The notes beneath the pieces were generated by a model. It saw only the letters and a program-made list of their open reading frames with translations, did not search any database and was not told the DNA's origin. From a virus (Duplodnaviria > Caudoviricetes), in the IMG/VR virus record IMGVR_UViG_3300028594_000178, positions 1-36,047 of that record: DNA of 36,047 nt, one strand, 5' to 3'. Both the position numbers and the translations under genes were made by a program. Positions 1 to 36,047 of the stretch are shown piece after piece; the first letter of the stretch is position 1; the number at the start of each line of letters is the position of its first letter.

Positions 1-309
1 ATGGGTAAGTGGGCAGGCGACAAAAATATATTCTTTTCAAGGATAAACGGCGATTCGATGAACCGAATCATGCCAGACCAATCCTTAATAGCTATAAAAC
101 CTATTGAAAAAGAAGCGCTTAAAAACGGCGATATTGTGGTTTTTAGTAACTCGAATGAATACAGCGTCAAATACTTTCACAAAACGCCGGACAAACTTAT
201 ATTTAAACCCGCTAGCCACAATAAGGATCACCACGAGCAGCACTTTGCACTAGATGACGGTGTGAAAATTCACGGAAAAGTAGTCTTATACATCGTGGAG
301 TTAGATTGA
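1..309 (+). CDS. C-terminal S24 peptidase domain of a CI/LexA-like phage repressor (probably 5' truncated by the window)
   Basis: GDSM catalytic Ser motif, GDIVV, VKY Lys and IHGKVV end motif; lies next to the integrase. Confidence 0.85.
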   Translation: MGKWAGDKNIFFSRINGDSMNRIMPDQSLIAIKPIEKEALKNGDIVVFSNSNEYSVKYFHKTPDKLIFKPASHNKDHHEQHFALDDGVKIHGKVVLYIVELD

Positions 310-339
310 AAGTGTAAAATTTGCGCAAATCTTACACAT

Positions 340-365
340 AGAGGGGACTAGCTATCCCCTCTTTT
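340..365 (+). terminator. Intrinsic terminator between repressor and integrase
   Basis: AGAGGGGA-loop-TCCCCTCT followed by TTT. Confidence 0.6.
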
Positions 366-382
366 ATATAGGAGGAGAGCGA

Positions 383-1807
383 ATGAAAACAGCAATCTAT
401 GTTAGAGTGTCTACAGAAGAACAAGCGAAAGAAGGTTATTCCGTATCGGCCCAAAAAAAGAAGTTAAAAGCCTTTTGTGTATCACAGGGCTGGGAAGTGG
501 CGGGTTTATATGCAGATGAAGGAATATCCGCCAAGGACATGGAGCGTCCAGAGTTACAGCGCATGTTGAAGGATATAGAAGAAGGGAAAATTGAGTGTGT
601 GCTTGTCTATCGACTGGATCGGCTCACCAGGTCGGTATTGGACTTGTATAAAATGCTGGAAACATTTGATAAACAGGATTGTAAATTTAAATCAGCAACA
701 GAAGTTTACGACACCACGACGGCAATGGGGAGAATGTTTGTTACAATCGTAGCCGCGCTTGCCCAGTGGGAACGTGAGAATATGGGGGAAAGGATTGCGT
801 TTGGTTTTTCAGAAAAGGCGAGACAAGGAAAGTGGCCTTTGAACTTCGCGCCGATCGGATACGATTTAAACAAAGAGGAAAGTAAATTGTACATAAATCC
901 TCATGAAGCAAAAACGGTGAAATTGATTTTTGACTTGTATAAAACGAAAGGATCGGGCAGCATATCGAAATATTTAAATGATAATAAAATCTACACAAAA
1001 GCAGGAAGGAAATGGACGGACGTTACTGTTTTTAATGTGCTAAAAAGTCGCGCCCACTGCGGCGACGTTAGATGGAACGATGAGATTTACGAGGATAGTC
1101 ACGATCCGATTATAAGTAGAGAAGAGTGGCTAGAAGCTCAAAGGCTGATAGAAAAGCGAAACACCGACCCACCGCGATCAGTATCTAGCCCACATATTTT
1201 TTCCGGAAAACTCAAGTGTCCGTCTTGTGAAAAAAACCTTAAAGGCGACTCTTCGGTGATACCTAGCGGCAAAAAATATTATTCGTATCGATGCAAAAGA
1301 AAGTCTCTCGGATTGTGTAAAGGCTCAAAAATGGTAACGGAAATTAAATTGGAAAACGCTTTTGTTGATTATCTGGAAAGCTTCCAGTATAGTGACCTCT
1401 TTCCTGAGGTTGCTGAAATCGGGGAAAGGCAACTAAATAAAAAAGAAAAAAATACAGTCGACGCGGCCGGTCTTGAAAAAGAGCTTGATAAAATAGAAAG
1501 CCGAAAAAAGAAATGGCAATACGCTTGGGCGGAGGAGGCGATCTCATTTGATGATTTCAAAAATTTAATGGAAGAAGAAAAAGGAAAAGAGCAAAAAATC
1601 AGAGAACAAATCGACGAAATAATCGAACCAGAGGAATCTGGAAATATAAATAAAGATCAGATCATAGACGCTCTTGAATCAATAAAACAAAACTGGATTG
1701 CGTTAAAGCGAGAAGAAAAGAAATACTTTGTGCAATCCTTTATAGAAGAAATACACTACAGACACACAGGCAAGACAATTGTAATTGATAAAGTCGATTT
1801 CATTTAA
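383..1807 (+). CDS. Large serine recombinase (phage integrase)
   Basis: YVRVST catalytic motif, YRLDRLTRS, recombinase domain, CPSC...C...C zinc ribbon and coiled coil; RBS AGGAG. Confidence 0.95.
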   Translation: MKTAIYVRVSTEEQAKEGYSVSAQKKKLKAFCVSQGWEVAGLYADEGISAKDMERPELQRMLKDIEEGKIECVLVYRLDRLTRSVLDLYKMLETFDKQDCKFKSATEVYDTTTAMGRMFVTIVAALAQWERENMGERIAFGFSEKARQGKWPLNFAPIGYDLNKEESKLYINPHEAKTVKLIFDLYKTKGSGSISKYLNDNKIYTKAGRKWTDVTVFNVLKSRAHCGDVRWNDEIYEDSHDPIISREEWLEAQRLIEKRNTDPPRSVSSPHIFSGKLKCPSCEKNLKGDSSVIPSGKKYYSYRCKRKSLGLCKGSKMVTEIKLENAFVDYLESFQYSDLFPEVAEIGERQLNKKEKNTVDAAGLEKELDKIESRKKKWQYAWAEEAISFDDFKNLMEEEKGKEQKIREQIDEIIEPEESGNINKDQIIDALESIKQNWIALKREEKKYFVQSFIEEIHYRHTGKTIVIDKVDFI

Positions 1808-1812
1808 TTTAT

Positions 1813-1862
1813 ATGTGGTCTTACATAACCTTTCAAAATTTGTAGATTATGTAAGACCACAT
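1813..1862. other. Putative attP site
   Basis: Perfect 16-bp inverted arms ATGTGGTCTTACATAA (1813-1828) and TTATGTAAGACCACAT (1847-1862) around an 18-bp spacer, 5 nt after the integrase stop. Confidence 0.75.
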
Positions 1863-2071
1863 TTCATTTAATAAACAACAAACTTAATTCCTTCTTTGCT
1901 GCACGATTTGTGCAGCTTCTTTTTTCTGACTTCGGATACCGGAAACCAGTCAAGGCTGTTACAGCGCCATTCACAGCGTTCAGAAGCGACTTTTTATGTT
2001 AAAAATAACATTAAATTATTTCAAGTTGTTTGCACTTTGTTAGCTGGTTCGTTAGAACATGCGTTTGCACA

Positions 2072-2102
2072 TAAAGGCGGCGAAATAAATCAGACCGCCT
2101 TT
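2072..2102 (-). terminator. Hairpin terminator closing the FtsK operon
   Basis: AAAGGCGG...CCGCCTTT inverted repeat right after the last small membrane gene. Confidence 0.5.
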
Positions 2103-2310
2103 ATATTAATACAACCAGACCTCCGTATAAGAATACACCGATTACCCCAAACTTAGCAAGTGTCCTACTAATCATTCCGAACAGAGCATAAATACCAATT
2201 GACATACCAACCATGATAGGTAGCGCTGTGATATAATCAGCGACTATACTTTCAAATCCACTTGTAATCCGATCAATGATTAGGTGAGTTATTGAACCTA
2301 TTTGAACCAC
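2101..2310 (-). CDS. Small membrane protein with two hydrophobic segments; start uncertain (GTG 2310 or ATA 2301)
   Basis: Hydrophobic ALPIMVGMSIGIYALFG and FGVIGVFLYGGLVVLI; RBS AAGGAG at 2315-2310. Confidence 0.65.
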   Translation of the reverse strand: MVQIGSITHLIIDRITSGFESIVADYITALPIMVGMSIGIYALFGMISRTLAKFGVIGVFLYGGLVVLI

Positions 2311-3128
2311 TCCTTCTTTTAACGGGTAAAGAAACAGCATCTTCAGCACTCATCTTCTTTAACCGATCAGCTAAAGTTGCAGGGTGAATATGGAACCGTT
2401 CAGACAACTCATATAACCGCAATTTTTCTCCTTTATAATCATAACGTTTATTGTTTTTAGCGAGTTTTTTTCCTGTCCTGTGCTTTACCGCCTGTTCGAT
2501 GGTCATTCCGCTTCTGAATACCCTGTTTCTAAATGTCCTATAGTTTATACCCTCCATGTCTGATATTTCGTGCAGGCTCAACATTTGCCCCTTATAAGGG
2601 TACCTTTTTGTTACTCTTGTATTTTTATTTTGCTCTTGCCTAGTTGCCCAAGTGCAATTAGACGGTTCATAATTTCCATTTACATCTTTTCTATCAATTG
2701 ATGTATTTTCTTCTCCATGCTTTTTGACGTGACTTAAATACTTTTCGTACATATCATTTTTGAAGTTTATAAAGTCATACCATTCATCACAAACTTTTAT
2801 ACCTCTTCCTCCGTAATTCGGGTAACCTTCATCTTTTGGGTTATCACACCTTTTAAACATACCCTGCCAAATTTTATAAAAACGCGTTTCTGACATTCCG
2901 TGCGTTCTGCTTCTTTCAGATGTTTTTTTGTCCTTTAAGCACCCACAACTTCTTGTAGATCCGTATTTAATACTAGCCAAAACAGATGTGTGTTCATTGC
3001 CGCATACACATTGACATAATGCGTAGGCCCTGTTGCCATACTTAGTTTTTTTTGAAAAAAACTTTCTTTATCTTTAGCCCGCCGAAAACCTTTCCGATAT
3101 AGTCATCTGGGTTGGTTTTTCTTCCCAT
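2273..3128 (-). pseudogene. HNH-type homing-endonuclease-like gene, frameshifted in a T7-C-A8 tract
   Basis: ATG at 3128 gives MGRKTNPDDYIGKVFGGLKI and then TAA at 3044. The +1 frame continues CQCVCGN...RSCGC...YGGRGIKVCDEW...SIDRKDVNGNYEPSNCTWAT. Confidence 0.7.
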
Positions 3129-3276
3129 TGTACAGTCCCTTCCTTTCGTATTTACTCAAAATTTCCTCTATACCCTCTTCGATTAGCGGCGACATTGGAA
3201 CTTTGGTTTGAACAGAAAGATCCTTTAGCTTATCCGTTAATTCTTTATCTAAAGTGAAGTTTTTTCGCACTTTCAT
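3103..3276 (-). CDS. Ribbon-helix-helix regulator, 57 aa (absent from the ORF track)
   Basis: MKVRKNFTLDKELTDKLKDLSVQTKVPMSPLIEEGIEEILSKY...; RBS GAAGGAGG. Confidence 0.8.
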   Translation of the reverse strand: MKVRKNFTLDKELTDKLKDLSVQTKVPMSPLIEEGIEEILSKYERKGLYNGKKNQPR

Positions 3277-3296
3277 AACGATCCTCCTTCACCTTA

Positions 3297-3325
3297 ATTA
3301 TACACACTTATACACACTTGGTCAA
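3297..3325 (-). promoter_or_regulatory. SigmaA promoter with a tandem-repeat operator
   Basis: TTGACC-17 nt-TATAAT, overlapped by two tandem copies of AAGTGTGTAT. Confidence 0.8.
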
Positions 3326-3327
3326 GT

Positions 3328-3690
3328 TTATGAGACGTTTTCCATCACTCCGGCAAGCACATCGAAAATCATGGGCAATACACTTATCAAAACATATCCC
3401 ATCGATGCCTTGGAAATCATGCTAAACCCTCTGTCGCTGTTTCCTATGATGACAAATATCGCACCACCCAACACTACAGCTAAAGCAATCGGATAAGCCG
3501 CCCCCTGTATTAGTTGTAACAGCGGATCAAAGGCGGTCATCATTTGCCCTTTAATATCAGTTTCCGCAGATGCGGTTGCTGGCATAAATGGAGCAATGGC
3601 AAGTGGTATTAATTCAACAGTGGGTTTTCTGTTCTGCTTTTTGTGTTCCTTCCTTATAAAAGTTTTAAAATCATAAGTTTTCGTTTTCAT
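3328..3690 (-). CDS. Membrane protein with a TrbC/VirB2 pilin-like layout
   Basis: Basic N-terminus, ASA-type cleavage-like site, then two hydrophobic helices separated by GNSDRG. Confidence 0.6.
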   Translation of the reverse strand: MKTKTYDFKTFIRKEHKKQNRKPTVELIPLAIAPFMPATASAETDIKGQMMTAFDPLLQLIQGAAYPIALAVVLGGAIFVIIGNSDRGFSMISKASMGYVLISVLPMIFDVLAGVMENVS

Positions 3691-3811
3691 CTTCCGCCTC
3701 CTCCGCGCGTAAATACAGTAACGTAACCGCTAGCTTGATTACTGATTCTAGGCCTTTCGCGTTTAAAGCTGACAGCATCATATCCCATTTTTTTAACTCT
3801 TCAAACGTCAT
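3671..3811 (-). CDS. Hypothetical protein, 46 aa (absent from the ORF track)
   Basis: RBS AGGAGGG, MTFEELKKWDMMLSALNAKGLESVIKLAVTLLYLRAEEAEDENENL; fills the operon gap. Confidence 0.6.
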   Translation of the reverse strand: MTFEELKKWDMMLSALNAKGLESVIKLAVTLLYLRAEEAEDENENL

Positions 3812-3822
3812 TAAAGTCCCTC

Positions 3823-4422
3823 CTATTTAAAGTCAGTCGGCAAAAACACCTTTATATTTAACCCGTCACATAGCTCTAAGAGCTTCTTTCTCCTGTATTC
3901 AGTTGTCGTTATCCAAATCATAAAGGGCATTCCTCCAAAAGCATTTCGTTCAATTAAACGCCTATACTTCTCTATCTTCGTGCGATTGTTCTTCATACTC
4001 TGCGTATTATCCACTTCTATGATGTACGTCTGATTATTCGCTTCAAATAGGGCATCAGCGACAACAATCAGCTTTCCATGGTTGTTTTGATTAATAATGC
4101 GTATTTCGTTGCGCCATGTTTTGGGTTGACCGAATTGGATATAAAGTTCATTCCGCATAATATAGTGATTAACGTTATGTGTTTTCTTGATGATTTTATC
4201 CGATTCCACGCGTTCGCGCCCTTTTTTATTTAAATAATAAATATTCTGTCCGTCCCTAAATACATTGAGATAATTCTCCATGTTTTTTAATACGCGCTGG
4301 GCATTGCGATCACTTTTAAGATTATGCATGCGTTGCAATTGGCTTCTGGTCAAAAAATTAAGCTTCTTCAAAGAAAGTAGTATGCGGTCCTGTCGTTCGA
4401 TCTTCTTTTGCTGCACGATCAT
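3823..4422 (-). CDS. Replication-relaxation family protein
   Basis: N-terminal winged helix (LTRSQLQRMH), H..MRNE, ADA...IIEVDNTQ PD-(D/E)xK-like core; overlaps the FtsK gene end. Confidence 0.8.
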   Translation of the reverse strand: MIVQQKKIERQDRILLSLKKLNFLTRSQLQRMHNLKSDRNAQRVLKNMENYLNVFRDGQNIYYLNKKGRERVESDKIIKKTHNVNHYIMRNELYIQFGQPKTWRNEIRIINQNNHGKLIVVADALFEANNQTYIIEVDNTQSMKNNRTKIEKYRRLIERNAFGGMPFMIWITTTEYRRKKLLELCDGLNIKVFLPTDFK

Positions 4423-5641
4423 GAATATCCTCCTTTGCTCTTACGTGGACCTTTATCTTTTCATCGATATAACCGTTCTCAATTAATGGAGTCTGAACGA
4501 CCTTTTCTTGATCCGTTTGATAAATCGCTCTACCCCATAATTTGGCAGGCAGTTCCTCTGCTCCCCCGCGATCCAAAACAACTGTGGATTGAGTTGCGTT
4601 CTTTAACTTGAAGCAAAGGGCTGCACTTGTATTTGCTTTTACTTGACGAGGAAATACGTCCGCAGTTGGGTACTGTGTTGCGAACACCACTCTATAACCT
4701 AACCCAGCACCGATCCGGGCTATTTCTCCAACTAAATTCAAACAGCGTTCTCTATCATTTTTGTTTACAAATGCTGATATTTCTGCCCCTTCGTCTATTA
4801 CAATAAAGTGCCTTTGCTTGTATCCAGCTTCTGTAATATCCTCATATCCTTCTTTCAAAAACTCCCGCTGTCGGTCCAGCATTTCCGAATGAATCCTCTC
4901 TAAAGCTTTGATTGTTTCCCTTGCATTCTTGGCTACTTCGATAACTTGTTTGCACCTTGCAAAACGGTTGAATGCTAAACCTCCCTTTAAATCGATAAGA
5001 GTAAGCTTCACGTTATCCGGTTGATTGTTTATAAGTGTTGTTATGGCGTTTTTTAAAAATACCGTTTTTCCGTATCTCGTCATGCCAGCGACCACAAGCA
5101 TTTGAAGCTTTTCAAAATCATGAGTAATAAAATCACTGTATGTGTAACCAATCGGCACCTTCCACCCTTTCACTTTGGAGAGCATTTCGTCATTGTATAA
5201 ATACACTTTATCCAACCCTTTTTCATAAACTCTGAATTTCAACATGCCGTCATAATTCATTTCAATCTGTTTATCTAAACTCACACGATTATTAAATAGG
5301 TCTTTTACCTGACTCTTAATATCCCCTTTCCAATCGATTTTTTTAATATTGGCCAGGGTAAAATCTGATTCACTCTTATTATTTAGTCCATCAATAAATA
5401 GCTGTTTATGATCGACAAATTGCTGGAATGATAATCCCAACGGAATCTTATAAACGTATTCAGCATAGTTTTTTCTTCTTGATTTTCGATAAATCCTAAT
5501 GCTTCCCTCTTTTGTTTTTAATCCGGCAGCATCTGCAATTTTCATTATCTTTTCATGATCGTTGGAAGATGATCTATTTTGAAAATAATAAGTTGATCCA
5601 GCTATCGCGGCCATACTTAATGTAGATAAAATCTCAAACAA
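4358..5641 (-). CDS. FtsK/SpoIIIE-family ATPase
   Basis: Walker A GMTRYGKT, IDLKGG, Walker B FIVIDE, ATQYP; N-terminal hydrophobic anchor; RBS AGAGGGGG suits a TTG start at 5641. Confidence 0.9.
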   Translation of the reverse strand: MFEILSTLSMAAIAGSTYYFQNRSSSNDHEKIMKIADAAGLKTKEGSIRIYRKSRRKNYAEYVYKIPLGLSFQQFVDHKQLFIDGLNNKSESDFTLANIKKIDWKGDIKSQVKDLFNNRVSLDKQIEMNYDGMLKFRVYEKGLDKVYLYNDEMLSKVKGWKVPIGYTYSDFITHDFEKLQMLVVAGMTRYGKTVFLKNAITTLINNQPDNVKLTLIDLKGGLAFNRFARCKQVIEVAKNARETIKALERIHSEMLDRQREFLKEGYEDITEAGYKQRHFIVIDEGAEISAFVNKNDRERCLNLVGEIARIGAGLGYRVVFATQYPTADVFPRQVKANTSAALCFKLKNATQSTVVLDRGGAEELPAKLWGRAIYQTDQEKVVQTPLIENGYIDEKIKVHVRAKEDIHDRAAKEDRTTGPHTTFFEEA

Positions 5642-5795
5642 ACAGCGCACCCCCTCTTTGTATCTATGGAATAGATAGTTGTAGCCAAAACGAATTTAGT
5701 AAAGTGGTGAAATTATCCGAAGTTAAGGCATTTGATAGGCTTTATCGGTGTTCGCAAGGCTGTTACATCAGCGTCTTTTAAAACGACTATGGTAA

Positions 5796-5824
5796 AGCAT
5801 ATGGGCACGGAGTTTGTCCTATGA
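5796..5824 (-). promoter_or_regulatory. SigmaE-like (mother-cell sporulation) promoter for the FtsK operon
   Basis: TCATAGG-14 nt-CATATGCT, close to the Bacillus sigmaE consensus. Confidence 0.55.
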
Positions 5825-5905
5825 CAAATTAGATCAATAATTATTTGCAATTTACATCAAAGGGTATTGAGATTGTTTTGTGGAATAGTTTGTTAGGTGA
5901 TAAAA

Positions 5906-6112
5906 ATGGAGTTAAAAAGCCGCATATCTTATTGGAGAGACGAAAGAGGAAGAACTAATAAATGGCTTTCCCGGAAATTAAATGTGAGCGAGGAGACATT
6001 GTCTCGGTGGGCTAACAGTAAAAGTTATCCATCTATACATAAATTATTTGAGTTAGCTGAATTGTTGGAATGCAAAGTCGATGACTTATATAAAAGGACT
6101 GATAAAAATTAA
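5906..6112 (+). CDS. XRE-family helix-turn-helix regulator
   Basis: LSRKLNVSEETLSRWANSKSYPS...LAELLECKVDDLY; divergent from the FtsK gene. Confidence 0.9.
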   Translation: MELKSRISYWRDERGRTNKWLSRKLNVSEETLSRWANSKSYPSIHKLFELAELLECKVDDLYKRTDKN

Positions 6113-6245
6113 TGAAGGGATTTACAAGCAGGAACAGGATCTCCTGAAAATGCTGGTCAAAGCAGAAAAGGATTATGAATTGCAGGAGACAATAAAAAGG
6201 CAGATCGAACGAGTAAATAAAACGATGGAAACCCTTGATGCATGA
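6108..6245 (+). CDS. Possible 45-aa helical protein with an ATT start
   Basis: Open frame NEGIYKQEQDLLKMLVKAEKDYELQETIKRQIERVNKTMETLDA after AAAAGGA; ends in a terminator. Confidence 0.35.
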   Translation: MNEGIYKQEQDLLKMLVKAEKDYELQETIKRQIERVNKTMETLDA

Positions 6246-6258
6246 GGGTTTCTTTTTT
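6228..6258 (+). terminator. Intrinsic terminator
   Basis: GAAACCCT...AGGGTTTC followed by T6. Confidence 0.75.
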
Positions 6259-6292
6259 GTGTAAAAATAAATAAAAAACTTCTTATTTCCTG

Positions 6293-6323
6293 TTGACTTA
6301 TCACTAATTAGTGATATAATGTA
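6293..6323 (+). promoter_or_regulatory. SigmaA promoter with palindromic operator, copy 1
   Basis: TTGACT-16 nt-TATAAT with extended TG; perfect 18-bp palindrome TATCACTAATTAGTGATA at 6299-6316. Confidence 0.85.
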
Positions 6324-6354
6324 ATTAACAGATCAAACAAAGGAGTTGGACGGA

Positions 6355-6741
6355 ATGAAAAACATTATGGTAAGAGCTTGGGAGATCGCAAGAGAAGGAC
6401 AAAAGCAATTCGGCGGAAAAGTAAGTGAGTATTTATCAGAAGCACTAAAAATGGCATGGGCTGAAACTAAAGCACCTAAGAAGGTTGAATTTAACACGAC
6501 AGCAGGAAGTCGTAAACATAAGTCTTGGATTGCTGAGATCACCGGTACACACCCTAAGTGGAAGTTGAACCGTGAGTTCATAAACCCTGTAGAAGAAAAT
6601 GACTACTCCGGAAAAACATTTGAATTGGAAAACGGTAAAATTTATGAAGTGTGTGACGCTGGCGACCGTGACTTTGTAGAAGTAATTGACGGCGATGTTT
6701 ACTACATTGAGTATAATGATGTTATGGGCGCTGTTGCGTAA
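6355..6741 (+). CDS. Hypothetical phage protein
   Basis: RBS AAGGAG; first gene after the promoter. Confidence 0.75.
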   Translation: MKNIMVRAWEIAREGQKQFGGKVSEYLSEALKMAWAETKAPKKVEFNTTAGSRKHKSWIAEITGTHPKWKLNREFINPVEENDYSGKTFELENGKIYEVCDAGDRDFVEVIDGDVYYIEYNDVMGAVA

Positions 6742-7199
6742 TGTCAAACGATCGTATCGACTTGAAAGGAAAAACGTTTGGTGATCTTGAGGTTATTAAA
6801 TTGAGTAATGAGCGCGGGAGAGACGGTACGAGGTTATGGAAGTGTAGGTGATCCTGCAGCAACTTGATACATGTATATGGTTATAGTTTAATCCACGGGC
6901 ACTATAGATCATGCGGTTGCAAACGTGACGAAAAACGCGATGCAGGGGCTAGAAATCATATAAAAGCAGATAGTCTTGACGGCACTCGAAAAAGCGCACT
7001 AAAAGCCAAACTCCATAAGGGTAATAAGTCTGGACACAAAGGCGTCACCTGGTTAATATCAAGAAACAAATGGCGCGCCTATATCGGATATAAAGGGAAG
7101 CAAATATCTTTAGGTTATTTTGATAAGAAAGAAGATGCGGTCAAGGCTAGAAAAAAAGCAGAAGAAGAATATCATAAACCACATTTGGAGGAAGATTAA
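6741..7199 (+). pseudogene. AP2-domain protein with an N-terminal Cys-rich module, interrupted by an in-frame TGA
   Basis: MSNDRIDLKGKTFGDLEV...WKCR*SCSN...RSCGC...NKSGHKGV...WRAYI...LGYF...AVKARKKAE; TGA at 6849-6851. Confidence 0.75.
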
Positions 7200-7427
7200 A
7201 TGAAAGAAATAGACAAATACATGTCCCCGGTAGAAGCTGCTGAACGTTGGGGGAAAAAAGTAGACACCGTAAAGGCTCGATTGCGGTTTGATTATTATGG
7301 AGATAAGCTAGACGACATGATCGATCGCGGTTTGATTAAATACTATAAAAAACCAGGCGGGAAAAACCGTGATTGGATTATATCCACCCATGCTATGCGG
7401 GAATGGTTTGGAGATAAGAATAAATAA
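7200..7427 (+). CDS. Helix-turn-helix DNA-binding protein
   Basis: MSPVEAAERWGKKVDTVK...WIISTHAMREWFG pattern of small excisionase-like winged-HTH proteins. Confidence 0.75.
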   Translation: MKEIDKYMSPVEAAERWGKKVDTVKARLRFDYYGDKLDDMIDRGLIKYYKKPGGKNRDWIISTHAMREWFGDKNK

Positions 7428-7444
7428 AAAACTAATAAAATGTA

Positions 7445-7475
7445 TTGACTTATCACTAATTAGTGATATAATGTA
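7445..7475 (+). promoter_or_regulatory. SigmaA promoter with palindromic operator, copy 2
   Basis: 31-bp exact duplicate of 6293-6323. Confidence 0.85.
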
Positions 7476-7523
7476 GTTAGAAGGTCAGGGAAGGCCTTCA
7501 CAAAATAAAAGGAGGAACAAAAA

Positions 7524-7718
7524 ATGAATAAGAGAATAAGAAAAAAGAAAAATAGAAGTAATACCCTACTAAATATTGGGAGGTCTAAAATGTGCGAACA
7601 CAATTTCTCATTTATACAAGATGAAACACTAGAAAATAATAAAGGCGAACTACTCTATATAGAGACCTATCAATGTACTTACTGTTCAAAAATTTCACAA
7701 AACATAAAACAAATATAA
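7524..7718 (+). CDS. Small protein with a basic N-terminus and C-x-H...C-x2-C motif
   Basis: RBS AAGGAGG before 7524; second in-frame RBS and ATG at 7590. Confidence 0.6.
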   Translation: MNKRIRKKKNRSNTLLNIGRSKMCEHNFSFIQDETLENNKGELLYIETYQCTYCSKISQNIKQI

Positions 7719-7736
7719 AAAAAGGAGTTGGATAAA

Positions 7737-7952
7737 ATGGAATTAAGAACATGGGAAAGAGAAAATTACACGGTAGAAATGATTGAATTTGATCACGATT
7801 TAAAAGCATTTGAGGTTATTCAAGGGGATAAGGTACAGACTATAGCCCCTGCAACAATTGAGGACATGGAAGCTATTATTGAGGATTTAGACAACGGCGA
7901 AGATGTTGACGGTTGGGAAGACGGGGTCGGCAACACAATCGTAATAGAATAA
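7737..7952 (+). CDS. Small acidic hypothetical protein
   Basis: RBS AAGGAG; D/E-rich. Confidence 0.75.
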   Translation: MELRTWERENYTVEMIEFDHDLKAFEVIQGDKVQTIAPATIEDMEAIIEDLDNGEDVDGWEDGVGNTIVIE

Positions 7953-8024
7953 AAGAGGGCAGGCATAAGCCTACCCTCCTCATAAAAGTGTGTACGGTGA
8001 TTATAACATATAGGAGGCTTAATC

Positions 8025-8162
8025 ATGAAATCATTAATATATAAATTACTGCGTATCTCAAATGACATTAATGCAATTCAGAAAGGTAAAGTGGGTAGAA
8101 GAATTGGAAGGCGTGTAGCTGGTAAGGCTACGGGAAGATTGTTTGGTAAGATATTTAAATAA
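8025..8162 (+). CDS. 45-aa cationic peptide (absent from the ORF track)
   Basis: RBS AGGAGG; MKSLIYKLLRISNDINAIQKGKVGRRIGRRVAGKATGRLFGKIFK. Confidence 0.75.
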   Translation: MKSLIYKLLRISNDINAIQKGKVGRRIGRRVAGKATGRLFGKIFK

Positions 8163-8193
8163 AAAACAAGCCCGGGTTTTCCACGCCCGGGCT
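8161..8193 (-). terminator. Terminator of the late/lysis operon
   Basis: AGCCCGGG-loop-CCCGGGCT then TGTTTTTT on the minus strand. Confidence 0.75.
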
Positions 8194-8233
8194 GATACCA
8201 CGGTATTATATACAAAGGTATATTAATTATTAA

Positions 8234-9244
8234 TCAAAATGTTCCTGCGTTCAATTGACGTTGCATTTCTTTTACTGCCGTTGACGGACGACTTAACACC
8301 CCATCTACAGGAGTGCCTAAATAATCTTGTAGTGCCCTTACTGTAGCTGGACCTAACAATCCATCGGCAGACGCCCCTACATAACGTTGTAATACTCTTA
8401 TCACCACACTTCCCCCACTGCCGTAGCGCACTGTATTTCCGTATAATGATTCTGTGACGCTGTTTCGGGATTGGTTGCTGATAATCCCATCAACCGGAGT
8501 GTTTAATGCGTCCTGTAGTGCTTCTGTGGTCGCGTTGCCCCATTTGCCATCCACAGTTAGATCAGCTTGAGAGACAGGTGTTTTACCAGACTGTAACTTA
8601 TTTAACAGCTTGGTGTTTTGGCTTGCTGTGCCCGTATAGTTACTAATCCCATGAGCATTTGCTAGTTTTTTACGATTGTCAAAACTGGAATCTTTTCCAA
8701 TGCTGTTTAGGTAATCAACAACACTACCACCTGTATACGCACTGGTTGATACGCTTGCTACTTTGGATTTAGGCGCACTTTTAACAGTAGTCGCCCCTTT
8801 AACCTCACTCATTCTAAAGTTGCGACCTGGGCAAGTTGTGGCAACTAGATCACCATGTCCAACAATAGCACTCGATCCTAGCCCTAATTCAGACATAAGC
8901 CATGCATTTAATGCTTTTCCGGCCTTGACTTGTGCATCGGTCATTTTCTGATTCTCGAAATTACCTTGGTAACCAATTCCCACAGATGTGGAGTTATGCC
9001 CACGACAATGTGCACCTACATGCCAGCCCCTCCCTTCATAGATGTTGCCGTCGAATGAGATCCAGTAGTTGTAACCCACGCCTGACCAACCATTACCATT
9101 TTTGTGAAAATTATGAACATCATATATATCCCAACTTTCATGTGCCATATGGTGCTGGACAATGTGTCTAATGCGGCTCTTATTAATTGGTGTGCGGTTA
9201 CGAAAGCTTAAACCTGCATTTTTGATGTTTGGCTTTTTGGCCAT
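8234..9244 (-). CDS. Endolysin: Amidase_2 N-acetylmuramoyl-L-alanine amidase with C-terminal cell-wall-binding domains
   Basis: IVQHH, GWSGVGYNY, GAHC, GHGDLVATTCPG; SVVDYL...SSFDNRKKLA module; VDG..G..T..ALQ repeats. Confidence 0.92.
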   Translation of the reverse strand: MAKKPNIKNAGLSFRNRTPINKSRIRHIVQHHMAHESWDIYDVHNFHKNGNGWSGVGYNYWISFDGNIYEGRGWHVGAHCRGHNSTSVGIGYQGNFENQKMTDAQVKAGKALNAWLMSELGLGSSAIVGHGDLVATTCPGRNFRMSEVKGATTVKSAPKSKVASVSTSAYTGGSVVDYLNSIGKDSSFDNRKKLANAHGISNYTGTASQNTKLLNKLQSGKTPVSQADLTVDGKWGNATTEALQDALNTPVDGIISNQSRNSVTESLYGNTVRYGSGGSVVIRVLQRYVGASADGLLGPATVRALQDYLGTPVDGVLSRPSTAVKEMQRQLNAGTF

Positions 9245-9292
9245 TTGATCACTCCTTTATAAAATAAAAAAGAGCAACGATAAACGTCGCTC

Positions 9293-9526
9293 TTACTTCT
9301 TCTTAGCTTTTAATTCACTTAAATATTGATCTGCTTTCTGCGCTTCTTTGGTCACTGAGTTATTAGTCCACCATACATATAACGACATTGCCACTACCGC
9401 CACACTGGACACTGCTTCGTAAATTTGATCTTCTGTGAATGGCAATGGGTTAAACCCAAACACTACTAACGCTTGATTAACTAATACAATCGCTAAAACG
9501 ATCAATCTGACAATTGCACCTTGCAT
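9293..9526 (-). CDS. Holin, SPP1 family
   Basis: Two transmembrane segments, NQ..., PLPF, WWTNNSVT motif. Confidence 0.88.
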   Translation of the reverse strand: MQGAIVRLIVLAIVLVNQALVVFGFNPLPFTEDQIYEAVSSVAVVAMSLYVWWTNNSVTKEAQKADQYLSELKAKKK

Positions 9527-9537
9527 TGAATCAACTC

Positions 9538-9846
9538 CTAAAATATATTTGCTATTGCTATGCCGGCTATGCCACCGACGACAGCCGTAATGACTGCCGT
9601 AATAAGAGCGCCTGTGATTCTTCTTCTAATCCAACTAGTATCGTCCTTGATTTCTGATAAAGCTTCTTTAAGTGATGATATTTCTTTATCCTGTAGTTTA
9701 TCTGACACCTGCAATTTGTGAATATCTGCTTCCACATTGGCAAGCTTCCCCTCGTTTTGTTGCTGTCTTTGCTTGAGATCGTTTATGTCTTGTGTGACTC
9801 TGTCTCTCCACACGTCCATATTTTCTGTCAACTCCTTGCCATGCAT
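9538..9846 (-). CDS. XhlA-like lysis-associated membrane protein
   Basis: Coiled coil followed by DTSWIRR and a C-terminal transmembrane segment; upstream of the holin. Confidence 0.75.
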   Translation of the reverse strand: MHGKELTENMDVWRDRVTQDINDLKQRQQQNEGKLANVEADIHKLQVSDKLQDKEISSLKEALSEIKDDTSWIRRRITGALITAVITAVVGGIAGIAIANIF

Positions 9847-9893
9847 AGTTGACCTCCCTTTATTCCCCTGTTTTTTTGCATAAAAAAAGCGCC

Positions 9894-10175
9894 TTATTTG
9901 GCGTTTGGTTTGTTTGCTTTATTCTGTTCCTTATCACCCCTTTCATTTTTCTGTATTGCTTCTCGTAAATTCTTGTTGTCTTTTTCTAATTCAATCAACT
10001 GTTTAATTAATGCGTTGATTACCGCATCCTTTTGTGCATTTTCTTTTCCTAATCTAGCGTTTTTATCAGATAAAGAGTTAATTGCATTTTCTGGATCGAC
10101 TTCTAAATTGGACATTATTTCGTTTACTTTTTCTTGAAAATTTTCTTGATTATCTTGTTTAGGCTGTTGGTTCAT
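9894..10175 (-). CDS. Coiled-coil hypothetical protein following the tail spike gene
   Basis: RBS GGAGG before MNQQPKQ; heptad pattern. Confidence 0.65.
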   Translation of the reverse strand: MNQQPKQDNQENFQEKVNEIMSNLEVDPENAINSLSDKNARLGKENAQKDAVINALIKQLIELEKDNKNLREAIQKNERGDKEQNKANKPNAK

Positions 10176-12600
10176 TTTCTGTATCCTCCAATTTTTCCAC
10201 TCTTTCAAGTAAATTTTTTATTACCAATTGATTCATAAATTGAATGTTGGTCGGAGCTATAGCTGTTTCTGTTCCGATTAATGATTCATTTTCAGGATCA
10301 ATTACTATTTCGTCACGGATTAACCCTACACTTTCCTCTTCACTTTCTTTATAATTAAAGATTTTCACCTGATTGTTTTTTACGAAATTAATCGCAATGT
10401 CTAAAGGCAAATCTCTAATATTTTCCTTGTAATCCCTTAAAGAATTATTGTAAAAATTTTCATGGACAGTCAGCGACCTTATGTGCCCATATCTATATGG
10501 TCTATCACTTGAACCAACACCACTTCCGTCATCACTTGATGAAGTCCCTGGTCTTAAATGTGATATATATCCATAGAAAAAGGCGTTATAACTTTCTGAA
10601 CTTCCTAACTCATAGTTATAAGCGCCCATGTTTAACCCTCGTAAAGAAACGCGGCCATCTTCCTGTATAGTGGATAAACGCCAACCTAGACCGGTGACGG
10701 CGTTGTTTCTAATGTCGAAATCACCTACAGTTCTTACCTGTCGGATATATAAACGGTCAAACAGTCTATCGGGAGTTCCTAAATCGTAATCACGGGAAGC
10801 TGCATTTATCCCACTAAAACTAGACCGACCACTTCTAAGGTCAAACTGATACCCTTTTTCAACAACATATGCTTGGTCACGAACATCAAACAAGTCACCA
10901 ACAACACTATTCCCTACATTGTCATCGTAGACTCTTCGGTTTGTGTTCGCAATGAATCCGTTAAAGTAAACATCGTCATTTGCAGAAAATGAACCTCTCC
11001 CTGTTCCAGAAGTCCCCATGTAAATAACAGGATACCTTCCATTAAAAGCATTACCTACTCCTATTCCTGATGTCCTGTTAAATCCTGACGTACTGTCATA
11101 ACGTTCATAAGTTATGGTGTTCCCAGAGTCGTCAAAGTGAATATTTGCTCCACCACCAAGAGAAAAGTAAGCATTTTCCATGTTTAAGTTTCCTGATTCC
11201 AAATTCCAATAAGTGTTCTGATTATTCATGCTGTGGAGTCTACCGCCAAAAATATCGGTTCCATAAATCTCCACACCTTCAATAACAACACCTCGTAACG
11301 TTCCGGCAGTAATCGCATCAGCAACAATCCCCTCGTACGTCATGGCAGTACGGTACGTTTTCCCGCCGTCTCTGGAAAATCCTATCCCATCCGTATTAAA
11401 CCGCATATATCCGTTTGGGTTGTCGGTATTAATACCAATGATTTCACCCACGCCATACTCAAAGTGACTGGTTAGGTTCCCGTTTATAATGTCACTCGCA
11501 CGCCGGATTGCATCGTCAAGCCAGCTTGTTTGTATTTTCTTCCTGCCGTTTTGAATGTCTCTAAAATCGGATACGGCGTTGTATTGTTGTGTCTTATATC
11601 GTTTGGCAATACCCTCATTCCCCAGTGTATAAGACACGTCGATAATATTGCCCTCCCAATCAAACGTTTCTTCTATTTCAACCACGCGTACTTGAGTATT
11701 CAAATTCAGTCGATCAACATATAAAAAAACACGGTCACCCTCTTCAAATTGCATTTCAGGATAACCGTTGTTGGTTAAATCAACTGCTGTAATGGTTGTA
11801 GACACCTTGTAACTGTTTTCCACTTGTTTCTTTACTGCTTCGGTCAATGCGTCCGCATGCTTGTACGATCCATCACGAATGGCAGGACCTTCAATATAAC
11901 CGTATTTCTCCACCAGTGGCGAAACGTATTCAACTTCTAAATTATAATCGTCTTCATCGCTGTCTTTGTCGCCAAACCCTTTTGCCCAGGTGTGAAACCC
12001 GGATCCGTCTACTTCCACAGATGCATCTTGTACGTTTAAATCTTCATGCAGGATAACGTTCTTGTCAGATCCCGTTAAGGCGTAGATATAAGCGACTTTA
12101 CCTCTTATGGTGTATTCCCCTTCAAAACGATCAACACCGTACAGGAAACGCTCTGTTTTGCTCTGGTTGGCTTGATAACTTAATGTATTGGCAGATAACG
12201 GATCTACTATCACATAGCTGTAACCTGTACCCTCGAACAACTCACGGAAAAAGTTTGCTGGTGTCATGGATTGATCCTCTACCTCGTCCTGCAAATAGTG
12301 CCCGTTCATATCCACGAAAAATGATAGTACCGCGGAAACACCAACGGAAAACTTATCGCCATCTAATGCGTAGGTTGGTGTGGTGATCGTGTACCATTCG
12401 CCTTTGAAAAATATCTTCCAACCGAATTCAATGTCATGCAAGAATTCCTCGTTAATTCCGTCGTCATCAAATAAAAAAGACAGCGTTAATTCACGCTGTC
12501 CGTTGACTCGTTTATTTCGTTTTACTTCTGCGATTGCAGGATATTCTTTTCCTTTTAAATCCTTTAAAAATAAAGAAGGTTGTCCTTCGATTGTGGTCAC
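10159..12600 (-). CDS. Tal / tail spike protein with a C-terminal peptidase S74 chaperone
   Basis: Prophage tail endopeptidase-like N-terminus, GIGFSRDGG..TAMT..GIVAD motif, C-terminal SLRDYKENI and coiled coil; start uncertain. Confidence 0.85.
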   Translation of the reverse strand: MTTIEGQPSLFLKDLKGKEYPAIAEVKRNKRVNGQRELTLSFLFDDDGINEEFLHDIEFGWKIFFKGEWYTITTPTYALDGDKFSVGVSAVLSFFVDMNGHYLQDEVEDQSMTPANFFRELFEGTGYSYVIVDPLSANTLSYQANQSKTERFLYGVDRFEGEYTIRGKVAYIYALTGSDKNVILHEDLNVQDASVEVDGSGFHTWAKGFGDKDSDEDDYNLEVEYVSPLVEKYGYIEGPAIRDGSYKHADALTEAVKKQVENSYKVSTTITAVDLTNNGYPEMQFEEGDRVFLYVDRLNLNTQVRVVEIEETFDWEGNIIDVSYTLGNEGIAKRYKTQQYNAVSDFRDIQNGRKKIQTSWLDDAIRRASDIINGNLTSHFEYGVGEIIGINTDNPNGYMRFNTDGIGFSRDGGKTYRTAMTYEGIVADAITAGTLRGVVIEGVEIYGTDIFGGRLHSMNNQNTYWNLESGNLNMENAYFSLGGGANIHFDDSGNTITYERYDSTSGFNRTSGIGVGNAFNGRYPVIYMGTSGTGRGSFSANDDVYFNGFIANTNRRVYDDNVGNSVVGDLFDVRDQAYVVEKGYQFDLRSGRSSFSGINAASRDYDLGTPDRLFDRLYIRQVRTVGDFDIRNNAVTGLGWRLSTIQEDGRVSLRGLNMGAYNYELGSSESYNAFFYGYISHLRPGTSSSDDGSGVGSSDRPYRYGHIRSLTVHENFYNNSLRDYKENIRDLPLDIAINFVKNNQVKIFNYKESEEESVGLIRDEIVIDPENESLIGTETAIAPTNIQFMNQLVIKNLLERVEKLEDTENEPTA

Positions 12601-12610
12601 CTCCCAATTT

Positions 12611-12636
12611 AAAAAGACACTCGAATATGAGTGTCT
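12611..12636 (-). terminator. Intrinsic terminator upstream of Tal
   Basis: AGACACTC-loop-GAGTGTCT followed by T run. Confidence 0.65.
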
Positions 12637-12704
12637 AAAATAGTATTATCTTTAATTCAGTTAATTCGTAGTTTGTTCCGAATATAGATTAATTTCACCT
12701 TACA

Positions 12705-14366
12705 TTAAGAATTCATTTTCACCCAATCAAATGGACTACCGTCCACATTGTTAAAATATCTTTTATACCAATCCACAGATTGATATACATGGTATTCTTG
12801 CCAATCGTAAGAACTTGGTTCTTCAAATCTTTTTGTGACTAATATACCAGCTGTTCCACTCGGTGATTCGACTGCATCTGCCGTAGGAATAGGATTATTG
12901 GTCTCACCGAAAGGAAAGTCGTGAATATGCGTTTCTAAATTGTATTCTCTAGATAATGAATCACCGCTGTTAATCCACTCTCCCCAACTACCGTCTGTAT
13001 TCGCTACCCTTCTTAATCTCGCACCTATAACACTCATTGTGATTTCTTGATGATTATATCCGGATGCCGATCCCCCAGAGAACTTAGTCGTTTGCAACAA
13101 ACCTCCTCGTGGCAACCCTTGAGAGATAGCCTTACTAGTAGATATCCTTTCTAAAGTAATCCCTATTGCATATTGGTCAATAAGAGTTGTTAAATCACCT
13201 TCTTCTTCTTGGACAAACATATCGCCCACTCCAGACCTAGAAATATATCCATTTCTATGAATCTTATAAATGTCTTGGTTGAGTGTGCCACTATCGTAAT
13301 TTCTATCTCCAATATCAATAATGTTACACTTCATTTTATAACCATCTTGCAGGTTTACGATCGGAATGTTTTTCGATTTAACGTACTGAATCAATTCTTG
13401 TAATTCATCAAGCTTACCTTCTTCTCTCCACTCAGGATAATGAGAGTGATCTTCAAATATAATATATTCACCAGTTTCAATAGCTTCGTCTACTCTCGCC
13501 TTGCATTCTTCAAGGCTTGGCCCCGCCCCTCTTGGTTGAGACAAGCCCGCAACTCTATTCATTAAGTGATTATCAATGTACGGGACATAGTTTCTTAGGT
13601 GAGGTCTAACTATATTTATGCCCATTTTATAGTACTTGCGTTGTATTCTTAATGATTCCTCCGTAGCCTGTCCCAAAGGATGTACAATAATATCGTAATC
13701 CATTCCATTTTTCTTTAATATTTCATGAGATGTTCTATATTCATATTCAATTTCTTCTTCAGTCATGTCTCGCACCCTGACATTAAGGGTGTGCATGTGT
13801 GATGCGATTGTCCAACCTAATTCTTTTAGATACTTAAGATGGCTCCAATCCATTCTACCACTTTTACCTATTTCGCTCGTGTGTACAGATATGCAACCCG
13901 GAACGTCTTCTTCTTCAAAAATTGGTCTAAATAAATCCCAATCGGACATATATCCATCATCAAAAGCAAACGAAACCAATGCCCCGTTATAGTACCCCTC
14001 ATTAAAACTCTCTGACATACGAGACGTTAAATCAACATTATGTGCCAACTGTGATTTAACTGAATTCATTTCATTGACAAATCTATCCTGTGGATCATGA
14101 TAAATATGTCCATCAGCCCCTACAGATAATTGACCGGCTAACGGACTTGAATCACCTTCTAAAATTGCTTGTGATAATTCCTTTTGTGTTCGTTCAGATA
14201 AATTCAATGCTTCATCTGATTTCATGACAGCATCGAGTGCTTTTTGTCTAGCTTCTGAAGCATCTAATCCTGCTTGCATATATTCATTAAATAAAGTAAT
14301 GAAGTTTTGGTTTATATAATTTAAAACAGCATCTGTAATAGGTGCATTTATATTATGTCTGCGCAT
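12705..14366 (-). CDS. Tail-associated protein with a NodB/CE4 polysaccharide deacetylase domain
   Basis: SFAFDDG, GWTIASH.H, HPLG motifs; helical N-terminal anchor; two C-terminal fibre-knob-like repeats (G.L...K...QE...R...W..W). Confidence 0.8.
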   Translation of the reverse strand: MRRHNINAPITDAVLNYINQNFITLFNEYMQAGLDASEARQKALDAVMKSDEALNLSERTQKELSQAILEGDSSPLAGQLSVGADGHIYHDPQDRFVNEMNSVKSQLAHNVDLTSRMSESFNEGYYNGALVSFAFDDGYMSDWDLFRPIFEEEDVPGCISVHTSEIGKSGRMDWSHLKYLKELGWTIASHMHTLNVRVRDMTEEEIEYEYRTSHEILKKNGMDYDIIVHPLGQATEESLRIQRKYYKMGINIVRPHLRNYVPYIDNHLMNRVAGLSQPRGAGPSLEECKARVDEAIETGEYIIFEDHSHYPEWREEGKLDELQELIQYVKSKNIPIVNLQDGYKMKCNIIDIGDRNYDSGTLNQDIYKIHRNGYISRSGVGDMFVQEEEGDLTTLIDQYAIGITLERISTSKAISQGLPRGGLLQTTKFSGGSASGYNHQEITMSVIGARLRRVANTDGSWGEWINSGDSLSREYNLETHIHDFPFGETNNPIPTADAVESPSGTAGILVTKRFEEPSSYDWQEYHVYQSVDWYKRYFNNVDGSPFDWVKMNS

Positions 14367-14381
14367 TTAATCACTTCCTTC

Positions 14382-15266
14382 TTAGTTGTACTTAAATCTA
14401 AAGTCAAAAGTTATCTTGTGATTTGATAACCCCATAACTCTAAATCGATTAATCCCACGATTTAATACAAAATAGTACCTATTCGTTCTCTCCATGATCG
14501 TTGTTCCATTTAATCGGACATCATGACCGTTAAATATAATTTCGTCTCCTGCAGCTATTGCCCATTCACTTCTTCTCGAAGGATTGTACTCCCAATATCT
14601 GCCGGTATCGTCATATAACATAAAGCTAGTAACATCTTCGTTTATCTCAATTTTAATTTCACAGTTGTCTTTTTCCTGTACGGTTTTCAGAAATCTGCCA
14701 GCATTATAAATAGTAAACTCCGGCTGGTTCTCATACTGATAAATCAAATTGTCTGGCGTTACATCTAACCCCATGCCAAATGACCATTTACCGTTTGCGG
14801 GAATGCCTTTGTTATTGTGTAAGTCCATTGTGGTTGATCGGCTGATCCAGTAGGGTTTACCGTCTATTTTTAATGGGATATCAACCGTTGCAAATGTTCT
14901 TAAGTTCTGTGGACGTTCTGGTGTAAATTGATTCACTACCCTTACTTTCATAAGCTTGTTCATTTGATGGGATTCAGTAACATAAAAAGCGCCTAACTCC
15001 TTAAAAAAGGAATAGACGCGATCTCTTTTTAGTCTATAATCCGTGGGATTCATTGCTTTAATTCTTGCTTGCATCGTCATGTCTCTATCAGCATCACGAA
15101 CGCCAGTTATGATATTGCCAGGCATACCAGCAATACTGTGCTCTGTGACCTCCTGACCGATTGACGAAACAATTAAATCCAACCCCCTAAGTCCGTAGCC
15201 TAATTCATCTACAGGAAGTGGGATTGGATTGAAATTTAAGTCATATATTTGAAAGTAATCTTGCAT
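14382..15266 (-). CDS. Distal tail protein (Dit)
   Basis: Directly after the tape measure gene; typical size and L..G.N...ITFDFRFKY end. Confidence 0.85.
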   Translation of the reverse strand: MQDYFQIYDLNFNPIPLPVDELGYGLRGLDLIVSSIGQEVTEHSIAGMPGNIITGVRDADRDMTMQARIKAMNPTDYRLKRDRVYSFFKELGAFYVTESHQMNKLMKVRVVNQFTPERPQNLRTFATVDIPLKIDGKPYWISRSTTMDLHNNKGIPANGKWSFGMGLDVTPDNLIYQYENQPEFTIYNAGRFLKTVQEKDNCEIKIEINEDVTSFMLYDDTGRYWEYNPSRRSEWAIAAGDEIIFNGHDVRLNGTTIMERTNRYYFVLNRGINRFRVMGLSNHKITFDFRFKYN

Positions 15267-18200
15267 TTAAAGACCTCCCGGCTTGCCTGTAAATATAGAG
15301 TGGTTTATAGCTTGCCTAGCGTCTTGTTTGTCATTGGCGCGTTTAATATCGCCCTCCGATAAAACAGGCTTATTTGCTATTACTTGGTTAGTGGTTGCTA
15401 CTTGTTGGTTAGTGACGACTAATTGAGTCAACAACTGCACTTGTTGAGTGAGTTTATCGACCACATCTTCTAAATAGCTATTGTCGTTATTACCCACACT
15501 CGGCAACTGCTGCGGCCGTTTATTCCCTTGTATATCCTTGGCAGCTAAAGCAAGTAATTTCATAGCATCTGTTCTACGATTCGGCGCTGTGGGGATAATC
15601 CACTCTGGATAGCCTTCTTCTGCTAGGTGGTATAAACCTTCGTTGTTGACAAGACCGCCTGTTCCAAACTTACGGCCGCCACGAGGACCCCAACCACGTG
15701 TACCGTATGGCAAATCACGTCTCCATGTACGGTTGTTAAAAAACGCTAGCAGTTGATCGTACCCGCTATAGATGTTGTTGTGGCCCGGTACAGCATAGGC
15801 TGCGAAAGTTTGTGGGATATATTGCAATAGTCCTCTTGCTGGGTTGCCTTGGGCCATGTTTATATCCCATACAGCAGATGATTGCGTAATCTTCTCATTA
15901 CCGCCAGATTCTCTTTGAATTTGGGCGATGATACCATTTACCTCTGTTTGAGATACAGTTTCGCCCATTTGTGCGGCCGCTCTTAGAATCATTGGTCTCC
16001 ATGCAGATGCACCTCCGCTGGTAGGACCTGATACACTACTCATAAAATCGTCAAACATTCCTTTGATATAATCCACGGCGGCATCTTTGACGTAGTTAAA
16101 TCCTCCACGGGCAATGTCGCCAACAATACCTAGGCTTGGAAGTTCAATGTCCAGCAGGCTTAAACCGGCATCTAATAATTTACCGGGATTAGTAGCGTAA
16201 TCCCAAACGTTGCCTGTCCATTCCACCGCTGTATCAATGATGTTTTTGACTGCACCTTTACCCCAGTCAAGCGCTTTTCCAAACCAACCCGTTCCATCAG
16301 CATAGTGTGGTATATCAAGCAACTGCTTTGTTATTCTCGCTGGAACAACCTGCGTTCCTTTTGGCATGTCTGGTATTAACGTCGGTTTGTTAGGAGATAA
16401 AAAGCTTTTCCCGTCTGGCGTGGTTATTAGTTCAGGTCCGCTGTTCGAACCCTTCCCATCAGAGACAACGGCTGGACCTCCAGGGTGTCCTCCGCCGCGT
16501 GTTCCTTGAGCGTACCAAGCGAATGTGTTAGCTGGATTCCATAGCGAGATCTCTGAATCTACACTTAGTTTATCTAACACCCAGTTGATTCCACGAATTA
16601 CGCCATTTACTCCATTTTTTAATCCGTCAACCATGCCACGCGCAATACTGACCATGCCATCTTTTACTGCACTTACACCCTTCTTAAGGCCGTCTTTCAT
16701 TTTCCCCGGCATGTCGCGTACATAGCCGATCATGGACGATACCCGATCAGACACGCCGTCTCGGATTCTGCTAAAAATATTTAGTGCACTATCTCGCAAA
16801 TCACTAAACCGATTGCGGACGGTTCGGACAGCATCGCGCACCGGATTTACTGTATAATTTTTGATAGCATTCCAGATTGTTTGTGTTGTATTTCGAATTC
16901 GTGTAAGAATATTTGAAACTGTATTTCGCATGGAGTTAAAGGAATTTCTGACAAAATTAACAATCCATGAGACTACTCGGTTAAATATATCTCGGATCCC
17001 CTGCCACATTGTGCTGATATGGCCGGAAAATCCACGGGCAAAACCTAGTACCCCGCGAATAATTCTTCCAAAAAATGACAGTTGAATAAAATTCCAAATA
17101 AATTCAATTGCTCCCGAAAATATCTGCTTGACGCCTTCCCACATCTTTGAGAAATCGCCAGTAAACAATCCGGAAAAAGTTTTTACTAATCCCATAATTA
17201 CATCAAGTGCACCGTTTATAACACCTTGGATATTAGACCAAATTTGCTTGACTATCTCCAAAGCTAATTTTAGAGCACCTTCAATAACGCTTTTTATATA
17301 CGGAAAAGCAAATTTAACCGCTTCAACTATCCAATTTATGACCGGTTCGACAACCGACCAAATTCCGGAAAATATATTCTGAAAAGCTTCTAATATACTT
17401 TGTCCTTCACTATCCCAAAATGATTTAATTTGTGATATTTTTTCTTGGAAAAAGTCAGCTACTGCTCCGATCGCTTCCATAATTAAATCTTTCGCGGTTT
17501 GGAAACCTTCTTTTACGCCATCTATGAATGCTTGTATCTGTGGGCTAGTCGTCAAGAACTCCTTGACACCTTCAACTGCGTTTAAAAACGCGTCTTTTAG
17601 CCGGTGTACAATATCCCTGAATGTCTCGGAGTTTTTATAGGCTGTAACGAATATTCCCGCCAGTGTGGTTATAACTCCTATCGCAATACCCACAGGACCT
17701 AGCAGAAAACTAAACCTCGATGCTAAATTTCTTATGACTACACCTAACGCCTTTTTTACTCCACTTAATTCGGCTATCTTCGTAAATAATGGGCCAAGTA
17801 CAGACATTACTTTTCCGATCGCCCCGAAAAACATGCCTGCCACACTTAATACTGGCCCTGCTGCCACAACCAACCCACCAAGTGAACCGATTAACTTCTG
17901 TTGCCATCCCTCCAGATTAACAAACCAACCAATGGCACCTTTCACTGACTCGACCACATTCGAAAATACTTCACCTAAACGTTCTCCGGTTTCAGCTGCC
18001 CATTCTTGGACTTTTTCTGAACTTAATAACTCAATAAATTCTGCGATGGATTCTTTCGATTGCTCGAACACTCCACCAAGTAAGTTTTCTCCTAGAATAC
18101 CGATATAAGCCTTGGTGTTTTGAACCATACCGTCCCATGACTTAGCATATTCTGTAGCCATGTCGCCGGAAAAGTCTTCCATGATGTCTAGGAACTCATC

Positions 18201-19172
18201 GGTTGCTATTTCTCCGTTCCGCAACATTTCATACATCTCTTCGGAACTAACTCCCATGTGTTCCTGTACCGCTTTTGAAAATCCGGGCATACGTTGGGCT
18301 ATCATATCGAATTCGTTCCGCGTCATGCTTCCTTGGTCAATGATTCGACCAAAAATTTGCTCCATCTCTTCAAACGTTCCCGTAGAACCAGCTACAGTCC
18401 CGTCAAGAATCTGAATGTACCGCGTTAATTCATCGCCTTCTTTAACTCCTGCCGCCATCGCTGTTGCTGCTGCCGAAGTGGCTTCACCCATTGTCAGCAT
18501 GCCGCCCTCTAAGGCCTCCGCTAACTGATCGGATATTCTTTCAACGTCTTCCGCTTCATATCCTAGTCCTCTAAGTTGGGCCTGTGCAGAGTCAACGGAC
18601 TTTAAGCGATCCCAACCAAACGCGGCAACCATACCGCCCACCGCGGTCGTTACGCCTGCAACTGGGACAGTTATTGATTTAGTCAAAGTCCCACCTACAT
18701 CACGCAACTTACCCCCGAACGATTGCAAGCTGTCACCCATTTGGCTAAATGAAGTGCCTAAGCGCCCCCAACCCGATTCTGCGATTCGTTGCTCTTCTTT
18801 CATTCTTTCTAATTCTTTTGTAGCGTTTGCTAGTTGGTGTTCTAATCGGTTTAGGTTATCGGCTTGATTGTTGTACTCTCGCGCTAAGTTTTGAGCAGCA
18901 ACAGTGTTTTCTTCACCGGATCGCTTGTATTCGTCTAAATGCTTTTTTGTGTCTTGCAAATTCTTTCGTTGCTTTTCGATGTCATCATTTAGTGTTTCAA
19001 TGCCTTTTTCGTAATTTTCGATTGACTTTGTGCCAAACTTCATGTTATTTGAATTTGTTTTAATTGATGAATTCAGCGTCCTAAAACTTCGCTTGATTTC
19101 CGACATGCTTCTGTCTAAAGAAGTTGTTTCCATATCAAGCGAAATTGAAAGCCCTTTTATGCGATCTGCCAT
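15267..19172 (-). CDS. Tape measure protein with a C-terminal lytic transglycosylase domain
   Basis: 1301 aa, helical with periodic W/F residues; IQRESGGN...GLLQYIPQTF SLT motif. Confidence 0.95.
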   Translation of the reverse strand: MADRIKGLSISLDMETTSLDRSMSEIKRSFRTLNSSIKTNSNNMKFGTKSIENYEKGIETLNDDIEKQRKNLQDTKKHLDEYKRSGEENTVAAQNLAREYNNQADNLNRLEHQLANATKELERMKEEQRIAESGWGRLGTSFSQMGDSLQSFGGKLRDVGGTLTKSITVPVAGVTTAVGGMVAAFGWDRLKSVDSAQAQLRGLGYEAEDVERISDQLAEALEGGMLTMGEATSAAATAMAAGVKEGDELTRYIQILDGTVAGSTGTFEEMEQIFGRIIDQGSMTRNEFDMIAQRMPGFSKAVQEHMGVSSEEMYEMLRNGEIATDEFLDIMEDFSGDMATEYAKSWDGMVQNTKAYIGILGENLLGGVFEQSKESIAEFIELLSSEKVQEWAAETGERLGEVFSNVVESVKGAIGWFVNLEGWQQKLIGSLGGLVVAAGPVLSVAGMFFGAIGKVMSVLGPLFTKIAELSGVKKALGVVIRNLASRFSFLLGPVGIAIGVITTLAGIFVTAYKNSETFRDIVHRLKDAFLNAVEGVKEFLTTSPQIQAFIDGVKEGFQTAKDLIMEAIGAVADFFQEKISQIKSFWDSEGQSILEAFQNIFSGIWSVVEPVINWIVEAVKFAFPYIKSVIEGALKLALEIVKQIWSNIQGVINGALDVIMGLVKTFSGLFTGDFSKMWEGVKQIFSGAIEFIWNFIQLSFFGRIIRGVLGFARGFSGHISTMWQGIRDIFNRVVSWIVNFVRNSFNSMRNTVSNILTRIRNTTQTIWNAIKNYTVNPVRDAVRTVRNRFSDLRDSALNIFSRIRDGVSDRVSSMIGYVRDMPGKMKDGLKKGVSAVKDGMVSIARGMVDGLKNGVNGVIRGINWVLDKLSVDSEISLWNPANTFAWYAQGTRGGGHPGGPAVVSDGKGSNSGPELITTPDGKSFLSPNKPTLIPDMPKGTQVVPARITKQLLDIPHYADGTGWFGKALDWGKGAVKNIIDTAVEWTGNVWDYATNPGKLLDAGLSLLDIELPSLGIVGDIARGGFNYVKDAAVDYIKGMFDDFMSSVSGPTSGGASAWRPMILRAAAQMGETVSQTEVNGIIAQIQRESGGNEKITQSSAVWDINMAQGNPARGLLQYIPQTFAAYAVPGHNNIYSGYDQLLAFFNNRTWRRDLPYGTRGWGPRGGRKFGTGGLVNNEGLYHLAEEGYPEWIIPTAPNRRTDAMKLLALAAKDIQGNKRPQQLPSVGNNDNSYLEDVVDKLTQQVQLLTQLVVTNQQVATTNQVIANKPVLSEGDIKRANDKQDARQAINHSIFTGKPGGL

Positions 19173-19184
19173 TTACATACTTCA

Positions 19185-19227
19185 CCCCCATACATATAAA
19201 GTCTTGTACAGGGGCTCTAAGGCTCTC
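19185..19227 (-). promoter_or_regulatory. Putative Com target: tandem GAGnnCC motifs plus RBS-sequestering hairpin
   Basis: GAGAGCC-TTA-GAGCCCC; CCCCTGTACA can pair with TGTATGGGGG, which includes the tape measure RBS. Confidence 0.6.
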
Positions 19228-19340
19228 TAATTTTTAATTTTATTTAACTCCCCACATCTGGGGCATTTGATTTCCGCGCTACCTTTTATCCTTCCAATGA
19301 GTTTATTGCACTTAATGCAACGTACCTCTTCAAGTTTCAC
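19227..19340 (-). CDS. Mu Com-family zinc-finger protein, 37 aa (absent from the ORF track)
   Basis: MKLEEVRCIKCNKLIGRIKGSAEIKCPRCGELNKIKN; RBS AAGGTGG, GTG start. Confidence 0.85.
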   Translation of the reverse strand: MKLEEVRCIKCNKLIGRIKGSAEIKCPRCGELNKIKN

Positions 19341-19358
19341 TGAACCACCACCTTGTGG

Positions 19359-19903
19359 TTAACCCAACAAATCAAAGAATGAATTAGAATGTTCTACTTT
19401 TTTGTTTCGTTCATTTAAAATGTCCACTATATAGCTGTAAGGCATATTCATAACCTCGCTAACCGGCATACCGTCTTTTACTAAATCTTGGACGAGTTTA
19501 TCAAGATACTCTTTTTGCTTCTCGAAAGAAAAATCCTCGTCCGTTAATTTTTCTTCGCCAGGAAGTTTTTTGTTGCTTGGGATTGTTGCCCTTGTGCAAC
19601 AAATAGGATTTGCTCTTGAATTACTGGGATAGCACTTGGTGCATGAAGTCCGTTGTATAGTTCGTCTTTCGTGAATTGACCGCCATACAAATCGGTCACA
19701 AAGTCAGCGAGTTTATCCATGGATTCAGCCACGTTTTCTGTTTCTCCCTTTTCTAATTCAGCAGCTAATTCCATAGCCTCACGCACCTTAGTAAAAGGAA
19801 TAAATGCAGGTGTCCAATATTTTTTAACTTCCGGTTCTCCACCTTCCGCTACTTCCTGTGGGTTAACAACCAATTCGATCATGTTTCGTTTTAATTCCGC
19901 CAT
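19359..19903 (-). CDS. Tail assembly chaperone, long form via -1 frameshift (lambda gpGT-like)
   Basis: Slippery A-AAA-AAC at 19571-19565; the -1 frame is open to TAA at 19359 (LPGEEKLTDEDFSFEKQKEYLDKL...FFDLLG). Confidence 0.8.
19544..19903 (-). CDS. Tail assembly chaperone, short form (gpG-like)
   Basis: Between tail tube and tape measure genes; LYGGQFTKDELYNGL motif. Confidence 0.85.
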   Translation of the reverse strand: MAELKRNMIELVVNPQEVAEGGEPEVKKYWTPAFIPFTKVREAMELAAELEKGETENVAESMDKLADFVTDLYGGQFTKDELYNGLHAPSAIPVIQEQILFVAQGQQSQATKNFLAKKN

Positions 19904-19920
19904 TTTTCATACCTCCATAT

Positions 19921-19950
19921 AAATAAAAAGAGCAAGAATTAATCCTGCTC
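19921..19950 (-). terminator. Terminator after the major tail gene and its +1 extension
   Basis: GAGCAGGA-loop-TCTTGCTC followed by TTTTTATTT. Confidence 0.7.
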
Positions 19951-19958
19951 CGTATTTG

Positions 19959-20025
19959 TTAATCCCAAATCAATTTAACCGACGTTTCACTAACACCCGC
20001 CCTTAGATTGGCGGGTTTATTAGGG
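19959..20025 (-). CDS. +1 frameshift extension of the major tail protein (Fn3 strands A-B only)
   Basis: CCC-TAA at 20025-20020; the +1 frame reads PNKPANLRAGVSETSVKLIWD-stop. Confidence 0.75.
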
Positions 20026-20625
20026 AGTTTCCGGAGTCCCTTCGCCCGGATAAGTAGTTCCGAAAATAGCTTGGAATAATGCGTCACGTTGAGTTGTTTC
20101 GCCTGCTGGATCGTAAGCAATTAAATAAGTGATTTCTTCGTCTACGCCTTCGATTTTGCGCGGCATAAACTCTCCTGCTGTTTCATTTCCTGTAAACTCG
20201 ATAGACTCACCTTTTGTTTGACCTTCTGTAGTTGCAAGAGTAAAAATTCCTTTAGCAAACCCTAACCATTCTGTTCCACCATCTTCTGCTGTGCGAGCAA
20301 ACACACATGCGACATAAGGAGGGTTCGGCTCAGAAGAAAGTCCATACATGCCATTCACTTCTGTGTATCCGTAAAGTTTAGCCCGATCCTCAATAGGGAT
20401 TTTGTGGAAGGTAGTTGTTAATGTCGTTACATCAGTCGAAACAGCCATTTCTGCCACTGTGTTATCCCCATACGCTTTAGCGATTTCTTGTGGCGTTTCA
20501 ATAGAAATGTTTTGCAAAAATTCGATTCGTTCCGGTGCAGTTTCAACAATTCCTGTTTCTGTATCGCCTAACGCTCCATAGTAAAACTCTTTTAGCCCAG
20601 TAAATGATCTGTAGTTTTTAGCCAT
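20020..20625 (-). CDS. Major tail (tube) protein, phi13-like family
   Basis: TGLKEFYY, YGDN..AE, PPYVACVF, GF.KG.F motifs; position in the tail module. Confidence 0.9.
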   Translation of the reverse strand: MAKNYRSFTGLKEFYYGALGDTETGIVETAPERIEFLQNISIETPQEIAKAYGDNTVAEMAVSTDVTTLTTTFHKIPIEDRAKLYGYTEVNGMYGLSSEPNPPYVACVFARTAEDGGTEWLGFAKGIFTLATTEGQTKGESIEFTGNETAGEFMPRKIEGVDEEITYLIAYDPAGETTQRDALFQAIFGTTYPGEGTPETP

Positions 20626-20668
20626 TACTTAATCACTCCTATTATTTTAGTAATAAAAAAAGACAGCC

Positions 20669-21055
20669 TTATAAGCTGCCTAAATCTGTTCTATATGCTT
20701 TTCCTCGGTATCTGCGAGCATCACGGAAGATGTTGTAATCTTTGTCCCATTCATCTATACCGCCTGATTGTCTAAAACCTAAATCCCACATAATCATACG
20801 AATCCTGTCTGCCAAACCCTTGGTTACAATACGGTTGTTCGACCAAACTTCTATTTGGTACAAATAATCATCTGTGAGCCACGTGTCATCTGCGAAATCA
20901 GCAGCCGTTGGCGTGTCTAATGGATCAATAATGATATGTGGTTCAGTTAAGTTATCTGTTGGCGGATATTCATAATATTTAATCCTTCCGTATGCCTTTT
21001 CTACGATGTAATTGTCATCCATCATTGCATTATAAATTCTAGTCATCATATCCAT
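20669..21055 (-). CDS. Tail terminator/completion protein
   Basis: Synteny; YQIEVWS and DARRYRG motifs. Confidence 0.75.
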   Translation of the reverse strand: MDMMTRIYNAMMDDNYIVEKAYGRIKYYEYPPTDNLTEPHIIIDPLDTPTAADFADDTWLTDDYLYQIEVWSNNRIVTKGLADRIRMIMWDLGFRQSGGIDEWDKDYNIFRDARRYRGKAYRTDLGSL

Positions 21056-21448
21056 TTAAATCGACCTTCCCAACGATCTGCGGATTGCATCTCTATATGC
21101 TTTTTCTGAACTTTTTAGCGCTCTAGCAATCGCCCCTTTACCTCTAGGGTTCGGGTTTTTAACTGTTCCCCATTCGTTTAGATGGATAATCCGATAACGA
21201 TTCTTTGGACCTTTCCAGTGCACCCTAACCGTTCTGACACCATCCATCCAAAATGGTTCAGAAATTGTGATTTCTTCAATAGATGCCCCAGTATCCCTAA
21301 AGGTTTTAAATTGTTGCTTCAATTCTTTTACAAACACTTTCGCGCCCGCAGTTATTGCGGCATCAACTTTATGTTTCATAACAGTTGGACCTAATCGGCG
21401 TTCCAAATCCGCCATTAATTGCTTCTGTCCTCTGACATCTACCTTCAT
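21056..21448 (-). CDS. HK97 gp10-like neck protein
   Basis: DTGAS..EI, RYRIIHLNEWG motifs; synteny. Confidence 0.75.
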   Translation of the reverse strand: MKVDVRGQKQLMADLERRLGPTVMKHKVDAAITAGAKVFVKELKQQFKTFRDTGASIEEITISEPFWMDGVRTVRVHWKGPKNRYRIIHLNEWGTVKNPNPRGKGAIARALKSSEKAYRDAIRRSLGRSI

Positions 21449-21801
21449 GTGGACGCCTCCGCGACTATCTTAATGAAACGCTTGTCTTTGATGTCGGGAT
21501 GTACTTTTTTTATGTTGAATCGGATATACTCACCTTTTTCATCCTTGTACACATCATCCAATACTGACATATAGTGTTTATCCCTAGGCGTGAATTCCCC
21601 ACGGGTATCTCTGATTCGAACAGTGACAGAATGAAACGTTCCGGTGGTGCTTAAAACCTCTAAATCCTTCATAGACGGCTCATAAACTTCTGCCCAGCAC
21701 TCCCACAACTTAGCCTTTTCCACTTCTCCTGGCTCCGGACCGGGTCTTGGTGCATACTCAAAGAACTCCACCCTAGAATTTAACTCTCCCGCACTATTCA
21801 T
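21445..21801 (-). CDS. Head closure (head-tail adaptor) protein
   Basis: GELNSRVEF, CWAEV, IRD motifs; synteny. Confidence 0.8.
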   Translation of the reverse strand: MNSAGELNSRVEFFEYAPRPGPEPGEVEKAKLWECWAEVYEPSMKDLEVLSTTGTFHSVTVRIRDTRGEFTPRDKHYMSVLDDVYKDEKGEYIRFNIKKVHPDIKDKRFIKIVAEAST

Positions 21802-22078
21802 CTTTGTTCACCGCCGGATAATCCTTTAATTTCAGGATTAGAGACTGGATAATACTTTTGTTATCGCCAAGAACCCCGCGTCCTTCGTAGTTTTGGGATA
21901 CAATAGCCTTTACTGCCAATTCATACAAGGGATAATCCTCTTGTGCTTCTGCTCTTTCTGATACACCGGAAGCCCTTAATTCCGAAACGGCAGCGTCAAC
22001 CAGAGATTGGATGACATCGTCCTCAAACGAGCCATCCACTCTGATAAACTTTTTTACTTCTTCTAATGTGATAGACAT
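21794..22078 (-). CDS. Head-tail connector (HK97 gp6 / SPP1 gp15-like)
   Basis: LEEVKKFIRVD..EDD.I..L..AA, Y..R and ILKLK pattern. Confidence 0.88.
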   Translation of the reverse strand: MSITLEEVKKFIRVDGSFEDDVIQSLVDAAVSELRASGVSERAEAQEDYPLYELAVKAIVSQNYEGRGVLGDNKSIIQSLILKLKDYPAVNKDE

Positions 22079-22185
22079 TAATCTTCACCTTCTGCAGAAT
22101 CAATAAGGAGACCAAGCATGTTATCGTCATGGTCTCCATCAATTCTTAAATATTCCTTTGACATTTCAAGCAAATCATCCATCAT
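22078..22185 (-). pseudogene. Truncated second head-tail connector (N-terminal ~35 aa)
   Basis: MMDDLLEMSKEYLRIDGDHDDNMLGLLIDSAEGED-stop parallels the N-terminus of the intact connector. Confidence 0.7.
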
Positions 22186-23057
22186 TGATTCACCTTCTTT
22201 ATCGCTTCAACATACTTACTAGACACTTTGTTTTTGTTAACAAACGAAAAATCGTCATTAAAAGGTGACTTTTTTACATATTTGCCTTTAAAAAACAAAT
22301 CCTTATCATTTTCAGTTACTCCTGCATTGTGCATGATTTTAGTTTTGTTCCAACGCTCGATCGGATCTGTTGCCCAACAAAAATCCAATTCATCAACTAC
22401 TTTAGGACCAATATTGAAATATATCATATTCCAAAGTTGCGCCCACATTTCTGCTGTCCATTTTTGGATATTTGAGTCTAGGTCTTTAAAGTAGTTATAT
22501 AGCTTATTAGAGTCCTCATAAACTTTTTTCCAGTATTCAGCAGTTGGATTTTTGATAAGCCATTGAGCACCACCCGAATTATGATTGATTGTTTCTAGCG
22601 ATTCAACTGTAACCCCAACAATAATAGCCATATCACGCAACACTTGCTCACCATTCGTGCAATTACGGATATAATCAAGATTTAAATAGCCGTTACAGTC
22701 ACTGCAATACCACACATCATTTCTAACAGGCAACCTACGGAAATCTAACTTTTTACGGAAAATGACATCTGAATCCATATAAAAGTACTTGCCCTTTTGT
22801 CTTGATGGATCTTCTTTTAGGTACTGCCACCACAAATAAGGCTTAATACTCGGTATATACGACTTATCTTCTCGTAAATCCTCATACACATGCGTTTCTA
22901 CACCGTATTTATCCTCAAAATACTTAGGAATAGCATCGTCCCACTTTTGAAAAAGCAGAACGATGTTTTTTATCCCATGTGATTTTAAATTAGTTAAGCA
23001 CACGTCCAATTCCCACTTAAACCGATTAGTAGATGGTTGACATAGTACATATTTCAT
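22182..23057 (-). CDS. Putative GT-A glycosyltransferase
   Basis: DxD in YFYMDSDVIF, GGAQW, KWTAEMWA and IMHNAG motifs. Confidence 0.75.
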   Translation of the reverse strand: MKYVLCQPSTNRFKWELDVCLTNLKSHGIKNIVLLFQKWDDAIPKYFEDKYGVETHVYEDLREDKSYIPSIKPYLWWQYLKEDPSRQKGKYFYMDSDVIFRKKLDFRRLPVRNDVWYCSDCNGYLNLDYIRNCTNGEQVLRDMAIIVGVTVESLETINHNSGGAQWLIKNPTAEYWKKVYEDSNKLYNYFKDLDSNIQKWTAEMWAQLWNMIYFNIGPKVVDELDFCWATDPIERWNKTKIMHNAGVTENDKDLFFKGKYVKKSPFNDDFSFVNKNKVSSKYVEAIKKVNQ

Positions 23058-23060
23058 ACG

Positions 23061-23312
23061 TTAGTCCTCACTACTTGTTGTAGTAGTGGTGGTTGTAGGT
23101 GCCGCCGTAGTCGTTGTTGTCGTTGTTGTCGTTGTTGTTGCTTTAGTTTTTACAACCAACTCGTCGCTTAACTCTGACTCACCGTACTCATTTACAGCGC
23201 TAACTTGATACTCATATGTCGTGTCGGATTCAAGCCCTGTATCTGTATATTCTTTTTCTTCAATATCACTAGCAACTTGCTTTCCGTTCCTGTAGATGTT
23301 ATAAGTTACCAA
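23061..23312 (-). CDS. Partial Fn3 protein (strands C-G) with a poly-Thr tail
   Basis: YNIYRNG...YTDTGLESDTTYEYQVSAVN..GES followed by T11-AAP-T7-SSED; own RBS GAAAGGAG 7 nt before TTG. Confidence 0.85.
   Translation of the reverse strand: MVTYNIYRNGKQVASDIEEKEYTDTGLESDTTYEYQVSAVNEYGESELSDELVVKTKATTTTTTTTTTTAAPTTTTTTTSSED
23076..23138 (-). repeat. ACN codon repeat encoding Thr tracts, including (ACAACAACG)x3
   Basis: Read directly from the sequence. Confidence 0.9.
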
Positions 23313-23351
23313 AAAAATTCTCCTTTCTTTATTACTAGCCCTGTTTAAAGG

Positions 23352-23421
23352 CTAGTCCCACGTCAACGTGATAGATGTTTCTGTGGTATCACTAGCCTCT
23401 AAATTTACGGGCTGGTTAGGG
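23352..23421 (-). CDS. +1 frameshift extension of the major capsid protein (Fn3 strands A-B only)
   Basis: GAGGAG-ACA-CCC-TAA; the +1 frame reads PNQPVNLEASDTTETSITLTWD-stop. Confidence 0.8.
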
Positions 23422-24561
23422 TGTCTCCTCATCTACTTCAACGATACGGAACGGGCTGTCCAGGTAGCGTTTTTGGTCATACCAGGCTGTCAGTACGAAC
23501 AAGTAGTTACCTGTGTCTACGTCTTTGTCGGAATCATAGACAATTTGGTCATAGTTGATACGGAAGTAATTAAAGTTTCCGACAATCGGATTAACTGCAT
23601 CATCAGCAAATGTTACAGGCTTTCCTAAAACTTGTTCAGGTTGTGCACTGTAAAAGTCTCGGTTCGTGTTTGCTAATACCTCAATAATGCCCATGTAATC
23701 AGCATAAGTCATTAAGATTTCTGCTCCATCACGGAAATCTTCATGTAAATCAGCAATAGCGGCTTTAATAGCTTTGTATAAATCCTCACCTTGAACTCGT
23801 TTAACGTCTGTTCCGTTATAGAAAGACATATGCTCTAATCCCACTTTTGGAGTTTCGGCTAGTGCATCTTTCTTTTCTTTAGCAGCAAGTCCAGAACGTA
23901 AAGCATTATCTACATAGTTGACTAGTTCTAAGTCAGTTCCGTAGATAACTGTATCAGGAATAACTACCTTAACTTTGAACTTGTTGCGTCCGAACTGTAC
24001 AGTGTCACCTGTTAATTCGATCTCTTTTGCTGTCTCGTTGTCACCGATGAAATCATCATCGTCCAGTTGATAAGAAATTTTAGGCATTTCAAGTCCTTTA
24101 ATGTTGGAGATGCTCGCTAGTTCTCTCAGTTGATTTTTAGCAAACGGTTCATGAACAATGTCTTTTGTCATTGTTTTTGGTAGTAATTTATCTCCACCAG
24201 ATGGGTCTCCTTCTGGAATAGCAATTAACTGTTTAACCTCATTTGAAGGTTGTCTCTTTTCGATAGCAGCACGGATAAATTCAGCTTTAGCTTTCACTGC
24301 TTTTTGTTCTGTGTTCAATCCATCAAAACCTACATCTTTCTTCTGTTGGAATTGTTCCTTTTGCTCAGCCTCCATATTGTCATGCTGCTCCTTAATCACG
24401 TCAAAACGTGCTTGCAAATCTTTTTTAGACTGTTGTAACTTTTGGATATCCTCCATAGATGCAGATGGATCAATTGCTGTTTGTCCTAGTTCTGCCTCAA
24501 CTTTTTGTAATTGTTGTCCGATCGTAGACATGTTTTGTTTTAATTCATAAAGTGTATTCAT
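23416..24561 (-). CDS. Major capsid protein, HK97 fold, with N-terminal coiled-coil delta domain
   Basis: Follows the prohead protease; GGDKLLP, NQLRE and VLGKPV.F motifs. Confidence 0.93.
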   Translation of the reverse strand: MNTLYELKQNMSTIGQQLQKVEAELGQTAIDPSASMEDIQKLQQSKKDLQARFDVIKEQHDNMEAEQKEQFQQKKDVGFDGLNTEQKAVKAKAEFIRAAIEKRQPSNEVKQLIAIPEGDPSGGDKLLPKTMTKDIVHEPFAKNQLRELASISNIKGLEMPKISYQLDDDDFIGDNETAKEIELTGDTVQFGRNKFKVKVVIPDTVIYGTDLELVNYVDNALRSGLAAKEKKDALAETPKVGLEHMSFYNGTDVKRVQGEDLYKAIKAAIADLHEDFRDGAEILMTYADYMGIIEVLANTNRDFYSAQPEQVLGKPVTFADDAVNPIVGNFNYFRINYDQIVYDSDKDVDTGNYLFVLTAWYDQKRYLDSPFRIVEVDEETP

Positions 24562-25301
24562 TAATAAATTCCTCCTAAAATTTGTTCCCTTAATTTGATA
24601 TTTGATTCAGCTTGTTCAGCTATTTTCTTTCGTTCTGCCATTTCCGTAGCAGATATAATTTGTTTTTGTTCTATTAATTGGCTGGGCACATTCTTATAGC
24701 GTTCTAAATACTTATCGCTAATTGATGCCGCCATGTCATTAGACTCTAATACAACATCACATAACCCATATTCATATGCTTCATCAGCGCTTAGCCAAGT
24801 TTCGGCATCTAACATTTCTTGCAACTTTTCATCCGATAACTTTTCACCTGCCTTTTGCAAGTATGATTGTTTGCTAGAATTACCTATACGGTCTAAGTCA
24901 TCAGCTTGTTTACGGAAATCAGATGCATTACCAATAGCTATTGTCCATGGATTATGAATCATGAGCATTGAATTTTTAGGCATATGAATCTTGTCAGCTG
25001 CCATAATAATTACACTTGCAATTGATGCAGCTAAAGCATCCACATGCGCGTTTACCTTTGCTTTGTGACGTTTCAGCATATTATGAATGGTAATCCCTTC
25101 AAATACACTTCCTCCTGGTGAATTGACGTATAAATTGATAGTGGAAACATCGCCTAGTTCGTCTAATTCCTTTTTGAAACTAGATGCCGTTGTGTCTGAT
25201 TCGTCCCACTCATAACTAGAAATCTCGCCATAAATAAAAATATCCGCCGTATCATCAGCAGACATTTTCATTTCCCAAAATTTATTTTGTTTTCCTTTCA
25301 C
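24561..25301 (-). CDS. ClpP-type prohead maturation protease
   Basis: NSPGGSVFEG, AASIAS, MIHNPW, ETWLSADEA. Confidence 0.95.
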   Translation of the reverse strand: MKGKQNKFWEMKMSADDTADIFIYGEISSYEWDESDTTASSFKKELDELGDVSTINLYVNSPGGSVFEGITIHNMLKRHKAKVNAHVDALAASIASVIIMAADKIHMPKNSMLMIHNPWTIAIGNASDFRKQADDLDRIGNSSKQSYLQKAGEKLSDEKLQEMLDAETWLSADEAYEYGLCDVVLESNDMAASISDKYLERYKNVPSQLIEQKQIISATEMAERKKIAEQAESNIKLREQILGGIY

Positions 25302-26509
25302 TCGCCCTCACCTCCTTCAGATGCTCTTTTCTTTCTTTCATTTGCAGGCAAGTCTATAGGATATAGATCACCCGACACCCAAAGCTTAGATGCGTTCCCT
25401 CCAGCTGGTGGCAAGTCCTCGAATTCTCTTACCTCGTCCTGCGAGAACCAACCATTTCTAATTCCATATTGATAGAATTTCGCTCTGGTGTCGGTATCAC
25501 CTCGCATTAATCCACCTAAATTAAATTTGAAATAATAGCCTTTTTGCCTTTCTTCTCTTGTTAATAGCTTTCTATTAAACTCATGTTCATACTGCCTTAC
25601 GATAGGTGTAATGGTCATTTGAACGTATTGAATCATGGCTTGTTCATTAGAAGAAAAACTTTGACCATCTTTATCATTTAAAAACGCCACTGGAATGTTA
25701 AAGACATTAGCTACTCTTGAACGTGTTATTTGTTCAGACTTCAATGTGTCAGATGCAAAATATTTTTTCTCTATAGGATCAATGTCAACGCCAGGTTCTT
25801 TAAATAAGATTCCGCCATTGTCTTGGTAAAATCTTTTAAAGTCCTCTACTACTTTTGCCCTTTTTTCGGTATCAATGTTGCTTCCATATTCAAGAATAAA
25901 GCTGTCCGGCTTCTTCATTTCTTGCAAGCTAAACTCTTGTACAGCTTTGTCATATTCCAGTGTATTCCTTAATACATCTAACGGATTGATGCCTTTCCAT
26001 CTCGATGTTCCCGTTATGTGCTTTACATGCAGCATGTTCATGTTGTGAAAATAATAAGTGCCACCTTCGCTTTGTACTTGATACCATAAATTATCATCAT
26101 CCAAATTAATAAATGGAGTGACGTAATCCGAATCAAGTGGGACTATTCTTTCAACCTGCATACGAATATCACGGAAAATAACAGCATAAGCATTTCCTGT
26201 TTCGTTTCGTGACACTTCCATTTTGTTTATAAAGTCATATCCATGCATGTTGTCGTTTGGTTCGTTTATTAGCACGTCAGATGCTTGATTATGCGCTATT
26301 TCGTAGTCGTTATACAACTTTAAGGGCAATATGGATACTGTGTTAGCTAATCGAGTAATAACGCTAAATATCGTCTCGTTCGTAGCTAATTTACTGTTAT
26401 CAATTCCCCAAAACGTGCGACCAAACCAATTTGTAAAGTCAGATGACTTGCTTTTCCAACCTGCGACAGCACCTTTAAAAGATTGCCTTATTCTATCTAT
26501 CCATTTCAA
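25298..26509 (-). CDS. Portal protein, HK97 family
   Basis: GNAY, LHVK, GINPL, VANVFNIP, EVREFEDLPP; likely TTG start at 26509. Confidence 0.95.
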   Translation of the reverse strand: MKWIDRIRQSFKGAVAGWKSKSSDFTNWFGRTFWGIDNSKLATNETIFSVITRLANTVSILPLKLYNDYEIAHNQASDVLINEPNDNMHGYDFINKMEVSRNETGNAYAVIFRDIRMQVERIVPLDSDYVTPFINLDDDNLWYQVQSEGGTYYFHNMNMLHVKHITGTSRWKGINPLDVLRNTLEYDKAVQEFSLQEMKKPDSFILEYGSNIDTEKRAKVVEDFKRFYQDNGGILFKEPGVDIDPIEKKYFASDTLKSEQITRSRVANVFNIPVAFLNDKDGQSFSSNEQAMIQYVQMTITPIVRQYEHEFNRKLLTREERQKGYYFKFNLGGLMRGDTDTRAKFYQYGIRNGWFSQDEVREFEDLPPAGGNASKLWVSGDLYPIDLPANERKKRASEGGEGE

Positions 26510-26530
26510 TTTCTCACCTACTTTCAAGGC

Positions 26531-26557
26531 AAAATAAAAAAGAACCTTGTTAGGTTC
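26531..26557 (-). terminator. Intrinsic terminator upstream of the portal gene
   Basis: GAACCT-AACA-AGGTTC followed by TTTTTTATTTT. Confidence 0.65.
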
Positions 26558-26587
26558 AGTATAGTTTAACGACTTTTCGGTCGAGTT

Positions 26588-27907
26588 TTAAATTTCCGTA
26601 ATTTCTAACGCACAGTAATCAGGACGCAATCCCGACGTACCGCTTACACCCGTTACTCTTATTTTGAAACCTTGCGTTGTAGCAGGTGTCACGTACGCAA
26701 GTAAAGGTCCTGTTGACGATTCTTTCCAATTCGTGTTAGACAGGTTAACACTCATCCATATCGCTAGATTGTTGTCGGCTACAACCGCGTTACTGTCTGC
26801 GGTCACTAGCCTTAATATCACATATCCCTCTGTTTTTATAGACGCTGTAACAAATACGCGATAAGTCTTTCCTGCTTCAAGAGTAAATACCCCGGAATTA
26901 GCGTCATAAGCTATTCCTTCGCCGCCATACTTTCTATTAAAAATACACGTTGTTCCAACCGTTAACGATTGCTCCGAGCCGGTTCGACGCGCGTATAAAT
27001 ACTGCTTAGGCTTGGATTTAGGCGCATATATAACGCCATTGATCGTTAACTCCCCACTCTCATTTACGCCAAGTTTCGCTAAATCTTCCGCATTATTATG
27101 TTCATGACTTTTCGCTACTGCATCGTCAATCTGCGTTATCGTACTCGAAGGCTTATTCGCCAAGTTCGCATAATCAACGTCATCGAATACGAGTCTTTCA
27201 CCAGCTACCTTAACGACTTTACCGTCTGCTCCCGTATAACTTGACGGTGTGTCTTTTAACGCTGTAAATTCATCGCTAAATGTAAACGCGCCGATAAACT
27301 CCCACATTCCTTTATCTTCGGAATATACGTACATACTACGATTATCATCCCGTGTTTCATCCGTGAGAACGACCGCTAAATCTCCGTTGCTTTTATTGAC
27401 AATTCCGTTTAACTCTGCAAATGATTCGAGTTTACCGATAAATCGCATTCCTGCTGTTACTGATGCAAGCAAATCGTTAATATCATCTATTTGCGTCTGA
27501 ATATTGCCTTCTGTGCCCTCGAGTGCTGTATTCAAGTCAGCTACACCTAGATTTAATCCGTCAATAGACTTGACGAACACCTCGCTACCTCGAACCCCCA
27601 CAGTGACAGCATCGACTTTGTTCTTTAGAAAATCCGGCTCATCATCCGAGAACGTCCGAACCTTTCCTTGTTCCCGCTCAATTTGTTCGGTTACAAAATC
27701 AACAATTCCTTGCACGTCCTCTTTCGTGTTATATCGGTCATCGTGATTGTGTTCGCTTGGCGGGTATGTTTGTGGTTTGTTCGTGACGTTAGCCCAACCT
27801 ACCGAACCGGCTTCGCCTCCGCCACCGCCAATCCCTAGTTCGTCGATATTAGCTATTTTTATTACTTCCACATACTCTTGCCTGTCCTTGTCCCAAACAT
27901 AAGCCAT
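26588..27907 (-). CDS. Fibre-like protein inserted between terL and portal
   Basis: W..VTNKP...PPSEHNHDDRY and Y..LANKP...SHEH fibre motifs; beta-rich C-terminus resembling C1q/BclA-C. Confidence 0.6.
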   Translation of the reverse strand: MAYVWDKDRQEYVEVIKIANIDELGIGGGGGEAGSVGWANVTNKPQTYPPSEHNHDDRYNTKEDVQGIVDFVTEQIEREQGKVRTFSDDEPDFLKNKVDAVTVGVRGSEVFVKSIDGLNLGVADLNTALEGTEGNIQTQIDDINDLLASVTAGMRFIGKLESFAELNGIVNKSNGDLAVVLTDETRDDNRSMYVYSEDKGMWEFIGAFTFSDEFTALKDTPSSYTGADGKVVKVAGERLVFDDVDYANLANKPSSTITQIDDAVAKSHEHNNAEDLAKLGVNESGELTINGVIYAPKSKPKQYLYARRTGSEQSLTVGTTCIFNRKYGGEGIAYDANSGVFTLEAGKTYRVFVTASIKTEGYVILRLVTADSNAVVADNNLAIWMSVNLSNTNWKESSTGPLLAYVTPATTQGFKIRVTGVSGTSGLRPDYCALEITEI

Positions 27908-28027
27908 TTACTCACTTCCCTCCTCTTCTTCGGCATTCTCTTCGCCATCCTCTTGGGGTTTATTTTCGACCAAAACCTTTACAACTCGCACGTATTCCCC
28001 TGATTCTTTGTCGTAATCATAAGCCAT
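27908..28027 (-). CDS. 39-aa acidic peptide (absent from the ORF track)
   Basis: RBS GAGGTG; MAYDYDKESGEYVRVVKVLVENKPQEDGEENAEEEEGSE. Confidence 0.75.
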   Translation of the reverse strand: MAYDYDKESGEYVRVVKVLVENKPQEDGEENAEEEEGSE

Positions 28028-28039
28028 GTAATCACCTCT

Positions 28040-29803
28040 TTAGCTTAATAGGTCACTAACAGATACAAAATCGATATTCCCATCGCCTTGTGGTTCAACC
28101 ATCAAAGGCATAACTTCTGTATGAGCATTTAAAAAAGCCGCAAAACCGTCTATTTTACGGTAGCGACCTTGTTTCTGTGGTAAATTATTTCTGTTTCTAT
28201 CCGGTACAATTTTTACATTGTTTACGTACCATCTAAATAATCTGTTGTTATTGAAAACAACCTTCCCGTCTATGAATAATTCTTTCACATCGTCAACCGC
28301 GGGGCCAAGCGTCAATGCTCCTTGTCTTACAATTTTCGTTTCGAACCCATACGATTCTAGAGATTTCACTAATCCAAATGCCTTTGCAGGGTCATAAGTT
28401 ATTAGTTTGATAGAGTATTTTTTGGACTGTTCTACAAACCAATCATAAACATATTCTTTTTTTACATATTCTCCCGGAATAATCGTTAGTAGCCCTAAGC
28501 GCTCATATTCCTTATATGGTATGTTTTCGTTTTCTGCATCAACCTTACTTCTTGGGATCCATGAGTGAGAGTGGACAAAAACTTCTCCGTTATCTAACGG
28601 GAATTCAAGGCAAGCACTCGTAAAGTCCTCGCTATCGGATAGGTCAAAACCTCCAACGCACGTTTTTCCTTCTAAATCTTCTAAATCAATCATTTTATCG
28701 TTTCTTTTCAATGTATTTACGTCAATAAATGATTGTGCATCAGCTTTAACAAACATGTTGAATTGTTTTGTTATATAATCGGATCGCTCTCCTGGATTAC
28801 GTTTTGCTTTTTCCCAGTCCTCGATCATGATTTCTAAATCCAAAGAAACGCCAATGTTAGGGTTGGCTTTAATCCACATTTCGGGCTGGTCAAATTCTTC
28901 TTCACTATCTAATTCAGCGATGTAATAAAACGTCCTTTCATCGTCAATGATCCCATTTAACACATCTGCTGAATCCTCATAATAATCCACTAACGGACCA
29001 TCTAACTGATACCCTGCCGTAGTAATATATAATAGCAAAGGCTGTTTTCTTGATCCGCGTGAGTTCTTGATAACATTAATAAGTTTATAATCCTTAAACT
29101 CGTGAATTTCATCAAACACACCCAAATGAGTATTCAGTCCATCGAGTTTTTCGCTATCAGATGCCCGGTGTTCAATTTTAGAACTTGTTTTCGGGTATCT
29201 TATCTCATCACGTTTAGCCTGGAATTGCCTTCCAAGCCTTGGTGACTTCTTAACCATCTCCTTGGCTTCATCGTAAACTATTCCGGCTTGTTGTTTGGTG
29301 TTGGCTAGAAGATAAACGTCAGCACCTTTTTCACCGTCTTTACTAGAAGAAAATAAAGACACACCAGATACCTTTGTTGATTTACCGTTCTTTCTGCCAA
29401 CAAAAATAAGACCTTCACGAAAGCGCCTTATACCAGTGTCTTTATGAACCCAACCGTAAAGAGAACCAATTGTGAAATGTTGCCAAGGTTGAAACACCAA
29501 TTGTTTAAAAGCCCCTTTAGAAGGTCGGCAAAACTTTTCTATGAAACGGATAGGTCTATGCCCTTTTTCTTCAACAAAAATCCAAGGAAATTTATCTGTA
29601 CCTTGCCTTTTCAGGTCGTTTAAGTGCCTTTTTGCAGCTAAAATATTCTTTTGACTAGCCAAAATTTCGCCTTTTGCAACCTGTTCAGCATACCATGTGG
29701 CTAACAGCTTATCCGATGGCTTTTCTAAAATCGCTCCCTTTTTTATCTGTTCTTTTTTCCATGTTGCATAATCAAAGTTCTTAGAAGTTCTCGAATTCTT
29801 CAT
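28040..29803 (-). CDS. terL: Terminase large subunit (Terminase_1, typical of 3' cos phages)
   Basis: GRKNGKS Walker A, FDEIHE Walker B, ITTAG, GFDLS, KIDG. Confidence 0.96.
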   Translation of the reverse strand: MKNSRTSKNFDYATWKKEQIKKGAILEKPSDKLLATWYAEQVAKGEILASQKNILAAKRHLNDLKRQGTDKFPWIFVEEKGHRPIRFIEKFCRPSKGAFKQLVFQPWQHFTIGSLYGWVHKDTGIRRFREGLIFVGRKNGKSTKVSGVSLFSSSKDGEKGADVYLLANTKQQAGIVYDEAKEMVKKSPRLGRQFQAKRDEIRYPKTSSKIEHRASDSEKLDGLNTHLGVFDEIHEFKDYKLINVIKNSRGSRKQPLLLYITTAGYQLDGPLVDYYEDSADVLNGIIDDERTFYYIAELDSEEEFDQPEMWIKANPNIGVSLDLEIMIEDWEKAKRNPGERSDYITKQFNMFVKADAQSFIDVNTLKRNDKMIDLEDLEGKTCVGGFDLSDSEDFTSACLEFPLDNGEVFVHSHSWIPRSKVDAENENIPYKEYERLGLLTIIPGEYVKKEYVYDWFVEQSKKYSIKLITYDPAKAFGLVKSLESYGFETKIVRQGALTLGPAVDDVKELFIDGKVVFNNNRLFRWYVNNVKIVPDRNRNNLPQKQGRYRKIDGFAAFLNAHTEVMPLMVEPQGDGNIDFVSVSDLLS

Positions 29804-30110
29804 CTATATCACTCGCTACTTCTTTAGGGAGCAGGTTGAACAACTCTTTATATGTTGTATTGTACCTTTGGATCATCGTGTTATATGTCTGAACTTCCGG
29901 GCTTTGTCTTCTGATTGAATATTCGCCTTGTGGCATTATGTCAACAGTGCCTTTTTCATTTATTTCGTCTTTTAACTCCTGTAAGGTTACTCGCATGAAT
30001 GCGGCTTCTTCGATTAACCCTTGTGCAGCATCTCTTTTGTCTGCATCAACAGCACTAAATATTTCAATCAGTCTTTCAACCTCTAATTCGATCCGTTCTT
30101 CCTTATCCAT
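29781..30110 (-). CDS. terS: Terminase small subunit (P27-like)
   Basis: Upstream of and overlapping terL; AAFM...L..L...I...G...P....Y pattern; ATG at 30110 after AGGTGA. Confidence 0.85.
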   Translation of the reverse strand: MDKEERIELEVERLIEIFSAVDADKRDAAQGLIEEAAFMRVTLQELKDEINEKGTVDIMPQGEYSIRRQSPEVQTYNTMIQRYNTTYKELFNLLPKEVASDIDEEFENF

Positions 30111-30170
30111 GTGTTTCACCTACTTTCGCTTAGGGGTGGGGATCATGTAAAACCAACTTTTGTGTGCACG

Positions 30171-30497
30171 AAGGGCAAGGAATCTTACGTCTTTACAAAA
30201 TCAGAACGTCCTGCTGTCGATAATATAAAGTTTGTTCATCCTGATATTTTGAGTTTTATCCAAGAATTAAAAGACCAAGCAGGTAAAAATATATGGGTTG
30301 TAGGGGGCGGGCGTTTAATCTATCACTTTTTGAAGAATAATTTAATTGATGAAATGATTGTAACGGTTGCGCCTGTTATTTTGGGTAAAGGCATTCCGCT
30401 GTTTAGGGAAGGCGACTATTCACTAAAACTTTCATTGGAAAATGTGCGGAAATTTAATCAGTTTGTTGCATTACATTATAAAGTTGTGAAGTCATAA
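30171..30497 (+). pseudogene. 3' half of a DHFR/RibD-C family gene, cut at the phage junction
   Basis: KGKESYVFT...GKNIWVVGGG...LIDEM...APVILGKGIPLF; the N-terminal half is absent. Confidence 0.85.
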
Positions 30498-30515
30498 AAA
30501 TCAGCAGATAACGAA

Positions 30516-30560
30516 GAAAACGCACGCTTCTCCCGAAAAGGAGAGCGTGCGTTTTTTTTT
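30516..30560. terminator. Bidirectional terminator
   Basis: AAAACGCACGCT...AGCGTGCGTTTTTTTT between convergent genes. Confidence 0.85.
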
Positions 30561-31119
30561 ATAAGGTTTTAATCATGTGCCAGTAAACGTGATGGCTGAT
30601 GACAAGTTGAGTAACAGACTGAAAGCCTAATTTTTGATAAAGATTATACGCCGGAACATTGTCCGTTTCGCAATTCAAGCCCATACGTTCATAGCCGAGT
30701 TCTTTTGCAACCTCTGCGGCATGCTGAATAAGCGCACTTGCAATGCCTTGCCGGCGGAAATTCGGATCAATCACCAGTGTGTCTAAATACCATTCGCCTG
30801 GGAGTGTCTCATTTTCTTGGCTGATTTTTTTGTAAGAAAAACCGTGCTTTAAAAAGGAAGCTTGTAAAGGACCATCAATAAGCGGTTCCAACCGTCCCGG
30901 ATAGCCGAAAAGCACTCCTGCAATTTCTTCTTCTACCATATAAACATAGGCATTTTCATAGCCATACCGATACTGCGGACTGTACATCGCGTCGACAACT
31001 ATCTTTTCAAACACATCTTCCTCAATGGTCTCCAAAATAGATAATTCCATGTCTTTCAATATTTTCAAAACGAAAGGGTACAAGCGCGGGATTTCATCTT
31101 TTTTCACTTTTCTTATCAT
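30559..31119 (-). CDS. GNAT-family N-acetyltransferase
   Basis: WYLDTLVIDPNFRRQGIAS, N..AYNLYQKLGF. Confidence 0.92.
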   Translation of the reverse strand: MIRKVKKDEIPRLYPFVLKILKDMELSILETIEEDVFEKIVVDAMYSPQYRYGYENAYVYMVEEEIAGVLFGYPGRLEPLIDGPLQASFLKHGFSYKKISQENETLPGEWYLDTLVIDPNFRRQGIASALIQHAAEVAKELGYERMGLNCETDNVPAYNLYQKLGFQSVTQLVISHHVYWHMIKTL

Positions 31120-31361
31120 AATTTCACACTCTTTCGAAAATCTCTTTGCGATTATACCAAATACAAGAAGAGATAGAAAGAAGGAGTGGCTTAATTTAAC
31201 ACGCTGTGGAAGGGGACGGTCAAGCGTCAGCGGATTACAGCAGACGTAACTTATCGAAGAAATTTAACAGCATGAATGTAAAGCAGTTTCGTGAGCTTTA
31301 TTGATTCTATTTAGCCGCTGTTTTTCTGTAAAATGTATCTAAATAAAGGAGGTAGGTTTGT

Positions 31362-32243
31362 ATGTTTGAAATTAATTTGGACAAGTTTAAAGTTAAAGCG
31401 GGCGAATCGGTTTACTTGGCAGATTTTCCGACTCGTCCTGATTTAGAAGATATCAGTGACTCTGAAATTAATCAAAAATTAGATGAGAATACCGAACAAT
31501 TAACCGAATGGCAACAGAAGTTGATGGCTGAGCAAACACGCGGCTTGATTTTTGTTCTGCAAGCTATGGACGCAGCCGGAAAAGATGAGGCCGTCCGTTA
31601 TTTATTTTCGCGTTTAAGTTCACAAGCGTTGCATACGACATCCTTTGATAAACCCAATGAAGAAGAGCTGAATCATGACTATCTCTGGCGCTTACATGAT
31701 GCCATGCCGGAACGCGGTGTCATTGGGGTCTTTAACCGTTCGCATTATGAGGATTTAATAGCGGCGCAAGTTTACAATTCAATTGCGGATGAACCATTGC
31801 CTGATGCGATTAAAAATGACCCGGATATATGGAAAAAACGATATAAGCAAGTGCGAAATTTTGAAACATATCTAGCTGAAAATGGCTTTTATATGATAAA
31901 AATATATCTGCATATCTCAAAGGATGTTCAAAAAGAGCGTTTAATTGACCGATTGGAAAACCCTGATCGCAATTGGGAGTTTTCATTTAGCGATTTAGAA
32001 GACCGTGAAAAGTGGAATGAACAAATGAAAGCTTTCGCGGATACTTTCGAACACACATCAACAGAAGAAGCTCCTTGGTTTATTATTCCGGCAGATCACG
32101 GGGATTACGGCCGATTGCTGATCAGTGAAATTTTGTTGAGCAAGATGGAAGAGTTAAATCCTAAGTATCCAGAAACTTCAGAGGAAGACAAAGAAAAAAT
32201 GAAACAAGCTGTCGAAGATTTACGTAATGGAAAATACGATTAA
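31362..32243 (+). CDS. ppk2: Polyphosphate kinase 2 family protein
   Basis: LQAMDAAGKD, HDYLWR, FNRSHYED, APWFIIPAD. Confidence 0.92.
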   Translation: MFEINLDKFKVKAGESVYLADFPTRPDLEDISDSEINQKLDENTEQLTEWQQKLMAEQTRGLIFVLQAMDAAGKDEAVRYLFSRLSSQALHTTSFDKPNEEELNHDYLWRLHDAMPERGVIGVFNRSHYEDLIAAQVYNSIADEPLPDAIKNDPDIWKKRYKQVRNFETYLAENGFYMIKIYLHISKDVQKERLIDRLENPDRNWEFSFSDLEDREKWNEQMKAFADTFEHTSTEEAPWFIIPADHGDYGRLLISEILLSKMEELNPKYPETSEEDKEKMKQAVEDLRNGKYD

Positions 32244-32264
32244 ATATCCAAAGGGGCTGAGAGA

Positions 32265-32367
32265 GGCTGGAAAAAAACTCAGTCTCAAAACAAAAATCGC
32301 AATGAACAATCAAATTTTTGATTGATTCCATTGCGATTTGATTATTTAGGGCTAGTTTTTCCCAGCC
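32265..32367. repeat. Nested palindromic intergenic element
   Basis: GGCTGGAAAAAAACT...AGTTTTTCCCAGCC enclosing AAATCGCAATG...CATTGCGATTT. Confidence 0.55.
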
Positions 32368-32698
32368 AAAAGTGTCTGCAAATTATATGATGCCGTTAAT
32401 CCGATTTTCGGCACCGTAAAAGTAAGGAATTCCAAAATTAAATACTGGCTATCCTCCCAAATGACTTCAAATTTATGAGGCATTTCCCAGGGTAAACCGG
32501 CTACCCTCGTAAATGACATCTGAAAAATCAGGCGTTTCTCAGGACAAGCTGGTTTACCTAGGAAACTCCCCATAAAAATACAGCCGTTTGTATGGAGAGT
32601 TACAAAAATCTGCCTCGATATACTCACCCGTTCATTGTCAGTGGCATATTCAAAAGCATTATGATAGACTGACAAAGGCATTAGAAAGGGGTATGGGT

Positions 32699-34423
32699 AT
32701 GAGTGCTTTTCATGATTTAAAGAAATATTATAAAGGTTTAATTTTAGTCTTTTTTCTTACAATGGCAAATGCGATCGGTGAGTTAATTTTACCTTTTTTA
32801 TTATCTCAGATAGTGAACGAAGGGATCTCTCAAGGAGACATCCAAACTGTTTTAAGAATTGGATTCATTATGTTGATTGTTACTTTATTAACGGTAACCG
32901 TCCGTTCATCCGCTTCTTATTTTTCCGCAAAAAATTCAATGGGCTTCTCCCATGATTTAAGAAACCGTCTTTTCAAAAAAGTAAATGATCTGACATTTGA
33001 TGAAACAGAGTTCTTTGGCATTTCATCTTTAATTACGCGAACGACAAATGATGTTGACGCGGTCGAGCAGTTTACACTGCTGGCGCAGCGGCCTTTGTTG
33101 CGGGCACCGCTAGGATTTTTCGGTGGTTTAGTTATGGCCTTTCTCGCACATCGCCGTTTAACGCTGATTGTTTTAACGAGTCTGCCTATTATTTTTGTCA
33201 TCATTTATTTTATTGTCCAAAAAGTGTTGCCCGATTTTCCGAAGTTGCAACGTGCGCTCGATCGGATTAATTTACAAATGAGACAACGTTTAACCGGTCT
33301 AAAAGTAACGCGTGCTTTTAATCAAAATGAATATGAAAAAGAAGAATTTTCAAATGCGAATGACAATTATTATGGTTACTCGATCCGCATTAATAATATT
33401 TTACGGACAACACGTCCGTTAATGGCGTCTATTGTGGGGATTACGATTGTATTGGCCGTGTTTGTCGGGACAGGTTTTATTCTAGATGGCAGCCTTCAGG
33501 TCGGAACCTTGATGGCTTTCATTCAATACACCACGCAGATGCTGAATTCCTTGGTGATGTTTGCTAACTTATTAACGATTTTCCCGCGGACAACAACCTC
33601 CGTCAAACGGGTAGAGGAAGTCTTAAATTATCCTTCACGTAAAGTGGGCGGGGATAAGCATTTAGAGCATAATATTTCTTCGATTGAAGCAAAAGACTTA
33701 GCGTTTAGTTATCCGGGCAGTCAGAAAAATGTTTTAGAAGCAATTAATTTCAATGTTGAAAAGGGAGAAGTACTCGGTGTTATCGGCGGAACCGGCTCTG
33801 GGAAATCGACCCTGTTAAAATTGCTGATGCAATTTTACGATCCCACGTCAGGAGAATTGCTTGTTAACGACGTGTCAATTGAAGAGTTAGAACCAGCAGC
33901 TGTCAGAAGTGAGCTTTCCTATGTTCCGCAACAAAACTTCTTTTTTACGAATACGCTGCGGGAAAACATTTATTATGCAAACCCGACGATTCCTGATGAA
34001 GAAGTGCATGATTATTTATTAATCACGGATGCACGGGACTTTTTACCAGAAGAAAAACCATTGGAAAGTCATATGTCGCGTGGGGGCGGTAACTTCTCAG
34101 GCGGGCAGCAACAACGCCTGGCCTTGACACGTGCGCTATCGCGGGACGCTTCGGTGTATGTCTTTGATGATTCGTTCTCTGCCTTAGATTATCAAACGGA
34201 CTATACCATTCGTAAAAACTTACAGGATACACTGGACCAAGCCATAACGATTGTGGTTGCACAGAGGGTAGCGACTATCCGCCATGCGGATAAGATACTT
34301 GTTTTAGAAGATGGAAAAATGGCGGGCTATGGGAACCATGAGATGTTAATGAAAAGTAATCAAGTGTATCAAGAAATTGCACGTTCGCAAGCCCAAGGTG
34401 AGGAGGATCTACATGACATTTAA
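32699..34423 (+). CDS. ABC exporter subunit 1 (fused permease and ATPase)
   Basis: Transmembrane domain, GGTGSGKST, FSGGQQQR, degenerate FDDS/AQR; RBS GAAAGGGG suits ATG 32699. Confidence 0.93.
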   Translation: MSAFHDLKKYYKGLILVFFLTMANAIGELILPFLLSQIVNEGISQGDIQTVLRIGFIMLIVTLLTVTVRSSASYFSAKNSMGFSHDLRNRLFKKVNDLTFDETEFFGISSLITRTTNDVDAVEQFTLLAQRPLLRAPLGFFGGLVMAFLAHRRLTLIVLTSLPIIFVIIYFIVQKVLPDFPKLQRALDRINLQMRQRLTGLKVTRAFNQNEYEKEEFSNANDNYYGYSIRINNILRTTRPLMASIVGITIVLAVFVGTGFILDGSLQVGTLMAFIQYTTQMLNSLVMFANLLTIFPRTTTSVKRVEEVLNYPSRKVGGDKHLEHNISSIEAKDLAFSYPGSQKNVLEAINFNVEKGEVLGVIGGTGSGKSTLLKLLMQFYDPTSGELLVNDVSIEELEPAAVRSELSYVPQQNFFFTNTLRENIYYANPTIPDEEVHDYLLITDARDFLPEEKPLESHMSRGGGNFSGGQQQRLALTRALSRDASVYVFDDSFSALDYQTDYTIRKNLQDTLDQAITIVVAQRVATIRHADKILVLEDGKMAGYGNHEMLMKSNQVYQEIARSQAQGEEDLHDI

Positions 34424-36047
34424 AGATACAATCAGGCGATTACTTTCTTACTTGGGTCGTTACAAGAAGGTGCTCGCGGCATCGGTTGTTTTTACTGTCT
34501 TAGTTACGATTATCCAAGTCTCTACACCGGTCGTTTTAGGACAAGTATTCAACCATTTACAAGTAACACTGGCAAATAACGAAGCGATCGACATGGACTA
34601 TGTTATAAGACTTATTGTTATTTTAATTCTTATGTATGTCTTTTTGGGTGTCTTCGACATTATTAAAGAAAGAAGTTTAGTTTATTTGTCGCAAACGCTG
34701 ACCCGCGATATGCGTGAGGATGTTTCAAAAAAAGTTGAAAAAATTCCATTAATTTATTTTGATCAGCAATCCACTGGGGATTTAATCTCACGAACGACCA
34801 ATGATATCGCAAAAATTGGCGACAATATTCAAACGTCAGTGAGTCAAATTTTCAACGCTTTACTTTTAGTCGCGGGCGTTGTGACGATGATGTTTATCAT
34901 TTCTTGGGAATTGGCTCTCGTCTTTCTGGCAACAGTTCCTTTAAACTTTATCGCGGTTCGTTTCATCACCCATAATACGCGATCATTTTTCCAAAACAAG
35001 TCGAAGCGACTTGGAAATATGGTCGGCTATGTGGAAGAGAATTACACCGGGACGGACTTGATCAAGGCGTATAATTACATGGATGAGGCCAATGCTGAAT
35101 TCGGACAAATTAACAGTAAGTTATATGATGTGTCGTGGCGGGCTTCCTTCTTTTCAGGGATTCTACTGCCGATTATGACTTTTATTGGAAATCTGGCGTA
35201 TGTTTTAATCGCAATCGTTGGATCAATTTTAGTCATCGGCGGACGTGTGATGATTGGTGATATTTTGGCGTTTATTCAATACTCGCAGCAAATCAGACGG
35301 CCGATCGAATCGATCGCAGAAATGGCCAACACCTTACAAGAAACATTAGCTTCTTCGGAGCGCGTTTTTGAGTTCCTTGATGCGCCTGAAGAAGTCGAAT
35401 CGACCGAAAATGAGTTGTCTTCACCGATCCAAAGTATCGTCTTCGATAATATCTCGTTTGCTTATGAAGAAGGGGAGCCGGTTATTCAGCAGCTTGATTT
35501 ATCTGTTGAAAGAAATGATACCATCGCAATTGTCGGAAAGACAGGCGCAGGAAAATCAACTTTAATGAACTTATTGTTGCGCTACTATGATGTGACGGAT
35601 GGTCAGATACTTGTGAACGGAATAAATATCAACACAGTTCCAAGAGAAAATTTACGGTCATTTATGGGTGTGGTGCTGCAAAATCCATGGCTGATTAACG
35701 GGACGATTAAAGAAAATATTCAGTATGGAAATCCGCTTGCTACGGATGCAGAAGTGATTCAAGCGGCGAAAGATGCCCATGCGCATCATTTTATAGAAAC
35801 ATTGCCTGATGGCTATGACACGGTGATTAATGAAGAGGGCTCTAATATTAGTCAGGGTCAAAAGCAGTTAATAACAATTGCGCGCGCCTTTGTTTCCGAT
35901 CCTGAGATTTTAATCTTAGACGAAGCCACTTCTTCAGTTGATACGCGGACCGAACAGCTCATTCAAAATGGGATGGCTACTTTAATGGAAGGGGAACATC
36001 GAGCCGAAAATTGCTGGGGAGATGGAAGTCCAGCGAAATCGGGAAGC
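34413..36047 (+). CDS. ABC exporter subunit 2 (no stop in the window; absent from the ORF track)
   Basis: RBS AGGAGG, MTFKDTIRRLL...; GKTGAGKST, ISQGQKQL, ILDEATSSVD; family similarity is lost after ~35993. Confidence 0.9.
   Translation, partial: MTFKDTIRRLLSYLGRYKKVLAASVVFTVLVTIIQVSTPVVLGQVFNHLQVTLANNEAIDMDYVIRLIVILILMYVFLGVFDIIKERSLVYLSQTLTRDMREDVSKKVEKIPLIYFDQQSTGDLISRTTNDIAKIGDNIQTSVSQIFNALLLVAGVVTMMFIISWELALVFLATVPLNFIAVRFITHNTRSFFQNKSKRLGNMVGYVEENYTGTDLIKAYNYMDEANAEFGQINSKLYDVSWRASFFSGILLPIMTFIGNLAYVLIAIVGSILVIGGRVMIGDILAFIQYSQQIRRPIESIAEMANTLQETLASSERVFEFLDAPEEVESTENELSSPIQSIVFDNISFAYEEGEPVIQQLDLSVERNDTIAIVGKTGAGKSTLMNLLLRYYDVTDGQILVNGININTVPRENLRSFMGVVLQNPWLINGTIKENIQYGNPLATDAEVIQAAKDAHAHHFIETLPDGYDTVINEEGSNISQGQKQLITIARAFVSDPEILILDEATSSVDTRTEQLIQNGMATLMEGEHRAENCWGDGSPAKSGS

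Follow-up and report, generated by a model that had tools for sequence, protein, structure and literature searches.

Short +1-frame tags on the capsid and tail-tube genes of a tailed phage and a separate half-Fn3 gene that may complete them

In the stretch of phage DNA analysed here (the window; 36,047 nucleotides), the major capsid and tail tube genes each end in CCC-TAA, and each is followed in the +1 frame by a short open stretch that resembles strands A and B of an Fn3 domain, while a separate gene begins at strand C and supplies the remainder of the fold. We consider it probable, judging from the sequence, that tags added by ribosomal slippage dock the half-Fn3 protein on both head and tail by strand complementation. 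At the CCC codon that closes each of the two structural genes, a minority of ribosomes would shift into the +1 frame and so append a tag of 20-21 residues made up of Fn3 strands A and B. The 83-aa protein, translated on its own and with only strands C to G of the fold, would fold onto the tag by strand complementation and, once docked, would be displayed on both head and tail. A putative 291-aa transferase would O-glycosylate the poly-Thr tail of this protein, and the frequency of slippage would set the density of the decoration.

All genes in the region lie on the minus strand, to which all coordinates given below refer. The major capsid protein gene (23416..24561; 381 aa) was recognised by Pfam Phage_capsid (1.4e-11) and phrog_10, major head protein (2.2e-55), and the tail tube protein gene (20020..20625; 201 aa) by Pfam Phage_TTP_1 (3.4e-7) and phrog_88, major tail protein (7.5e-44); a megablast search against phages gave no match. 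Both ORFs end in Glu-Thr-Pro, as an initial annotation made from the sequence had stated, with the codons ACA CCC TAA in the capsid gene (23416..23424) and ACT CCC TAA in the tail tube gene (20020..20028), where a +1 shift on CCC is predicted. These are the only two of the 25 long minus-strand ORFs with CCC as terminal codon, and both have it directly before TAA. CCC makes up 19 of the 250 Pro codons in the window (7.6%) and is thus a rare codon, as in the PSA tsh type of +1 site. Slippage at this codon in the window phage is likely, again on sequence grounds.

In Listeria phage PSA, and also in A118 and A500, capsid and tail genes have been described to undergo programmed +1 frameshifting near their stop codons, at the 3' end (PMC5009743, with Zimmer 2003 and Dorscht 2009 cited there as the original PSA frameshift papers). 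The PSA slip site had been given as CCC-UAA in the initial annotation, which needs correction: the sites reported in PMC5009743 are CCC_UGA for the tail gene and ACA_CCC_UCC for the capsid gene, and the PSA record has ACA CCC TGA annotated as ribosomal slippage in the tail gene. PSA is nevertheless like the window phage in that both major virion genes are recoded (putatively so in the window) and in that the tail site reads Thr-Pro-stop. Unlike those of the window, the PSA extensions are not Fn3, consisting of a 24-residue acidic tail on Tsh and of about 47 residues on Cps. We know of no partner half-domain gene in PSA.

The +1 frame of the capsid gene holds a tag of 21 codons (23352..23417) corresponding to Fn3 strands A and B, which ends in Trp-Asp and is closed directly by TAG (23352-23354), and that of the tail tube gene a similar A-B-like tag of 20 codons (19959..20021), also ending in Trp-Asp and closed directly by TAA (19959-19961); translation confirmed both peptides as originally quoted, including their halt right after Trp-Asp. 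Taken alone, the capsid tag matches positions 2-21 of Pfam fn3 with an E of 0.01, below the cut-off, and it aligns with residues 1-22 of continuous +1-frame Fn3 domains. By itself the tail-tube tag is not matched by any Pfam profile, even with E relaxed to 10, and it aligns with nine other tags; single tags match Pfam fn3 in 4 of 10 cases. An open +1 frame of at least 19 codons is found in 9 of the 25 long ORFs of the window; openness over some 20 codons is in itself unremarkable, and it is the Fn3 likeness and the conservation of the tags that exceed chance. Capsid and tail tags are more similar within a genome (identity 0.569) than across genomes (0.454), and none of 20000 shuffles reached 0.569, in a test that ignores the relatedness of the genomes.

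The gene of the 83-aa protein (23061..23312) matches Pfam fn3 positions 39-82 of 84 with 26.9 bits. Its product begins at strand C (Y-N-I-Y-R-N-G), with strands C to G at about residues 1-57 and a poly-Thr tail at about residues 58-83, and the gene has its own Shine-Dalgarno sequence (AAAGGAG, 23320..23326) 7 nt before a TTG start, so that its first description as a separate gene with its own ribosome-binding site, a strand-C start and a poly-Thr end stands. All 10 database homologs of the half also begin at strand C and end in poly-Thr. A search with a half-Fn3 profile among 1.84 billion representatives was dominated by giant multi-Fn3 proteins, all of the best 150 matches being 737-7602 aa long, and carries no information on AB-less forms.

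No single polypeptide in the window holds the seven strands, the half covering profile positions 39-82 and the tag 2-21, and no whole Ig-like domain is contiguous in the shifted frame, since both +1 frames end after strand B. Read through the stop, on the other hand, tag and half together match Pfam fn3 positions 2-82 of 84 with 51 bits (cut-off 25), and when aligned to three Fn3 domains that are continuous in the +1 frame, they lack only the B-C loop of 3-7 residues. The coverage of the profile by the two pieces is thus complementary, the acceptor lacking strands as in strand complementation. In the standard Fn3 topology, one sheet has three strands, of which A and B are two, and the core Trp comes with them; the half would presumably be unable to fold alone, because it is without these two strands and the Trp. 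Modelled by AF2 from its single sequence, without an alignment, the stop-read-through chain had a pLDDT of 47 and a pTM of 0.37, values too low for the model to bear on the pairing.

The layout of a tag on the capsid, a tag on the tail and a half-Fn3 gene is found again in some 20 further records of phages or prophages, a number that does not count independent lineages, since several loci belong to one record or to near-identical phages. In the 23 sources scanned, CCC-stop ends 37 ORFs of at least 90 aa, and every one of these is a capsid or tail-tube gene whose +1 frame encodes an Fn3 A-B peptide; the +1 frame is thus kept as coding sequence, as in a programmed +1 shift. The context is ACN-CCC-stop in 34 of the 37, and the +1 peptide stops 0-3 residues past the Trp in 36. 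Both tags are present in 16 of the 23 sources; four further genomes with both were L104 with L097, Bacillus phage vB_BpsS-140 and two MAG contigs. The half gene of vB_BpsS-140 (BpsS140_00021) encodes 66 aa. At the 19 loci analysed, the half gene starts 20-57 nt past the tag stop, always with a Shine-Dalgarno sequence and ATG or TTG; relative to the tag its frame is 0 in 8 loci, 1 in 4 and 2 in 7, and 1-4 stops separate the two. Across the relatives the half carries different cargo: poly-Thr, a single Big_2-like domain or two of them, or nothing. The survey proposed at the outset thus found what it was to look for, CCC-stop tags together with AB-less Fn3 genes whose cargo varies. There are departures from the layout: in L122 the tag is in frame on a tail-tube-like protein, without a frameshift, and there is no capsid tag, and L119 and L121 have no tail tag within 6 kb downstream. 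One homolog bears both a five-strand half and a two-strand tag. In Mimir87, a collagen-like protein goes together with short tags of an unrelated family that lack likeness to Fn3.

Capsid tag and 83-aa ORF share one frame in the window, with a single TAG between them, a point absent from the initial annotation, and four relatives (L007, L009, L124 and Bacillus phage PfEFR-4) have an undivided Fn3 in the +1 frame. Both facts would fit a frameshift-appended whole Fn3 that was broken by a nonsense TAG, the tail tag being a second remnant. The initial annotation had named continuous homologs as a sign of such recent decay; they do exist, but the split is not recent decay, because it persists across capsid families and whichever of the three relative frames the half gene is in, and the half gene has a Shine-Dalgarno sequence and a start codon of its own. 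For 36 of 37 ORFs the break is found at one and the same loop, 11 of 19 loci have the half gene in a frame other than that of the tag, as many as 4 stops separate the two, the homologs of the half start uniformly at strand C, and tags that have diverged to 41-73% identity are still open. We regard decay as very improbable.

The region between capsid and half gene also holds a conserved RNA stem-loop, predicted at 23338..23412, which brackets the capsid tag-coding region: its 5' arm begins 3 nt past the capsid TAA and its 3' arm spans the tag stop and the following non-coding bases. Its MFE has a z of -3.18, with none of 200 shuffles equally stable. In the consensus fold of 16 loci, 88.2% of cells are paired, against 79.7% when shuffled (0/500) and 28-54% when slid, figures that come from predicting and counting on one alignment; the 5' arm of the stem-loop is also under coding constraint. 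A 3' RNA structure is likewise described for the PSA capsid site (PMC5009743). The stem-loop would be a stimulator of slippage, an attenuator of read-on transcription, or both. On the tail side, a G+C-rich hairpin is predicted 4 nt past the tail-tube TAA (19995..20016), the fold of this region (19905-20030) having a z of -4.24 with none of 200 shuffles equally stable, and a consensus scan found a terminator-like hairpin with a T-run directly past the tail tag (19929..19951).

A stop codon within a hairpin, followed by a Shine-Dalgarno-like sequence, recalls T4 gene 60, in which ribosomes hop over such an arrangement. Together with the shared frame and single TAG, it could suggest a covalent capsid-Fn3-poly-Thr chain, made by read-through of TAG or by hopping over the hairpin. 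TAG, however, is an ordinary stop in the window, where it terminates 3 of the 25 long ORFs, and its reassignment was rejected on that count. Moreover, tag and half differ in frame in 11 of the 19 loci, and 2-4 stops lie between them in 11 loci; no matching take-off and landing codons were seen by eye in the intergenic sequences of the window, L120 and L111; and no half follows the tail tag. Covalent fusion is, in our view, even harder to credit than decay.

It can also be the case that tags and half-Fn3 protein are both real and do not dock. The tags could act alone, for example as a beta-hairpin that strengthens lattice contacts or binds a host surface, and the AB-less protein could associate with itself, or could get to the virion in some other way or not at all. 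Where no Fn3 half is present, short +1 tags unlike Fn3 do occur on capsid and tail genes, namely in Mimir87, on PSA tsh and at 12 of 22 capsid loci examined. Tag and half, by contrast, together make up exactly one Fn3, minus the B-C loop only; the half gene was present in four of five tag-bearing records searched, the fifth being a 4.2-kb fragment; and a continuous Fn3 stands at the same place in relatives. We therefore consider the absence of docking unlikely, and infer docking by strand complementation as the best reading.

The ORF next after that of the 83-aa protein (22182..23057) encodes a 291-aa protein of phrog_4417 (1.2e-148), a family whose function is unannotated. Its AF2 model (pLDDT 95.2) matches WbbM, the UGGT catalytic domain, glycogenin and LgtC in Foldseek (E 5e-8 to 2e-6, TM about 0.5), which indicates a GT-A fold, and D95 and D97 of a D-x-D motif are invariant in 37 sequences. 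By sequence it could not be placed among GT8-like GT-A transferases: it has no Pfam match even at E 10 and no PDB sequence match below E 0.7, and its named homologs are all 'hypothetical'. The glycosyltransferase label initially given to this gene is thus upheld by the fold and the motif and not by any sequence family. A lead to HPAT, carried by 10% of one neighbouring atlas cluster, found no confirmation in Pfam. In all 8 loci that hold it, the GT-fold gene sits after a gene ending in poly-Thr/Ser, the tail being carried by the capsid, the tail tube or the half-Fn3 protein depending on the locus. The 291-aa protein is predicted to be the O-glycosyltransferase for the poly-Thr tail, and the display protein is probably coated with glycans. 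Glycosyltransferases of mycobacteriophages have been described to modify capsid and tail-tube subunits (Freeman et al. 2023, as stated in PMC10877033). The present case differs in the host phylum and in the presumed acceptor, a poly-Thr tail on a dockable adaptor; in the relatives mentioned, the presumed poly-Thr acceptor may instead be directly on the capsid or tail tube.

Frameshift-appended Ig-like domains on phage structural proteins were reported by Fraser et al. 2006 (cited in PMC5009743). In SPP1, a frameshift adds an Fn3 to a fraction of the tail-tube subunits (gp17.1*, 3:1; PMC7666168). The SPP1 domain is a whole Fn3 in cis, whereas in the window only A and B are in cis and the remainder is a separate gene common to head and tail. 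The four relatives with an undivided domain are like SPP1, but they append the whole Fn3 to the capsid.

Completion of an Ig-like fold by one or more partner strands is the basis of donor-strand complementation in chaperone-usher pili, of engineered FN3 fragment complementation and of SpyTag/SpyCatcher. These involve one strand or are man-made, whereas the tag of the window has two strands, is natural and would be delivered by recoding. We know of none of the three that is delivered by recoding or that decorates virions. No description of the split-Fn3 arrangement was found in literature searches or in PMC13370021, PMC12917162 and PMC6375668.

A more general reading, for and against which we see about equal chances, is that a two-strand Fn3 'plug' delivered by recoding is a plug-and-socket device for any cargo with a five-strand 'socket', and that the principle extends beyond Fn3. 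The plug would sit on head and tail subunits in a proportion that can be tuned; the cargos seen would be adhesin-like Big_2 domains, bare Fn3 and, together with a transferase for them, mucin-like brushes of glycans; and the cargo cassettes would be exchanged by recombination at the intergenic hairpin. A homolog with both socket and plug could chain or close on itself, and the Mimir87 tags with their collagen-like protein may hint at the wider principle.

Frameshift extensions and Ig-like decorations of phages have so far been known only as whole domains in cis. If one domain is indeed divided in nature between a recoded tag and a freely made protein, this would account for many short unannotated +1 extensions on capsid and tail genes of Gram-positive phages and for orphan 'hypothetical' genes that start mid-Fn3, and phage display and nanoparticle engineering would gain a small, non-covalent pair of tag and catcher. 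The idea can be tested directly, since an isolated phage, Bacillus phage vB_BpsS-140, has the system. The cassette of poly-Thr tail and GT-fold gene would, if true, extend virion glycosylation to phages of Bacillota. Moreover, the frequency of slippage would set how densely a single gene decorates two different lattices, and the surface cargo could be exchanged while the essential structural genes are left untouched.

According to ORF, Pfam and phrog assignments, the minus strand here carries a head-to-tail module of the standard siphophage kind. A Clp-type protease gene is followed, in this order, by the genes of the major capsid protein (23416-24561), an 83-aa protein (23061-23312) and a 291-aa protein (22182-23057), then by a connector, a head-completion and two further head-tail genes, the tail tube gene (20020-20625) and the genes of the tail assembly chaperone and the tape measure protein. 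Translation bore out the initial annotation: the capsid gene ends in ACA CCC TAA and the tail tube gene in ACT CCC TAA, both proteins have Glu-Thr-Pro as their C-terminus, and +1 reading from each CCC gives two peptides (hereafter, tags), each with a stop straight after Trp-Asp. Among the 25 long minus-strand ORFs of the window, in which CCC represents 19 of 250 proline codons, only these two are CCC-terminated. A 439-aa ORF (26588-27907, minus strand), Gly-rich in one stretch, lies just before the portal gene and looks fibre- or decoration-like; this position is unusual for such a protein.

The 83-aa protein matches positions 39-82 of the 84 positions of the Pfam fn3 profile (26.9 bits). For the capsid tag by itself, the match spans positions 2-21 with an E value of 0.01, which falls short of the cut-off, as is expected of only 22 residues, and the tag plus the 83-aa protein, with the stop read through, match positions 2-82 with 51 bits. 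When aligned with three undivided Fn3 relatives encoded in the +1 frame of capsid genes, the tag corresponds to residues 1-22, which extend as far as the conserved Trp-Asp; after this come a B-C loop of 3-7 residues and then directly the start of the 83-aa protein. Since the standard Fn3 topology consists of sheets A-B-E and C'-C-F-G, in the free 83-aa protein (half-Fn3) one sheet is left with a single strand out of three, and the core tryptophan is absent. The tail tag of the window rendered no match in a Pfam scan when taken alone; in an alignment, it has the Pro, Pro, Leu, Leu and Trp that are invariant among the tags.

Capsid tag and 83-aa ORF share a frame in the window, with a single TAG between them. 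The distance from the tag stop to the start of the half gene is 20-57 nt in 19 loci; there the half gene has an SD sequence and an ATG or TTG start, its frame relative to the tag is 0 in eight loci, +1 in four and +2 in seven, and 1-4 stops intervene. The ten database homologs of the 83-aa protein all have strand C as their first strand. Decay of a whole Fn3, considered in the initial annotation as a recent event that could account for the split, was rejected on the basis of these varied frames, intervening stops, SD sequences with start codons and strand-C starts. A second recoding event leading from the tag into the half was likewise rejected, given the differing frames and the intervening stops, TAG being an ordinary stop in the window. 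A variant was observed in locus L122, where a tail-tube-like protein (7924-8601) bears an A-B tag fused in frame, with no CCC-stop, and an AB-less Fn3 plus Big_2-like gene is present (5992-6426), the capsid tag being absent. Frameshifting would thus be a route for dosing the tag, not a requirement.

The co-occurrence of CCC-stop tags and AB-less Fn3 genes with varied cargo, for which a survey had been proposed, was indeed found. A scan of ORFs of at least 90 aa in the window and the comparison loci L105-L126 (23 sources) rendered 37 CCC-stop ORFs, every one of them a capsid or tail-tube ORF whose +1 frame opens with an Fn3 A strand. This frame ends 0-3 residues past the Trp in 36 of them, the sole exception (L124) continuing into a whole Fn3. 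The codon preceding CCC is ACN in 34, and the stop is TAA in 32, TGA in three and TAG in two. Both tags are present in 16 of the 23 sources, and also in four further genomes, namely L104 with L097, Bacillus phage vB_BpsS-140 and two MAG contigs, one Pseudogracilibacillus and one Clostridium-labelled. A profile built from six half-Fn3 proteins matched 26 loci, and the system is borne by at least three capsid types (that of the window, a 415-aa one in L005 and, in vB_BpsS-140, one that is phage-250-like). Locus counts do not equal independent lineages, since some loci belong to the same record (L105/L005, L111/L010, L117/L082/L103, L120/L006) or are near-identical (L116/L117, L105/L107). Identity between capsid and tail tags is 0.569 within genomes and 0.454 across them (a difference reached by 0 of 20000 shuffles; 17 genomes, no correction for relatedness), consistent with gene conversion or with a partner common to both tags.

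Homologs with other arrangements were also observed. Bacillus phage PfEFR-4 (L131, KX227757) has an unannotated whole Fn3 in the +1 frame past its capsid ACA CCC TAA (1366-1645 of the locus); tblastn matches were likewise found in unannotated sequence of PfEFR-5, vB_BceS-MY192 and vB_BanS-A16R4, and under 'hypothetical protein' in a record named Stenotrophomonas phage TS-12. The database homolog P0011 (85 aa) combines a five-strand half with an A-B tag of its own, which is attached at the C-terminus through an acidic linker of 12 residues and ends in Trp-Ser. Such a protein could close on itself as a circular permutant, or serve as a unit chaining head to tail.

Of 75 capsid-homolog loci, 22 were examined. 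The same split as in the window was found in two (L006, L010), a continuous +1-frame Fn3 in two (L007, L009), and an acidic +1 peptide in one; four lack either a CCC-stop or a conserved +1 peptide. Twelve, with capsid homologs of 54-60% identity (L014-L016, L054, L066-L070, L075-L077), have a different, conserved +1 peptide of 19-20 residues ending in S-A-E and no half-Fn3 gene after the capsid gene; the tail-tube gene of L014 does not end in CCC. The remaining one (L008) has a peptide of the kind seen in Virgibacillus phage Mimir87 (L003, MK560763; minus strand), whose capsid and tail-tube genes end near 4980 and 2620, both in ACT CCC TAA, with two similar +1 peptides of 17-18 residues without likeness to Fn3; its capsid gene is followed by one annotated as collagen-like. 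These peptides may belong to a second family of tags, whose partner would be another one. Among 20 tail-tube homolog loci, three have an A-B tag ending in Trp-Asp and two an in-frame poly-Thr/Ser end.

With respect to the slip site, the record of Listeria phage PSA has ribosomal slippage annotated at ACA CCC TGA in a tail gene. According to the review PMC5009743, the tail genes of PSA, A118 and A500 undergo a +1 shift at CCC_UGA, and the PSA capsid gene does so at ACA_CCC_UCC, where there is a pseudoknot. The context in the window is of the same kind. The 126 nt past each window slip site form a much more stable fold than shuffled sequences do (z of -3.18 and -4.24; none of 200 shuffles as stable in either case). 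The capsid-site stem-loop is common to 16 loci, its 5' arm starting 3 nt past the stop, inside A-strand codons, and its 3' arm comprising the tag stop codon and non-coding bases beyond. On the same alignment from which the structure was predicted, and with one arm coding, 88.2% of stem-loop cells are paired vs 79.7% in shuffles, and 23 vs 7.9 cells are changed on both sides (0 of 500 in both cases); sliding the partner by 1-3 columns leaves only 28-54% pairing. Since a T-run follows the stem in several loci, the stem-loop may also attenuate transcription past the capsid gene.

The cargo behind the half-Fn3 is poly-Thr in the window, in L106, L109 and L134, and in P0003-P0010 and P0012; by labels assigned by eye, it is one Big_2-like domain in most loci and two in L111 and L118. 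The half-Fn3 of vB_BpsS-140 has only a short acidic tail. The 291-aa protein, a member of phrog_4417 (without annotated function), had no match in Pfam, NCBI names or PDB sequences. Its model, built from an alignment with 36 homologs in which D95 and D97 are invariant (pLDDT 95.2), gave Foldseek matches to WbbM, the UGGT catalytic domain, glycogenin, LgtC and alpha-1,3-GalT (E 5e-8 to 2e-6, TM ~0.5), so that the predicted fold matches the retaining GT-A glycosyltransferase type. Homologs of this putative transferase are encoded in 8 of 136 loci, the window included, and in all eight the gene directly upstream ends in poly-Thr/Ser, the tail being on the tail tube in three (phiFL1A, L084, L091), on the capsid in one (Enterococcus phage 4995_1) and on the half-Fn3 in four. 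Mainly because of this adjacency, the tail is the predicted acceptor, and we infer that the enzyme glycosylates it. The closest counterparts of the window capsid and capsid tag are in L120 (96% and 86%), those of its half-Fn3, poly-Thr and transferase in L106 and L109 (76% and 64%; 84% and 82%). This comparison of the window, around 23310-23354, with the three loci suggests an exchange of cargo cassettes by recombination near the intergenic hairpin.

The sequence architecture, its conservation and the complementarity of tag and half are established, and the finding is real, conserved and beyond chance. The best reading of the predicted system, which we consider quite probable, is that a minority of ribosomes would slip +1 on the terminal CCC, tagged subunits would co-assemble into head and tube, and the free half-Fn3, whose tail would probably be glycosylated, would complete its own fold on the exposed tag, the dose being set by slip frequency and a weak TTG start. 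The window system would thus combine donor-strand complementation, a known principle, with paired +1 frameshifts of the PSA type and with the appending of Ig-like domains by frameshift, as in SPP1, where gp17.1* occurs at 3:1 with gp17.1 (PMC7666168); in systems of the SPP1 kind, unlike here, a whole domain is appended in cis. The literature searched, with subscription journals outside its scope, yielded no account of phages with a split Fn3, and the vB_BpsS-140 genome paper mentions neither frameshift nor fibronectin. The window adds a mucin-like poly-Thr cargo with a dedicated enzyme of predicted GT-A fold and a conserved RNA stem-loop around the capsid tag, and the analysis further adds an in-frame tag variant and an isolated phage, vB_BpsS-140, in which the idea can be tested.
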